A DNA stretch of 63,597 bases, counting the filler, from Intoshia linei (Eukaryota > Animalia > Orthonectida), in NCBI GenBank assembly GCA_001642005.1. It is 4 parts of 4 records of this genome, joined end to end, with 100 filler letters (N's around TTAATTAATTAA, not from the genome) between each part and the next. Parts side by side here need not be neighbours in the genome. Positions count along the whole stretch, not along the records: positions 40,252 to 59,943 come from LWCA01000719.1; 3 more parts are not named here. One strand, 5' to 3'. Position numbers and translations under genes: made by a program. Shown here piece after piece: positions 1 through 63,597 of this stretch. Every line of letters starts with the position of its first letter. The stretch's first letter is position 1. The notes under the pieces are model-generated. The model made no database searches. It had not been told where the DNA came from and was given only the letters and a program-made list of their open reading frames with translations.

Positions 1-3000
1 TAGTTAGTAATTTTTTTTATTATATTATTTTCTATTGAGTATTTTTATCAACTCTAAAATGCATATTTATCAATACACAATATATAAATTTATCGCTTTA
101 TAATATTATATATATAGAATGTAATCATATATAACTTTTACGTTAAGACTCGAATACAGTCAATTATTTAAACTGTTAAATTGTAGTAGGTAAATTTATA
201 AAAACAACTCAATAAATGTACATTTGGGTGTCCAGTGGACACCGTATTGTTTTTTTAAATAAAAATCTAGCTCATTCATTTTGAGTATATAATAAATATT
301 ATCTATAGTTTTTGGGACTAATTATGAGGAATTAAAGCATCTTTAAAAGCTAAAATAAATGAGCTAGAAATAAATTTAAAACAAAATGGTTCGCAAAGCA
401 TGATAAACACACCAAAAGAATTACCAAAATAGTATCCATAGAAACGCAATAAAAACTGAATATACATAAAATAAATTATATTTTAAAGTTATCGTAACAT
501 TTTTGTATAAATTTCAATAATTAAATTTGAGGGGGTAAATATCAACTGATTTTATTTTTTTTGGATGATAAATTCTTAAAATCAAAAAAGATATCCACAT
601 GCAAAATAGTTTTTCTAATAAAAAAAGTTGACACCCTAATCTACATTGTACAATAACCTATAATCCAACAAAATTCTTTTAGTTTGTAAAATTTAAATAC
701 ATTATTCACATTATTTAATATAATCTTAACTTATAATATAATACTTATATTATGACAGTATAGTATTATAATGGTTTATTTATCATATTTTATAGTTAGT
801 AATTATTTTTTTTTATAAATTGGTTACATTTTAATGTATTTATCGATACTAATTATCACCTTTAATAATTACATACAAAGCTGGTATGATACATATTTAA
901 ATAAGATAATATGTAACGTGTATGATTTATAATTATTATAATTCATTACGTTATATTTAATCTAATCACAAGACTCCGCGTAGGACTCTGTGCGTGTTTC
1001 ATATTCAAACGAATACAAATTAATTATAAATACATTATTAATGCAATTTATTTATTAGCTTGTAATTTTAATAATATGGATAGAAGTAGTTTTATTTTTT
1101 TGTTAAAATTATTGTACTTTATTCAATTTGAAAAGTTCATTGGTTATATCAACTTTTCTAGTAGGTAAATTATTTAAATGAAATAATTAAATATAATTTT
1201 TTTGACAATCATGCAAATTTTCCAGTTGGTAATATTTTGTCATTTTCTTAAAGTATTAGATTATACTAAATTATCAATTTCGTCAATATAGTCAGTAAAA
1301 TTTTTATTTTGACATACTTTAATAATTTAAACATGTTTAAATTAAATCATACTATAATTCTTTATAATCATTAGATTGTAATTTTTAATATCTATTGTAT
1401 TTAATTATTATTAATATATTATGATATATATTATTATATACTCTATAATTATCATGTATATATAATATTATTTTTAATATATTATTTATAGTTCGATGTA
1501 ATTTTTTATATATCGACGGTTAGATAGCCTTAATTTATACCAACCGTGTTGTTATCTATGTGGATAAGCCTAGATATCATGGAAAAACGAAAATATATAT
1601 ATACTATACATTATACATGTATAATGTATATATTTCTATATTAAATGATAATATCTAAAAAAGTTGGGAAAACTGCAGAACTCTGCAGTCTACCGATGTA
1701 AGTTATGTTGTTTTCATACCTTAATTTATATATTAAATGTGACAATTTATTATAGTAGGTATGTTTAAATCATTATTTTTTATATATCAAAATATATTCT
1801 AAATTTTATTTTTATCAATAGTTGTGTGTAATTTGCATTTATAAATTATGTTTAAAATTAAAATTAAAATCAAAACTGACGTTTTATATTTTTATAACTT
1901 AGACTAAGTCTTAGTACACTTTGAAAATTTTACACAGTTTAATTATCCGTCATTGTAAGTGCCTTACAAAAAATAATTAACTCATTTAATATAGTTATTT
2001 ACATAAAATGTAATAATACTGAATTACCACATTGTGGCATAATGTAATGATTAAGAAAACAAAACTTTTAATTTTGCTAGAAGTGATGGAAAAATTTTTG
2101 GCAAAAAGTGGGTGCTGATATGAAAACGTTTAGGAATCGATATACATGTATCTGTTATTTCCATCTTTTTATGCGTAAAGTGTCAATGAGTTGGCTACAA
2201 AGTTTGTAAACTATAAAAGTACATGTAATGATTTACATGTTAAATATTAACTTTATTATTATTTTATTAATTCAAATATTAACATATAATTAATTAATTT
2301 ATTATTAGTTATTTATTATTATACATTTGTTTTATTTTTACATGTCTTTATTCATTCAATCATAATAGGGGGTAAAATTTAAATATATTTGTATTTTCAA
2401 AAATATAAATAAAAGTATCATTCAAATACTAAGTAATTAATATAAACTAAATTAAATATTACCCTATTCACGAAAATCGAAACTATTACATTATTAACAT
2501 TTTGACAAATTTTAACGGGGTTCATATTAACAATTATTCGTCTAATTGAAAGTTTCTATAAATAGAAATGTCTAATATTTAGTATTTATTCACAGATCTG
2601 AATCTACCTATCGCAAGGTCACCGAAAATGAAAAATATTTCACAAATGATGCATAGATTACATGTGTTACATAGCCCTAGCCACCTATCAAAGGCTATCG
2701 AATTGACAATTTAAATTTTATACACAAAATAGTTATGATATTCAAGAATACAATTTTTAATGCTAAATTTGGAAAAATGATGTCTTGATTTTAATGTTTT
2801 TCAAATTAAAAAATTTCGTCAAGGCCTCCTGATGAGGTGCATCGGTAGAGTAGTTTCATTGCATATTCAGATCTATCAAAAATGGAAAGTTAGTTGAGAT
2901 AACACTTTTTACTATGTTGATTAAAAAAATAATATAATCTTTATTTTTCATGTTTTAGCTGGTAATCACTATATCAAAATCTAATATTTTCACATTATTT

Positions 3001-3092
3001 ATCAAAAAAGTTAATACATGTATGTAAAAATTAATGAATTTATTGTTTTTTTGTGTTAATCAACTCTATTGTCTTTGATTCTCTAATATAAC

Positions 3093-3243
3093 GTGTCCAG
3101 AAAAAATACGTACTATCACTTTTAGTTTATTTAGAATAAATTTTAAACCGAAAATTTTTTTTCGTCATTATAGATAAGTAGTTTTGGCTTGACATTTATC
3201 AAAAAATAAACTAAAATTGATAGTACGTATTTTTTCTGGACAC
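3093..3243. mobile_element. Short fold-back MITE (mariner-like)
   Basis: ~40-bp near-perfect inverted repeat GTGTCCAGAAAAAATACGTACTATCA.TTTTAGTTTATTT flanking a ~70-nt loop. Confidence 0.72.
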
Positions 3244-4302
3244 TTTATCTAATAGGCCTTGTATTATTAATTAACGATAATATTATTCACCATTAAATAA
3301 ATAGCATATTACAAGAAAATAAATAATATTACAGGAAAATATAGCATATTACTATTATAAAATTATAAACTGAAACTGGATTAATTGTCTATAGAGCAAA
3401 GTTTATTAACTAACGCTTAGTTTAACAAAATCACTTAAAGCTTAAGTTAAACGCATTCATTATTTTCTTAATTAATTATTTAATTTTATCCAATTCAATT
3501 ATAAATTCTAAATCATTTTTTAATCTCTTATTTTACTCTAATTAATTAGGTTAAATAACCATTGATAATAGCAATGAATAATAATTGATAATTGCAAATT
3601 GCCTGAAATACAACTTTATTAAGTTGCACTATTAAGTTTATGTAGCTTTATTTTAATTCCTAGTAAACTATTAAATTAATGCAAAAATTCATTAGTTATT
3701 ATCAAAAGCATTATTCTTGTGCATTATATTATAAATTTTCCTGTAATACTCTAATTTTAATGTTTAATCCTATTTATTTGATGCTCCATAATTATGAAGC
3801 CTTATTAATTTACTGTGGATTTGAATAACAATTATATTTAAAGTTCAAACCAGGACAACCATTCCATCAATTTGACAGTAAAGTTATTGATACTCATTGA
3901 TACTACAGGCTGTAGTAAAAAAAACTCCTCTTCGAGTTCATGCATTAGAACAAAACTCGTATCATAATGTGAAACTTTATACACTAGACACGTATATGAC
4001 TAATAGAGGTAAAGAGATAAAGACCTATACTTAATTTATACCGTTAAAACAATAATTTCGTTGCTATAAATTTTATCAGTTTATTATATATTTAATATAT
4101 AAAGCAAGTAATTTATTCTATCATGTGTAAATATCTAAAGTGTACATTAATACTGTATATTGTATTATATAACTACAATATTCTCTCTATAATTTGATAA
4201 TATTTCTCAAGTCGCAACAGTGTCAAATTTTAGATAATATTGTATTATTATAATAATACAAGTATATATTATTGTATAATTTCAATATCCTAATAAAATA
4301 TA

Positions 4303-4929
4303 CAGTCAGGTCTCTCAATATTGACATAATTGTAATGGTAAATTATATAAATAAATTAAATTCATAAAAAAAGGTAAATCGTTTACAGTATTTATTTTGT
4401 GAGTAGGTTTTAATTCGCTGAGGACCAGAGTATAAAAAAATATTAAACAAGATTCTAGTAGATTCTAAGTAGATAAAACATACTTTATGGTTTTAACCAT
4501 AAAGATGCAACTTTTAAAGTGCAATTTATGATAATGCGAATGCTGATGATTTTAAAACTGTCTCATAATTTACGTTTCTTAAAATTCTAACACTCTGCCC
4601 ATTTTTTATAAATAGGAAAATTTTAATTTTTAGCCGATAAGGTGCGAGTTTTTTAATATAAAATTTATATTATTTACTGCGCTTTATAATATGGACTTAG
4701 AATTTTTGATTTGAAATTTCTGGAACAGTCATTTATCTAACTTAAAGTTACGCACACAGAAGGACACATTTTTAACATTTTCTATTTTATATAGGTAATG
4801 ATATTAATGGTATAATATTAAAAATTGTACGGTGTTGATTAAATTTACTCACTATTTAAAAAATAATCAATGTAAATCCATGTATTTACATATTTTTTAA
4901 AATTGTGGCGATATAGATAGGCCTAACTG
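4303..4929. mobile_element. Tc1/pogo-type MITE
   Basis: TA|CAGTCAGGTCTCTCAATATTGACATAATT ... AATTGTGGCGATATAGATAGGCCTAACTG|TA: imperfect ~29-bp TIR with TA TSD. Confidence 0.65.
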
Positions 4930-7900
4930 TATAATAAAATAGCATAATAAAATGATTTAATAGCAAGTAAATTAATTATTATTTAATGCTATTGTCTATT
5001 AACTGTTCATTTAACATTATTCAAAATAAAGTATAGAAATATTCAGAAAGTCACAAAGTTAATTTAGTTTTAATAGTTAATTAACTTGAAGTTTTTCCCT
5101 TTTAACTTAAACATCCGGGCATATACTATATTTTTTACCTTTAAGAGAAAAATGAATAAAAATTTTTTTCAATGGGTTAAAATCACATAGAAATTTAAAC
5201 TGTACTCAAGCCAAACTTTTTAACCCTGGTTTCCTCAATTATATGATTCTTTAGTGAATTAACATGTAAATTCAATTTTTCATCTGAATTTAACCTGTTT
5301 TGTTTTTTTAAATATGTAAAAAATTTTTAGTATTCTTAAAACAATAACACACATTTCGTCATCACTCTTGTGTTACATACAATGTATTAATTTTATAAAT
5401 AAATAATTTTATTATGTATTTATTAGAAAGTAAAATTATTATAAAATTCCCTGAAATGTATATAGAGGTCGGCAACCAGAGACTAGTGGACCAAAAATGG
5501 TCCACAGAATAATTTTTGGTGGTCCATTGAGTAACTATGTGTATTATTTGTATTTACATTTTTATTAATCAATATATAACCGTAAACTAATACTGAGATT
5601 CAAATTTTAATTGGAATGTATTGTTATGTATAATATATTGTATTAATTAAATTTAAATGATAAATTTATCAAAATTAATCCTGCTTTGATATGATTAACT
5701 TAAAAAATGTATTTGTTTGTATAGTTAATCTGAGTATCATGTATCATGTGTAAATATTCAAAAACGGTTCTGTAGAATTTATTGATATAAAAAAGTGGCC
5801 CACGTTATGCAAAAAGTTGTGACCCCTAATATAGCTATGCAGTATTTGAATAAATTGAATTTTTTACTTATAGCAGGTAAATGAATCATAAAAAAACTAA
5901 TTAGTCTTGTGGATCATTTAATTAAATCTTTTTTAAGTTAAGTGAACTCTAGTAGGTGATAGTTTAGTGTTAAACTAGGGATACGATAAAATGGTTGTAA
6001 TTTAATTATATTTTTATTGGTCACCTAATAAAATTTAATTTAAGTGATATTAAAAATTAAATTAAAATAAATCCATTTTAATTTTTTATTATGACAACTT
6101 TTATTGATTGATGAGGAGTCCTCATTGAGGAGTGCCTGTTTAATATTTTACTAAATTTTCTAAATTTTTTAAATTTGGGCAATTTTACATTGAAATGTGA
6201 CTCACTGTATATTTGATAAAATTCGCAGAAAAGTTATAAACATTTGATGTATATCATTTTGAAACAGAAAACCAGTGAATGCACCATCAATGAATACTTT
6301 CCTTACAATAAATAAATAACTTAGTTTGTAAATTTATTACTTTCTTAAATTATGTAAATAATTTCATAAAATTTTTTAATATTTTAATATATTTAATTGT
6401 AGTAAGTAATTTTCATTTAACTATAAATCGCATTATTGTAATATATAATTTATAACTATATACCGGGGTCCTCATCTTCGTGCAGCGATGAAATTTAAGT
6501 TTTATGATACAATATTTATTATAAATTTCATAATTGCAATCAAATTAATTGCAATAAAACTATAAATTCCTCCAGACTAAAAATTATTTAAAATTTGTTG
6601 CTGAATTTATTTTTTTTAATAAATATATAATCTTTTCATATAAAAAAAGTTTCATTTATGTTTTTGACTCTGAAAACGTTACCCTTGAAATTCTGTATTA
6701 GAAATTTGTTTTTTTATTTCAAAGAAATTTAAAAAATTTTAATTAAACGGTAGTATACATAAATATATTCAATGTTATTTAAGTACTTGATAAACTTGGT
6801 GCTGCCAAACTATTAAAATTATAAATGGGCCCATCCGTTAGAAAGGGTTAAGACTTCTGGTATACACTGTAGAAGCCAATTGTAGCTATTTCATTTGGAC
6901 ACAATGGTTTAGATCACTATAAATGGTTTATAAAAATTTATTTAAAGTTATCGATTCGAACATAGTTACATAGAACCTTAATTACAAATGTTTAAAGTAA
7001 AATTTACAAAAAATGAGTGTAACTATATATTGACAAAACTGAGAGTTTTAATCATAATTAATATCATTAATTTGATTGATGATTTATCCATTAATTTTTT
7101 AAAAATTAAAAATATGTATCACTTCTAATGCAGTTATTTCCGGTTAACATATACATGTATCATATAAATCTCACAAAATTACGCCTTCATGGCCAAAAAT
7201 GCAATTTATGGGTAAATCTTATTCTAATATACTGGTATAATATACAATGTATATTATATATGTTATACATCATGAATTCTTATTAATATAATTAATATTA
7301 ATATATCTTCTAAATTGATCACCATGAGCGAATTAATCATTTATATTTTTTGATTAACATGTACAGAATTATTAATTTTACATTTCAATCATTATAAGCG
7401 GCTTTTACTCTTTAAGCTACCATTATTACCCTATAAATTGTGAAATTTTTACCCAATTAAAAACATTTCTCTTTAAAATTAGGAAGTAATTAATTTCTGT
7501 ATTAGTCATTTTTCAAATATATATTGATAATATATTAGTATATTCCACATTAATGTACATTTATTACGTTATATGTTATAATAAATTGTATAATACATTG
7601 ATCATCGAGTTATGACATAAATATAATTTATCTTAATTTTTAGTATGTAATTATTAATATTTAATATAAATTTTAATTTTTGATTTCTTTTTATATCATA
7701 ATACATGTACTACATGTAAGTCATTACTCTTAGTGTCATGTAAAGAGTTATTTTTTCCCATCAACCTCAATATAAAATTTGTCAAATTTAAAATATTATA
7801 AATATTAATATCAAATGGAGACTGATATTTATAATTCTAAAAATAGCACTTAATGGCGCTCGAAATGAATTAATTCCATTTTAATAAAAGTGTAAAAGTT

Positions 7901-9019
7901 TTTATGTTTTCAAATCAATCAAACTTATTTTTATTTTAAAAAAAATTTCCCCTAATTTTCAATTATTTCAAAATTTCACAATTAATGTTCATGACTACAT
8001 GTATAAAAAGGTATAAGATAAATATATTTAAAATTCTGAAAAAAATATTTTTAATTGTAATATCAATTCCACTTTTCACGACACTGCATTGTCTATTTTT
8101 TTAAACAAGGTAATTGAAAATTTATTCTAACAGTCAGTAAAATATTTATACATTAAAACTTAAATAATTTATATTAAAACAAAACCAATTTTACATATTT
8201 TTTTATACATTTTATCCTAGTCGGTAAATGAAATACATGTATAAACATTATATTTTTTTCAATGTTTTTATTATTTATTTTTAAATTCAATTTGGTTCAG
8301 ATGGTAATTATTCACACGAATACTAATAATAATTATGATAATGTATCAGAATAATGATTAACATTTTTTAAACAATAGGTGGTAAATTTTATTGATCATG
8401 TTTTAATTGTTTGATAATTATTTACGATAAAATTTGTATTACATTGTATATATTTACATCTCCAATTTAAATTTTACCATATATTTTAGAAATCAGTATG
8501 TTTTCTTGATATCATTTTTTTTATTATTTAAATCGATTCTGATACACATTTTAGACGGCAAATTTCACAGTAAGTTCTTTATTTGTGGTATGAGAATGAG
8601 TACACTGGAGAATTAGATATTAGATTATTCTCTCTATTATATATTCAAAAGTTCATCAGTAATTGCTAAAATTTTTTTTTGTGTCAAAATAATATAAACG
8701 TAATATAATTAATATAAATCATAATGAAATTCAGCTCAATGAAAAAATAATAATTATTTTGATTCTAATCAGATTGTAATATTTTATGTCTACAATATTC
8801 TATGTGTAAAATTAAAGGAACCCTCAATAAATGTGTAAATAAAGGTTGACAGAAATATAGGTTAGCGTCATGTAGATATCTTTGAGAAACAACATTTTTG
8901 ACAAAACTGTAATTCGTATATATAATCTTACAGAAATTATACAACATGGGTATAAGGTTGATGAAATTTTAAGGAATTAAAATTCGTAACTGTTGGACCC
9001 ATACAAGTTGTATGGTTGT

Positions 9020-9440
9020 AAGTTGAATTATAATGATATAATTAAAAAAAGTTTGTTGCATCATATGTATATTTTTTCACTGTTAGGTGTTCTACCATAG
9101 AATTCACTCCTAAAGAGCAACCTTTTTACTTCTATTAAAAAAATTCATTTACACTATTTCTCATATTCTTTACGGTTGAAGTAACGACAGTACCATAAAT
9201 ACTTTCAAATGCATATAAAAATTAGATCGGTTACATGTATTGACGGTGAATTAGATAATGACACCGTTAATCGACTTGAAATTAATAATAATCAAAAGAT
9301 AATATAATAATAATAAATTTTAGTTTAAAATATTATGCGTATTTTTAAATTGCTAAGCGGGCCGATGTTTTTGTCATAATATTAAAAACAAACACCGCAG
9401 ATGTTATTTTTATTGCATTTCTCATACCGTACGGCCCTGT
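9020..9440 (-). repeat. Dispersed repeat; inverted copy at 13167-13590
   Basis: Ends in ...ctcataccgtacggccctgTA, whereas 13167 begins TAcagggccgtacggtatgag. About 400 nt of reverse-complement similarity. Confidence 0.75.
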
Positions 9441-9545
9441 ATTTTTTTATTTTCTAAAATTCGATCAAAAAGTTAACACCCTATTATACATACAGTCGAT
9501 TATACATACAGCAAAATTGTAAATTTAACTTTAGTACATATAGAT

Positions 9546-10584
9546 CAGGGGTGCACAACCTTTCCACCAATTCAGCCACAATGCTACTTTTCTCATTGGT
9601 GCCTCGGCCGCACAAAATTTATTTCGACATTGAGAAAGTTTACTCTGGAATCCAGAGTCTGAACCTAAATTTTAGGTCTAATAAAATAGTTTTCTTTAAG
9701 TTTTAATACATTATTGTATCAGCAAGTTTTAATTAATAATTTTCAATTAAAATTAATTCTTAATTCACTCATATATATTAACACCACATTTGTCATTTAT
9801 CTGAATCTGAATAAATAGCAATACAGTAATAGTAGTAGTATTAATGTAGTAGGATTAATGTAGTACTTCTCATGATTGCTTCTCGTGAATACGAAAATTT
9901 AGATGATTGTAGGCTAATCTACAATTTTTAACATATTTTATTAAATCATCCAATTTAATATAGTCTTATAAGAAAAAAGCAAAATTTTACCAACCCTTAA
10001 GGAAGAAATCCCTTTTTACCAATATTTTTTTTAAAAATCTATTTTTACCAAAGTTTTAAAATAAAAACTACCTTCTCTGATTCCAAAAGAAAAAATCAAA
10101 TTTTACGAACCCTTAAGAAAAAAAATCGCTTTTACCAATATTTTTATGAAAAATTCCATTTTAATAAATTTTTAGATCAATAATTCTTCTGACTGATTCC
10201 ATAAGACCAAACCTGATTTTAAAAAAATTAACTAATAAACTAATAACTAATAACTAATAACTAAAAAAAAAGATAACTACTAATATTTTTTTGAAAAAAC
10301 CTTAATCATTAATTTTTCGGTAAATAATTAATAATAATAATTGGACAACAGAAAAAAATTCCATTAAAACCGATTTGTTCATACATTCGATTTGTTGCCT
10401 TAATATTGTGTTCTATTAGCTAACATTTGAGAAACTGTGGCAAAGTCAAGAATGTAACTTTTTCATTAAAATATTTGAAATAGACCTTGAATAAAATCTC
10501 ATTTCAACTTTTCAATTTAAAGTAAAATGATGTAATGTAAAATAATCAGATGTATTGCCCACGGCCGCACGTTGTGCACCCTTG
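9546..10584. mobile_element. hAT (Charlie-like) MITE
   Basis: TIRs CAGGGGTGCACAAC / GTTGTGCACCCTTG, sub-terminal CGGCCGCAC motifs, TSD ATATAGAT / ATATAGGT. Confidence 0.78.
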
Positions 10585-13500
10585 ATATAGGTAATCAAAA
10601 CTTCATATTACATTTTAAGTATAGATAATTCTGTTGAAATAAGAATTATTATTTTTAATAAATTATTTTATACTAAATATTAATGAAATTTTATTTCAAA
10701 ACTTAATTGATTCTAAATATTAATATTCCCTGATCCGAGTGTGTTGTGCTCCGTACAAACAACATCTATTTGTATGTATACAACAGGGTTCTCAACCTTT
10801 TTTGAGAAGGGCCAGATTTATCAATATAAAATAATTTAGGACCATCGAGGACAACAATTTTTATTTTATTGATAGAAAATTTATAAAAGAGTAGTTGACA
10901 ATTAATGAGAATTGATTTTTGGGGGTTAATAATTGAAATATCGGTAAATTCAAATTATTAAAAATAATCGGCGGACCACGAAAAATATAAAAAGGCTATA
11001 TTTGAGAATCACTGATATACAGTAATCGATAATGGAATAATAATTTATACAATAAGAATAAAAAAGATAAAATTTACTCATATTTACATTTAAACTACAT
11101 TTTTTGTATATAATTCCTGATTCCACTTTATTTATTTTTTTGATTTTATCAAACAAATTTATACTTTCTCTTAATTTTCATTATCCTTAGTTTTCAAACG
11201 TGACGCCAAATTACCTTTATTTATTAGTTGTAATTTAAATTTGTCTTAGTTATAACAAAAATAGCACAAAATTATTGTGCAATTTGCTGTATTTATAATC
11301 AAGATTTCACTGTATTTTTATTTTACGCCATCAAATGTTACATTTGAATTATTTTTAAATTTATTTATTCATTTTTATAATTGACTAATTGTTGAATATA
11401 TCATACGTAAAACACCTTTTTATTATGCAAATTTTTATTAATATCGACTAATTATTTTGATAATATTCATCATAATTTTTGAATAATTAGCGGTAAACAT
11501 AGCTTATTGATAGACTAACGGTGTCAGCTCTCCGCAGTCCAGTGTACTTACATTTATATACATTTTTAGCTCACATAAAATATTTTTACTTATTTGTATA
11601 TTTGATAATTTTTAACAGTGCGTAAATTAAGACTTTCAATTTAATATAAAATTAATTGTAATCATAATTATGTAATATAATATTACACCATAATTTATTA
11701 TAATACTATGTACTACTTTTAACTTCAATTATTAAAACAGTCTTGAAGTATTTAATTTTTGATTATTTTATATTTTAGTTAGTAAAATGTTATTATGTAG
11801 ATTAATAGTTTTGTAATTTCCACAATTTTTCATAATATCATTTTTTATAAAAATTGTTTTGAAGTGTTAATTTTGTGAACCGCTTAATTGATTTCGGCCA
11901 CATCCTAATCCTAGCGGTATTATAACACCGGACAATAAAATGTATATTCTAAAAGATAGAAGGAAATATAATTCCTAATTACTGTAATAATATCATATTA
12001 ATATTGTTTTATACAAAGAATTATTGCATACTTTATATCTTAAACGATCTAATTTGGGTAACTAATATTTGGTAAATACATAATAAATATGGTGAATCTT
12101 TTTAAATATGGTTATACATTTTTTCAATTTAACCTTTACGAAAAAATGCTCAAAATAATTTACATTTGATAAAGTAAGATTTTTTTGATTTTATTAGAAT
12201 TAATATACAAATTAGACAATAATTATTTAATTTTATACAATAAATATAAAAAGTGAAAATAAAAACGTTCATTATATAAATATATTATTTACTCATTTAT
12301 TTTACGCATTAAAGTATAATATTAAATGTACATATAATAAGTAATAATATATAATATTATGTATATATACAATAATCTTAATATTTTTAAGAGAGTAAAT
12401 TTCAATAATAATCAATAATCAATGAAAAATGTATTATAAAACAGTTAAAATTGAAATACAACTGGAATTTTTGGATATTTGGATTGAGGTACAAAAACGA
12501 TTGCTTTGCACCTATATATAATGTTTCAACTTTTATTATTAACAATGGGATCACAATTTTTATATTAATTCAAAATCCGTTTAATAGAAAAATATTGAGA
12601 AGCAATATACAAATTTTATACGCTAAGACATATAACACATATCATTAATATTAATATTTATTATAATAGAATGTAAACCTTCATTAATTGTTTTAATATA
12701 TTTCCATTTCCGATCGGACAGTTTTAAACATTTATGTTCTAATACATTTTAAATTTTTAATTAATATATCGGCTAAATGAAAATAAATTTTTTAGTTTGA
12801 AATTTAGTAACACTATTTGACAATTTCAATGTTTTATTAATACGACACAATCTTGTGAGAGACTTTAAAAAACTGAAATATCGAGTTGCGCTATTTTTGA
12901 AACCAAGTGTAAAGATATATTTCAAGTGAAAAATTTGATAATAATTATTTTTTTTAGTTTGTATATATAGTAAGGTTTAACTNATGTTTTATTAATACCA
13001 CACAATCTTGTGAGAGACTTTAAAAAACTGAAATATCGAGTCGCGCTATTTTTGAAACAGACTGTAAAGATATATTTCAGATAAAAAATTTGATAATAAT
13101 TATTTTTTTTAGTTTGTATATATAGTAAGGTTTAACTTTTTTATCGAATTTTAGAAATTTAAAGAATACAGGGCCGTACGGTATGAGGAATGCAATAAAA
13201 ATATTACCTGTAGTGTTTTTTTTAATATTATTACAAAAACTTCGGCCTGTTGTGCAATTTAAAAATACCCATAATATTTTGAACGGAAATTTATTATTAT
13301 TTTTTTATGATTATTATTAATTAGTATTTTTACGATGTCATTATCTAATTCACTTTCAATGTATTAACCTATCTAAATTTTGTAGGTCTTTGACAGTATT
13401 TATGGTTCTATCGTTACATTATCACATAAAGAAACTACTGGGAAACTGTATAAATTCATTTTTTTAATAGAAGTGGAAAGGTTGACTCTTAAAAATTGAA

Positions 13501-13719
13501 TTCTATGGTAGAACACTTAACAGTGAAAAAATATCATAATCATGAAAAATACTTTTTTTTGATGATTGTATCATTATTATACAACTTACAATCATACTTA
13601 TTGACCGTTATCTACTTTGTAAAAACAGCAGTTAGCTCAACCAAGGCTGGACTTTTTAAATTCTACCAAAATATTAAATGCAATAAAAAAATTTTACATA
13701 TAAAATGCTACTAATCACT

Positions 13720-13973
13720 ACAGTATTGTTTCCACAACTCGCCAACTTTATAACTCGCCATTAATTTAAAATATAAACTAAAACCTTTAAAATCATTTTT
13801 CAATATAACTGAAGTTATTTTGTATTAAATTTTACAATTTGTATTAAAATGTACATTTTATTGCAATTTAACCTTTAATTTAATGGTTTTATCTATTGTT
13901 TCTATAGCTTTAAATTCAATATCTCCCCAACTTTTTCTAAGTCCCAAGAATGGTAAGTTATAGAGAGAATACT
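13720..13973. mobile_element. pogo-like MITE (second copy ~44214-44420)
   Basis: TA|CAGTATT... start and ...GAGAGAATACTG|TA end. The left end (ccacaactcgccattaatttaaaatataaac) recurs at 44214. Confidence 0.6.
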
Positions 13974-15089
13974 GTATTACCTATTCCTCGACAGAACTAA
14001 GTATTGTTTGTACAAAGTAAATAACAGTCAAACTGGTTTCTTAATATATACTTTTCAAATATGTTTTAATATTTTTGAATCTTTTAGCAAGTAATTTATT
14101 GGCATAATTTATTAATTAAAAATATTTGAAAAGTAATTAAACCAGTATAGTACCTTTCCAATAAATAAAAAAATTTATCGTTGGATTTTAAAACATTTCA
14201 TTAATTCATCATATAATTTATTTTTTACGTTCTATCACACTATTAGATCTCAACTTTGATTAATTCACTTGAATACGATTTTAAATTTATCGAAATTGGA
14301 AAATAATTTAAAGTCTAAATTATAATTTTTTTTTTTAAATTGAAAAAATTTGTGCTTTTTGTTAAAGTGAGAAAATGGCATGGAAATCATTTTTATGAAA
14401 TAAAAATGTCATCTTAACATACTGACTACATTTCCATTGATTAAAAATCGTCCCTTAATGGTCGGAGGTGCGGTTCTATATTATAGAAATAAAAAAAAAA
14501 ATTAATTTTTAAAGAATCTATAACAAAAATTATTACAATGGAAAGTTGACACTTTAATATTTGAAAAAATAAATTAAATTCACTAGCCAAAATAGAATCA
14601 TTTTTGGTAAATTTAAGCCGAATTAACAAATATGTCATAAATTTATTTTTAATTATAGTCAATGTATGTAAGGGTTAATAATCATTAATCATTCATCAAT
14701 ATAAATTATTTCATGTGTATCAAAAAATTTCAAAATAATAGATAAATGGGCGTGTGTATAGTACAATGTATAATTGTCAGGGATGGCCGATTTGCTATTA
14801 ATAACAGCTCTGAGCTGATAATGGCAAACATCACTGCTGTTCAAATAAAAATCATATATTATAAATATAATATTATAATAATAGCGTTTTTCAAAAAAAT
14901 TATATTCACGTTTTAACCCATATGGTCACAAAAAAATGAAATATTGAAAGGTGAATAACGTTAATATTACGCAAAGTATACTTCTTTTTTTGTGAACATA
15001 CTTAATGCTCGTTTATATTTATATAAAATTTTTGATACACATTCGTTTAAAATTAGTTAAGTGTATTATTTTAATAATATATATTGAGG

Positions 15090-15523
15090 ATATATAACAT
15101 TTTTTGTTTTAAAAAAATATTTCGGAAAAAAATATATATGAATGCTAAAATACTTTTTTGACTGTGAAAGCGTCACTTATTCAAATTGAAATTTTTTTTT
15201 GTGTGTTAACAGAATACAACTGTACCACCTGTAAATTTTTTTAAATTCTAGGGCTATTTTCATTAAAAAAAAAAATAATTTGGGGTTTTGGCCTTGAAAA
15301 TATATGTTTTTTTAAATTCTCCAACTTTTTTGATTTTCAAAAAAAGGACAATTAGGCTTTTTAATTCGTAAGATGTGAGTTTGAGAGGTTGAAATTTATT
15401 TTGACAACACACCGGAAAAAACTGTAATTGAAATATGGACTTTATGAAATTCTAAGACTGGTAGTTATTGAAATAAACGGTAACACACACACAGACAAAC
15501 AAAGCATTTTATATATGTAAGGA
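15090..15523 (-). mobile_element. Helitron 5' part
   Basis: Similar to 19920-20414 and to the reverse complement of 23029-23620; ends in acacacagacaaac...atgtaagga. Confidence 0.7.
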
Positions 15524-16317
15524 TAGTAAATTTTAAATAATGCACCTAAACACAACTCATTAAAATATACAAAAATTTTTAAATTTTCTCTACAAACAAA
15601 GCGGGAATTTAAGTTATTGTAAAACAAAATTAAGAAAAATACGAAAATAAACTTAAATTTAGTTATTTTTTGGAAATGATTTAAAAGACAAGCGCTATTT
15701 CGTTAACAATATTTTTGAAAAACAGTTTTTGACAACGTGATTTATATTCAAAATTACACATAATCTACCTAGTACGTTTAAAAATTGCAAAATTTAAAAT
15801 AAATGTGGCCACCCTATTGCACATGACGTATATCAATTTTGATAAAATTGTTTAAAATATTGTTTGATAGATAGTATAAGATTTGAGTGATATCGTAAAA
15901 AGTATAAAATATTGCTGTTTATTTATAATTATTATTATGCATATGTATAAGGGTTAATAAAGTGGTTTTTAAAAATGTCAGTAAAATATCAATTTTTGTT
16001 GAATCTCAAGGTGTCATCTTTTATTTTTCACAAAAGTGCTGAAAATAATTAATTTGTGTAACGGAAGAGCTAAATTAAAAAAAGGTTAAGAAACCTCATA
16101 TAAAACAACAGACTCAAATATGAATTATACCACGTGACAATATTTTGATTAAATATAGCAGTTGAGTAAATAAAACTTTTGCAAATATTAGCATTTATAT
16201 TTAAATAAATTAAAAATTAAAGATATCAAGAATATCAAAACAAGAATCCGAGATATAAATTAAATAAAAAAAGCTTGTAAGACGCATAGTAGGAGAAATT
16301 TACATTTAAAAATAATC

Positions 16318-18492
16318 ATGCGTATACTAGTGATAGCTATCGTATATTTAGTGTACGGTGAATTGAAAGGATTAAATGATTCACATATAACATTAGAATT
16401 AATAGAAAAGCAGGATTTTATGCATTATAGGTGGTCCCACGCTAAAACTTGGCATATATATTTGGAAAAAAGACGATATCGTAAAACCTTAAATGTATAT
16501 ACCTTTGATGTGAATCTTTTGAATTACATTCATATAATTAAACTTGAAAATGTTGAAAAAATATACACACATGTTTACTCTAAAGATGGTATAATTTATA
16601 TTTCGTATAGTTTTTTGGGTACAAAAAATGGACTAGAAAAATACTACAATTTAATACCAACTAATACATTCAAGTATACACTTGTTTCAACAATTGAAAG
16701 CAAAGAAAAAATAGAAATATTAAAAAGATCGACATGTCATAGTTATGAAATAGAGATAAAAGTTTGTTATAATCCATCAATGCTATACCTTTTATACAAG
16801 ATTGATTTTAAAGAAAATTTCAAATTAATTAAATTGACCAAATACATTCAGAATCAATTCATCATAAAAATTATATACTCAAAAATTTATCAACATTCCA
16901 CAAATCCAGATTTTAACAAACACACAATATACATTACTACAAGTACAGATATTCTGTATCGATTTAACATGAAAAATGGACAAATGAAACAATTATTCAG
17001 TGGAGTCAAAACATTCTTTCAGGTAAATAAATTTTTGTTTATCGTTGTGAATAATGGTTTAAAATTGTTCTCCAATAACGGCGGCGATAATTTTAATCAA
17101 ATCTATTTCATGGATAGCCATTTTGACAATGTTTACTATAATCAAAAAAGTTTAAAAATTTCAAAATTTCTCACAATAGGTGAAAGGGTATTATTTTTTC
17201 TTAAAAACCAAGAAAATACTGAATTAAAGGCTGATATATTTATCAGTGATATCTATGCAAATAAATATCGTCCTATAACCAATATTACTACAACTGATGT
17301 TCAATATGTTCATTCATACACTGTCTCCAGTATGGTCTACATAGTACACTTTCTAATGACATCAAGCAATACATTTCTTTCATTTGACAACGGAGACAGT
17401 TGGAATTTAATCAGTATTTCAAGTGATATACATGATTATAGGTGTTTCATTGATGATTATTATGCACAGATAGGAACAATTATTATGACATGTAAAAAAG
17501 TTCACAAATTAAAGTTGTTTCTTAGTTTCGATGGTGGACACATGTGGAATACATTCTACAAAATTTACAATATTCATTGTAACGAAATAAATACAAATCA
17601 TAACCTAAAACTATACTTTTTTATTGGATACGGGATTAACAATATTTATCTATCTCTGACAGGTGGTCAATCCTGGAAAATTATAAAATTTCAATATTTA
17701 ACCAAATTTTCATTTCTACACTATTACCAATCTAAACAAGAAGAAATTTATTTTATAGCCATCAATACCCGCCCAAAATATGCATTAAAACTAAAATTTA
17801 GAGAGGCATTAATAGAATGCGATAAAAGTAATGTTACAAATTATGTACGAAGCAATGACGAGAGAATGATTTACAAACGCACCAATAGTGACCATTGTTA
17901 TTCCAAAAATCTTGCACCATTAAGAAACATTACCATCCAATGTCACCATTTGGACGTATTTTGTGATTTTAATTATGATAGAATTGACACACAATGTGTT
18001 CCTTCCAGATATGAATTAATTTCCAAGGCCATTTTCTCTTGTATCAACAATTTAATTTACCAATTTACTTCATACGGTTACAAAAATCCTTATAATGATA
18101 AATTTTATGAAAAATATTGCAAGTCAGACAAATTTAAATTAAAAAAAAATACTAAAATTACCAAAAATAAGAAATGCGATTATGATTCTGATTCATCTCA
18201 TTCAATTTATCAAAGTATTATTAATTATGGGAAAAATAACAATTATCATAGAATTCGGAATACTATCATTTTGTCCGTATTCTTTTTCATGCTTGCTATC
18301 ATTGCACTATTTTTTCTATCACTAACTATTAAGAAATTCTGTTTTCAAGGATTTATTAAAAATATTGTATTTTCAAATACTCAAAACAGATTCATCAAAA
18401 GATCTTTAATCCAAAATGAAATCCAAAATCAAGATAATGGTAATGTACAATATCATCCACTTAAAAGCCAATCTGATAATGTTGATGAATAG
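16318..18492 (+). CDS. VPS10-domain (sortilin/SorCS-like) type I membrane sorting receptor, highly divergent, single exon
   Basis: 724-aa ORF with a hydrophobic N-terminal signal peptide (MRILVIAIVYLVYG), four Asp-box/BNR motifs (SNNGGDNF, SFDNGDSW, SFDGGHMW, SLTGGQSW), a Cys-rich 10CC-like module (CDFNYDRIDTQC), one TM helix (IILSVFFFMLAIIALFFLSL) and a cytosolic tail with a YxxPhi motif (YHPL) and acidic end (DNVDE). Confidence 0.75.
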   Translation: MRILVIAIVYLVYGELKGLNDSHITLELIEKQDFMHYRWSHAKTWHIYLEKRRYRKTLNVYTFDVNLLNYIHIIKLENVEKIYTHVYSKDGIIYISYSFLGTKNGLEKYYNLIPTNTFKYTLVSTIESKEKIEILKRSTCHSYEIEIKVCYNPSMLYLLYKIDFKENFKLIKLTKYIQNQFIIKIIYSKIYQHSTNPDFNKHTIYITTSTDILYRFNMKNGQMKQLFSGVKTFFQVNKFLFIVVNNGLKLFSNNGGDNFNQIYFMDSHFDNVYYNQKSLKISKFLTIGERVLFFLKNQENTELKADIFISDIYANKYRPITNITTTDVQYVHSYTVSSMVYIVHFLMTSSNTFLSFDNGDSWNLISISSDIHDYRCFIDDYYAQIGTIIMTCKKVHKLKLFLSFDGGHMWNTFYKIYNIHCNEINTNHNLKLYFFIGYGINNIYLSLTGGQSWKIIKFQYLTKFSFLHYYQSKQEEIYFIAINTRPKYALKLKFREALIECDKSNVTNYVRSNDERMIYKRTNSDHCYSKNLAPLRNITIQCHHLDVFCDFNYDRIDTQCVPSRYELISKAIFSCINNLIYQFTSYGYKNPYNDKFYEKYCKSDKFKLKKNTKITKNKKCDYDSDSSHSIYQSIINYGKNNNYHRIRNTIILSVFFFMLAIIALFFLSLTIKKFCFQGFIKNIVFSNTQNRFIKRSLIQNEIQNQDNGNVQYHPLKSQSDNVDE

Positions 18493-19919
18493 TTTTGTTT
18501 AATGTCTCTTAATAAAATTTTAGATTTATTATTTTATTTTTTACTATTTTTGATATTTTCAAAACAAACTAAAATTAATAAGCATGACGAATCTAATGTA
18601 TCCGAGATTCCTTTTCCAAAGAGTCTCAGCGCAGTTTTTGGAATTTTTTTTATAACTTCGTTATTGTCAATTAAACATTTAAAAAATTATTTTATTGAAT
18701 ATTATAACCAAAGATTGGAAATAATTGATTGCAATCAATTATTTTGTATAAACCAATTAATTGTTTGCTAAATATTAATTTTTTTATTAATTGGTTTTTT
18801 TCATATAACTGAAAAAATATAAATTGACTCCTTTTATTGACGAATGGTTAAATGAAAAAATTGACTAAATTTTTTTTATGTAGTTTAAAAATTAAATTAA
18901 TAATTATACACTATAATTTATAATAATACAATATTAAGGTGTCAAGTTGACACTCTCAACACTCATTGTAGCGTATCACAGTCCCACCATGCTTTATTTA
19001 TTTCCAAATTCGAAGAAAGAAATAAAANTGATAGTAATCTAAGATTTTATTTTTTTTGAATTCAGTGATATGGTCATTAAGGATTTGGATAAAATTTGTG
19101 GTATAACTATAATTCTATTGTTTTACATTTTTATCTTTGCTTTCACATATTGTAACTTTAATTTTCAGAATTACACTCATTGTCAGAATATCTATAAATA
19201 CATAATTTACAGAATATATATAAAATTGATATATTATACTAATATTAATTCGGTGTTTTAATTGACCCAATTTCATTATTAAAACATCCCAGGCCCAGTC
19301 AAAAAAAATAACCTATAGTTCAAATTGATTAGGATTAAATGAGTGAAATCTGATAAGATAATGTGTTCTATCGAAAAAAATATTATTATTAATTTGGTGA
19401 CCATTTTTTACTAAAAATTATCATTATCTAATAAATTACAAATCGAAAGCTTTTATTGGCGAAACTTGCGCTAGTTTTTATATTTATTTTAAATAATTAA
19501 TGAGATAATTGATTATGATGATTCTTGTATATTTTTTAATATTAGCCTAATATTATTAGGAATGACACATGAGAATTTTTCATATCAAATTGAATCTCTT
19601 GAATGTGAATTTTTTATCATAATTATCATATACACTTTTAAAATGAAAAAATTGCATCGAGGTGTAAAATAATTTTTTCTAATTAACAAAAAAAGATGAA
19701 AGCCTAATACATGTATAATATAATTTATATATAAACAAATACATGTTTAGAAATTTTATATTCTAATTACATTTAATTTAGCGTGTAATTATAATTATTA
19801 ATTTATTTATCAATAAAATAATAATAATAAACATAATTATAAAAGACGATGACATGTTTAACCGTGACAAGGGTGATTTTAGCATTAAAATTAATAATAG
19901 ATAAATAAAAATAAATGTT

Positions 19920-20414
19920 TTACATATTGTTAATAAAATATTTCGGATAAAAAATATATGAATAATAAAATGTTTTTTTGACCGTGAAGAGTTCACTTAA
20001 TCAAATTGAAATTTTTTATGTGTGTTAAGAGGATACACCTATACCACCTGTAAATTTTTTTAAATTCTAGGGCTGTTTTCATTTAAAAAAAAAGAGTAAT
20101 TTGGGGTTTTGGCCCTGAAAATATTATTTTTATATAATTTAAATTTATGACAATATTTATTATTTTAAAGTCCGCATCAGAGTATACATATTTTTAAATT
20201 CTCAAACTCGTTTGATTTTCAAAAAAAAGGACAATTGGGCTTTGTGACCCGTAAAATGTAAGTTTTGGAAATTTAAATTTATTTTGCTAACACCCGGAAA
20301 AAAAATTATAATTGAAATGTGGACTTTATAAAATTCTAAGACTGATAGTTATTGAAATAAACGGTAACACACACATAAAAACAAATATTGCATAGCATAT
20401 TAAATAAGTAAGGA
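19920..20414 (-). mobile_element. Helitron 5' part
   Basis: Shares accacctgtaaattttttaaattctagggct, aagtccgcatcag and the terminal aagtaagga with the family. Confidence 0.7.
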
Positions 20415-23028
20415 TATATATTAAGGGTGGGAACAAATTTTTAAATCAAGAGATCACCATTCCACCATATAAACATTTCGAAAATATTTAATTTGCACTT
20501 AATCTTACCTTTCAATTGTTAAAAAAACCCTTGGGCATCGCCTCTAAAGAACAATATATCGCTTACAGTAACTAATATATGACAATTTTTTATACAAATA
20601 GTTATAAAGATGCACAAAATTATTGTCTAGCGAATCATAAACGCCGAATTGATAAAAAAACCGAGTCAGATGAGAAAACTGAATAAATATAAAAAAATAT
20701 AAATTTAAAATTAATTGTTATAAAAACAATTATTATTATGAAATTTACTATACAAAATAAATTAAATTTTGCTCATTATTTATATTTTATAGTGATTTGC
20801 CCCAGGGGTTTTTTTTAATACTTTTTATATAATTTTTTGATAATTTTAATCATTCAACCCCATCTTCCATGTATGGGGTACTTTTGTATTTTTGCAAAAA
20901 AGTGAAAAAATTCACACCGTTAATATATATTTTATAATGTATATAATTGCGTCATACACTTTGAGAATAAATCTAATTTTTTTAAAATAGATAGTAAATA
21001 ATTATAAAAATACAATTTGTAAAGATTTATTTACATGTTAATTATAAATTAATTATCTAAAATTAAATAAATATAATTTTAAGTGGTAGCATAAGGCAGT
21101 GCTGTTTAAATATCACCTTAACCATTTGAGCCCTATTCAACATATTAATTTTATTTGCAAATGTTCTTTCGTATCGATTTTTTCCAAATTATAACTTTAA
21201 TACTTTTAAAAAATGAGACTGTGTGATAAATAGTTTAGAATATAATATAATAAATGAATACTATTATAGTAGAACTGTTATATTATTAATGTTCACGGTT
21301 TTTTATATTTATATTCCAACATAAAAATTTTACATTGGTATCAAACTTAAAAGTTGAAAAAAAGGAAATCAACTAACTTGGCGATTTTTATAAATTTTAT
21401 TTATCGCAGACTCTGTAACTCAGAATCATGAAGAGGGCTTCTGTTATATTTACCTAGTCTACTATGAAAATGGTCAATTATTATTTATTTTTAATTAAAT
21501 GTATTATAAAATTCATATATATTTATTTACAATCGAGATAATTAATAATACTTGTATATTATATTGTATCATTTTTTAGTTGGTAATTTTATGTAAATAA
21601 CAGCATAGAAAATATAATATAATATTATATATTTATAATATATAATAATTATTTAAATCAATTGAGACTAATATTTTTAATACTAAAATACTTTACAAAA
21701 TATATAATTTGTATAAATTATATAATATATACATGATATATAAAATATGTATAATATATACATTGTATATATTTTGATAAGCCATTTTTGTAAAAATAAA
21801 TGTCATTATTGACGCATGTGTGTATACTTTATAAATACATTATCAATAGCTGGTAAATATTACTGTTCATGTCGTTGGCATCTATACAAAATTTACTGGA
21901 TCATACATATATAATATATTTATTATATACTTAATTTTGTTTACTCTTATATTCAATGAATACTATTGATAAATCAATGTAATCAAATCAAATCAAATCG
22001 TCACTTTCTTTTTTATATAAACTATCTAAGTAAGTTTCATTTAGAATCAAATTTAAGGTGAGACATGAAAAAATATTATAATTTCGTCTGAGATAAAATT
22101 TTTTAAATATTCTAAAATACGTTCTTAAATTGCTTCACTATGGTGCACATAAAACTGCCCTAAAACTTTATTTTATTATTTACGTCGGTTTAACTTTGAC
22201 AACATTATATAGAGGTGTTTGATTAAATCGATAGATAATCCCATATTTAGTTGCGACCCTTAAAACTTGACAAAAATCGACATCATTAATTTACTTATAA
22301 AATTAAACCTATTAACAATTATAATTCATTTTTTGATATTATATGTCATTTTCAAATAGGACGTAATAATATTTGTTTTATTTTGATATTTTATGACATT
22401 TGAATTCATTTTTATTAAAAGTAACTTAATAATGATTATTTAATATAATTAGAAGGTAAAATATCAAAATATTAATTTAGTATAAGATATATTAATAAAA
22501 TTAATTTTTATATAAATTATAATACAGAATGTAATATAATTTACAATGTTAATAAAAATATGGAAAATAATAATATTATTAATAATTTCTAAAAGTACTA
22601 ATTAAGATATTAATAGTATATTAATTATCCTACATCAACTATTATATTTAACCGACTAGATAACATTGGTCATCAGCCCTATTTTTCCATAATAAATATT
22701 TTAAATGTTCATTTGTGATATTTTTATTCACCCATCAGTCAGATTTAAAAAATACTTTAATCGTATTAGTGTAATCAATAAATAAATCTTTATATATAAC
22801 AAAATGAATATAATAATAATCACATCCAATTTTTGTAATTTTTGCTACGTTATTTTTTTATTATATTTTGAATCGTTTAGTATGTAAATTTGTACTAATC
22901 AATTCAAAAAACAACTATGGAAAATATTTACATTTATATTTTAGTTGGTAAAATTAATGTTATAATGAATTTGATGTATTCATTTTACTAATATAAAGAT
23001 GGTATTAAAACTATTTATTGATTATATA

Positions 23029-24327
23029 TCCTAACTTATATAAAATGCAACGCGATTTTTGTTTGTCTGTCTGTCTGTGTTACTTTTTGAAATAACCAGC
23101 ACTCTTAAAATTTTTTAAATATTACATTTCAATTACAGTTTTTTTCGGGGCGTATAATAAGATAAATTTCAACCTCCCAATTTTACATCTTAAGGGTGAA
23201 ACATCCCTATTGTCCCTCTTTTTGAAAATTAAACGAGTTGGAAAATTTAAAAAAATATATACGCTGATGCGGATTTTAAAATCATAAACATTATCATAAT
23301 TTTAAATGCTGATGCGGATTTTAAAATCATAAACATTATCATAAATTTAAATTTAAAAAAATACACTGATGCGGATTTTAAAATCATAAACATTATCATA
23401 AATTTAAATTTAAAAAAATTATTTTTTCATGGCCAAAACCACAAATTCCCTTCCTTTTTTTTGAAAGCAGCCCTAGAATTTTAAAAAATTTACAGGTGGT
23501 AGAATTGTATCATGTTAACACACATAAAAAATTTCAATCCGAATAAGTGACGACTTCACGGTAAAAAAAGCATTTAATGCATATATTTTTTTTGCAAAAT
23601 ATTTTATTACAACAAAAAATATGAAATAATTAACTGTCTAAAAATTTAAAAAAAGGATTATTCTGATAGAGCTTATTCCAGTTAATATAATTACACAATT
23701 ACAACCCCAGAAATCTACGCATTCCCGATGAAAAATAATTTTTAATATATTATCAACCAATATTTTTCAAATATTTCGAATTAAAATCAAAAATTGAAAA
23801 GCAAATTGATCCTACAACATTGAAAATGACAAATAGGTTTTTATAATTTTATTTTTTCTGGAATTTATACTATTTATGACAATTTTTTAATGAGTGTTTT
23901 TACTTTATTGTTAAGATTATACAACTCATTCTGTCTAATAAATTATTTCTTTAATTTTATTTTTTCTGGAATTTATGCTATTTATGACAATTTTTAGGAT
24001 TGGACGTTTTTACTTTACTTTTAATATTATACATACATTCTGTCTAATAAATTAAAAAAATGGGATAATAATTGTTTTTAAATTTCTTTACACAAATGTT
24101 AACAAAAAAAATTAAGATGGGTAATTCACTTTAAAGTAAAAATTAATGTGATATGATGGTTCCACCTGAAACAAATTTAAGAACCACTTCTTTTAAAGGA
24201 TTGCTAATAGTGAATAGTAGGATTTTTAAGTTAGATTTTCAACGTGAATTTATTTTTTTGATATAATAAAAATTGCCTTCAGCAGAGCTAGGTGCTGTTT
24301 GTATGTAGTACAAAACAGCCAAGCTAG
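23029..24327 (+). mobile_element. Non-autonomous Helitron, complete
   Basis: 5' A|TC start (tcctaacttatataaaa) followed by (CTGT)n, a 3' hairpin GCTGTTTGTA..TACAAAACAGC (24294-24319), and a CTAG|T end. No TSD. Confidence 0.82.
23263..23415 (+). repeat. Tandem triplication (~45-57 nt unit) inside the Helitron
   Basis: ctgatgcggattttaaaatcataaacattatcata occurs three times in tandem. Confidence 0.85.
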
Positions 24328-24661
24328 TATTATATATTGTACTTATTTACTAATTGACTGCATTTCATAGCATAATAAATAAATTATTCATTTTTTCTAG
24401 CATGTAAATTATAATTTAATTAGCTACATTTTATATTGTAAAAATAAGGGTCACATCTACACAGTTGATAAAATAGTAACTATTTTTTGATTTTAATAGT
24501 CTGTAATTAATAAATATATTAAATTTGTAATATCCTCATAATATTATTTATCAAATGCACCAAAGTCACTAAGATTAAATTAAGATTAGATTATTATGAA
24601 GTATCCTAAATTCGTAATTATAATAACAACGGTTCTGCCTAATCTCAAACAATGTCTAATT

Positions 24662-25061
24662 CAGAGGTGGGGAAGCATTTACTGTTCGAAGAACGTACTA
24701 ACGTCCCCAAAAAAATTAAGTGATTTTCATGGAAGCGACTGGTCATCCCAAAGGGTGAATAATTTTATTAGGGGGTGCATATGCAAATTTTGGATGATTG
24801 GGGTGAAAAAATTTTTATAATATTTTATTAAATTGAGTAAAATCTTAAGAGAAAAAACCAAAATTTTACCAACCTTTAAAGAAAAAATCCCTCTATCTAA
24901 TTCTAAAAGAAAAAACTTAATTTAAAAACCTTTAAAAAACCACTTTTACCAATATTTTTCTGAAAAATCCAATTTACCAAAAATTAATATAATAAAAATA
25001 TAATAATTTTAAATGAAAAATAATTCAAATTGTTCAGAAGCCCGCACTTTCCGCACCTCTG
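24662..25061. mobile_element. hAT MITE
   Basis: TIRs CAGAGGTGGGGAAG / CTTTCCGCACCTCTG and a perfect 8-bp TSD GTCTAATT. Confidence 0.82.
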
Positions 25062-28000
25062 GTCTAATTATTATTAGAAGTTGCTTTTATTACTATTAGA
25101 AGTTAAATCTGACCATGTAGGCCGAAAGCTGTGGTTTTATTAATATCGTTTGTTCAAATTTAGCATTTATTTGAATTGGGTCTCAACATTATATTAGAAT
25201 TTATATTATTATATTAATTATATTTCAGTTCGTAATTTAAAAATTTAAATTATTATAAAAGTATTATACTATTAAAAAGAAAAATTTAATCAATTATGAT
25301 GACACCATATATAATGATTCATCACATATATGGAGATGATGAATTGAGATAATATCTAAAAATCCGTTAAGTGCAACCTAAAATTAAAATTTTATGAAAT
25401 TTTAATATTTTAAATTTTATTTTTAGCCTAAATTTAAGATAATTATTATACTGAGAATTGTAAATATACAAAATTGTGCCTAAAAACTACGTTATAGTTA
25501 ATTTATACTAAAAGAATTTACTAACAGTTCGTGACAGCTATTGTGCTAGGTGAAAAATGTAAGCTTTCCCAATTGAATTCAAACTTTCTACCCCTTTACA
25601 TCTCTTGATATGGTGTATATATCAACAGCACAAGTTGTTCTAGGCTATCAAATTGCTTACTTCGTGGTAGGGTAAAATCTTTTATTATATTGAATGGAAC
25701 ATAAATTTAGTGTTATTAAATGCAGAAATAATATCATCAATTCTTTTTATTTATTAATTTAACCTTTTTAAACTAATCAATTGAATTTTGAATTAAAATT
25801 AAATTAAAAATAGTTAATCATACAAAAAATGCGTATTAAGATAAAATCAAATAGTACGATAGAGATATTCAAGTGCGTACTTATATTTTCATAATATTTT
25901 ACAATAATCGAGTTTATATTAAATAATCGTTTTTTTTTTACATGAAATTTATATTGAGTATTAAATATTTTATTTTTTCTAGCATACTGGCTGTCGCTGA
26001 CTTTAAATACAATACAAATTATTTAAAAACAACCATTGTGGTATAGTCAATAATATTTTACTAATTAGCATGTAATATTAAGCTATTATATTTAATTTCT
26101 TACTTTTTAAATTAATATTATATTTTATAATAGCTAAAGGTTAATTTTTAAAAACATTCAAATTTTCATTTTAAATGTAAATTTGTGAATTTAAACTCAT
26201 CGTATCATAAGTTTACACATTTCAAATAACTGTTACTTTAATGACGAAAATAATAATCGTATACCAATGACGGAACATCCCCAAAAGCGGTACGATAATT
26301 TAAAGTTCAGTTCAAATAGATTTAATTTATATTATCGACCAAGCATGGTTACAACCTTTCGAGCTGCCATATTCAAATGAAAAATTATTCGTATCACTAC
26401 GAATGCATATGTAGTGCAGTCAGAACTAGATGATGACATTGTAACGAGAGTTCTTTTTAATTAAATTAAAAAAATTAATTGAATTGTGTTTTTTAGTATA
26501 AATTATTTACGTTTACAATCGATTTATTCATTGTTTGTTTATCAGAAAATCTTTTTTTATTTCTTTACAGCTGATTATATTATAAATTGAATAATGATGC
26601 CTATAAACTCAAGTTAAAACTGAAATATTGAGATTAATTTTTTACCTACAAACCATATTACAAAAAAATTAAAATATTCTCTGGTGTGAACACCATAGAA
26701 TATTTTTTTATCCTATTTAATTATAAATTCTAATTAAAAATACACAATTTATTATTTTTTGTAGTGAATAAATTATGATAATTTATTTATAATAAAATAT
26801 AAAGTTGTATATAAGCAGTCAACAATTACCTATATTATTATATTATTATTAATATTAAGTTATAGTAATTTGATTGAACATATATTTAATTGACATATCA
26901 ATATTGAATAAAGTCGACTAATATTGAAATGTATTTAGCAATATTGAATTATCATCATCGATATCGAATTAAATTTTAATCAAAATTAGATATAGAATAG
27001 ACAGGGGTGGCACCAGCAATAATGTGCTGGCTGTAGACAGCACATCGCAAATATTAAAAATACTATTATGAATTGAAAAATTAGTAATTTTATTAACATT
27101 CAGACATTTATTATTTGTAAAATTAATCAGAAAAATAATAGGTTTTAGTGTATATNTAAACAATTATATATATCATTATATTATTAATAATATTAAGTTA
27201 TAGTAATTTGATTAATTACGGAAAATTTTGCTATATAATACATCATATTTTATATATCATAGTACACATTGTACACTTTATAAATGCAATCTAGTTTATA
27301 TAATTTCAAACCTATACTTATGTTTATGAGTTTAAATTTTGTATAAGTAATATTATATCCAAGGGTGCTTTCTCAATTTAGATTATTTACTTGTTTTTGG
27401 ACCCCACTAATATTAGTACGGTAGAAATAAGTGTACATGATAGAACCCAGCTAGCACAAATTAAACATTTTAAATTAAAACTTAATGAATAATATCATAG
27501 AATGTAATATATTTATAACTTAACTATATATATTATACATATACATTTATATGTATATTTGTATGTATATTACGGTTAGTTATTAATTTTTTAACCTTTT
27601 AAACGAATTTTATAAATTAAAAAAAGACAGGACATGTATCGTAGTTTTAAAATATTACTTAAATGTAAAAAATGTTTTAAATGCATTATTTTTTTTACTA
27701 TATTTAGAGTATGCTTAATAATTATTTTAATTTTTAAAAAATGTGCCCAAATGAGACACCCTAATATTTATAATTATGATGTACAATGTACAGTCTACAT
27801 TGTACATATTATAATTTAAATTCAATCAATAAATTGTATATTTGGATTTATAGATGATAATTATACATAATTTTCAATATAAAACGCTTATATTCGATTT
27901 TAATTTATCATTATTGTATAAACGGAATTCGTGTCCACAAAGAAACGTCGTTTACAAAGAAAAAGTATTAAGATATGTCAAAATGACAAATATGTAAAAA

Positions 28001-28671
28001 ATATTTTGAATGATACGTTTTTAGTTTTTAGTCAGATTTTGAATTTTTAACTTAAGTAATTTTAACGCACGTAGTCGTATTATTATCAGAGTTACATTGC
28101 ATTTGCTAAGTGTAAACAATGTTATAATATTATATGACAAGTCTGTTATGTTGTTAGGTGTCATTGTAAAGTGTGCTTTCAAGATAAATTTAATATATAA
28201 TAAAAATCATGTTTTATATTTTTGTATTACTATTTATTAACATACTTTGTATAATATACAATGTACATTAATATTGGCATTAGTGCCGGTAATCGATGAA
28301 ACTTTTGATAAGTTTATAGATTAAATTTTTTAAACAAACATTTTCTATCCATTAATTTAAGAAAAATTATTTTAAAACAAAGCATAAATGAATTATAATG
28401 CACGTTAATGTAAGTACAGATATTTTCATTTTTTACTATGAAAATATTTCGATAAATTATCAGCACAAACTAGAATACATTTATTATTATTATACAATGT
28501 ATAATATACATGTATAATATTGTTGATGATTATAATAATATATTTTAAATGTATAGATGGTGATAATATTTATTATATAAAATATTTTAATATGTATACA
28601 CATAAGCATTATCATTGCCGAAATGGTAACATCTCTCATCCAGAGTTAAAGGTACATCGAGGTCTTCGATG

Positions 28672-28771
28672 NNNNNNNNNNNNNNNNNNNNNNNNNNNNN
28701 NNNNNNNNNNNNNNNTTAATTAATTAANNNNNNNNNNNNNNNNNNNNNNNNNNNNNNNNNNNNNNNNNNNN
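28672..28771. other. Artificial scaffold linker (also 40152-40251 and 59944-60043)
   Basis: N44 + TTAATTAATTAA (stops in all six frames) + N44, identical three times. Confidence 0.95.
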
Positions 28772-28899
28772 TATAAAGATAAATTGACGAACTCTTCAAA
28801 ATACTCATATGGCCGAGTCCAACAAAGTAAAATTTTTTTATAAATATTAATATTAATATAAAAGATTTTATAATTTTTTTAATGAGGTTATTCCAGTTG

Positions 28900-29054
28900 A
28901 TATAAATACAAAATTTAAACTCCAAAAATCTACGAATTTCCGGTGAAATAATAATTTTTAATATATTAACAACCAATATTTTTTTGTTATAATAAAAATA
29001 TGCCCTCGGCAGAGTTAAGTGCTGTTTATACGTAGTACATAACAGTCAACCTAG
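28900..29054 (+). mobile_element. Helitron 3' end
   Basis: gccctcggcagagttaagtgctgtttatacgtagtacataacagtcaacCTAG|t matches the 3' terminus of 23029-24327. Confidence 0.7.
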
Positions 29055-29344
29055 TAGTCTAATATTATATCACCCACATGTCATCAGATTCAATTTATAT
29101 TCTTTTTTACGTACTGGCAATGCAATGTACAATGTAGTGTGTTATGTTTCTATTTTATGTTATTGCAATTATATATCAATACAAGATTGATGCATGCCAA
29201 ATTTTATTAATTAAGTTTAATCAATTACATCATATTAACATTAAATTAATGTTTAATTAATAAAGTTTTTTTGTACATATTGTTCGTTTCAAGAAGAAAG
29301 AAGAAATTGAACCTAGAAAAATTTTTTCATCAGTTTATTAATGA

Positions 29345-30138
29345 TTAGCTTAACCGTTATGTACTTCGTACAAACAGCATCCTAGTTCTATAATGAATAA
29401 ATAAATGTAATAAATATCAAAATAATAATAACAAAGTTGTATTACTTTTAGTAATAGCTGTTGTAGTTTTAATTTAAATTTTAAACAAAATGTTTTGGAA
29501 ATGATAATTTGAGATTTAAAAATTACGTAGCAATGAAAAAAATTGCGAAGGAATGAATTATATAAATTTTCATCTATATTTCTTTATTGGAAATATGTAG
29601 ACGTTAAATGCACATTTTTTTTGAAATTGTAGGATCAATATTTACATTTTCAATTTTTATTTTAATCGAAATATTTTAAAAAAATTTGGTTGATAATATA
29701 TTAAAAATGATTTTTCATCGGGAATGCGTAGATTTCTGGGTTTGAAATTTTGTATTTATATTAACTGACTAAAAACTATCTCATCCCACTATTTTAGGAC
29801 ATGTTTCATTTTTAAAACAAAGCATAATTTGTGGTTTTGATCATGAAGGTTTGCGTTTAGAGGCTGAGATTAACGACAATGTTAATGATTTTAAAGGCGT
29901 CCCAGAATGTATGTTTTATTACATTTTTGGCTGATTTTTGATAAACAAAAGGCAAAATTGGGTTTTTTACCCTGAAGGACTCAATTTTCAAACTGATAAA
30001 AACATGTTCTGAGAAAAACTGTATTAGAAATTGGGATTTTTTTAAGATAATTGATTTTAAATTTCCTGCGACAATCAATTTTTTCAATAAATAGTTACAC
30101 CCAGACACACAGACATTCATTTTTGTCTAAGTAAAGGA
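29345..30138 (-). mobile_element. Non-autonomous Helitron, related subfamily
   Basis: Reverse-complement 3' hairpin at 29345-29380, an internal block shared with 46500-46770, and a 5' end ...cagacacacagac...taagtaaagga. Confidence 0.7.
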
Positions 30139-31073
30139 TTTGTGTAGAGAATTTTGCATATTCTATTTTTTCCTAATAAATAATTTAAATATCTAAATCC
30201 GACTTCTACCATCTAGGAAGTTAGAAATGACAATATTATCAACATTTTTGCGTAATTGTTTATATTTTGTTGATTGAGCCGAATTTACTGAAATTTTTAT
30301 ATTTAAACCTTATTTTAGCTTCCACGTCTAAAGTCATATCCAAAAATATTTTTCTTAATATTAGTTGGTAAAATTAGGTTTTCTCTTTTGAAATTAGATA
30401 GAGAGATTTTTGATCCAAACTTTAGGTAAACTTGGATTTTTCAAAAAAATATGGTAAAATGGAATTGTTTTTTGATTACCAACCTAAAACGAGATGATTG
30501 GTAAAATATTATTTTTTCTAACAACATTTGACTAAATTGGATTTAGAATTTGATTGAATAAAATATGCAAAATATTTATTATTCACCCCACGAGAAGCAC
30601 TGTTCTAACATTTTCAAATTCAAAGGAACACAAATTGACATATTTTTACAATATTTTCTTTAATGCTTAGCTTAGAGTCTAAGTCTTAGACTAAGACTTG
30701 AGTTTAAGGTTATAAACTTTATAATGAATAATTGATCCATGCAATTATAATTTAGTAAGTTACCAGACATGAAAAATGGATTATTATAATAATTGATAAT
30801 AATTGTACAATTTGTACCATAACAGTGTTATGATAGTACCTATATATTGATAATTAAAATTAATGGCCGCATAAAAATATAACCAATAAACTACATTGTA
30901 GTTCATTCATCACGCCATACAGCATAAGAAACATGTTACATGTATTATATCTATAAAAAGAAAAATTGTAAGTATCGATACTGGATTGTGGAATAAACTT
31001 TAATAGTCAAGTTTGCATTTTAAGAAATTGGAAAGGTTTATTTATGAGTAAACAATAACTTTTAAAGGACAAA

Positions 31074-33200
31074 ATGCAAGTGATGAATTTGCTGACCAAG
31101 CTATACAATTATAGCGAAAGTTTAAAAAATGTGACAGATTCAGTTAGAATAAACCAAACAAAATTATTTTATGGGACATCAGGGTTTCGAGTGAACAATT
31201 CTTTTTTGGACTGGATAACCGTTCGAATGACATTTTTGTGTGTACTAAGAAGCGTTAAAAAGAAGTCTCAAACAGTGGGAATAGCTATAACAGCTTCACA
31301 TAACCCTGAACCAGACAATGGTTTAAAAATAATTGATTGCAATGGTGAACTTTTGGATGTATCTTGGGAAAGATATTGTAATGATTTCGTGCACGCCTCA
31401 AATTTGATGGAGTTTACTGAAGCTTACAACAATTTGATTTCAAATGAGTTTGGTAAGTTGAATAATTTCATTAAGGTGAAAGCTCATATTATGATTGTGC
31501 AGGATACTAGACCATCTGGAATAAGAATTAAAAAAGAAATTTACAAGACTTTGGATATGATTTATACAAATTTTAATTATTCCGTGTTCGACCTTGGTGA
31601 AATGGGTACACCGGCTTGTCATTGGCTGGTTGGAACAATAAATAAAACGGAATTGGATAAAGAGAATTATATCGGTGAATTGTTGGCGTATTACCTGTTG
31701 CACTACAAAATTGATAATTCCAGACTTACAGAGATTGCGGAAGCATTGCATGGTCCAGATGTAACCCATGTCCAACATTTACAATACAATGTCGATTTAT
31801 TGTTAAAGTTTATGTACTATTATGATATGGTTTTTTATTTTTACAAAAATCTTATAAACATTTACACCATTTTCAATTTGAAACACGATCCAGACTATAC
31901 TCTTGATTGTGCAGCCGTTTATGATTTATTAAAAAACAAGTGTACTCAATTTGTCGTAGATTGTGGCAATGGTATTGGAACGACTATTCTCGACAGTCTC
32001 AACAAACTCTTGTATATATTTACATACAAAGATGACCCTGGCGATATTTTGACGGAATTTTACAATTTCAAGTTAAAAGATTATTCAGAGTTGATTCTTA
32101 CCATTTTTAAGTCTAGTGCACTCAACCATAATGATTTAAACCGCAACTGTGGAGCAGATTATGTCAAAACTCTTAATGAACCACCATTGAACATTGCAGC
32201 ACAAGGCTACCCTATAACTGAGCATAATTTGGTTTCTTTTGACGGCGATGCGGACAGATTTATTGGATATTATTTCGATGAACTGGACCAGTTTCATATG
32301 CTCGATGGAGATCAAATTTCCATTTTTTTTGTTTGCTTGATTAAGGAAATTTTAAAGATTAATAACATTGATGACATTGGGGGTCTATTGGATGATGAAA
32401 ATATTAATGATGACAATTGCGTGTCCAGGCGTTATTCTTTGGAATCGGACGCAATTAAACCATCTCTATGTGTCGTTAAAACTTTGTACACAAATGGTGC
32501 ATTTACAAATCATTTGAAAGCTAGTCCTCTCAATTTTAACTACCAGTACATTATTAATTCTGAAACTGGAATAAAGAATTTACATGAAGTGGCAAAAAAA
32601 CACGCTATCGGCGTTTATTTTGAAGCGAACGGCCATGGTACCGCTCTTTTTTCACTGAAATCTCTCCCCAGTTACGTTGCTGCAGTTAAGCGTTTTAAAT
32701 CTTTATCTAAGAAAAGTGAACGCTATTGTCCTTTTGAACTATTGCAAAATTTAACATTCATGGTTAACCAGTATACTGGAGATGCCGTTTCAGTTCTTTT
32801 TATGACCTATTTGGTTATTGAATATTTTCACGTTAAATCTTTTGGTATTTCTGATGATGAATATACGAAAAATACGCATTTTTCTACTATTCGCCAAAAT
32901 CATGAAACCAAACACTTATTCTTTAATCCTATGCCAAATAAAACTGTCAATATTGGCCTGGGCGATATTTATGAAGCTGAAAAATTTAACCCTGATGATA
33001 TTGATTCGTACACCTTTTTCAATAAAAGCATTCAAGATAATATTGATCACATTTGCTTCAGTAGTAAGGATGCCGTTTCCTATGGTCGATGTTTTATTAG
33101 AAAGTCGGGTACTCAAAATGTAGTAAGAATTTATGCTGAAGCATATACTCAAGAATTGCTCGACAATATTGTAAACATGTGTATTGATTTGTTAACTTAA
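31074..33200 (+). CDS. PGM3: Phosphoacetylglucosamine mutase (PGM3/AGM1), single exon
   Basis: 708-aa ORF with YGTSGFR, catalytic TASHNPEPDNGLK, QDTRPSG, DCGNGIG, CGADYVK, metal-binding DGDADR, LDGDQI, TGIKNLH, sugar-binding GVYFEANGHGT and phosphate-binding RKSGTQNVVRIYAEA. Confidence 0.95.
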   Translation: MQVMNLLTKLYNYSESLKNVTDSVRINQTKLFYGTSGFRVNNSFLDWITVRMTFLCVLRSVKKKSQTVGIAITASHNPEPDNGLKIIDCNGELLDVSWERYCNDFVHASNLMEFTEAYNNLISNEFGKLNNFIKVKAHIMIVQDTRPSGIRIKKEIYKTLDMIYTNFNYSVFDLGEMGTPACHWLVGTINKTELDKENYIGELLAYYLLHYKIDNSRLTEIAEALHGPDVTHVQHLQYNVDLLLKFMYYYDMVFYFYKNLINIYTIFNLKHDPDYTLDCAAVYDLLKNKCTQFVVDCGNGIGTTILDSLNKLLYIFTYKDDPGDILTEFYNFKLKDYSELILTIFKSSALNHNDLNRNCGADYVKTLNEPPLNIAAQGYPITEHNLVSFDGDADRFIGYYFDELDQFHMLDGDQISIFFVCLIKEILKINNIDDIGGLLDDENINDDNCVSRRYSLESDAIKPSLCVVKTLYTNGAFTNHLKASPLNFNYQYIINSETGIKNLHEVAKKHAIGVYFEANGHGTALFSLKSLPSYVAAVKRFKSLSKKSERYCPFELLQNLTFMVNQYTGDAVSVLFMTYLVIEYFHVKSFGISDDEYTKNTHFSTIRQNHETKHLFFNPMPNKTVNIGLGDIYEAEKFNPDDIDSYTFFNKSIQDNIDHICFSSKDAVSYGRCFIRKSGTQNVVRIYAEAYTQELLDNIVNMCIDLLT

Positions 33201-33403
33201 TAAATATACCATATAAGTAATCTTTTTAAACTACTCTTTTAGCTTTTAAGTAATGGACACTGCGATAATAACTTAATGGAATTGTTCACATAATTTTTTT
33301 TTATTCACTCCATTTCATTTTTATTGAGTTCTAATTCTATAATTTTCTATTGTAGACCGCGGAAATTGAATTTATCAATAAATTCCCAGTTTTAGTAGCA
33401 GAT

Positions 33404-33642
33404 CCGAACCTACTGACCTCGAGACCACCTGAAAATGAAAAATTGACATCTTTTAAAAAACAGTTCGAAAAGTCACATAGCCTCTAGCCACCTGTTTGAG
33501 GCTCTTGAATTGATAATTTAAATTTAACACTCAAAATAGATATGAAATAATTTTTTTAATGCGCAATTTGGAAAAATGATACCCACATTTTACAAAAATT
33601 TCGTCGAAGCCCCGAAGAGAGGTTTCGGTAAGGTAAGTTCGG
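33404..33642. mobile_element. Unclassified ~240-280-bp MITE family (copies ~2596-2870, 48537-48801, 52088-52348, 56703-56938)
   Basis: Shared termini CCGAACCTAC.. / ..GTAAGTTCGG and shared internal motifs (gaaaatgaaaaat, tttggaaaaatga, aaaatttcgtcga). Confidence 0.7.
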
Positions 33643-34536
33643 AGTCACTTAATAAAGTAACTAAATTAGCAAAATGACGGTAACATAAAATTATTTAATA
33701 TTTGATATTCCTAACATGTATTCATCAATTATCAATGATGATTCATCATACATGTAAGTATAAAAAATAACATTGACTGCATATATGACTTCGGTAATGT
33801 CTAAATCTTTATATATAATAGATATATTTATATAAGATCATCCACAAATCAGTAAATATAATTGATCCATAAATTATGATCATTGCGTTGATTTTGCTAT
33901 ATTTGAATTCGTACTCTATTAATTCTGCAAAAAGTTGAAGCAATATTACTATCACACCCAAATTGAATTTGCTCATGCATTTTTCAATGATCTTTGAGAG
34001 TAAAGTATACATTTCTAATTTTCTATAATACTTTAATGGGATACTTTGTAATTTCTTTTCTAGGTACTCTAAAATTATAACTGATTAACTAATTATAATT
34101 AGATATAAATATTTAATATTCTGTACAGAAAGTGTTGAGCTGGTCATCAAAAAATCATTAAATCTTCATGCGACTTTTGAGACAATGTTTATTTAAACAT
34201 TATCATTTTAATATAAACTTATTAACCCTTAAATATAATAATGATACTACACAGTCTGTCTGAACTAACATTTAGTTCAAAAAAATTACTCATCTAAAAT
34301 TTCAACATTTTCTGATTTGGCACACTTTCAGGAGTATTTTAAAAAAAAATTAAAAAAATTCTTAGTAGCGTTTTTGAGTAAAGGTCAAAAATGTATATTT
34401 TTCTCTAAAAATTTCAATAAAATGTTCAATAATACTAATTTTAGCCTTGATTGTTTGTGTAACTAATTTACATTGATGAAAGTTTGTTTTGTGTCAAATT
34501 TCAAATTATATTCTACCCATTTTTTGTTGTTATTAT

Positions 34537-36638
34537 CAGAGCCGTCTTAAGCCACTTCGGGGCCCTGGGCTAAGCAAAGGGCCGGGCCCTTTAAAATTTC
34601 GAGTGAAGCGATAAAAAAATAAGACCCCTGTTTAGAAGACAGGGCATACTGTTGGTTGAAGACTTATTTCATTGAATAATAATAAAAGCATTAAAAGATA
34701 TTATGTAGGTTTCTAGTAACTTTTACTTCTTTTACAAAAACCTACTTACATTAATTAATGAACAAAGTTTACTTTTTCATTTGAATACTTTTTCTTTTTT
34801 GAATAGTTACTTTATAGATAGGTTGTAATCCTCATTTGAAATAGTTTTTTTGTCAATATTATTTTTAATTCTATAATATCCAATTATCATGAAAGTTTGA
34901 TTATATAAACAGTTGAAAATTAATAAGAGAAAATCAAAGATTTCTTATTTTCTTTTTTGAATATTCACTTTAACCGTTTACTGTCCGCTGTTCTATTAAT
35001 AGAACACTATATTTAATACAATATAGTGACTAAGTTGTATCATGCTTCATTATTATAAAGATGAAATTTGGTAAATTAAAATCTCCGCTTCTTCATGGAA
35101 TTGACATATTTTTATTTTCATAATTAATTATATATACAATTAACGGTTGAATATAACTAAAAAAACATGTAAAAAAATTCATGTTTTAAAATAATATTAA
35201 AGTTAATTTAATAAAATAAATTTAATTTTTTACTTGGATGATTAAACTCCAGATAAATTGTAGTATCAGACAAAAAAAAAAGTACTTGAAAATATATGCA
35301 CAGTTAATAGTTATGAGTCGATAAATATAGGCTTTCCATTAATGGAACAATGGTAACATTGAGTAGTACAAAAATATTGTAGACAAGAAAATATGTGCGC
35401 ATTACGTATTAACCAATGCGCACATACGGCAAATATGCATATTATACATATGTTAGTACAAATGATTCACGTGACCTGATATTTAATTTGAAATTTTAAT
35501 GACCTATCTACCTAGATACATTCTAATTTTATTTACAATCAATTTCATTAAATTTAAATTTGTACAAATACAAATACTTGTTGAAGAAGTTTTACAAGAT
35601 TCGGATCAAACCGAAAGCATATCTCGTTTGCCACCAGATAATAATGGTCAATTAAAAGATGAAGACATTGATGAAAATGATTTGGCCAAAGGAATGGACA
35701 TTTTTTCTGATGATGTAGCTGGAGAATTGGAAGTTTCCTGTTTATCATCACATGATGAGCCATTATCTTTAAAAAAATTGATGTTCGTTTTGCATTGCAT
35801 TTCAAAAAATGTTTCTGTAATGGCATCTTGGCGAATATATCAACAGGGTAATAATAATAATTATAATTGAGTTTATATATTATTAATTTAGAAGAGAATT
35901 TAAAGGACACACACCTTAGATTTCGTTCTGACCTAGCTGTATATCTCGTGAAATATTCATCAAATTTGAGTAACAGGAACATATTGTCTGGTCCAAGTTC
36001 AAAAATACCTGATGAATTGCGTTATGATGGAATGCAACATTATTTGGTCAATAATAATAAACAGACAAAGTGTATAATATGTCATAAAAATACCTTTAAA
36101 ATGTGCGAAGTGTTGTAAGAAGATGCACATTCATTGTTTTAAACAATATCATAATAAATAATGAAATTTATGTATTTTACAAAAAATATTTATTTTATAC
36201 ATCAATGCTACCAATGTTCCATTAATGGAACACCTATAATTAGCGCTTATTAATTGACTTAGAAAATTATTTGAATTGAATTATTGCTATTAACCAAAGT
36301 TTATCATGTATTAAATGTAAATATAATTCAAAATAGTAACGTATCTGGGTGCGGACAGTAAACGGTTAATAGAAAGGTTTTAATGTTTAATATTATCATT
36401 TGAAACAGTTTATGTCAATATTATATGATAAACATTGTGGAATATATTTTAAATTAAATAATTACCAGAACTTTGATTCTTTAAACTATTTTCTTTCTAG
36501 CTACTTGAATTCCCACACTTCAAAACTTATAAACTGATTCTTAAGATATAAATGTGAAGTACTTTTATTAATTTGGGCCTTTTTTAATGAGGGGCCCTGG
36601 GCTACAGCCAACATTGCCCATGCCTTAAAACGGCTCTG
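34537..36638. mobile_element. Non-autonomous hAT element carrying the piggyBac insertion
   Basis: TIRs CAGAGCCGT... / ...ACGGCTCTG and a perfect 8-bp TSD GTTATTAT (34529-34536, 36639-36646). Confidence 0.88.
34974..36365 (+). mobile_element. Internally deleted piggyBac transposon (PGBD-like)
   Basis: TTAA on both sides (34970-34973, 36366-36369) and perfect 15-bp TIRs CCGTTTACTGTCCGC / GCGGACAGTAAACGG. Encodes an acidic N-terminal remnant (PPDNNG..DEDIDEND) and a C-terminal remnant (WRIY..HLRFR..RYDGMQHY..CIIC..C..H..CF..YH, Cys-rich domain); the catalytic core is missing. Confidence 0.88.
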
Positions 36639-36647
36639 GTTATTATC

Positions 36648-37010
36648 ATGCATGAATAAAATAGGAAAAGGTTATGTTTATTGTGTTTTGGTAAAACAAA
36701 ACTTATGTGTTCGATCTCTATGTGTGTATGGTCACTAGTTGAGCTATATTTTAATCAAGGTATTGATAAAAATGATGATCGTTTACCTAATGTGATATGC
36801 AGCAACTGCCAGAAAATTGTCCATGAATATGGAAATGGTATTTTCAGTAGAAAAATTGAAATTTTTGATCATTTTAAAGTCACCATTAATTTTAAACGAA
36901 ATACTCGATCTTCGCTGAACAAAACTTGTTCATGCACAATTTGCCTATCACAATTATCATTCAATTTTAATAGTAATAATGGTGTTCCTAAATATTTCAA
37001 AATATTTTAA
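36648..37010 (+). pseudogene. Chapaev/RAG1-N-terminal-like zinc-finger transposase remnant
   Basis: Frame from ATG 36648 reads MHE*NRKRLCLLCFG...DKNDDRLPNVICSNC...CSCTIC, i.e. H-x7-C-x2-C...D-x4-LP-x3-C-x2-C...C-x2-C. One in-frame stop; truncated. Candidate CAC left terminus at 34250. Confidence 0.55.
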
Positions 37011-37254
37011 ATATTCACTAGTACTAGTGATGTCAATTTATAACAGCGATTCGATGAATGAATTGATTCATTTTTATTACTTACATTAAATTTTAACTTT
37101 TTTTATTGAGATGTTATATATTTTAAAAAACAAATTAATAAATTTCTGGTCACGTCAAATACATATTACATTATTATATTCAAATAAAAGATGTAAAGTG
37201 TCGAATTATTTTATCATATTGAATTATACTGAATATGACAATCATGATCCCACT

Positions 37255-37663
37255 TAGAGCCGTTTTAAGGCATGGCAATATGGGCTGTAGCCCAGGGCCA
37301 CTCATTAAAAAGGCCCCAAATTAATAAAAGTACTTTACATTTATATCTTAAAAAGATATCTTAAGTCTTAAGAGAGTATCTTAAAACACTGCATGGTGCA
37401 TATTTTAAAGTGAAAAAGTAAACTTTGTTTATTAATTAATGTAAGTAGGTTTTTGTAAAAGAAATAAAAACATACTAGAAACATACATAATATCTTTTAA
37501 TGCTTTTATTAATACTCAATAAAATAAGACTCCAACCAACAGTATGCCTTGTCTTCTAAACAGGGAACCTATATTTTTTTTTTTTATTGCTTCGCTCGAA
37601 ATTTTAAAAGACCTCCGGCCCTTTGCTTAGCCCAGGGCCACGAAGTGGCTTAAAACAACTCTG
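37255..37663. mobile_element. Second, shorter copy of the same hAT MITE in opposite orientation
   Basis: Ends are reverse complements of the ends of 34537-36638. Perfect 8-bp TSD ATCCCACT (37247-37254, 37664-37671). Confidence 0.88.
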
Positions 37664-40600
37664 ATCCCACTTGTCATAATCTAGTAAAAATGAAACTATT
37701 TTTATCAATAAAAACACAGAAGTCTATTAATATATATTATATATGTATATTAATATGTATTAAAATTTAAATGAACAATACAGTATTTAAAAAAATTACG
37801 ATTCATCATTGCTAAATATTCGTAATCATATGAGATTAAATCAATCATATTCCGAAATTTTTTGATCGCATTATTCATAAATGATTCATATCTTTTTTTT
37901 ATTAAATTGATTTCTCGGTGTATTTATTTTTGGAAATAAACTTGCTTGGGTATCATAAAATATCATAAGCAAAAGTACACTAAAGTGTTATTGATTAATG
38001 TGAATAATGATAATATTTAATTTGACATGTGAATAAATTAAAATAGTCAATCTGTAATTTACCTACCATAAATTTTCATTTTATAAAAAATAAAAACTTG
38101 ATGTATAAGATATATTCCTCAAGATATAAGTAAATAAATATTTATAATATTTACTTCATCGCGTTTTTTCTGAAACATACATGGAAAACATGTAAATGCG
38201 CATGAATGTGCAATATATCTAGTGTAAATTAAAATATTAAATATCATCAAAACCAAAGTTATTTCGAAGTGGATTAGATTCTACTATAAAATTATTTAGT
38301 GTAAGAGTCACGTTTGATCCAATATAATTATTTTAAAAACCTTTAAAAATGCATATACGGTTTAACTAAGTCCAATACATTGTACCTTGTATAATTTATG
38401 TATTTCTTTATACAATTTGCTAAAAAAATTATCTATAATTATATTATTATTTATTTAATCTATGATACCACGTCCAAACGTTGGACAGTAATTTTAGATT
38501 ATTTTGAGATGAAAAAATTTTATGCTGGGTTCAAGTTGTGATGAATGTGATTATGGTTTATTAAGTTATTCATAGTTTATTCAATCTTTAATGTTTAATT
38601 ATAACAATAATTATGAATTAAAACAAAAGAATTTTTAATTAACAATTAAGTAAATTAAATATGACTGTCAACGATTCGTTTCAAGTATAAATACGTGGAT
38701 ACAATTTATTAATAATGATTTTGGAATTTTCATTTCCTTTATAAAATTAAACTATTTAACAAAAAATAATAACCGATCTAAATATTTTAATACACCTTGA
38801 ATTTTAAACAATGTAAATAACAGAAAACAAATAATTTACAGTTAATAAAATTTAAACATTTGTATTATAGATTCAAAATTTTTAGTTGAGAACTTGTTAT
38901 AAATTTTACATGTTCTGTATTAAATTTAAATTTAAATAAATGATTAAATTTAAAATACCAAGTAAACCGGAAATTGATGTTCGTATGACCTTGGGATCTC
39001 AAGCAAAAAAAATTAAAGACATGATTGATGATGATTTAAATTTGTTGAGAAAAATGAAACAAAGTGAGAATAGCCGCAGTTTGAAAGGATTCAACAATTC
39101 TATTAATAGTAATATTATTTTTTACATTAAAATGTTAATTTTTACCTTGAATTTCACTAAATATGTTTACATTTTTAACATTGATTAAATTTAATTTGAA
39201 GAAAATTGCGCCAATGATACTACTTTCTTATAAAATTTTGATATTATATTACTCTAAATATCAGTTATTTATTGTAAATATTATAATTTATTTCCTATTT
39301 CCATCGAAAATCAGAAACATTAATTTTATGTTTTGAATTTTTTACGTTTTGTGAACAAAAAACTGATAATTCATCAAATTTTTTCAAGTTCTTTTACTAA
39401 AATTTGAAAAAAAGTACATACTGAGTTTTAAAAAAAATTTTTACTGAGTCTTACTTTACGGAGTTTTTATTTTGTAAAACTGAGTTGAACACACTACTAC
39501 ATACATTAAAGATATTTATATCTTTGAAAATGTGTATTATGACAGTCATTCTCAAACTTTTTTAATAAGAGTCCCCTCAAATGCAATAATTTATAATTTT
39601 TTTTATAATAAAAATTTTGAAATAAAGTTTGAAAGATAATTATAATTACAGAAAAATATATTTGAAGTTACTAGTTTTAGTGTATTTATAAAATGTGGAA
39701 TTTAGAGTGTAAAGTTTAGACATTTAATAGACGTTTTTATAATTTTAAATTATATATCGTTAAAATGAATCATACAAATTTTTAAAAAAATCAGATTCAG
39801 CTGTCGGCACCGCGGCACACAATTTGAGAAGCACTGCATCCGGGTGTCACATTTTTGGATTAATTTGTTTAAATTAGCATTTATTTAAACAAATCATTGA
39901 TATACATTACATACAGTAACTATATTATATTGTCTATTCAACCCCACTCGAATAAGCACTTTTGGAATATAATATTCCAGATTATTTTATGTTTCACCAA
40001 AATGAACAGGATGCGTGCTATTCGTCCTTGATTCTTAAATACGTGTGACACCCTAGTAGTCATTGCCAGTTTACCCACTTCTAGTACGGTCAAAATCTCA
40101 TTTAACGAACGTCGAAATTTTATTTTCTATATAAATGCCTAAATATCTGGTNNNNNNNNNNNNNNNNNNNNNNNNNNNNNNNNNNNNNNNNNNNNTTAAT
40201 TAATTAANNNNNNNNNNNNNNNNNNNNNNNNNNNNNNNNNNNNNNNNNNNNCAGCATGCGTTTTCCATCTGATCTTGGCAAGTAAGCTATGCATAAACCC
40301 TTTTTATATTTTTTAATAATATTTTGAAACGCACATCGATAAATACTATAAGTTTTACTTATAAAACCCTGACTTTTTTTTTCTTTGCATTAAGACACGG
40401 CATTATATCTTTTTTTGTCACTTATTCGCGTCATTTACTATTCAAATAGTTATTTTTAATTTATAGATCATTAATAATTCATTACTTTTTTTGTTTTTAT
40501 GGATATTTTATTAATTTTAATTGAAATTATCAAGGTGCCTAAGACTTATATCGTTAATATTTTTAATATCGCAAACAAAACCGTATTAAAATGTATCTTT

Positions 40601-43001
40601 TTATGGGTAGTTTATGACATTAGCACGGTTATATATTGGCGAGATCATTCTTTAATTAAAAATTAAAAAAATTAGCTTTTGTTTTCACTAGTTGCACGGC
40701 TGATTAATAATTTTTTTTATTATATAACGCTAAAAAATAATTTTTCAGTATTTAAAATTTATTATCATGTAATCTCAACCATATATACCAGTATTTCTTA
40801 AACTACGGTTCCTAGAATTTTGCAGAGGATTCGCGAAATATTCAGTTAGAAAAAAATTATTTTTAGAAATTACTCAATACTGACGTAAAAAATAGAAATT
40901 TTGGCCCATATAATACTGGTTGTAATTTTAATTAGTTGTAATGAATTTGCTGTTTCTATCAGTCCACAATTTATTAATTGAAATGTAAACGTACCTATAC
41001 ATACGAATTAAAATATCCCGAAATTGAACCTCAAAGTTTTGTTCAACAAAACAATTGTTACATGTTTAAATTTTGTATATCTTCTAGCGAATAAGTTAAT
41101 GAATTAAAAAAATACTAACAAATGCAATTTATAAAAACTGAAGACCATTGTTTCAATAATATTTGCTTATTTATATTATTAGTTTATAATAAACTAATTT
41201 TAATGTATAGTCAATTTTACACTTTTAGCTGTTTCATTTGTTACTATAATATAATTAATTAAAATTTAATATTGATTTGTAGAATCAATGCAATGCTTAG
41301 TAAGCAAAATTTTTAAATGTATCATACTTACTGAACCATGTCCAGTGGACATTTAATCTGTTTGATTAAAATGTACATTGTAATTAATGTTATAATTTAT
41401 AAACAATTGAAAATTTGCCAATTTTTGACATTATAGTCAATTATTAATTAAATATTAAAATAAATGCGTGTAAAATTTATTAATTAACATTTAATTAATA
41501 ATTTATATTTACCCACAAAAATGCAAAATTATGTAACTGGTTACAATGTATTACATTGTAAATTAAATGTATAATATTACTATTTATATCAATTTAATTA
41601 CAATTAATTATTGGGATGCACAATGTCCCAACATTATATTGTATAATAATGTATATTTGATGCAATAGTCAACAAAATTTGTATTTGAAAGTATCATTAG
41701 CATATGGATATCAAATACATTTATTTAAACATTTTAATTATTTTATAAATTACAAATTGCATGTTTGTGATTAAAAGAATTATAAACAAATTAAAATATT
41801 AATACAACTTTAACATATAATGTGAAAGTTATTGATTATTTGAAAGTATAATTTTATTTACAATGTTTTGTATCTTTTAATAATAATTTAAAACTTGTTA
41901 ATATTTATTAATAAAAATACATTCCAAATATATCAATCAAAACGAATTCTGCAAGTCAATAAACCAACTATTGCTTAAAATGCAGTTGTATTAGTAAATA
42001 TGTTTTGGAACAAATACTCGACACTGTCATATGATAACCTCCATTAAAACATTTTGCATTGATTCAAAATTATTATTTGAAATTTGATAGTACATCTTGT
42101 GGAATGCTTAGTAATGCAGTCACGAATTTGGATTAGGAAAAAAGTAAAAGAATTTTAAATTCACAAATTTCAATAACATTTCAGTAATATTTAAATATTT
42201 ATAATTTCCACATTTTCACGCTCTAAATAGTGTGATTATTACTGAGTAGTAAGCAGTTATATTAATTGATTGAATTTGCATTATTTTTAAATCAAATTTT
42301 TGGAGCCATAAATTTATACCAAGTTTTTAATGATGTCTCATTAAAACATTACTGTACTGTAATTATAATAAAGATTTTTAAATTAGGTTTTTTTAAATTT
42401 TATCAAATTTTTATTTACGGTGCAGTAGAGTTTCAAGATTTAAAATTTCTTTGAATCAGTAATAAACAATAGATAATCGAATTAAATTTGATATGCTTGA
42501 TTGAATCAATCGAAATGGTGAAACGGAGCATGCGTAAAAAACAATATACAGGAATGTGTTGTATTCATTAGCTGAATCAACACAAAATTTAGAGTCTGAA
42601 TTTTATAAATTTGTCTTAATAAATAAAAACTGTACTCACTTAAAATATCATTATTCAGTGTCAATTATGCACCAATGAAGTAAGATTCAATCTAGCATTT
42701 TCTTTTTTTGTTAAGAGTTATCTAATTTTTCGAGGAATAAATTGTACAATTTTGTTGAATATTTATTGTTTAAAATTAATGTTATTAACTCAATATAAAG
42801 TTCATTATTTTACGTGATTGAAAGTTTTTTTTTTATGTTTACATGTTCAAATTATAATAAAATTTATTCGCTATAAATATGAATCATTGTATTTTGTAAA
42901 TTTTGACTTGAATTCAGTTAATATTACCAATAGTTTATATAATTAATTATAATTGATTGTCTGCATTAGTACGTTAGTACGTTATAAAGTAATAATCAGA
43001 A

Positions 43002-46000
43002 ATGGAAGAAAATCATGACAAGAATTCTAAAAAAGAACAAGAATTGCATTTTAATGAATTTATGGATAAAATTAATGCATCCTCTTCTAAATGTAATGTA
43101 CAAAAAAATAAATCTGAATTCAATTCATCTAATGTTACACCAAATTATTTAACACAACTCCTTAAAGACCAACAAACCTTAATAATGATGCCTGCTCTTT
43201 TTTTACATGTTGAAAGATTGTTAGAAGATGGTATATTTTTTTATTTATCATTTTTATGAATTATAAATTATAATTTAATTTTAAATTTTAAAAGCTAATA
43301 TTTCTGAGAGTCAACAAACCGTAGAAAAGTTAAAAAAAATTAAAAATATTTAAAATGTTTATCTGTAAAAAATAAAAACGTATATCATCCACGTACAGTT
43401 TTGTACCTTCACTATTGGCCAAAATGTTTTAAAATAAATCAATAAAACATTTTCATACATTGGTCCCACCTGTTAATTTAAAATTAAATTTTCAAATAAA
43501 ATTATTAATTGGCCAGCTATGTAATGAAATGTATTGATTTATATAGAAAATATGTAAATAATGGTGGAAATAGACAATTGTCAAACTACATAACTGGCAA
43601 AATGAGGATATTTTGTTATGCAGAATACTGTTTTCAGTTTTTTTAAATAATTACATACATTTAATTTAGTGAAATGTTTTTCTACAGTATTACGTGCTAA
43701 AATTGTTAGAAGTTTCTTAGTAACTAGGTTTTATTAGAATAATTATTACCCAAAAAATGAAACTGAAAGGATTTTGGTGAATAGTCATTGTTACACTAGA
43801 ATCGAACCTACCAGTTTTGAGACAGTAAAATCAAAAACAGAAAAATAAATGGAAATATGTATCCTAGTTACCATAATAATATCATATTAATATTGTTTTA
43901 TAAAAAAGGATTATTGCATATTTAAGATTATTAAGTAAACTATTTTGGGTAACTAATATTTTGTAAATATTTTGTACATAATTAAATATGATGAATCCGT
44001 TAAAACTATAAAAATATCAATTATAAAATTATCTTTAAAAAAAAGGGCAAAATTTACCCAATCATAGATTTTTTAAAGAACTTTTGTTATTTTTTTTTAC
44101 ATTTCAATCTACACGAGATAACAAAAATATAATCCCATCACACAAAATTATTGATCATCCTTTTTATCATCATATTTTTTAAATTAAGTTTTAATAATTA
44201 ACAAATATATATACAGTATTCTCTCCACAACTCGCCATTAATTTAAAATATAAACCAAAAGTTTTAAAACCATTTTAAAGGTTTAATTTGCTGTTTTTAT
44301 AGTATTAAATTCTTAAACCAACCGTGTATCTCAGCTAAATTTTATTTTCTTTCAAAATTCCCGAAATAATGGAACGGATGAAAATCCCGACCAGAGTAAA
44401 CCCTGATTCAGAGAGACTGATATAATTTAAAATACTTTTATAATACATTTCAGAATGTGCATTGTTGGTTATGAATAATGAACTTTTTTAATTTATGTGT
44501 CTATAAATCTTTATATTCTGATTTTTTCCACTATAATATTATGTAGATTATGTTACAAATTTATGTATTATTTATTATTTTATTTTATAAAATTATTATT
44601 AAATATGACTTAAATGATAATTGTATTAAACGTAATTTTGATTTATTAGAAATTTTACGATCGAGAGCCGTTTTATATCAAAGCAATTCTGCCCATGATA
44701 TACATAATTTACCAGAACCCTCTGGTACACCTACTATGTTAAAAGAAAAGATTTACATACCTGTCAATCAATATCCAGAAGTATTTAATACATTTATATT
44801 ATTTATAAACAGAATGCTAGTCTTTCAGCAGCTAAAAATCTTAAATTTCACTATCGATATAATTATGTTTTTTATGATAATGTAATAATTAAAAATAATT
44901 GATAAAAAAATCAAAACATTTCAAATTGTCACTCTTAATTTTTTTTGAATTAATCATTATTATTGATTAACAATTAATTGATATATATAATCGTTTTGTT
45001 GTGATTCAAACCAACCATTGAAAAAACTAGTTTAATTCATCATAACGCGTGTTACGTGCACGTATATGTAATAATTTTTAAAGCAGCAATGCTGGTAGAA
45101 TACCTGATTATATGCTGTTACATGTCAAAGCAACCCATACCAAAAAACTACCAATCTCTAAAATCAAAGGAATAAACCTCTTTGACTAATCCCTGCTATT
45201 AAATTATTTTATTATATTATTCCAAATTTAGTCTTTTATTTAGTTAAGTGAATCTTAACCTATGCTCATCGGCGCACTGGTGCGTGATTATTGTTAAGGT
45301 GCACCGCAAAACTATTTTAGTTTAGTTTATAAGAAAGTTTTTTTTTTATTTTATTTTTTATTTAAAAAAATTTTATAAATTAGTTTCAATGTTTTACACT
45401 GACAATTCTCAGATGAAAATTTTTTAATGTACTATTCAATATAATAATGTATTTACATTGAATAATATGGTTAATTCCAAAAATATGAATACTTTTTATC
45501 ATACATCAAAAGTTCTTTACTTAATATTAGTTAAGATAAATTTGATTGTTTTTATTATTATTACGATTTTATATTTTTTGCATATTTTTGAATATCTATG
45601 TGTTTTTTCTTATAAAAATTTAAGGTGCGCTCCAAATTTTTATCTATTTCACAATTTCGTAATAAAAATTTACAAATAAAAAATGTTAAGGCACTGCTTT
45701 AGATTATAAAATAAATTAATTAATTTACAAACAATATGCATTACATTAAATTGCGTTTATGTCATTAAATATTAAGTAGAATCAATTAAATAAGATTTTT
45801 ATCAATGATAAATATAATACATAATGTACATGTAATTATTAATAATTATATGAAATGATTATTATTATATTTATAACTAAATTGACTGTTATGTAATACA
45901 TACAAACAGCACCTAGCTCTGCCGAGGCCACATTCTTATTATACCAAAAAAATAAATTCACATTGAAAATCTAACTTAAAAATCCTACTATTCACTATTA

Positions 46001-49000
46001 TCAATCCTTTATAGGACTGGTTCCCAAACTTGTTTCAGGTGGAACCATCATATCACATTACTTTTTACTTTAAAATGAATTATTCCATCTTAATTTTTTG
46101 TTTGTTAATATTTGCGTAAATAATTTTAAAAACAATTGTTTTCCAATTTTTTTAATTTATTAGACAGAATGTGTGTATAATATTAAAAATAAAGTAAGAA
46201 CAGTCCAATCCAAAAATTGTCATAAATAACATAAATTCCAGAAAAATAAATTATAAAAAACCTATTTTGTCATTTTCAATGTGATAAATTATCACAGATA
46301 ATATATATTCAGTACCAATTTAATAAATACTTAAAATACAATTATGTATTAATAATTAACCAAATTTTCATTTTATATTCATATTTCAGTCGAATTTTAA
46401 CAATATTGCAAAAGATTGTAATAAATATAAAAATGATATTAACAAAGTTGGATTACTTTTAGTTTCGTTGTTATAGTTTATATATAAAGTTTATTAAAAA
46501 TGTTTTGAAAATGAGAATTTCAAATTTCAAAATTGCGTAGCAATGAAAAAAAATCAAAAGGAATGAATTATATAGATTTTCACCCATATGTCTTTATTGG
46601 AAATGTGTAGAGGTTCAAGGCACATTTTTTTGATATTGTAGGATCAATATTTATATTTTCAATTTTTATTTTAATCGAAATATTTGAAAAATATTGGTTG
46701 ATAATATATTAAAATTATTTTTCATCGGGAATGGGTAGATTTATGGATTTGAAATTTTGTAGTTATATCAACTGAATAAGCTCTATCAGAATAATCTTTC
46801 TTTTTAATTTTCGAAGCGTTAATTATTTCACATATTTTGTTTTAATATAATATTTCGAAAAAAAATATATGAATATTAAAATGCTTTTTTGTCCGTGAAG
46901 GCATCAAATGTGGACTTTGTAAAATTCTAAGACTGGTAGTTATTGAAATAAACGATAACACACATACAGACAAACAAAGTATATTATATAAGTAAGGAAA
47001 GGACAATTACATCAAGTAACATTTATAAGATATGGAAAAGTGCGACCTTGTATACTTGTAAGCAATTTTAAATGATTTTCGTAGATAACAAAATAATTAT
47101 ATTATTTATAAATTAAAAGTATAAATATTTATAAACTTTTAATTTCATCAATTTTATCGTACTGCGTCGGTAGAAACCTCTGTATCAGTAACGGCAAAGG
47201 TGTCAGTAATGATTCAATTCATGACGATTTAAGTTTTTGTATAATAATTTCACATTCTAATCATTTAATTTAGTACAACTTTGTTGGTCGTATTTTGGGA
47301 CCAAGAGGAATGACAGCTAAACAATTAGAACAAGAAACAGGATGTAAAATTATGGTTCGTGGTAAAGGATCTATACGAGATAAAAAAATGGTACATTACA
47401 CATTGTGTAAAAGTGTATTTAAAATTTCAATTGAAACTAATTATAAATATATATAGGGTCGTATACGGACGGAATAAATAGATTCCTTCCCTAGAATACA
47501 TTAGAGATTGTCACACCTGGACTCCCCACATTTTTGGGATCAAAAATAAACTTTCTCTTAAATAAAAGCCACCAAATCTTCAAATATGATCATTTTGAAG
47601 TCTATTCTCTAGAAAAGTGGTTCTCTAATGGGACCTCTCGACCCATTGGGTATTTAAAACTATATACCGACATGATACGAGTATTATATACTGAAAATAT
47701 TCGGAAATTTAATGAGATTCAAATAAAATATAAAAAAAATTTATCAACTTTTGTCTATTTGTATAGGAGAATTTTTAATATTTATTACTTAATTGCCAGA
47801 TGTTGGGAATTTATCCTAAAGCCTAGACGACCGCTATATTATTATTTTAAAAATACCATATTTATCCCAGCATTAATAAAATTTAATAAAAAATAATATT
47901 TCAAACCCTCAGGGAAAAATCGACTTTTACCAATATTTTTTTGAAAAATCCGATTTTACCAAATCTTATTAGAAAAAACATTAAATTTTATCATAAATGT
48001 TTTATATTTTATGTTTCCTTTGGAGTCCATTAAAAATAAATTTATTGAAATGGGGGCTGTACAGTGTACACTATTTGAATGGGGAACCACTGCTCTAGAT
48101 CGACATAGATTTGAGCGATTTATTGTTGGAGCGACAAAATCGTCGATTTTTTAAATTTATTATTTTGAGTTTTTCTTTAAATTTTAAAAAATTTTGAAGA
48201 TAATTATAATTTTAGTTCAAAAATTTGGTAGTGTTCCAATATTACCAATTAATCGTTTACTTATGTAAAATAGAATGTTTGTGTGTCTGTAACCGTTTAT
48301 TAAAAAATTGACAGTCGTATAATTAAAAAAACCCAATTTATACTACAATTTTCCCAGAACATTGTTATATCTATTTTTAGTAACCGATTTTGAGTCTTTA
48401 TGGTCCAACCCCACTTTTGCCTTTGTTTTAAAAATGAAAAATGTCCTAAAATTTTATAAAAAATAAATTATAGATTATTTTTAAAATCATAAGTAGTACA
48501 GTAGATGGAAACCTCAAAGAAGTTCATGATGAAAGGTGAACTTACCATATTAGAGACTGTAAAATTAAAAATAAGCCAATAACAATGTTTTGCAAATAAT
48601 TCATGTCATATGGCTTTAGACACCTCTCCACGAGTCTATGTGAATAATTATTCAGTTTAAATTTAACACGCAAAATAGTTGATATTCAAGAATATAATGT
48701 TTAAGAGGCTCATCTGGTGAAAATGAGACCCTATTTTACAAACATTTAATAGACTCCTAACCCCGCCGAAAAGAGGGTGTCGAATACGGTAAGTTCGGCT
48801 CAAGTCTCTGGTGACCGGAACCTGTTCATAAAGTCCTGATTACATGTATCGGTCAATAATACTGTTATATCAACTATGCATTATCTTAGTTTTAACATGT
48901 TTGTAATTTTTGTATGCAATTATAATTGCGTGTGTACTATAATAGTTAATAACAATAATTATTATTCAGATAAGTTTTACATTTCGAACAGACTGTACCC

Positions 49001-52000
49001 AGTCAAAACTTTTGATAGTTTACAGCTGTATATAATAAATGAATAAAACTAATTTAGGAAAGTATAAACCGAGGAAAAGCCAACTGGGAACACTTAAACG
49101 ATGATTTACACGTTCTTATAACAGTGGAAGACACAAACAACCGAGCAGACGTTAAGATGCAATGTGCCATCAGAGAAATAAATAAATTACTTATACCAGC
49201 AGTAAGTTCATAAAAATATAAATATTTATTGCTTTACAATAATAAGGGGTAATTGAAAAAAAATTTTCAAAAATGTTTAAAAATCATCAAATGTATCATT
49301 CAAGTAAGAGTATTTTATAGATTTTGCTGCATCAGTTTCTGACATGGCAATATCCGTTAAATTAGTTAATTGAGTGTTAACAGATTCTAATGATTCATTT
49401 GAAGGAACTGTTCTCATAAATTCTGGAACATCGTAAATATGTAAAGTTCCATTACTACTACCAGCAGCAATGGAGCTACTGTTGGAATTCCACTGAATTT
49501 TATTAAAAGAAAAAGGTACTGATGTCAAATGTGAGAAGCTTGTAGTTTTAATAGGAGAACTAGTTTTTAATGCTTTCAAATGATTTATATTATCATTTAT
49601 GGTTTCATCTTTTTCTGGGAGATCTGGGCTTTGAATTTTTAGAGATGTGGATGGTCTAGTATGAAAACCTGCATTTGAATTTTTACTTGTTTTGGCTATT
49701 GGTGTATCCAAACTTTTTGAAATATCCCACAATGATAATTTGACAATATCAGAAGAAGAACAGAATAAAGCTGGGTTAGTTGGAGACCATTGAGCTCCAT
49801 AAAAGTATGATGTATTTTCTTGGTTTTCTAATCTATATATTGATTTTTTGGCTTGGGAGTTCCAAATTTCGAGTGACCAATCAAAAGACGTAGTAAGAAA
49901 ATAATTGGAAAAATCAACAATATCGTGTTGACCGGGATGGACATCAATTGATGTGACGGCAGAGCCGTGTCGAGTAGAATATTTTTCAACATTTTGACAA
50001 TTATCATGAAAACTAGCGCCATATATAGAACCGTCGTCTCCTCCAAGTAAAAAGTTGTTGTGATCATTTGACATTAACGAAAAACAAGCACAACTAACAG
50101 ATTTTCGATTTGAAGTTAGTTTAATAGACTCCTGAGGTTGCGAAAGCATGTCAATATTCCATAGACATAGCATACCGTTGGTAGAAATTGAAACTAAATT
50201 ATATACATTGCCTGTTCCAATAGCTTTTAAGCAATACACGGGATTAGTATGAAAGGAATTGATATTGGCAGAAATAGAACTATGTTGTACTGGCGATCGA
50301 TGATTAGACCGCATATCCCATAAAACAAGTTGTCCAGAATAGGTGCCGCCAATGATTAAATTTGGATGAAATGGAGCAAAAACGAGTGATAAAACGGTAG
50401 AATGGCATGTGAATGTGTATTCTGGAGATTTTTTAGGGTATTTAAGATTCCATAGCATAACAAGTCCATCACTATTTAAAACTGAGCATTTAGAACTAAC
50501 TGGACAACCAGAAACGAGTGAATTGCTATAATTTTCCATATAAGAACAAGCTAAAAGTTCAGGGTGGTAAGGGGACCAATCAATTGTGGATATGGGTCGT
50601 TCCATAGTAATATTTTGTTCTTCGTAAGAAAAAACACGAGAACACGTCAACGTCTGTGTGTCAGTTTTAGTATATCGAGAATGTTTGTGTCTTTTTATAT
50701 GTTTACCGGTTTTATTAGGTACACTAGAATTGAAGTCCTCCAAATCTTCATCAAAAATTAAACTATGGGATTCGACCGGTTCAATATCAGAATCACTCAA
50801 TTCGTACTGTATAAACACGTTAGCAGACGTTTCTTCTATGCTAAGAATTCTCTCTATGACAGTTCCAGCCCTCCTAGTAAACTTTGAAAATTCAGCATTA
50901 TTTGTGTATTTCATGAATTCATCATTTGTCAAAATTTTAATTTTTTCGACGTCACTCAAATCTTTACTAGGGGTACAAGTCGAATTTTCATTAGATGTAG
51001 ATTGTGGCTCAGCATATTGTCTTGATTCATTACCGAGTGCAGTCATTTTACCGTTCGTTACATTCATGGATTCATTTTTGGTTATATTACTACTCAATTG
51101 GTAATCTAAGGAATTTTCAGTTTGGACACCTCGTTCATATACAATTTTTTCTATTGAGGGTATGTTTTGAATATCTACATTACTCATCTCTAAATTTTTG
51201 ACCGGGATAATTTCAAATTTTTCCAGTTTATCAACAAAATCTGTTGGTTTAATATTTTCAGTTTCTGGTTGAGGAACAATTTGAGATTCTAATGAAATTC
51301 CCATGGTACATTGCAATAATTTATCCATTTCTTCACGTAAATCAGTAGATGATTTTTCGGTTGTAATATCAACGTTTCCATCTAAATCTTTTGTTTTGTT
51401 TATTTCTCGTTCTTTTCTTATCAATTTTTGACGTCTGTATTCTACTAAACGTGCTTTCTTTTTTTCCAATTCTTTTTTCAAATTTGACATTTCAATAAAA
51501 TTAAAGTTTATTGTAACAATTTATATATTATAGCGACCTCAAGCAACATTTACATCCAATTTGTAGTGTTGTTTTTGTTTCTTGATTTTAAATTTATAAT
51601 TCATGTAACATGTTTATTTAGTTTCAATTTATTTAAATTAATTGAATTCTATAAAAATACATTTATGAATTTTATATCAAGATTTTTATTTATATTTATA
51701 TTTTTATTTAAACCTTAAAATAGCGGATCTGAGACTAGACCAGTAGTTCACAAAATCGGTTCCACTGAAGGGCATACCGATTCCGTTGATAATTAACGAT
51801 TAAAAAAATTTTTATTATTTTTCAGGATTCTAGAATATTTTTGTATAAGCAGGGCTAGCTGAAATTCTGGTATCAGTAGAATTTTTCTGGCACTGGTACT
51901 AACAGTAATTCCAGGTGGTGCCAGTCCTGTGTATAGGATGTTTAAAATTTAAAATGTTTCCTCTAAAATTTACCAAATAAAATATTTATTTTCAGAGAAT

Positions 52001-53284
52001 AGTCATGAAACTATCATACCCGTTTTTAGCCGTGCTTGGATCAATAAATTTAAAAAATTTACTGAAAACCACATCCCTAACCAGAACCGAACCTACCAAG
52101 CTCGAGGCCGCCCGAAAATGAAAAATAGGCCTCTAAAAAAAATTCGAAAACGATACATAGCGTCATAGCCCCTTATCAACCTCTCCAAGTCTTTTTAATA
52201 GACATTTATTTAACATACAAAATAATTATGAAATTTAAAAATATAATTTTTTAAAATTCCATTTGAAAAAATGGGTCCCCATTTTGCAAAAAATTCGTCG
52301 AACCCATCCTAAATAAGGTACCGATTTACATGTATGGGTATGTTCGGCACTGATACGAACCCTATATTTCATATTAGGGTGATAAGATTGTGTTTTTCAT
52401 CTTAAACGGGACCGCTAAACCCATACATCTAAATTTGTCTTATAAGGAAATGTTAAATTTTTGTCATATTTGAGAACAAATTGCTGTTTTATTTATAATA
52501 AATAACATTTACAATCATCAAGCTAAAGAAACTTTAAATATTTAGCCTGAGGGTGAAGATAATTTAAAGAAAATGCAATTGATGGAATTGGCTATAATGA
52601 ATGGAACATATAGAGATAATAATACCGTACAAAATATGCAATTCTCTCCTCGTAATAAAATTTTTTTTTAACAATACATATTAAATGTAGAAATGAACAA
52701 TTACCAACTTTATCAACAGTCAATGCGAAGTCAACTTCCAATGTCAAACAGATATTATAATAACAATCTATTAACGAATCATAATATTGTTTCTCATATG
52801 AATATGCAAGATACAAACATAATGTACATGCCATTTATTGATCCTTTCAACCCATACAATCCTTACATTGAATACAGTCAAATCCAAGATGTTATGAAAC
52901 AAACTGGTATTACATATAGACTTGTCATATGTATCTGTTTAGTCGGGAAGCCGTGTTAAAAAAATATTTTCTCGATGCCGTTTTTAATATTTAATTTCAG
53001 TGGTCATATTAAATCTAATTTTCTATCTGGTTTTTGAATCATGATCGATGACGAGAAAATTTTGATTATTAGTTCACTATATTTAAAATGCTTTTTTTAG
53101 TTTTTCAAATTTATTATATGCTGTGATTTTTTTAAAATACGACAAGTCTAGTCATATTTGTCATCATTATAAATAAAAATACATTATAGGTTCATTAAAC
53201 ATGTCAAATCAGATAAACAAATCACCCAGTTCTTCTACGTGTTCAAATCAATATATACAAAGTGAAAAATCTCCTTCTCGGTGA
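43002..53284 (+). CDS. QKI: STAR-family KH-domain RNA-binding protein (Quaking / held-out-wings-like), 7 exons, ~345 aa
   Basis: Exons joined at GT-AG sites with consistent phases: 43002-43230, 44650-44780, 47274-47390, 49058-49201, 52546-52651, 52691-52906, 53190-53284 (1038 nt, ending in TGA). Translation gives QUA1 ([10 protein letters not shown]...[14 protein letters not shown]), KH ([49 protein letters not shown]...[18 protein letters not shown]), QUA2 ([24 protein letters not shown]) and a Tyr/Pro-rich tail. The last exon is less certain. Confidence 0.9.
45877..46998 (-). mobile_element. Non-autonomous Helitron, same family, in Quaking intron 2
   Basis: Extensive reverse-complement similarity to 23029-24327, including the 3' hairpin and the 5' end (ataagtaagga). 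Confidence 0.8.
47274..47390 (+). CDS. QKI: Quaking-like gene exon 3 (KH GxxG loop)
   Basis: tttag|TAC AAC TTT GTT GGT CGT ... AAA ATG|gtacat encodes [39 protein letters not shown]. Absent from the ORF track. Confidence 0.93.
47615..48092. mobile_element. hAT (Charlie-like) MITE in Quaking intron 3
   Basis: Ends AAGTGGTTCTC / GGGAACCACTG; TSD CTCTAGAA / CTCTAGAT, matching the NTCTAGAN target typical of Charlie elements. Confidence 0.75.
49058..49201 (+). CDS. QKI: Quaking-like gene exon 4 (C-terminal half of KH domain)
   Basis: tttag|GAA AGT ... CCA GCA|gtaagt encodes [48 protein letters not shown]. Confidence 0.92.
49225..49230 (-). promoter_or_regulatory. Candidate poly(A) signal of the dynein IC gene
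   Basis: TTTATT on + is AATAAA on -, about 46 nt downstream of the DIC stop codon. Confidence 0.45.
49277..51490 (-). CDS. DYNC1I: Cytoplasmic dynein 1 intermediate chain (WD40), single exon, nested antisense in Quaking intron 4
   Basis: 737 aa. N-terminal helix [16 protein letters not shown], light-chain site YERGVQT, roadblock-binding [16 protein letters not shown], and DIC-type WD40 repeats ([74 protein letters not shown]). Confidence 0.93.
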   Translation of the reverse strand: MSNLKKELEKKKARLVEYRRQKLIRKEREINKTKDLDGNVDITTEKSSTDLREEMDKLLQCTMGISLESQIVPQPETENIKPTDFVDKLEKFEIIPVKNLEMSNVDIQNIPSIEKIVYERGVQTENSLDYQLSSNITKNESMNVTNGKMTALGNESRQYAEPQSTSNENSTCTPSKDLSDVEKIKILTNDEFMKYTNNAEFSKFTRRAGTVIERILSIEETSANVFIQYELSDSDIEPVESHSLIFDEDLEDFNSSVPNKTGKHIKRHKHSRYTKTDTQTLTCSRVFSYEEQNITMERPISTIDWSPYHPELLACSYMENYSNSLVSGCPVSSKCSVLNSDGLVMLWNLKYPKKSPEYTFTCHSTVLSLVFAPFHPNLIIGGTYSGQLVLWDMRSNHRSPVQHSSISANINSFHTNPVYCLKAIGTGNVYNLVSISTNGMLCLWNIDMLSQPQESIKLTSNRKSVSCACFSLMSNDHNNFLLGGDDGSIYGASFHDNCQNVEKYSTRHGSAVTSIDVHPGQHDIVDFSNYFLTTSFDWSLEIWNSQAKKSIYRLENQENTSYFYGAQWSPTNPALFCSSSDIVKLSLWDISKSLDTPIAKTSKNSNAGFHTRPSTSLKIQSPDLPEKDETINDNINHLKALKTSSPIKTTSFSHLTSVPFSFNKIQWNSNSSSIAAGSSNGTLHIYDVPEFMRTVPSNESLESVNTQLTNLTDIAMSETDAAKSIKYSYLNDTFDDF
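51850..51929. mobile_element. 80-bp minimal hAT-like MITE
   Basis: CAGGGCTAGC...GCCAGTCCTG with TSD TGTATAAG / TGTATAGG. Confidence 0.6.
52546..52651 (+). CDS. QKI: Quaking-like gene exon 5 (QUA2)
   Basis: tttag|CCT GAG GGT ... encodes [24 protein letters not shown]. Followed by a 39-nt GT-AG intron (52652-52690). Confidence 0.92.
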
Positions 53285-53415
53285 TTTTGATTAATACTTT
53301 GAATACATCAGGATTTTAATTTTTTTATAGTTAAAGTTTTTTATTTTGTTATTCTATTTTAAATAAAAAATTTGTAATTTTTTTGTTAATTACACAGTAT
53401 AACACTCAATAATAC

Positions 53416-54510
53416 AGTCAGACCTGTATATATTGAAACCTAATATAGTGAACATTTTGTAGAGTGAACATTAAAAATTATTTCGTTAACAAAAAATTCA
53501 CTTTATATGGAAGTATAGTGAACAATACAATAATGAACGGTGAACACCTTTCAAAATAAAGGTAATATTCTATTTTTGAATAATCTCATTGTAATTTGAA
53601 TAAATTAATATGATTTGCACTTTATTTTTACATTATATAATTAACGATAAAAAGCGTAAAAATTTTTAGCTAGAGGTTTTAAGAGTTTAGATTTTCAAAA
53701 ATTAAATGTTTCCTATAAAAGTAACAAAGAATCGTGAATGACATTAAATATTTTTGAATCATGGTTGTCACATTTAAATTTATGGATGAAAAATGAAGAT
53801 AGAAAAATTATTTCAATTCTAGACAACGCAATTGTTCACCCAAAATGTACTCAATATTCAAATGTAGAGTTGTTTTTTCTACCTCCGAATACGACTTCTA
53901 AGATACAACCACTCAATCAAAGAATTATATACTCGTTCAAGGTGCAATACAAGCGTATTATTAACATAATTATACTTATTGAAATGGAAAACCCAGAATA
54001 TGAAGATCTGGATTATCAAAATTTAAATTATACAAAAGTATTTTGTATATTCTCATGGCGTGGGAGAATGTTTCAAAGAAATGTATAATAAATTGTTTTA
54101 AAAAAGCATAAATTTAAAAATTAGTACATTGGTATATCGAGATGATGCCATAATCGATAACCAAGCTATAGACAATAACGAATTAGAATCTAACCCGCTA
54201 AATAGTAACTTAGATGATGATTTTCCAGCATATGATACAACAATAACTACAGATTTAGGTACTCCTTCAAAATATTGATCTAGGTACCGACAGTGACGTC
54301 GAATCCGTATAATCAAATGACTCTCAGTGTCCCATTGAAACGACAATACATACTTACGAAGCTTTATATATTTTTAAACAGTTGCAACAATGGTACATTG
54401 AAAATTATCCGAATGGAATTAATAATATACTTAAAGTGATAAATGATATATCGGAAAAATTGTCGAGACAAGCTAAAATAACTGATTATTTTTCTACATT
54501 AAAAAAAATT
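53416..54510 (+). mobile_element. Tigger/pogo transposon remnant (DDE_1 domain part)
   Basis: TA|CAGTCAGACCTG terminus. Degenerate ORF MTLNIFESWL...ILDNAIVHP...LFFLPPNTTSKIQPLNQRII has stops and frameshifts. Confidence 0.82.
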
Positions 54511-54530
54511 TAAAACATTGAATATAATTT

Positions 54531-54580
54531 TAACCCTAATACTCTCAGTGTGACCATATGGTCACACAACATTACAATTA
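54531..54580 (+). mobile_element. piggyBac-like left terminus (also at 59894)
   Basis: TTAA|CCC...actc.cagtgtgaccatatg.tcacacaacattaca occurs at both loci. Confidence 0.5.
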
Positions 54581-55689
54581 TAAAAACACGTATCAAACTG
54601 AAACAAAGTTAATTAAATATGAAAAATTAAATTAATTAGTATATTATATAACATTCGAGTATATTAGTTATGAGTTTTCACCGATTAGCCTCCTGTGTCA
54701 CTGACAGGGGGCCAAAATGATTTTTCAAAGCAAAAAAAAATTCCCTGAAATACTTTGCGGTTTTTATATATTAGCATTAGGTTGACTGTTAAGTAATGTT
54801 GTCATGTTTACATAACAGTTTACATGAAATCGTGACTTATTCAGATTGAAATTTTTTGTGTGTATTAACAGGATACAACTGTACCACCTGTAAATTTTTT
54901 TAAATTTAAATTTATGATAATGTTTATGATTTTAAAATCCGTATACCGAGTCGCATACCAAGATCTGACGCAGAGAGAGATCAATTTGGAACATTCATTG
55001 TTTTGACCAAAATAAAATTTATATCTCCTCTCCTACTACCTTCCCTACCTCTTCCCCATTTCTATGGTCAGAATCTGTTTGTCTATCCATGTTCTTTAAT
55101 ATCCCATATGATCATTTTTTTGTAAAATTCTAATTTTACCAAATCTGATAAGAAAAAACCTATTATTCCAACCCCCAAAAATAATAATTCAATTTAACCA
55201 CCCTTAAGGAAAAATTCCCTTTTTCCAATATTTTTTTAAAAAACACGATTTTATCAAATTTTATGACAAAAAACCTCTAATTTCATACAAAATAAAAAAT
55301 TAAAACGTAAAAAATGGTCGATTTTTATGAATCAAAAATGTGACACGAAGCAATAAAACATTTTGTTATACAACATTTAAGTAAACAATCCCCTTTTATC
55401 TGTATTTACTTTTAACTTTTAACAATAGTTTTTACTAAGTTTTGAAAATTTAAGAGTACTTAGTTGTACTGTATTATATTAAAAAAACTAAGTTGAAAAA
55501 GTCAGTTACTAGGATTACATACATGAACATACTAAGGTCGCATGCGGCCCACGGGCCTTAGTTTGCCTACCTCTGCACTAGTGTATAACACTAATAGTGT
55601 TAACATATATGAAAAAATAAAGTTCAAATCCAAATTATAAACCAATTTCGAACTATCTTTATTGGAAATATATTTAATTTTGTTTCAAA

Positions 55690-58600
55690 ATGTCTGATTT
55701 GTACGACGAATTTGGAAATTATATAGGCCCAGAAATTGAGTCTGATAATGATTCAGATGATATCGAAGAATCTGAAAATGAAGAAGTAATTTATTAATTA
55801 TAAATTTTAAAATAAAGGGTGATTTTAATTTTATATATCGAAAAATTTATTCACTTACTATTAATGATTATGCTTATGAAACAGCAAGGACTATGTATTA
55901 TACATAAAAATTTAATTATTGATAATTATTTAAAACTTATATGTTTTTTTTGTATATTTTTATAGTATTACATTGAAAAATTAGTACACTACTTTTTGTT
56001 TATATGAAGTTCATATTATATACATATATATTCATATTATGAACTAAAAAATAAAATAATACATACGTATAAACGATAGCATGATATTATAAAAATTGTT
56101 ACATTTAAAATCTTTTTATTCTAACAATGCAGTTAAGCTATTACCAAATACATATGCAAATACCAGTTCGTGAATTAATTTTACTGGTTCATGGAAATTT
56201 TTCTTGACAATATTTAAAATAAAAACATAAAATATCGCATAATTATTAAATTATCGTATTTTTTTAAATTTTAGCTAGATAATATGGTTTTACTAGTTCG
56301 CAGGAAATTTTATAGTAAATTTTTAATTTTCAAAATACATAGGCAACATATCAATCTGAAGTTCAGTAGGGACGTAGAACACTAAAAATTATTTTGTTTA
56401 AATCCATAAAGTATAGAATCTATAATATAGATGTTTTATTTATTTTAGAATTACAAAAATATTTTTTACCTCCAAGTACCCTAGGATAAATCATTTTAAA
56501 TTCGTAAAGAATCAACTTTTCATTGTTACTACAAACATTTTAGTCGTATTTATTATGTCTTTATTTTGTTTTAAAAGATGTGGATCTGAATTGACTATTT
56601 TTGTGGAATGAAATATGGATTACGAAAACAGTAGTTAAACATTGTCTAAGTTTTACTGAAACATTTTACATTGACCTTTTTTTATTGTACTTGTATTTAG
56701 AACCAAACCTAACATGCCTAACAGTCACCTAAAAATGAAATATAAATAAAAAATTCGCAAAAGATAATTCGTAGCATATAGCTCTTGTTTTAACATTTTA
56801 AATTTACACAAACTTAATAATAGTTTTTTAATGCTCAATTTGGAAAAATGATTCCCATTTTACATAAATTTCGTCGAGACCAGCAAAGAGGGGCCACGAA
56901 CAGTACAGCGAAGAACAGCCACACATAGAGTTCGGCTCATATTATGTTGATCATTAATTTGGCACGTTTAGGATGTTGAAATGCAAAATGAAGAAGAAGA
57001 AGATGATAAACGAATAGTTTTACATGAAGATAAAAAATATTATCCTACTGCAGCAGAAATTTATGGAAAAGATGTTGAAACTATCGTTCACGAAGAAGAT
57101 GCCCAGCCTATCACAGAACCAATTGTTGCTCCTTTAATACCAAAGAAATTTTATATTCGACACGAAGAAAAGCCTGACACGGTATATGATTTGCAATATC
57201 TTGTAGACATGTCAAACGCTCCAGATTTGATCAGTAATAACATTAAATAGTCGTTACTTTAATTTTTTTAGGAAACGTTGCATTTATTGGCCATTTACAT
57301 CACGGAAAAACATCATTTACCGATTGTTTGGTGAAGCAGACGCACCCCATGTATTTCATATCTGAAGATTACAATTTTGGAACAATTGATAAAGAAGTCC
57401 GATTTACAGACACTTTATATTTAGAGCAGGAACGGGAAATGAGTATAAAGGCCACACCGATTAGTTTGGTTATGCCCGATTTGAACGAAAAGTCATACTT
57501 GCTTAATATCATAGATACACCTGGACACGTCACTTTTTCTGATGAAGTTACTGCGTCGTTACGTCTTGTTGATGGTGTCGTTATTTTCATTGATGCTTCT
57601 GAAGGAATTCTACTGAGCACTGAACGATTGTTAAAACACGCTTTGAATGAAAAACTAGCTATAACTGTCTGCATCAACAAAATGGATAGATTAATCTTGG
57701 AATTGAAATTGCCACCTGTAGATGCTTATTGTAGAATACGTCAAATTTTGGACCAATTTAACAGTTTAATTGCGGTGTATTCAGACGAAAGTACCCCAGA
57801 TTGTCACGTTTCTCCGTTATTAGGAAATGTTTGTTTTGCCAGTTCTTATTATAGATTTTCGTTTACACTTGAATCGTTTTCTCTTCTCTACGCTAATATG
57901 TATCCCGGCTTCGAACCTGTGGATTTAGCAAAACGTTTGTGGGGTGATATGTATTATAATGAAACCTCTCGAAAATTTTCTAAAAAGCCTTGGAATCCCA
58001 ACAACAACAGAACATTTATTGAATTTATATTGGAACCTATTTACAAAATTTTTTCTATGGTAGTGGGGGATGTCGACACCAAGTTGGATTTAGTCCTGTT
58101 AGAGCTTGGTTTAAGAATATCTGCTAAACAAAAGAAAATGAACATTCGGCCTTTATTGCGTTTGATTTTTTGTCAATTTTTTAAAAATAATTCTGGATTC
58201 GTTCAAATGGTTAGAAAGTGTGTACCATCTCCATTGGAAAACGCATCTAACAAAGTCCAACATATATATACGGGCAATTTAGATACTTCAATTGGTGAGG
58301 GCATGAAAAAATGTGACACTACAGCAAATTTAATGGTCCACACAACTAAAATGTACCCGTTTAATGATGGCTCGCAATTTCGAACTCTGGGGCGTATTTT
58401 TTCTGGCAATCTTATGACTGGTCAAAGAGTAAATGTTCTTGGCGAGGGATATTGTGAAAACGATCAAGAAGATTCAAGAATTCAAACAGTTGGAAGGTTA
58501 TGGTTGCCTTCGGCTAGATACAACTTTGAAATAAATTTAGTATCGTCTGGCATGTTGGTTTTTATAGAAGGTATAGATGCATCTATTGTAAAAACAGCAA

Positions 58601-59169
58601 CTGTCGTTTCAGCAGTTAACGTCGACGAATATTACATATTTCGACCCCTTAGTTTCGATACTTGTTCTGTAATTAAGATTGCTGTAGAACCGGTTAATCC
58701 TTCAGAATTGCCTAAAATGCTTGATGGTCTCCGTAAGATAAATAAAACATACCCATTGGTTTCCACAAAAGTAGAAGAATCTGGAGAACATATCATTTTG
58801 GGTACTGGAGAAATTTACCTTGATTCAGTTATGTACGATATGAGAAAATTATACTCTGAAATTGATATTCGCGTTTCTGATCCAGTCGTTTCATTCTGTG
58901 AAACGGTCGTAGAAACATCAAATTTGAAATGCTTTGCGGAAACTCCCAATAAAAAAAATAAACTGACAATGGTTTGCGAACCATTAGAAAAAGGAATTGA
59001 TTTAGCCATTGAGGAAGGTAAAGTGGATATCAATTGGCCTCGTCGTAAATTATCACAATTTTTTCAGACACAGTATGATTGGGATCTTTTGGCTTCTAGG
59101 TCTATATGGGCGTTTGGACCAGATCATATTGGTCCTAATATTCTTGTGGACGAAACTTTACCATCTGAG
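55690..59169 (+). CDS. EFTUD2: U5 snRNP 116-kDa GTPase EFTUD2/Snu114, 3'-partial
   Basis: Exons 55690-55785 ([15 protein letters not shown]...), 56972-57233 ([18 protein letters not shown]...[14 protein letters not shown]) and 57272-59169 ([69 protein letters not shown]), 752 codons in frame. Ends at donor gag|gtatga; no C-terminal exon was found in the window. Confidence 0.95.
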
Positions 59170-60043
59170 GTATGATTTTATCTAATAATTAACTAAACTC
59201 TAATATTGTATTTTTCCTTAGTGGTTTGGTGGAAATGGCTTTTCATATTTTTAGTTGGTATATTTATTCAGGGTTTGGTTAAAATGACTAGTTTAGTTAG
59301 TGTTGGTTGGTTGGGTCGGGATTTGTTATAATTTGATTTTAATGTATTTTTTTGGGTTTTAGTTTGATTAAAATGGTATTTTTTCAAGTTGAATAATAAT
59401 AACACTTAACTAGAATTTGATACGATTTCATAAATTTTATATTTGACTAATAGCAAATTTTTAATGAGAATTATTTTTACTAATTAGAAAATGTAATTTA
59501 AATTTTTGGTAATTTTATTTAAAATTTATGAAATACAAACATGATCAAGAAGAGTTATTTATTATTATACCGGTAACTTCTTAGAAAATGAAAAATTTGC
59601 ACACCCGTTGTGTTTAATTGAATTTCAAAAATTTTTATGATTCTTGTATGACAAATTGAGCATGTTACCTATATGTATTTAAACTTTAAATTCAATACGG
59701 AAAATTATTTCTTTTCGAAAATTCCATAAAATTTGACAATTTAGTGTTTTGTAAAAACATACTTTTTCTAAAATACAAATAAAAAATAAAATTTTTCTCA
59801 ATTCTTCTCTGTCATGTTATATATTACGTCAGGAAAGTTAATTTAATCGTAAATTAATTAATTAATCTTTTTTTGAGATCAATTTATTAATATTAACCCA
59901 TATACTCCCAGTGTGACCATATGATCACACAACATTACATTTANNNNNNNNNNNNNNNNNNNNNNNNNNNNNNNNNNNNNNNNNNNNTTAATTAATTAAN
60001 NNNNNNNNNNNNNNNNNNNNNNNNNNNNNNNNNNNNNNNNNNN

Positions 60044-61783
60044 AAAAAATGTGATATTGGGTGTCAGCAAATCAATTTTTTGGGGCACGTAGTAGATAAA
60101 AAGGGGTTACATATGGATTTATTAGAAATATTAAGGCACCTAAAGACGTAAAAGGGATACACAGTTGAATGGGGATGTTTAATTATTATCGAAAATTTTT
60201 GCCTAATTATGCTTCAATAACAGAACCGATAATTAGGTTAACTCGTAAGAGGATCAAATTTGACTGGTCAGCGGCGTGTGAAGAATCATTAAATCTTCTA
60301 AAGGAATTATTGTCGGGGTATATGTTGGTTTTCCACCCAAATTCGGATGAAAGATTTAGACTGGAGACAGATGCTTTCGACTACGGTATGGGGATGATAT
60401 TATCACAAAATGGTAAACCATTACGTTGTACCAGTAAGGTGTTGGATACCTGTCAGCGTAATTATGGGACGTATGACAATGAATGTTAAAAATGGAATTG
60501 TTAGCCGTTTATTGGGGAATTACATCGTTTCACAGGTATGTTTATAGTAAAAAATTTACTGTTATATCAGACCATAAACCTTTTGTTGATATTCATAATT
60601 CAAAGAATAGTCAAGGGAGGGAGGTTGAGATGGCTGCAATTACTGGATCTTTACGATTTTGAGATTATCTATCGAAAGGGCTCGGATAATTTTGCTGCAG
60701 ATGCATTATCGAGATTATTTGCTATTTGGGATCCAACGAATTTAATGCAGTTTGAGAGGGCTCAAATCGAAGATCAAGATTATAAACAACTGTGAAAATA
60801 TGCGAGAACTGGAAGATCTCAAATGTTGCCATCAAATCGGTACTTTAGTATAAGGGACAAGGTAAAAATTACTAAGGGTTATTTGTACAAAAGGGGTACA
60901 AATCCACTTATGGTATTTAATAATAAAATTGAGGATGTCATTAATTTCGTTCATACAGGAATAGGGGCATAACATGTGGAGATTTCGAAAAACGCTAGAT
61001 TTATTAAAAAGGTCACACTATTGGCCATCAATGGCCAAAGATGTAACAAGGTTAGTAAACCAGTGTGAAACTTGCAAAAGACGGGAGACCTAAACACTTT
61101 AAACTATTGAGACAAGTAGAGTGTTATGCATTTAACGAGTTATGGCAGATAGATTTTGGGGTCCTTTCAAAGTATCACAACGTGGAAACCAATATTTATT
61201 GGTTTTCATCGACCATTATTTAAAATGGATTGAAGCTATCCCGGTATTTGATATGAGGGCTTTAACCACGGCAGAGGCTATATTTGAGAATATAGTAGCA
61301 CGATTCGGGGTACCAAAACAAATACCACATAACACAACCACAAACAAATAATCGTGACCAATAAGGTTAAAGCAGAGGTTGCCATGATAGCGCGCATGTG
61401 GGATACACCAGGTAGTACGACAATTTATGATAGATTGTCTACTATCTTAGGGGGTGTACATTTACGTTTAGGGGTCTTAAGAGACATTCTGCGAACCAAC
61501 AAGGAAGATAATGAAGCTACGTAATTTCAGGGAGTGGGTGCCGAAAAGCCAGCTGCAATGCCATCAATGCGGGGAATATGGACACATTGCCAGGAATTGC
61601 TTAGAGGATACGAGGCCGGGGAAAGAAAAATCAATCAATTGGCCTGGGTCAGAACGGGGATGTAGTGATTACATCACTATGGGATGACGAAGGAATTAAA
61701 GATCATTTCGAACTAATTTATATATTTGTTAAGCTTTATTAAAATGTTGTTTTCAAATATTGTTTATTCAGATAATCGTCACA
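60044..61783 (+). mobile_element. Degenerate Ty3/gypsy LTR retrotransposon (RT 3' part, RNase H, integrase, PPT, 3' LTR)
   Basis: Motifs FLGHVV, GMFNYYRKFLPNYA, ETDAFDYGMGMILSQ, ELLAV, NFAADALSR, WPSM..CETC and GPF..IDHYLKWIEAIP, with frameshifts. Purine tract AGAACGGGGA (61651-61660) is followed by TG...CA at 61661-61783. Confidence 0.9.
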
Positions 61784-61988
61784 ATGAGTATTTGAAAATT
61801 GAAAATTGCGTAGCTTAATAATTTTTGTAATTTTTGTAATGTTCATTACATTATTAACAACATTATTAAGCATAAATCTAAGTTTATTTTATATGTAAGT
61901 CAAGTTAGTATAGTAATATTAGTTAAGTTTACTATTTGTACATTATCAACAAGTCTGACTGTATTTGAAAAATATTGGTTGATAATAC

Positions 61989-63060
61989 AGTCAAACCTCA
62001 ATTTAACGAACAACCACTTACATGAAAATTTATTGTTCGTTAAAAAAAAGTTAACGAACTAACAAATTTATTTTTATATAAAAATCACATATTGTGTTGG
62101 GTCTTTCTTTTAATATAGTTTCTTTTACCGGTCGTAATGCGATTAAGCGATTAAGTTATCAGAAATAAAGAATTTTTCTTGTTTATCAATATATTTTAGA
62201 GCTTCCATTCTAGATATAATGTCAAAATCTCGATTTCACTACAGGTAGAATAATCAAAGCTGTCGTTATGATTGGTGTCTTCTTCTATGGGAGTATCAAT
62301 GAATTCATCGTTATTATAGTCGTTTTCATCATACGCAGGGAATTCATCTGTGACTTTTGCATTATTTTCCACAAGATATATTACTATTTGATAAAACGTT
62401 GTTCTACTGATGTTCGCTGTCTACTTCGCTTCTCTGAAAACGCTTCTACGCTTCTACGCTATTAGCTACTATTTTTCGCTACTGATGGGCGTACTCTAAT
62501 GTTCTAGAATTAGAATTTTTGAAAAACAGGCCTGTCTCATTGCAATTATAAATGTCCATAGGACTATATTTCTCTTCTTTACTTTTAAAAAAATATAAAA
62601 AAGCTTCAAATTCACCTGTATTAACAAGACCTGCCTCACCACTAAGAACACGAGAACGAATATTATGAAGTTTTTGAAAACAGGAAAACCACCCATTTGA
62701 AGGTCTGAAATTGGGTTTTTTCAGACGTTTCCCGATTTTAAGAGCCATTGTTCGAATCATATTTCCTGAAATAATTAAATTTTTCGATCTCTTTCGAACA
62801 AACCACTCATATACTAGTTTGTCGTATTCAGCGGTTGCAAAATTAACAAACATGCGTTTGTCCTTAATCCCATCTATTTTCATCTGTTTTAAAGAGTCTT
62901 TAAAATTTTATTAATCACACCAAGAGTCATGCCAAATTTAATTGAAAGTTCTTTTTGACTATATTCTGCACTATTCATTTCAGAAAAATTTATAACCTCT
63001 ATTTTTTCTTGTAATATATTAATTTTGTTATTTTCTTTTTGATTATTTTTTTAGCATCGT
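61989..63060 (-). mobile_element. Tigger/pogo transposon remnant (CENP-B-type HTH part)
   Basis: ORF 62479-62883 reads LVYEWFVRKRSKNLIISGNMIR..FRPSNGWFSCFQKLHNI..SGE..IYNCNETGLF. Terminus TA|CAGTCAAACCTC at 61987; internal deletion. Confidence 0.85.
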
Positions 63061-63597
63061 ATTAGATTTTTTATTTATTTATAAAAAAAGACGTAATCGT
63101 ACTTATTTATAAATATTTATTCATTATTTATCTACAGTAATATTTATCTCGAAAAGTTTAGTTTAAGTTTTAATTTAATTTCAATATGAATCTTTATCAA
63201 TTATTTTGAATCAATTCGCCAGACACCAGTCGATAAAAGGATACAATAATATTATGGTGATCAACAAGCTTATTATGGCATCATTGCATGTATACTAGGG
63301 TGTCCACTTTTTAAACTTTCCGTTGATTTAACAAAAGTATATTTTACTGAGCGTTCGAAATGTACTTTAGAACACAATTACCGATTAAATTATATCTAGT
63401 TTTGTAATTTCTTTCGCCTATTTTTTTTTAAACCTTTTTTAAAAACACGACAGAAGAACTTTATTATTTTTCATATTGTTATACCTATATACATTTAAAT
63501 GATATTTAAATAAGGTAAAATGACTATTAAATNNNNNNNNNNNNNNNNNNNNNGTAAATATTTTAAGATATAAAAAATAAATTTATGTATTTAAATG

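Follow-up and report, generated by a model that had tools for sequence, protein, structure and literature searches.

Genes lying within the introns of other genes have been described in animals, from 2mit in an intron of Drosophila timeless2 to the sets of such genes from human and fly, and one account of Drosophila puts intronic genes at about 6% of its genes (PMC3786989). Antisense single-exon genes are the usual class of nested gene. The locus of the orthonectid Intoshia linei presented here very probably has the same layout, with a gene of a single coding exon, encoding a dynein intermediate chain (DIC), placed antisense within one intron of a predicted Quaking/STAR gene. It is thus the commonest sort of gene-within-gene, found in the intron-poor genome of a parasite. 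In contrast to known nested genes, the internal gene encodes a core subunit of cytoplasmic dynein and not a young or tissue-specific product, its 3′ end lies directly beside the host 5′ splice site, the stop codon being 75 nt away from the exon, and most introns of the surrounding genome are reported to be tiny, with a median of 57 bp (PMC6543705).

The host can be compared with the STAR (GSG) proteins Quaking, HOW and GLD-1, whose QUA1, maxi-KH and QUA2 segments are all present and collinear in I. linei and are likewise followed by a Tyr/Pro-rich tail; unlike in these relatives, the tail is without a family match and one of the introns houses another gene. The internal gene is predicted to encode the same architecture as vertebrate DYNC1I1/DYNC1I2 and Drosophila short wing, with an N-terminal helix, a linker for light chains and, at the C-terminus, a WD40 propeller, whereas the lack of introns in its coding sequence, five insertions of its own, an identity of about 30% and an undetected Dynein_IC2 domain set it apart from known DYNC1I genes. 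With orphan retrogenes it shares an intron-free structure in a normally intron-rich family, a new location and the lack of a closer paralogue in the database, but it carries no visible poly(A) remnant or target-site duplication, and a retroposed origin is hypothetical.

Results

The analysed window is 63,597 nucleotides long (filler included) and was joined from parts of four records of assembly GCA_001642005.1; all positions count along it. The part that bears the locus is the whole contig LWCA01000719.1 (19,692 nt), an end of which falls in a repeat. No tRNA or Rfam family was found in this contig, host intron included, and the portion of the host intron outside the DIC gene shows no repeat elsewhere in the contig.

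Table 1. Predicted features of the STAR gene and of the DIC gene within its fourth intron.
Feature	Position	Strand	Description
STAR exon 1	43002..43230	+	Start codon, QUA1 dimerisation helix; ends in phase 1; 5′ splice site GTATAT
STAR exon 2	44650..44780	+	Last part of QUA1, then the KH linker; AG/GTATTT boundaries
STAR exon 3	47274..47390	+	First half of KH, with GPRG loop
STAR exon 4	49058..49201	+	Second half of KH; 144 nt, phase 0; AG before, GTAAGT after
Host intron 4	49202..52545	+	3344 nt, GTAAGT...TTTAG; holds the entire DIC gene
DIC candidate poly(A) hexamer	49225..49230	-	Sole AATAAA/ATTAAA from DIC stop codon to host exon 4
DIC single-exon coding sequence	49277..51490	-	737 aa, ATG start, TAA stop; from ORF scan
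Presumed DIC promoter and 5′ UTR	51491..52545	-	1055 nt, DIC start codon to host exon 5
STAR exon 5 (QUA2)	52546..52651	+	TTTAG before
Host intron 5	52652..52690	+	39 nt, GTAATA...TGTAG; short, of the type reported as typical for I. linei
STAR exon 6	52691..52959	+	Tyr/Pro/Asn-rich C-terminal tail and stop codon; frame continuous with exon 5

The host is predicted to be a Quaking/HOW/GLD-1-type STAR gene of about 331 codons, with six exons spread over positions 43002-52959 of the plus strand (Table 1). All five of its introns are of the GT-AG type with consistent phases, and four of them are long (1.4-3.3 kb) compared with the median reported for the genome. The exons were searched one by one and not as a joined protein. 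Exon 1 matched Pfam STAR_dimer (E 2.1e-9) and the QUA1 of GLD-1 (3k6t_A, residues 3-36), exon 2 matched GLD-1 (4jvy_A, residues 40-77, E 3e-4), and exon 3 matched Pfam KH-I_KHDC4-BBP (E 7.7e-13), Quaking (4jvh_A, residues 91-128, E 2.4e-18) and GLD-1 (E 1.8e-19); over the two KH-domain exons (3 and 4), Pfam KH-I_KHDC4-BBP and KH_1 were matched. Exons 1-5 fall in order on residues 3-35, 40-77, 78-115, 117-164 and 165-188 of GLD-1 (4jvy_A) and on residues 8-41, 66-90, 91-128, 131-177 and 179-204 of Quaking (4jvh_A). The tail encoded by exon 6 has no Pfam match and no detectable family.

The two exons that flank the DIC gene are adjacent on Quaking. Residues 2-48 of exon 4 align with Quaking up to residue 177 (E 1.1e-17) and residues 2-27 of exon 5 align from residue 179 onwards (E 5.7e-9), which implies residues 130-177 and 178-204 for the two exons, so that the 49201/52546 junction is gap-free across the dynein gene. 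The evidence for this junction consists of homology, reading frame and splice signals, and we infer that it is used and that both genes are transcribed.

The coding sequence of the nested gene is intron-free, a single uninterrupted exon of 737 codons, and an open frame of this length in DNA of about 31-35% GC cannot have arisen by chance. The best match of its protein in the PDB is DYNC1I2 (290 bits, E 4.6e-85), compared with 74 bits (E 1.2e-19) for the best axonemal intermediate chain and 49 bits (E 3e-12) for that of dynein-2 (WDR34), and the C-terminal WD40 propeller is closest to DYNC1I, as opposed to the axonemal DNAI1/2/3/4 or the dynein-2 WDR34/WDR60. DYNC1I orthologues from fish and Schistosoma cover 94-98% of the query at about 30% identity, and in a five-species alignment the protein is collinear with its orthologues from end to end. 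Judged by these similarities, the product is a full-length cytoplasmic dynein 1 intermediate chain.

The N-terminal helix of DIC is the region that binds p150Glued/NudE. In the five-species alignment its residues M1, K5, E7, L8, E9, K11, K12, L15 and R19 are invariant; the N-terminus aligns with DYNC1I2 from residue 5 (domain score 16.2, i-E 0.03), and Pfam Dynein_IC2 (PF11540) gave no match in the protein at E values up to 0.01. Residues Y118, Q123 and T124 of a putative TQT-type LC8 site in the linker are invariant in the five species, a second such sequence, KTDTQT, occupies residues 274-279, and the WD40 motifs are conserved. The protein also carries five lineage-specific insertions, which were considered as possible hidden introns in two cases. 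A 13-aa insertion was rejected as an intron for want of a good GT...AG pair. The largest insertion (53 aa) contains an in-frame GTAAAA...CAG stretch of 168 nt, which is stop-free, has a GC content of 0.31, resembles the surrounding coding sequence and lies 6-12 residues from the nearest crustacean intron position; we read it as coding, and it could be a hidden intron.

The DIC gene fits tightly against the host at its 3′ end. Its AATAAA follows the stop codon by 47 nt and is 24 nt away from the boundary between exon 4 and intron 4, which would put DIC polyadenylation on or astride the host 5′ splice site. On the other side, an ORF scan of the presumed promoter region found no frame above 50 aa. 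The upstream sequence of roughly 1 kb and the AATAAA are hints that DIC may be an independent transcription unit.

The initial annotation of this DNA had described a 737-aa DIC reading frame lying whole within the intron on the opposite strand, an in-frame joining of the KH and QUA2 exons across a 3.3-kb GT-AG intron, about 1 kb left for a DIC promoter and an interval free of assembly gaps. These structural claims hold up: the frame runs from ATG to TAA at 49277-51490 on the minus strand with the DYNC1I2 match given above, the contiguous Quaking residues, the phases and the GTAAGT...TTTAG signals agree with the proposed junction, 1055 nt separate the ATG (51490) from exon 5, and there is no N in 49202-52545 or anywhere in the 19,692-nt contig.

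The DIC orthologues of two crustaceans consist of at least 14 coding exons over 30 kb in one case and of at least 12 over 12.5 kb in the other, in agreement with the earlier statement that animal DYNC1I genes are normally intron-rich. Within the WD40 region, the I. linei gene lacks at least seven of the intron positions seen in the crustaceans. Another gene of the contig also has a long exon, since EFTUD2 exon 57328-59175 (1.85 kb) spans residues 161-754 of hSnu114 as a single exon. As I. linei is moreover reported to have only about five introns per gene (PMC6543705), intron loss is not peculiar to DIC on this contig.

Discussion

In the arrangement that we favour, splicing of the STAR pre-mRNA would link position 49201 to 52546 and bring the KH and QUA2 segments together in one RNA-binding domain. 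The 3344-nt intron discarded in the process would carry DIC on the opposite strand, complete with roughly 1 kb of separate upstream sequence and a DIC poly(A) signal 24 nt away from the 5′ splice site of the host. Because the flanking exons encode adjacent parts of one conserved domain, DIC probably moved into an intron that was long beforehand, in a STAR gene of ancient origin. The locus would illustrate how, in a reduced genome with mostly tiny introns, the few long introns of regulatory genes can house another gene, the guest in this case being an essential motor subunit from which every intron is gone.

How DIC lost its introns is a separate question, for which retroposition and loss of introns as reported for the lineage look alike at this locus and are about equally probable. 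In the first case, a processed DIC copy landed antisense in the STAR intron, gained a promoter and replaced an intron-rich parent that was later lost, a history to which we assign somewhat less than an even chance. It has the appeal that a single event accounts for the new location as well as for the total absence of introns, and it is in line with the many coding exons and WD40-region intron positions of the orthologues and with the protein database, in which the best non-self match is about 30% identical and no closer paralogue is found. The marks of such an event are missing, however: the minus strand shows no run of A from the DIC poly(A) signal to host exon 4, and no target-site duplication was found, the longest strings common to the DIC flanks being 11 nt of A and T only, as expected by chance in such AT-rich DNA. 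Retroposition is therefore unproven. Further arguments against it are the mere 75 nt between the DIC stop codon and the host exon and the long intron-free exon of the neighbouring EFTUD2, which is clearly no retrocopy. Of the earlier proposal that the gene had been retroposed or had lost all its introns, the intron-free coding sequence stands by comparison with the orthologues, whereas a mark of retroposition is lacking; and the significance then attached to the locus, although based on the right structure, was too high in view of the long EFTUD2 exon and of the intron-poor genome reported for this species (PMC6543705). A comparison of the locus across related species could help to separate retroposition from ordinary intron loss.

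Most likely, STAR and DIC are independent units that share a stretch of DNA, though the two genes may be transcribed head-on and their transcripts may overlap in antisense where the host has its 5′ splice site. A long shot builds on the predicted DIC poly(A) site at the boundary of exon 4 and intron 4: transcription of DIC, or its 3′ UTR antisense to GTAAGT, could choose between two host products. The two products would be the full protein with KH and QUA2 and a read-through form ending 12 nt into the intron, which would keep the QUA1 dimeriser and lose QUA2. If true, what an RNA regulator gene produces would be tied to a gene for a motor subunit. As regards the interference or co-regulation suggested as possible in the initial annotation, the DIC transcript shows no enrichment of Quaking response elements, either as ACTAAY (4 versus 2.3 expected) or in the bipartite form (1 versus 0.7 expected).

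The gene models of the public record imply no nesting. Its STAR model (43002-49213, 233 aa) runs 12 nt into intron 4 to an in-frame TAA, and its EFTUD2 model (52546-59175, 905 aa) starts at 52546 without an ATG. Were these models right, STAR would end as a KH-only protein at 49213 and the exon at 52546 would belong to EFTUD2 or be a dead fragment. Both the NCBI calls and the TAA speak for this reading, and a truncated KH-only STAR product is formally possible. On the other hand, exon 5 takes up Quaking exactly where exon 4 leaves off (177 to 178), the STAR domain includes QUA2 as an integral component, the sequence at 52546 marks a splice acceptor instead of a start codon, and EFTUD2 has a conserved N-terminus of its own, encoded by an exon at 55690 that matches positions 1-30 of Pfam EFTUD2 and is closely preceded by a stop codon. 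We therefore consider the public models very unlikely to be correct; the split STAR and the extended EFTUD2 look like a predictor artefact around the nested gene. Gene predictors are generally unable to model nested genes.

A misjoin of the DIC gene into the STAR locus is less probable still and can practically be dismissed. In its favour, this is a short-read draft contig of 19.7 kb that ends in a repeat. Against it, two false joins within one intron would be required, both leaving the flanking exons correctly ordered, on the right strand and in frame; moreover, the interval contains no N, no repeat lies on either side of the DIC gene and the base composition is continuous.

With the nested arrangement as the preferred reading, the practical worth of the analysis lies in a correction of the annotation, since in the public record STAR stops short of QUA2 and its last exons are joined to EFTUD2. 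Left uncorrected, these models would mislead orthonectid surveys of spliceosome genes or of RNA-binding proteins. Within the last STAR exon, an extra splice at about 52906 is possible.

Nested arrangement of the DIC and STAR genes

Genes nested within other genes are a well-documented feature of animal genomes, and the locus described here is a fresh example of this already known arrangement. The initial annotation had placed a whole, intronless gene for the cytoplasmic dynein 1 intermediate chain (DIC) antisense within intron 4 (49202-52545) of a STAR gene of the Quaking/GLD-1 type; this arrangement is real and its coordinates are exact with respect to the ORF, exons, frame, splice signals and freedom from N's. 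One account gives about 6% of Drosophila genes as intronic genes (PMC3786989), and large surveys found no consistent correlation in expression between nested genes and their hosts (PMC3192792). The piece carrying the locus, 40252-59943, is identical to contig LWCA01000719.1 of assembly GCA_001642005.1 in full (19,692 nt). It has zero N's throughout and a GC content of 21-35%, and its proteins are far diverged from all relatives; GC content, protein divergence and the 39-nt STAR intron described below are all consistent with the orthonectid Intoshia linei.

The six plus-strand STAR exons were placed by stop-to-stop translation and splice signals and were compared one at a time with solved structures. 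Their lengths (229, 131, 117, 144, 106 and 2+267 nt) maintain a single frame of about 331 codons, and all five introns are GT-AG. GLD-1 (4jvy_A) is collinear with exons e1 to e5 (residues 3-35, 40-77, 78-115, 117-164 and 165-188), and in Quaking numbering, with unaligned end residues included, e3 ends at 129, e4 covers 130-177 and e5 starts at 178. At the sequence level, the predicted junction 49201/52546 is thus supported by gap-free homology, by frame and by good splice signals (GTAAGT; TTTAG). For the sixth exon, placed by frame continuity, no Pfam match was obtained. The plus-strand intron preceding it (52652-52690) is only 39 nt long; if it were retained, the frame would continue to ...SPRNKIFF and a stop, yielding an alternative short C-terminus right after QUA2.

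Features of the STAR, DIC and EFTUD2 genes (window positions)
Feature	Position	Strand	Content and closest structural or domain match
STAR e1	43002-43230	+	QUA1; Pfam STAR_dimer, E 2.1e-9; Quaking 4jvh_A 8-41
STAR e2	44650-44780	+	QUA1 end, linker; Quaking 4jvh_A 66-90
STAR e3	47274-47390	+	KH first half; Quaking 4jvh_A 91-128
STAR e4	49058-49201	+	KH second half; Quaking 4jvh_A 131-177
STAR e5	52546-52651	+	QUA2; Quaking 4jvh_A 179-204
STAR e6	52691-52959	+	Tyr/Pro-rich tail; frame continuity only
DIC ORF	49277-51490	-	737 codons, ATG to TAA
EFTUD2/Snu114 gene	55690-59175		N-terminal exon at 55690, second exon ~56980-57240, then one 1.85-kb exon

Among solved structures, the nested ORF matched cytoplasmic dynein 1 intermediate chain 2 (E 4.6e-85, 290 bits), compared with at most 74 bits for axonemal intermediate chains and 49 bits for WDR34 of dynein-2. 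A word search of 5.8 billion proteins left the DIC protein as the sole member of its own 90% cluster; its nearest relatives, about 30% identical, are the DYNC1I proteins found in fish, crustaceans, insects and Schistosoma, and several of these proteins cover 94-98% of the query. A five-species alignment extends from end to end and shows conservation of N-terminal helix residues (K5, E7, L8, E9, K11, K12, L15 and R19), of the predicted light-chain site Y118/Q123/T124 and of the WD40 signature GGTYSGQ.VLWD. Pfam reported only WD40-type families on this protein, and Dynein_IC2 was not among them.

Five insertions are unique to this lineage (residues 191-199, 236-258, 270-280, 323-335 and 608-660), the largest of which, 53 aa, lies in the WD40 domain. 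It contains an in-frame, stop-free GTAAAA...CAG stretch of 168 nt (49519-49686, minus strand; CDS nt 1805-1972) with a GC content of 0.31, similar to that of the surrounding DIC coding sequence. Since 56 codons without a stop have an estimated chance of only about 1% in non-coding DNA of such composition, this stretch is probably coding rather than a short intron.

Corrected gene models

The main product of the finding is a corrected gene model. The NCBI record calls STAR at 43002-49213 (233 aa) and EFTUD2 (Snu114), the gene downstream, at 52546-59175 (905 aa), and both calls appear to be wrong. The last 12 nt of the former run into intron 4 and end at a TAA. The latter begins, with no start codon, at the splice acceptor that precedes QUA2 in STAR, so that the 905-aa model probably fuses the 3′ exons of STAR to EFTUD2. 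The conserved N-terminus of EFTUD2 itself, which matches positions 1-30 of the Pfam EFTUD2 family, has a stop codon just upstream. Gene predictors are generally unable to model nested genes, and we read the split models as the predictor's reaction to DIC, by which the host was cut and its orphaned exons were attached downstream. The EFTUD2 ORF stops at 59175 with homology persisting to its last residue, and the final ~220 residues of the protein are absent from the contig.

Origin of the nesting

As the residues encoded by STAR exons e4 and e5 adjoin each other within a single ancient domain, we infer that DIC entered an intron of an already existing STAR gene. I. linei is reported to have about five introns per gene, with a median length of 57 bp (PMC6543705), and the few long introns among tiny ones form a natural insertion place in this genome. 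The other long STAR introns measure 1419, 2493 and 1667 nt, and intron 4 without the DIC CDS would be ~1.1 kb.

In two crustaceans, the DIC gene is split into at least 14 and at least 12 coding blocks over 29.9 and 12.5 kb, respectively. Of the positions at which introns interrupt the WD40 region in these two genes, at least seven fall on uninterrupted sequence here. A wholly intron-free CDS of 2.2 kb is probably uncommon in I. linei. Long intron-free coding stretches are nevertheless present elsewhere on the contig, given that the EFTUD2 exon 57328-59175 spans hSnu114 residues 161-754 unbroken, with both introns of that gene on the contig lying near its 5′ end. Retroposition, to which we give somewhat less than even weight, would account for the new location and the intron loss in a single step, and database proteins include no closer DIC paralogue; however, no poly(A) tract was found at the flank toward host exon 4 and no convincing target-site duplication in the DIC flanks.

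Possible interplay of the two genes

DIC and its host would most likely act independently of each other; when the host transcript is spliced, the spliceosome would discard the antisense DIC sequence along with intron 4. Only 75 nt separate the DIC stop codon from the host 5′ splice site, and the sole AATAAA between them (49230-49225, minus strand) predicts cleavage at ~49195-49215, on the exon 4/intron 4 boundary. This layout makes it plausible that DIC transcripts overlap the host 5′ splice site in antisense and that polymerases meet head-on. Quaking-binding motifs showed no enrichment in the DIC transcript.

Repeats on the contig

A diverged interspersed repeat occurs in STAR intron 3 (47885-47998) and upstream of EFTUD2 (55180-55293, also 55116-55159), with 75-86% identity. 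The STAR-EFTUD2 spacer holds the broken remnant of a DDE_1 transposase of the pogo/Tigger type (53738-54088; Pfam E 1.4e-15). Two copies of a 56-nt repeat, 89% identical and containing the palindrome GTGTGACCATATGGTCACAC, lie at 54525-54580 and 59888-59943. The second copy forms the extreme contig end, and the assembly therefore broke within the repeat, which may represent a transposon end tied to the nearby DDE remnant.
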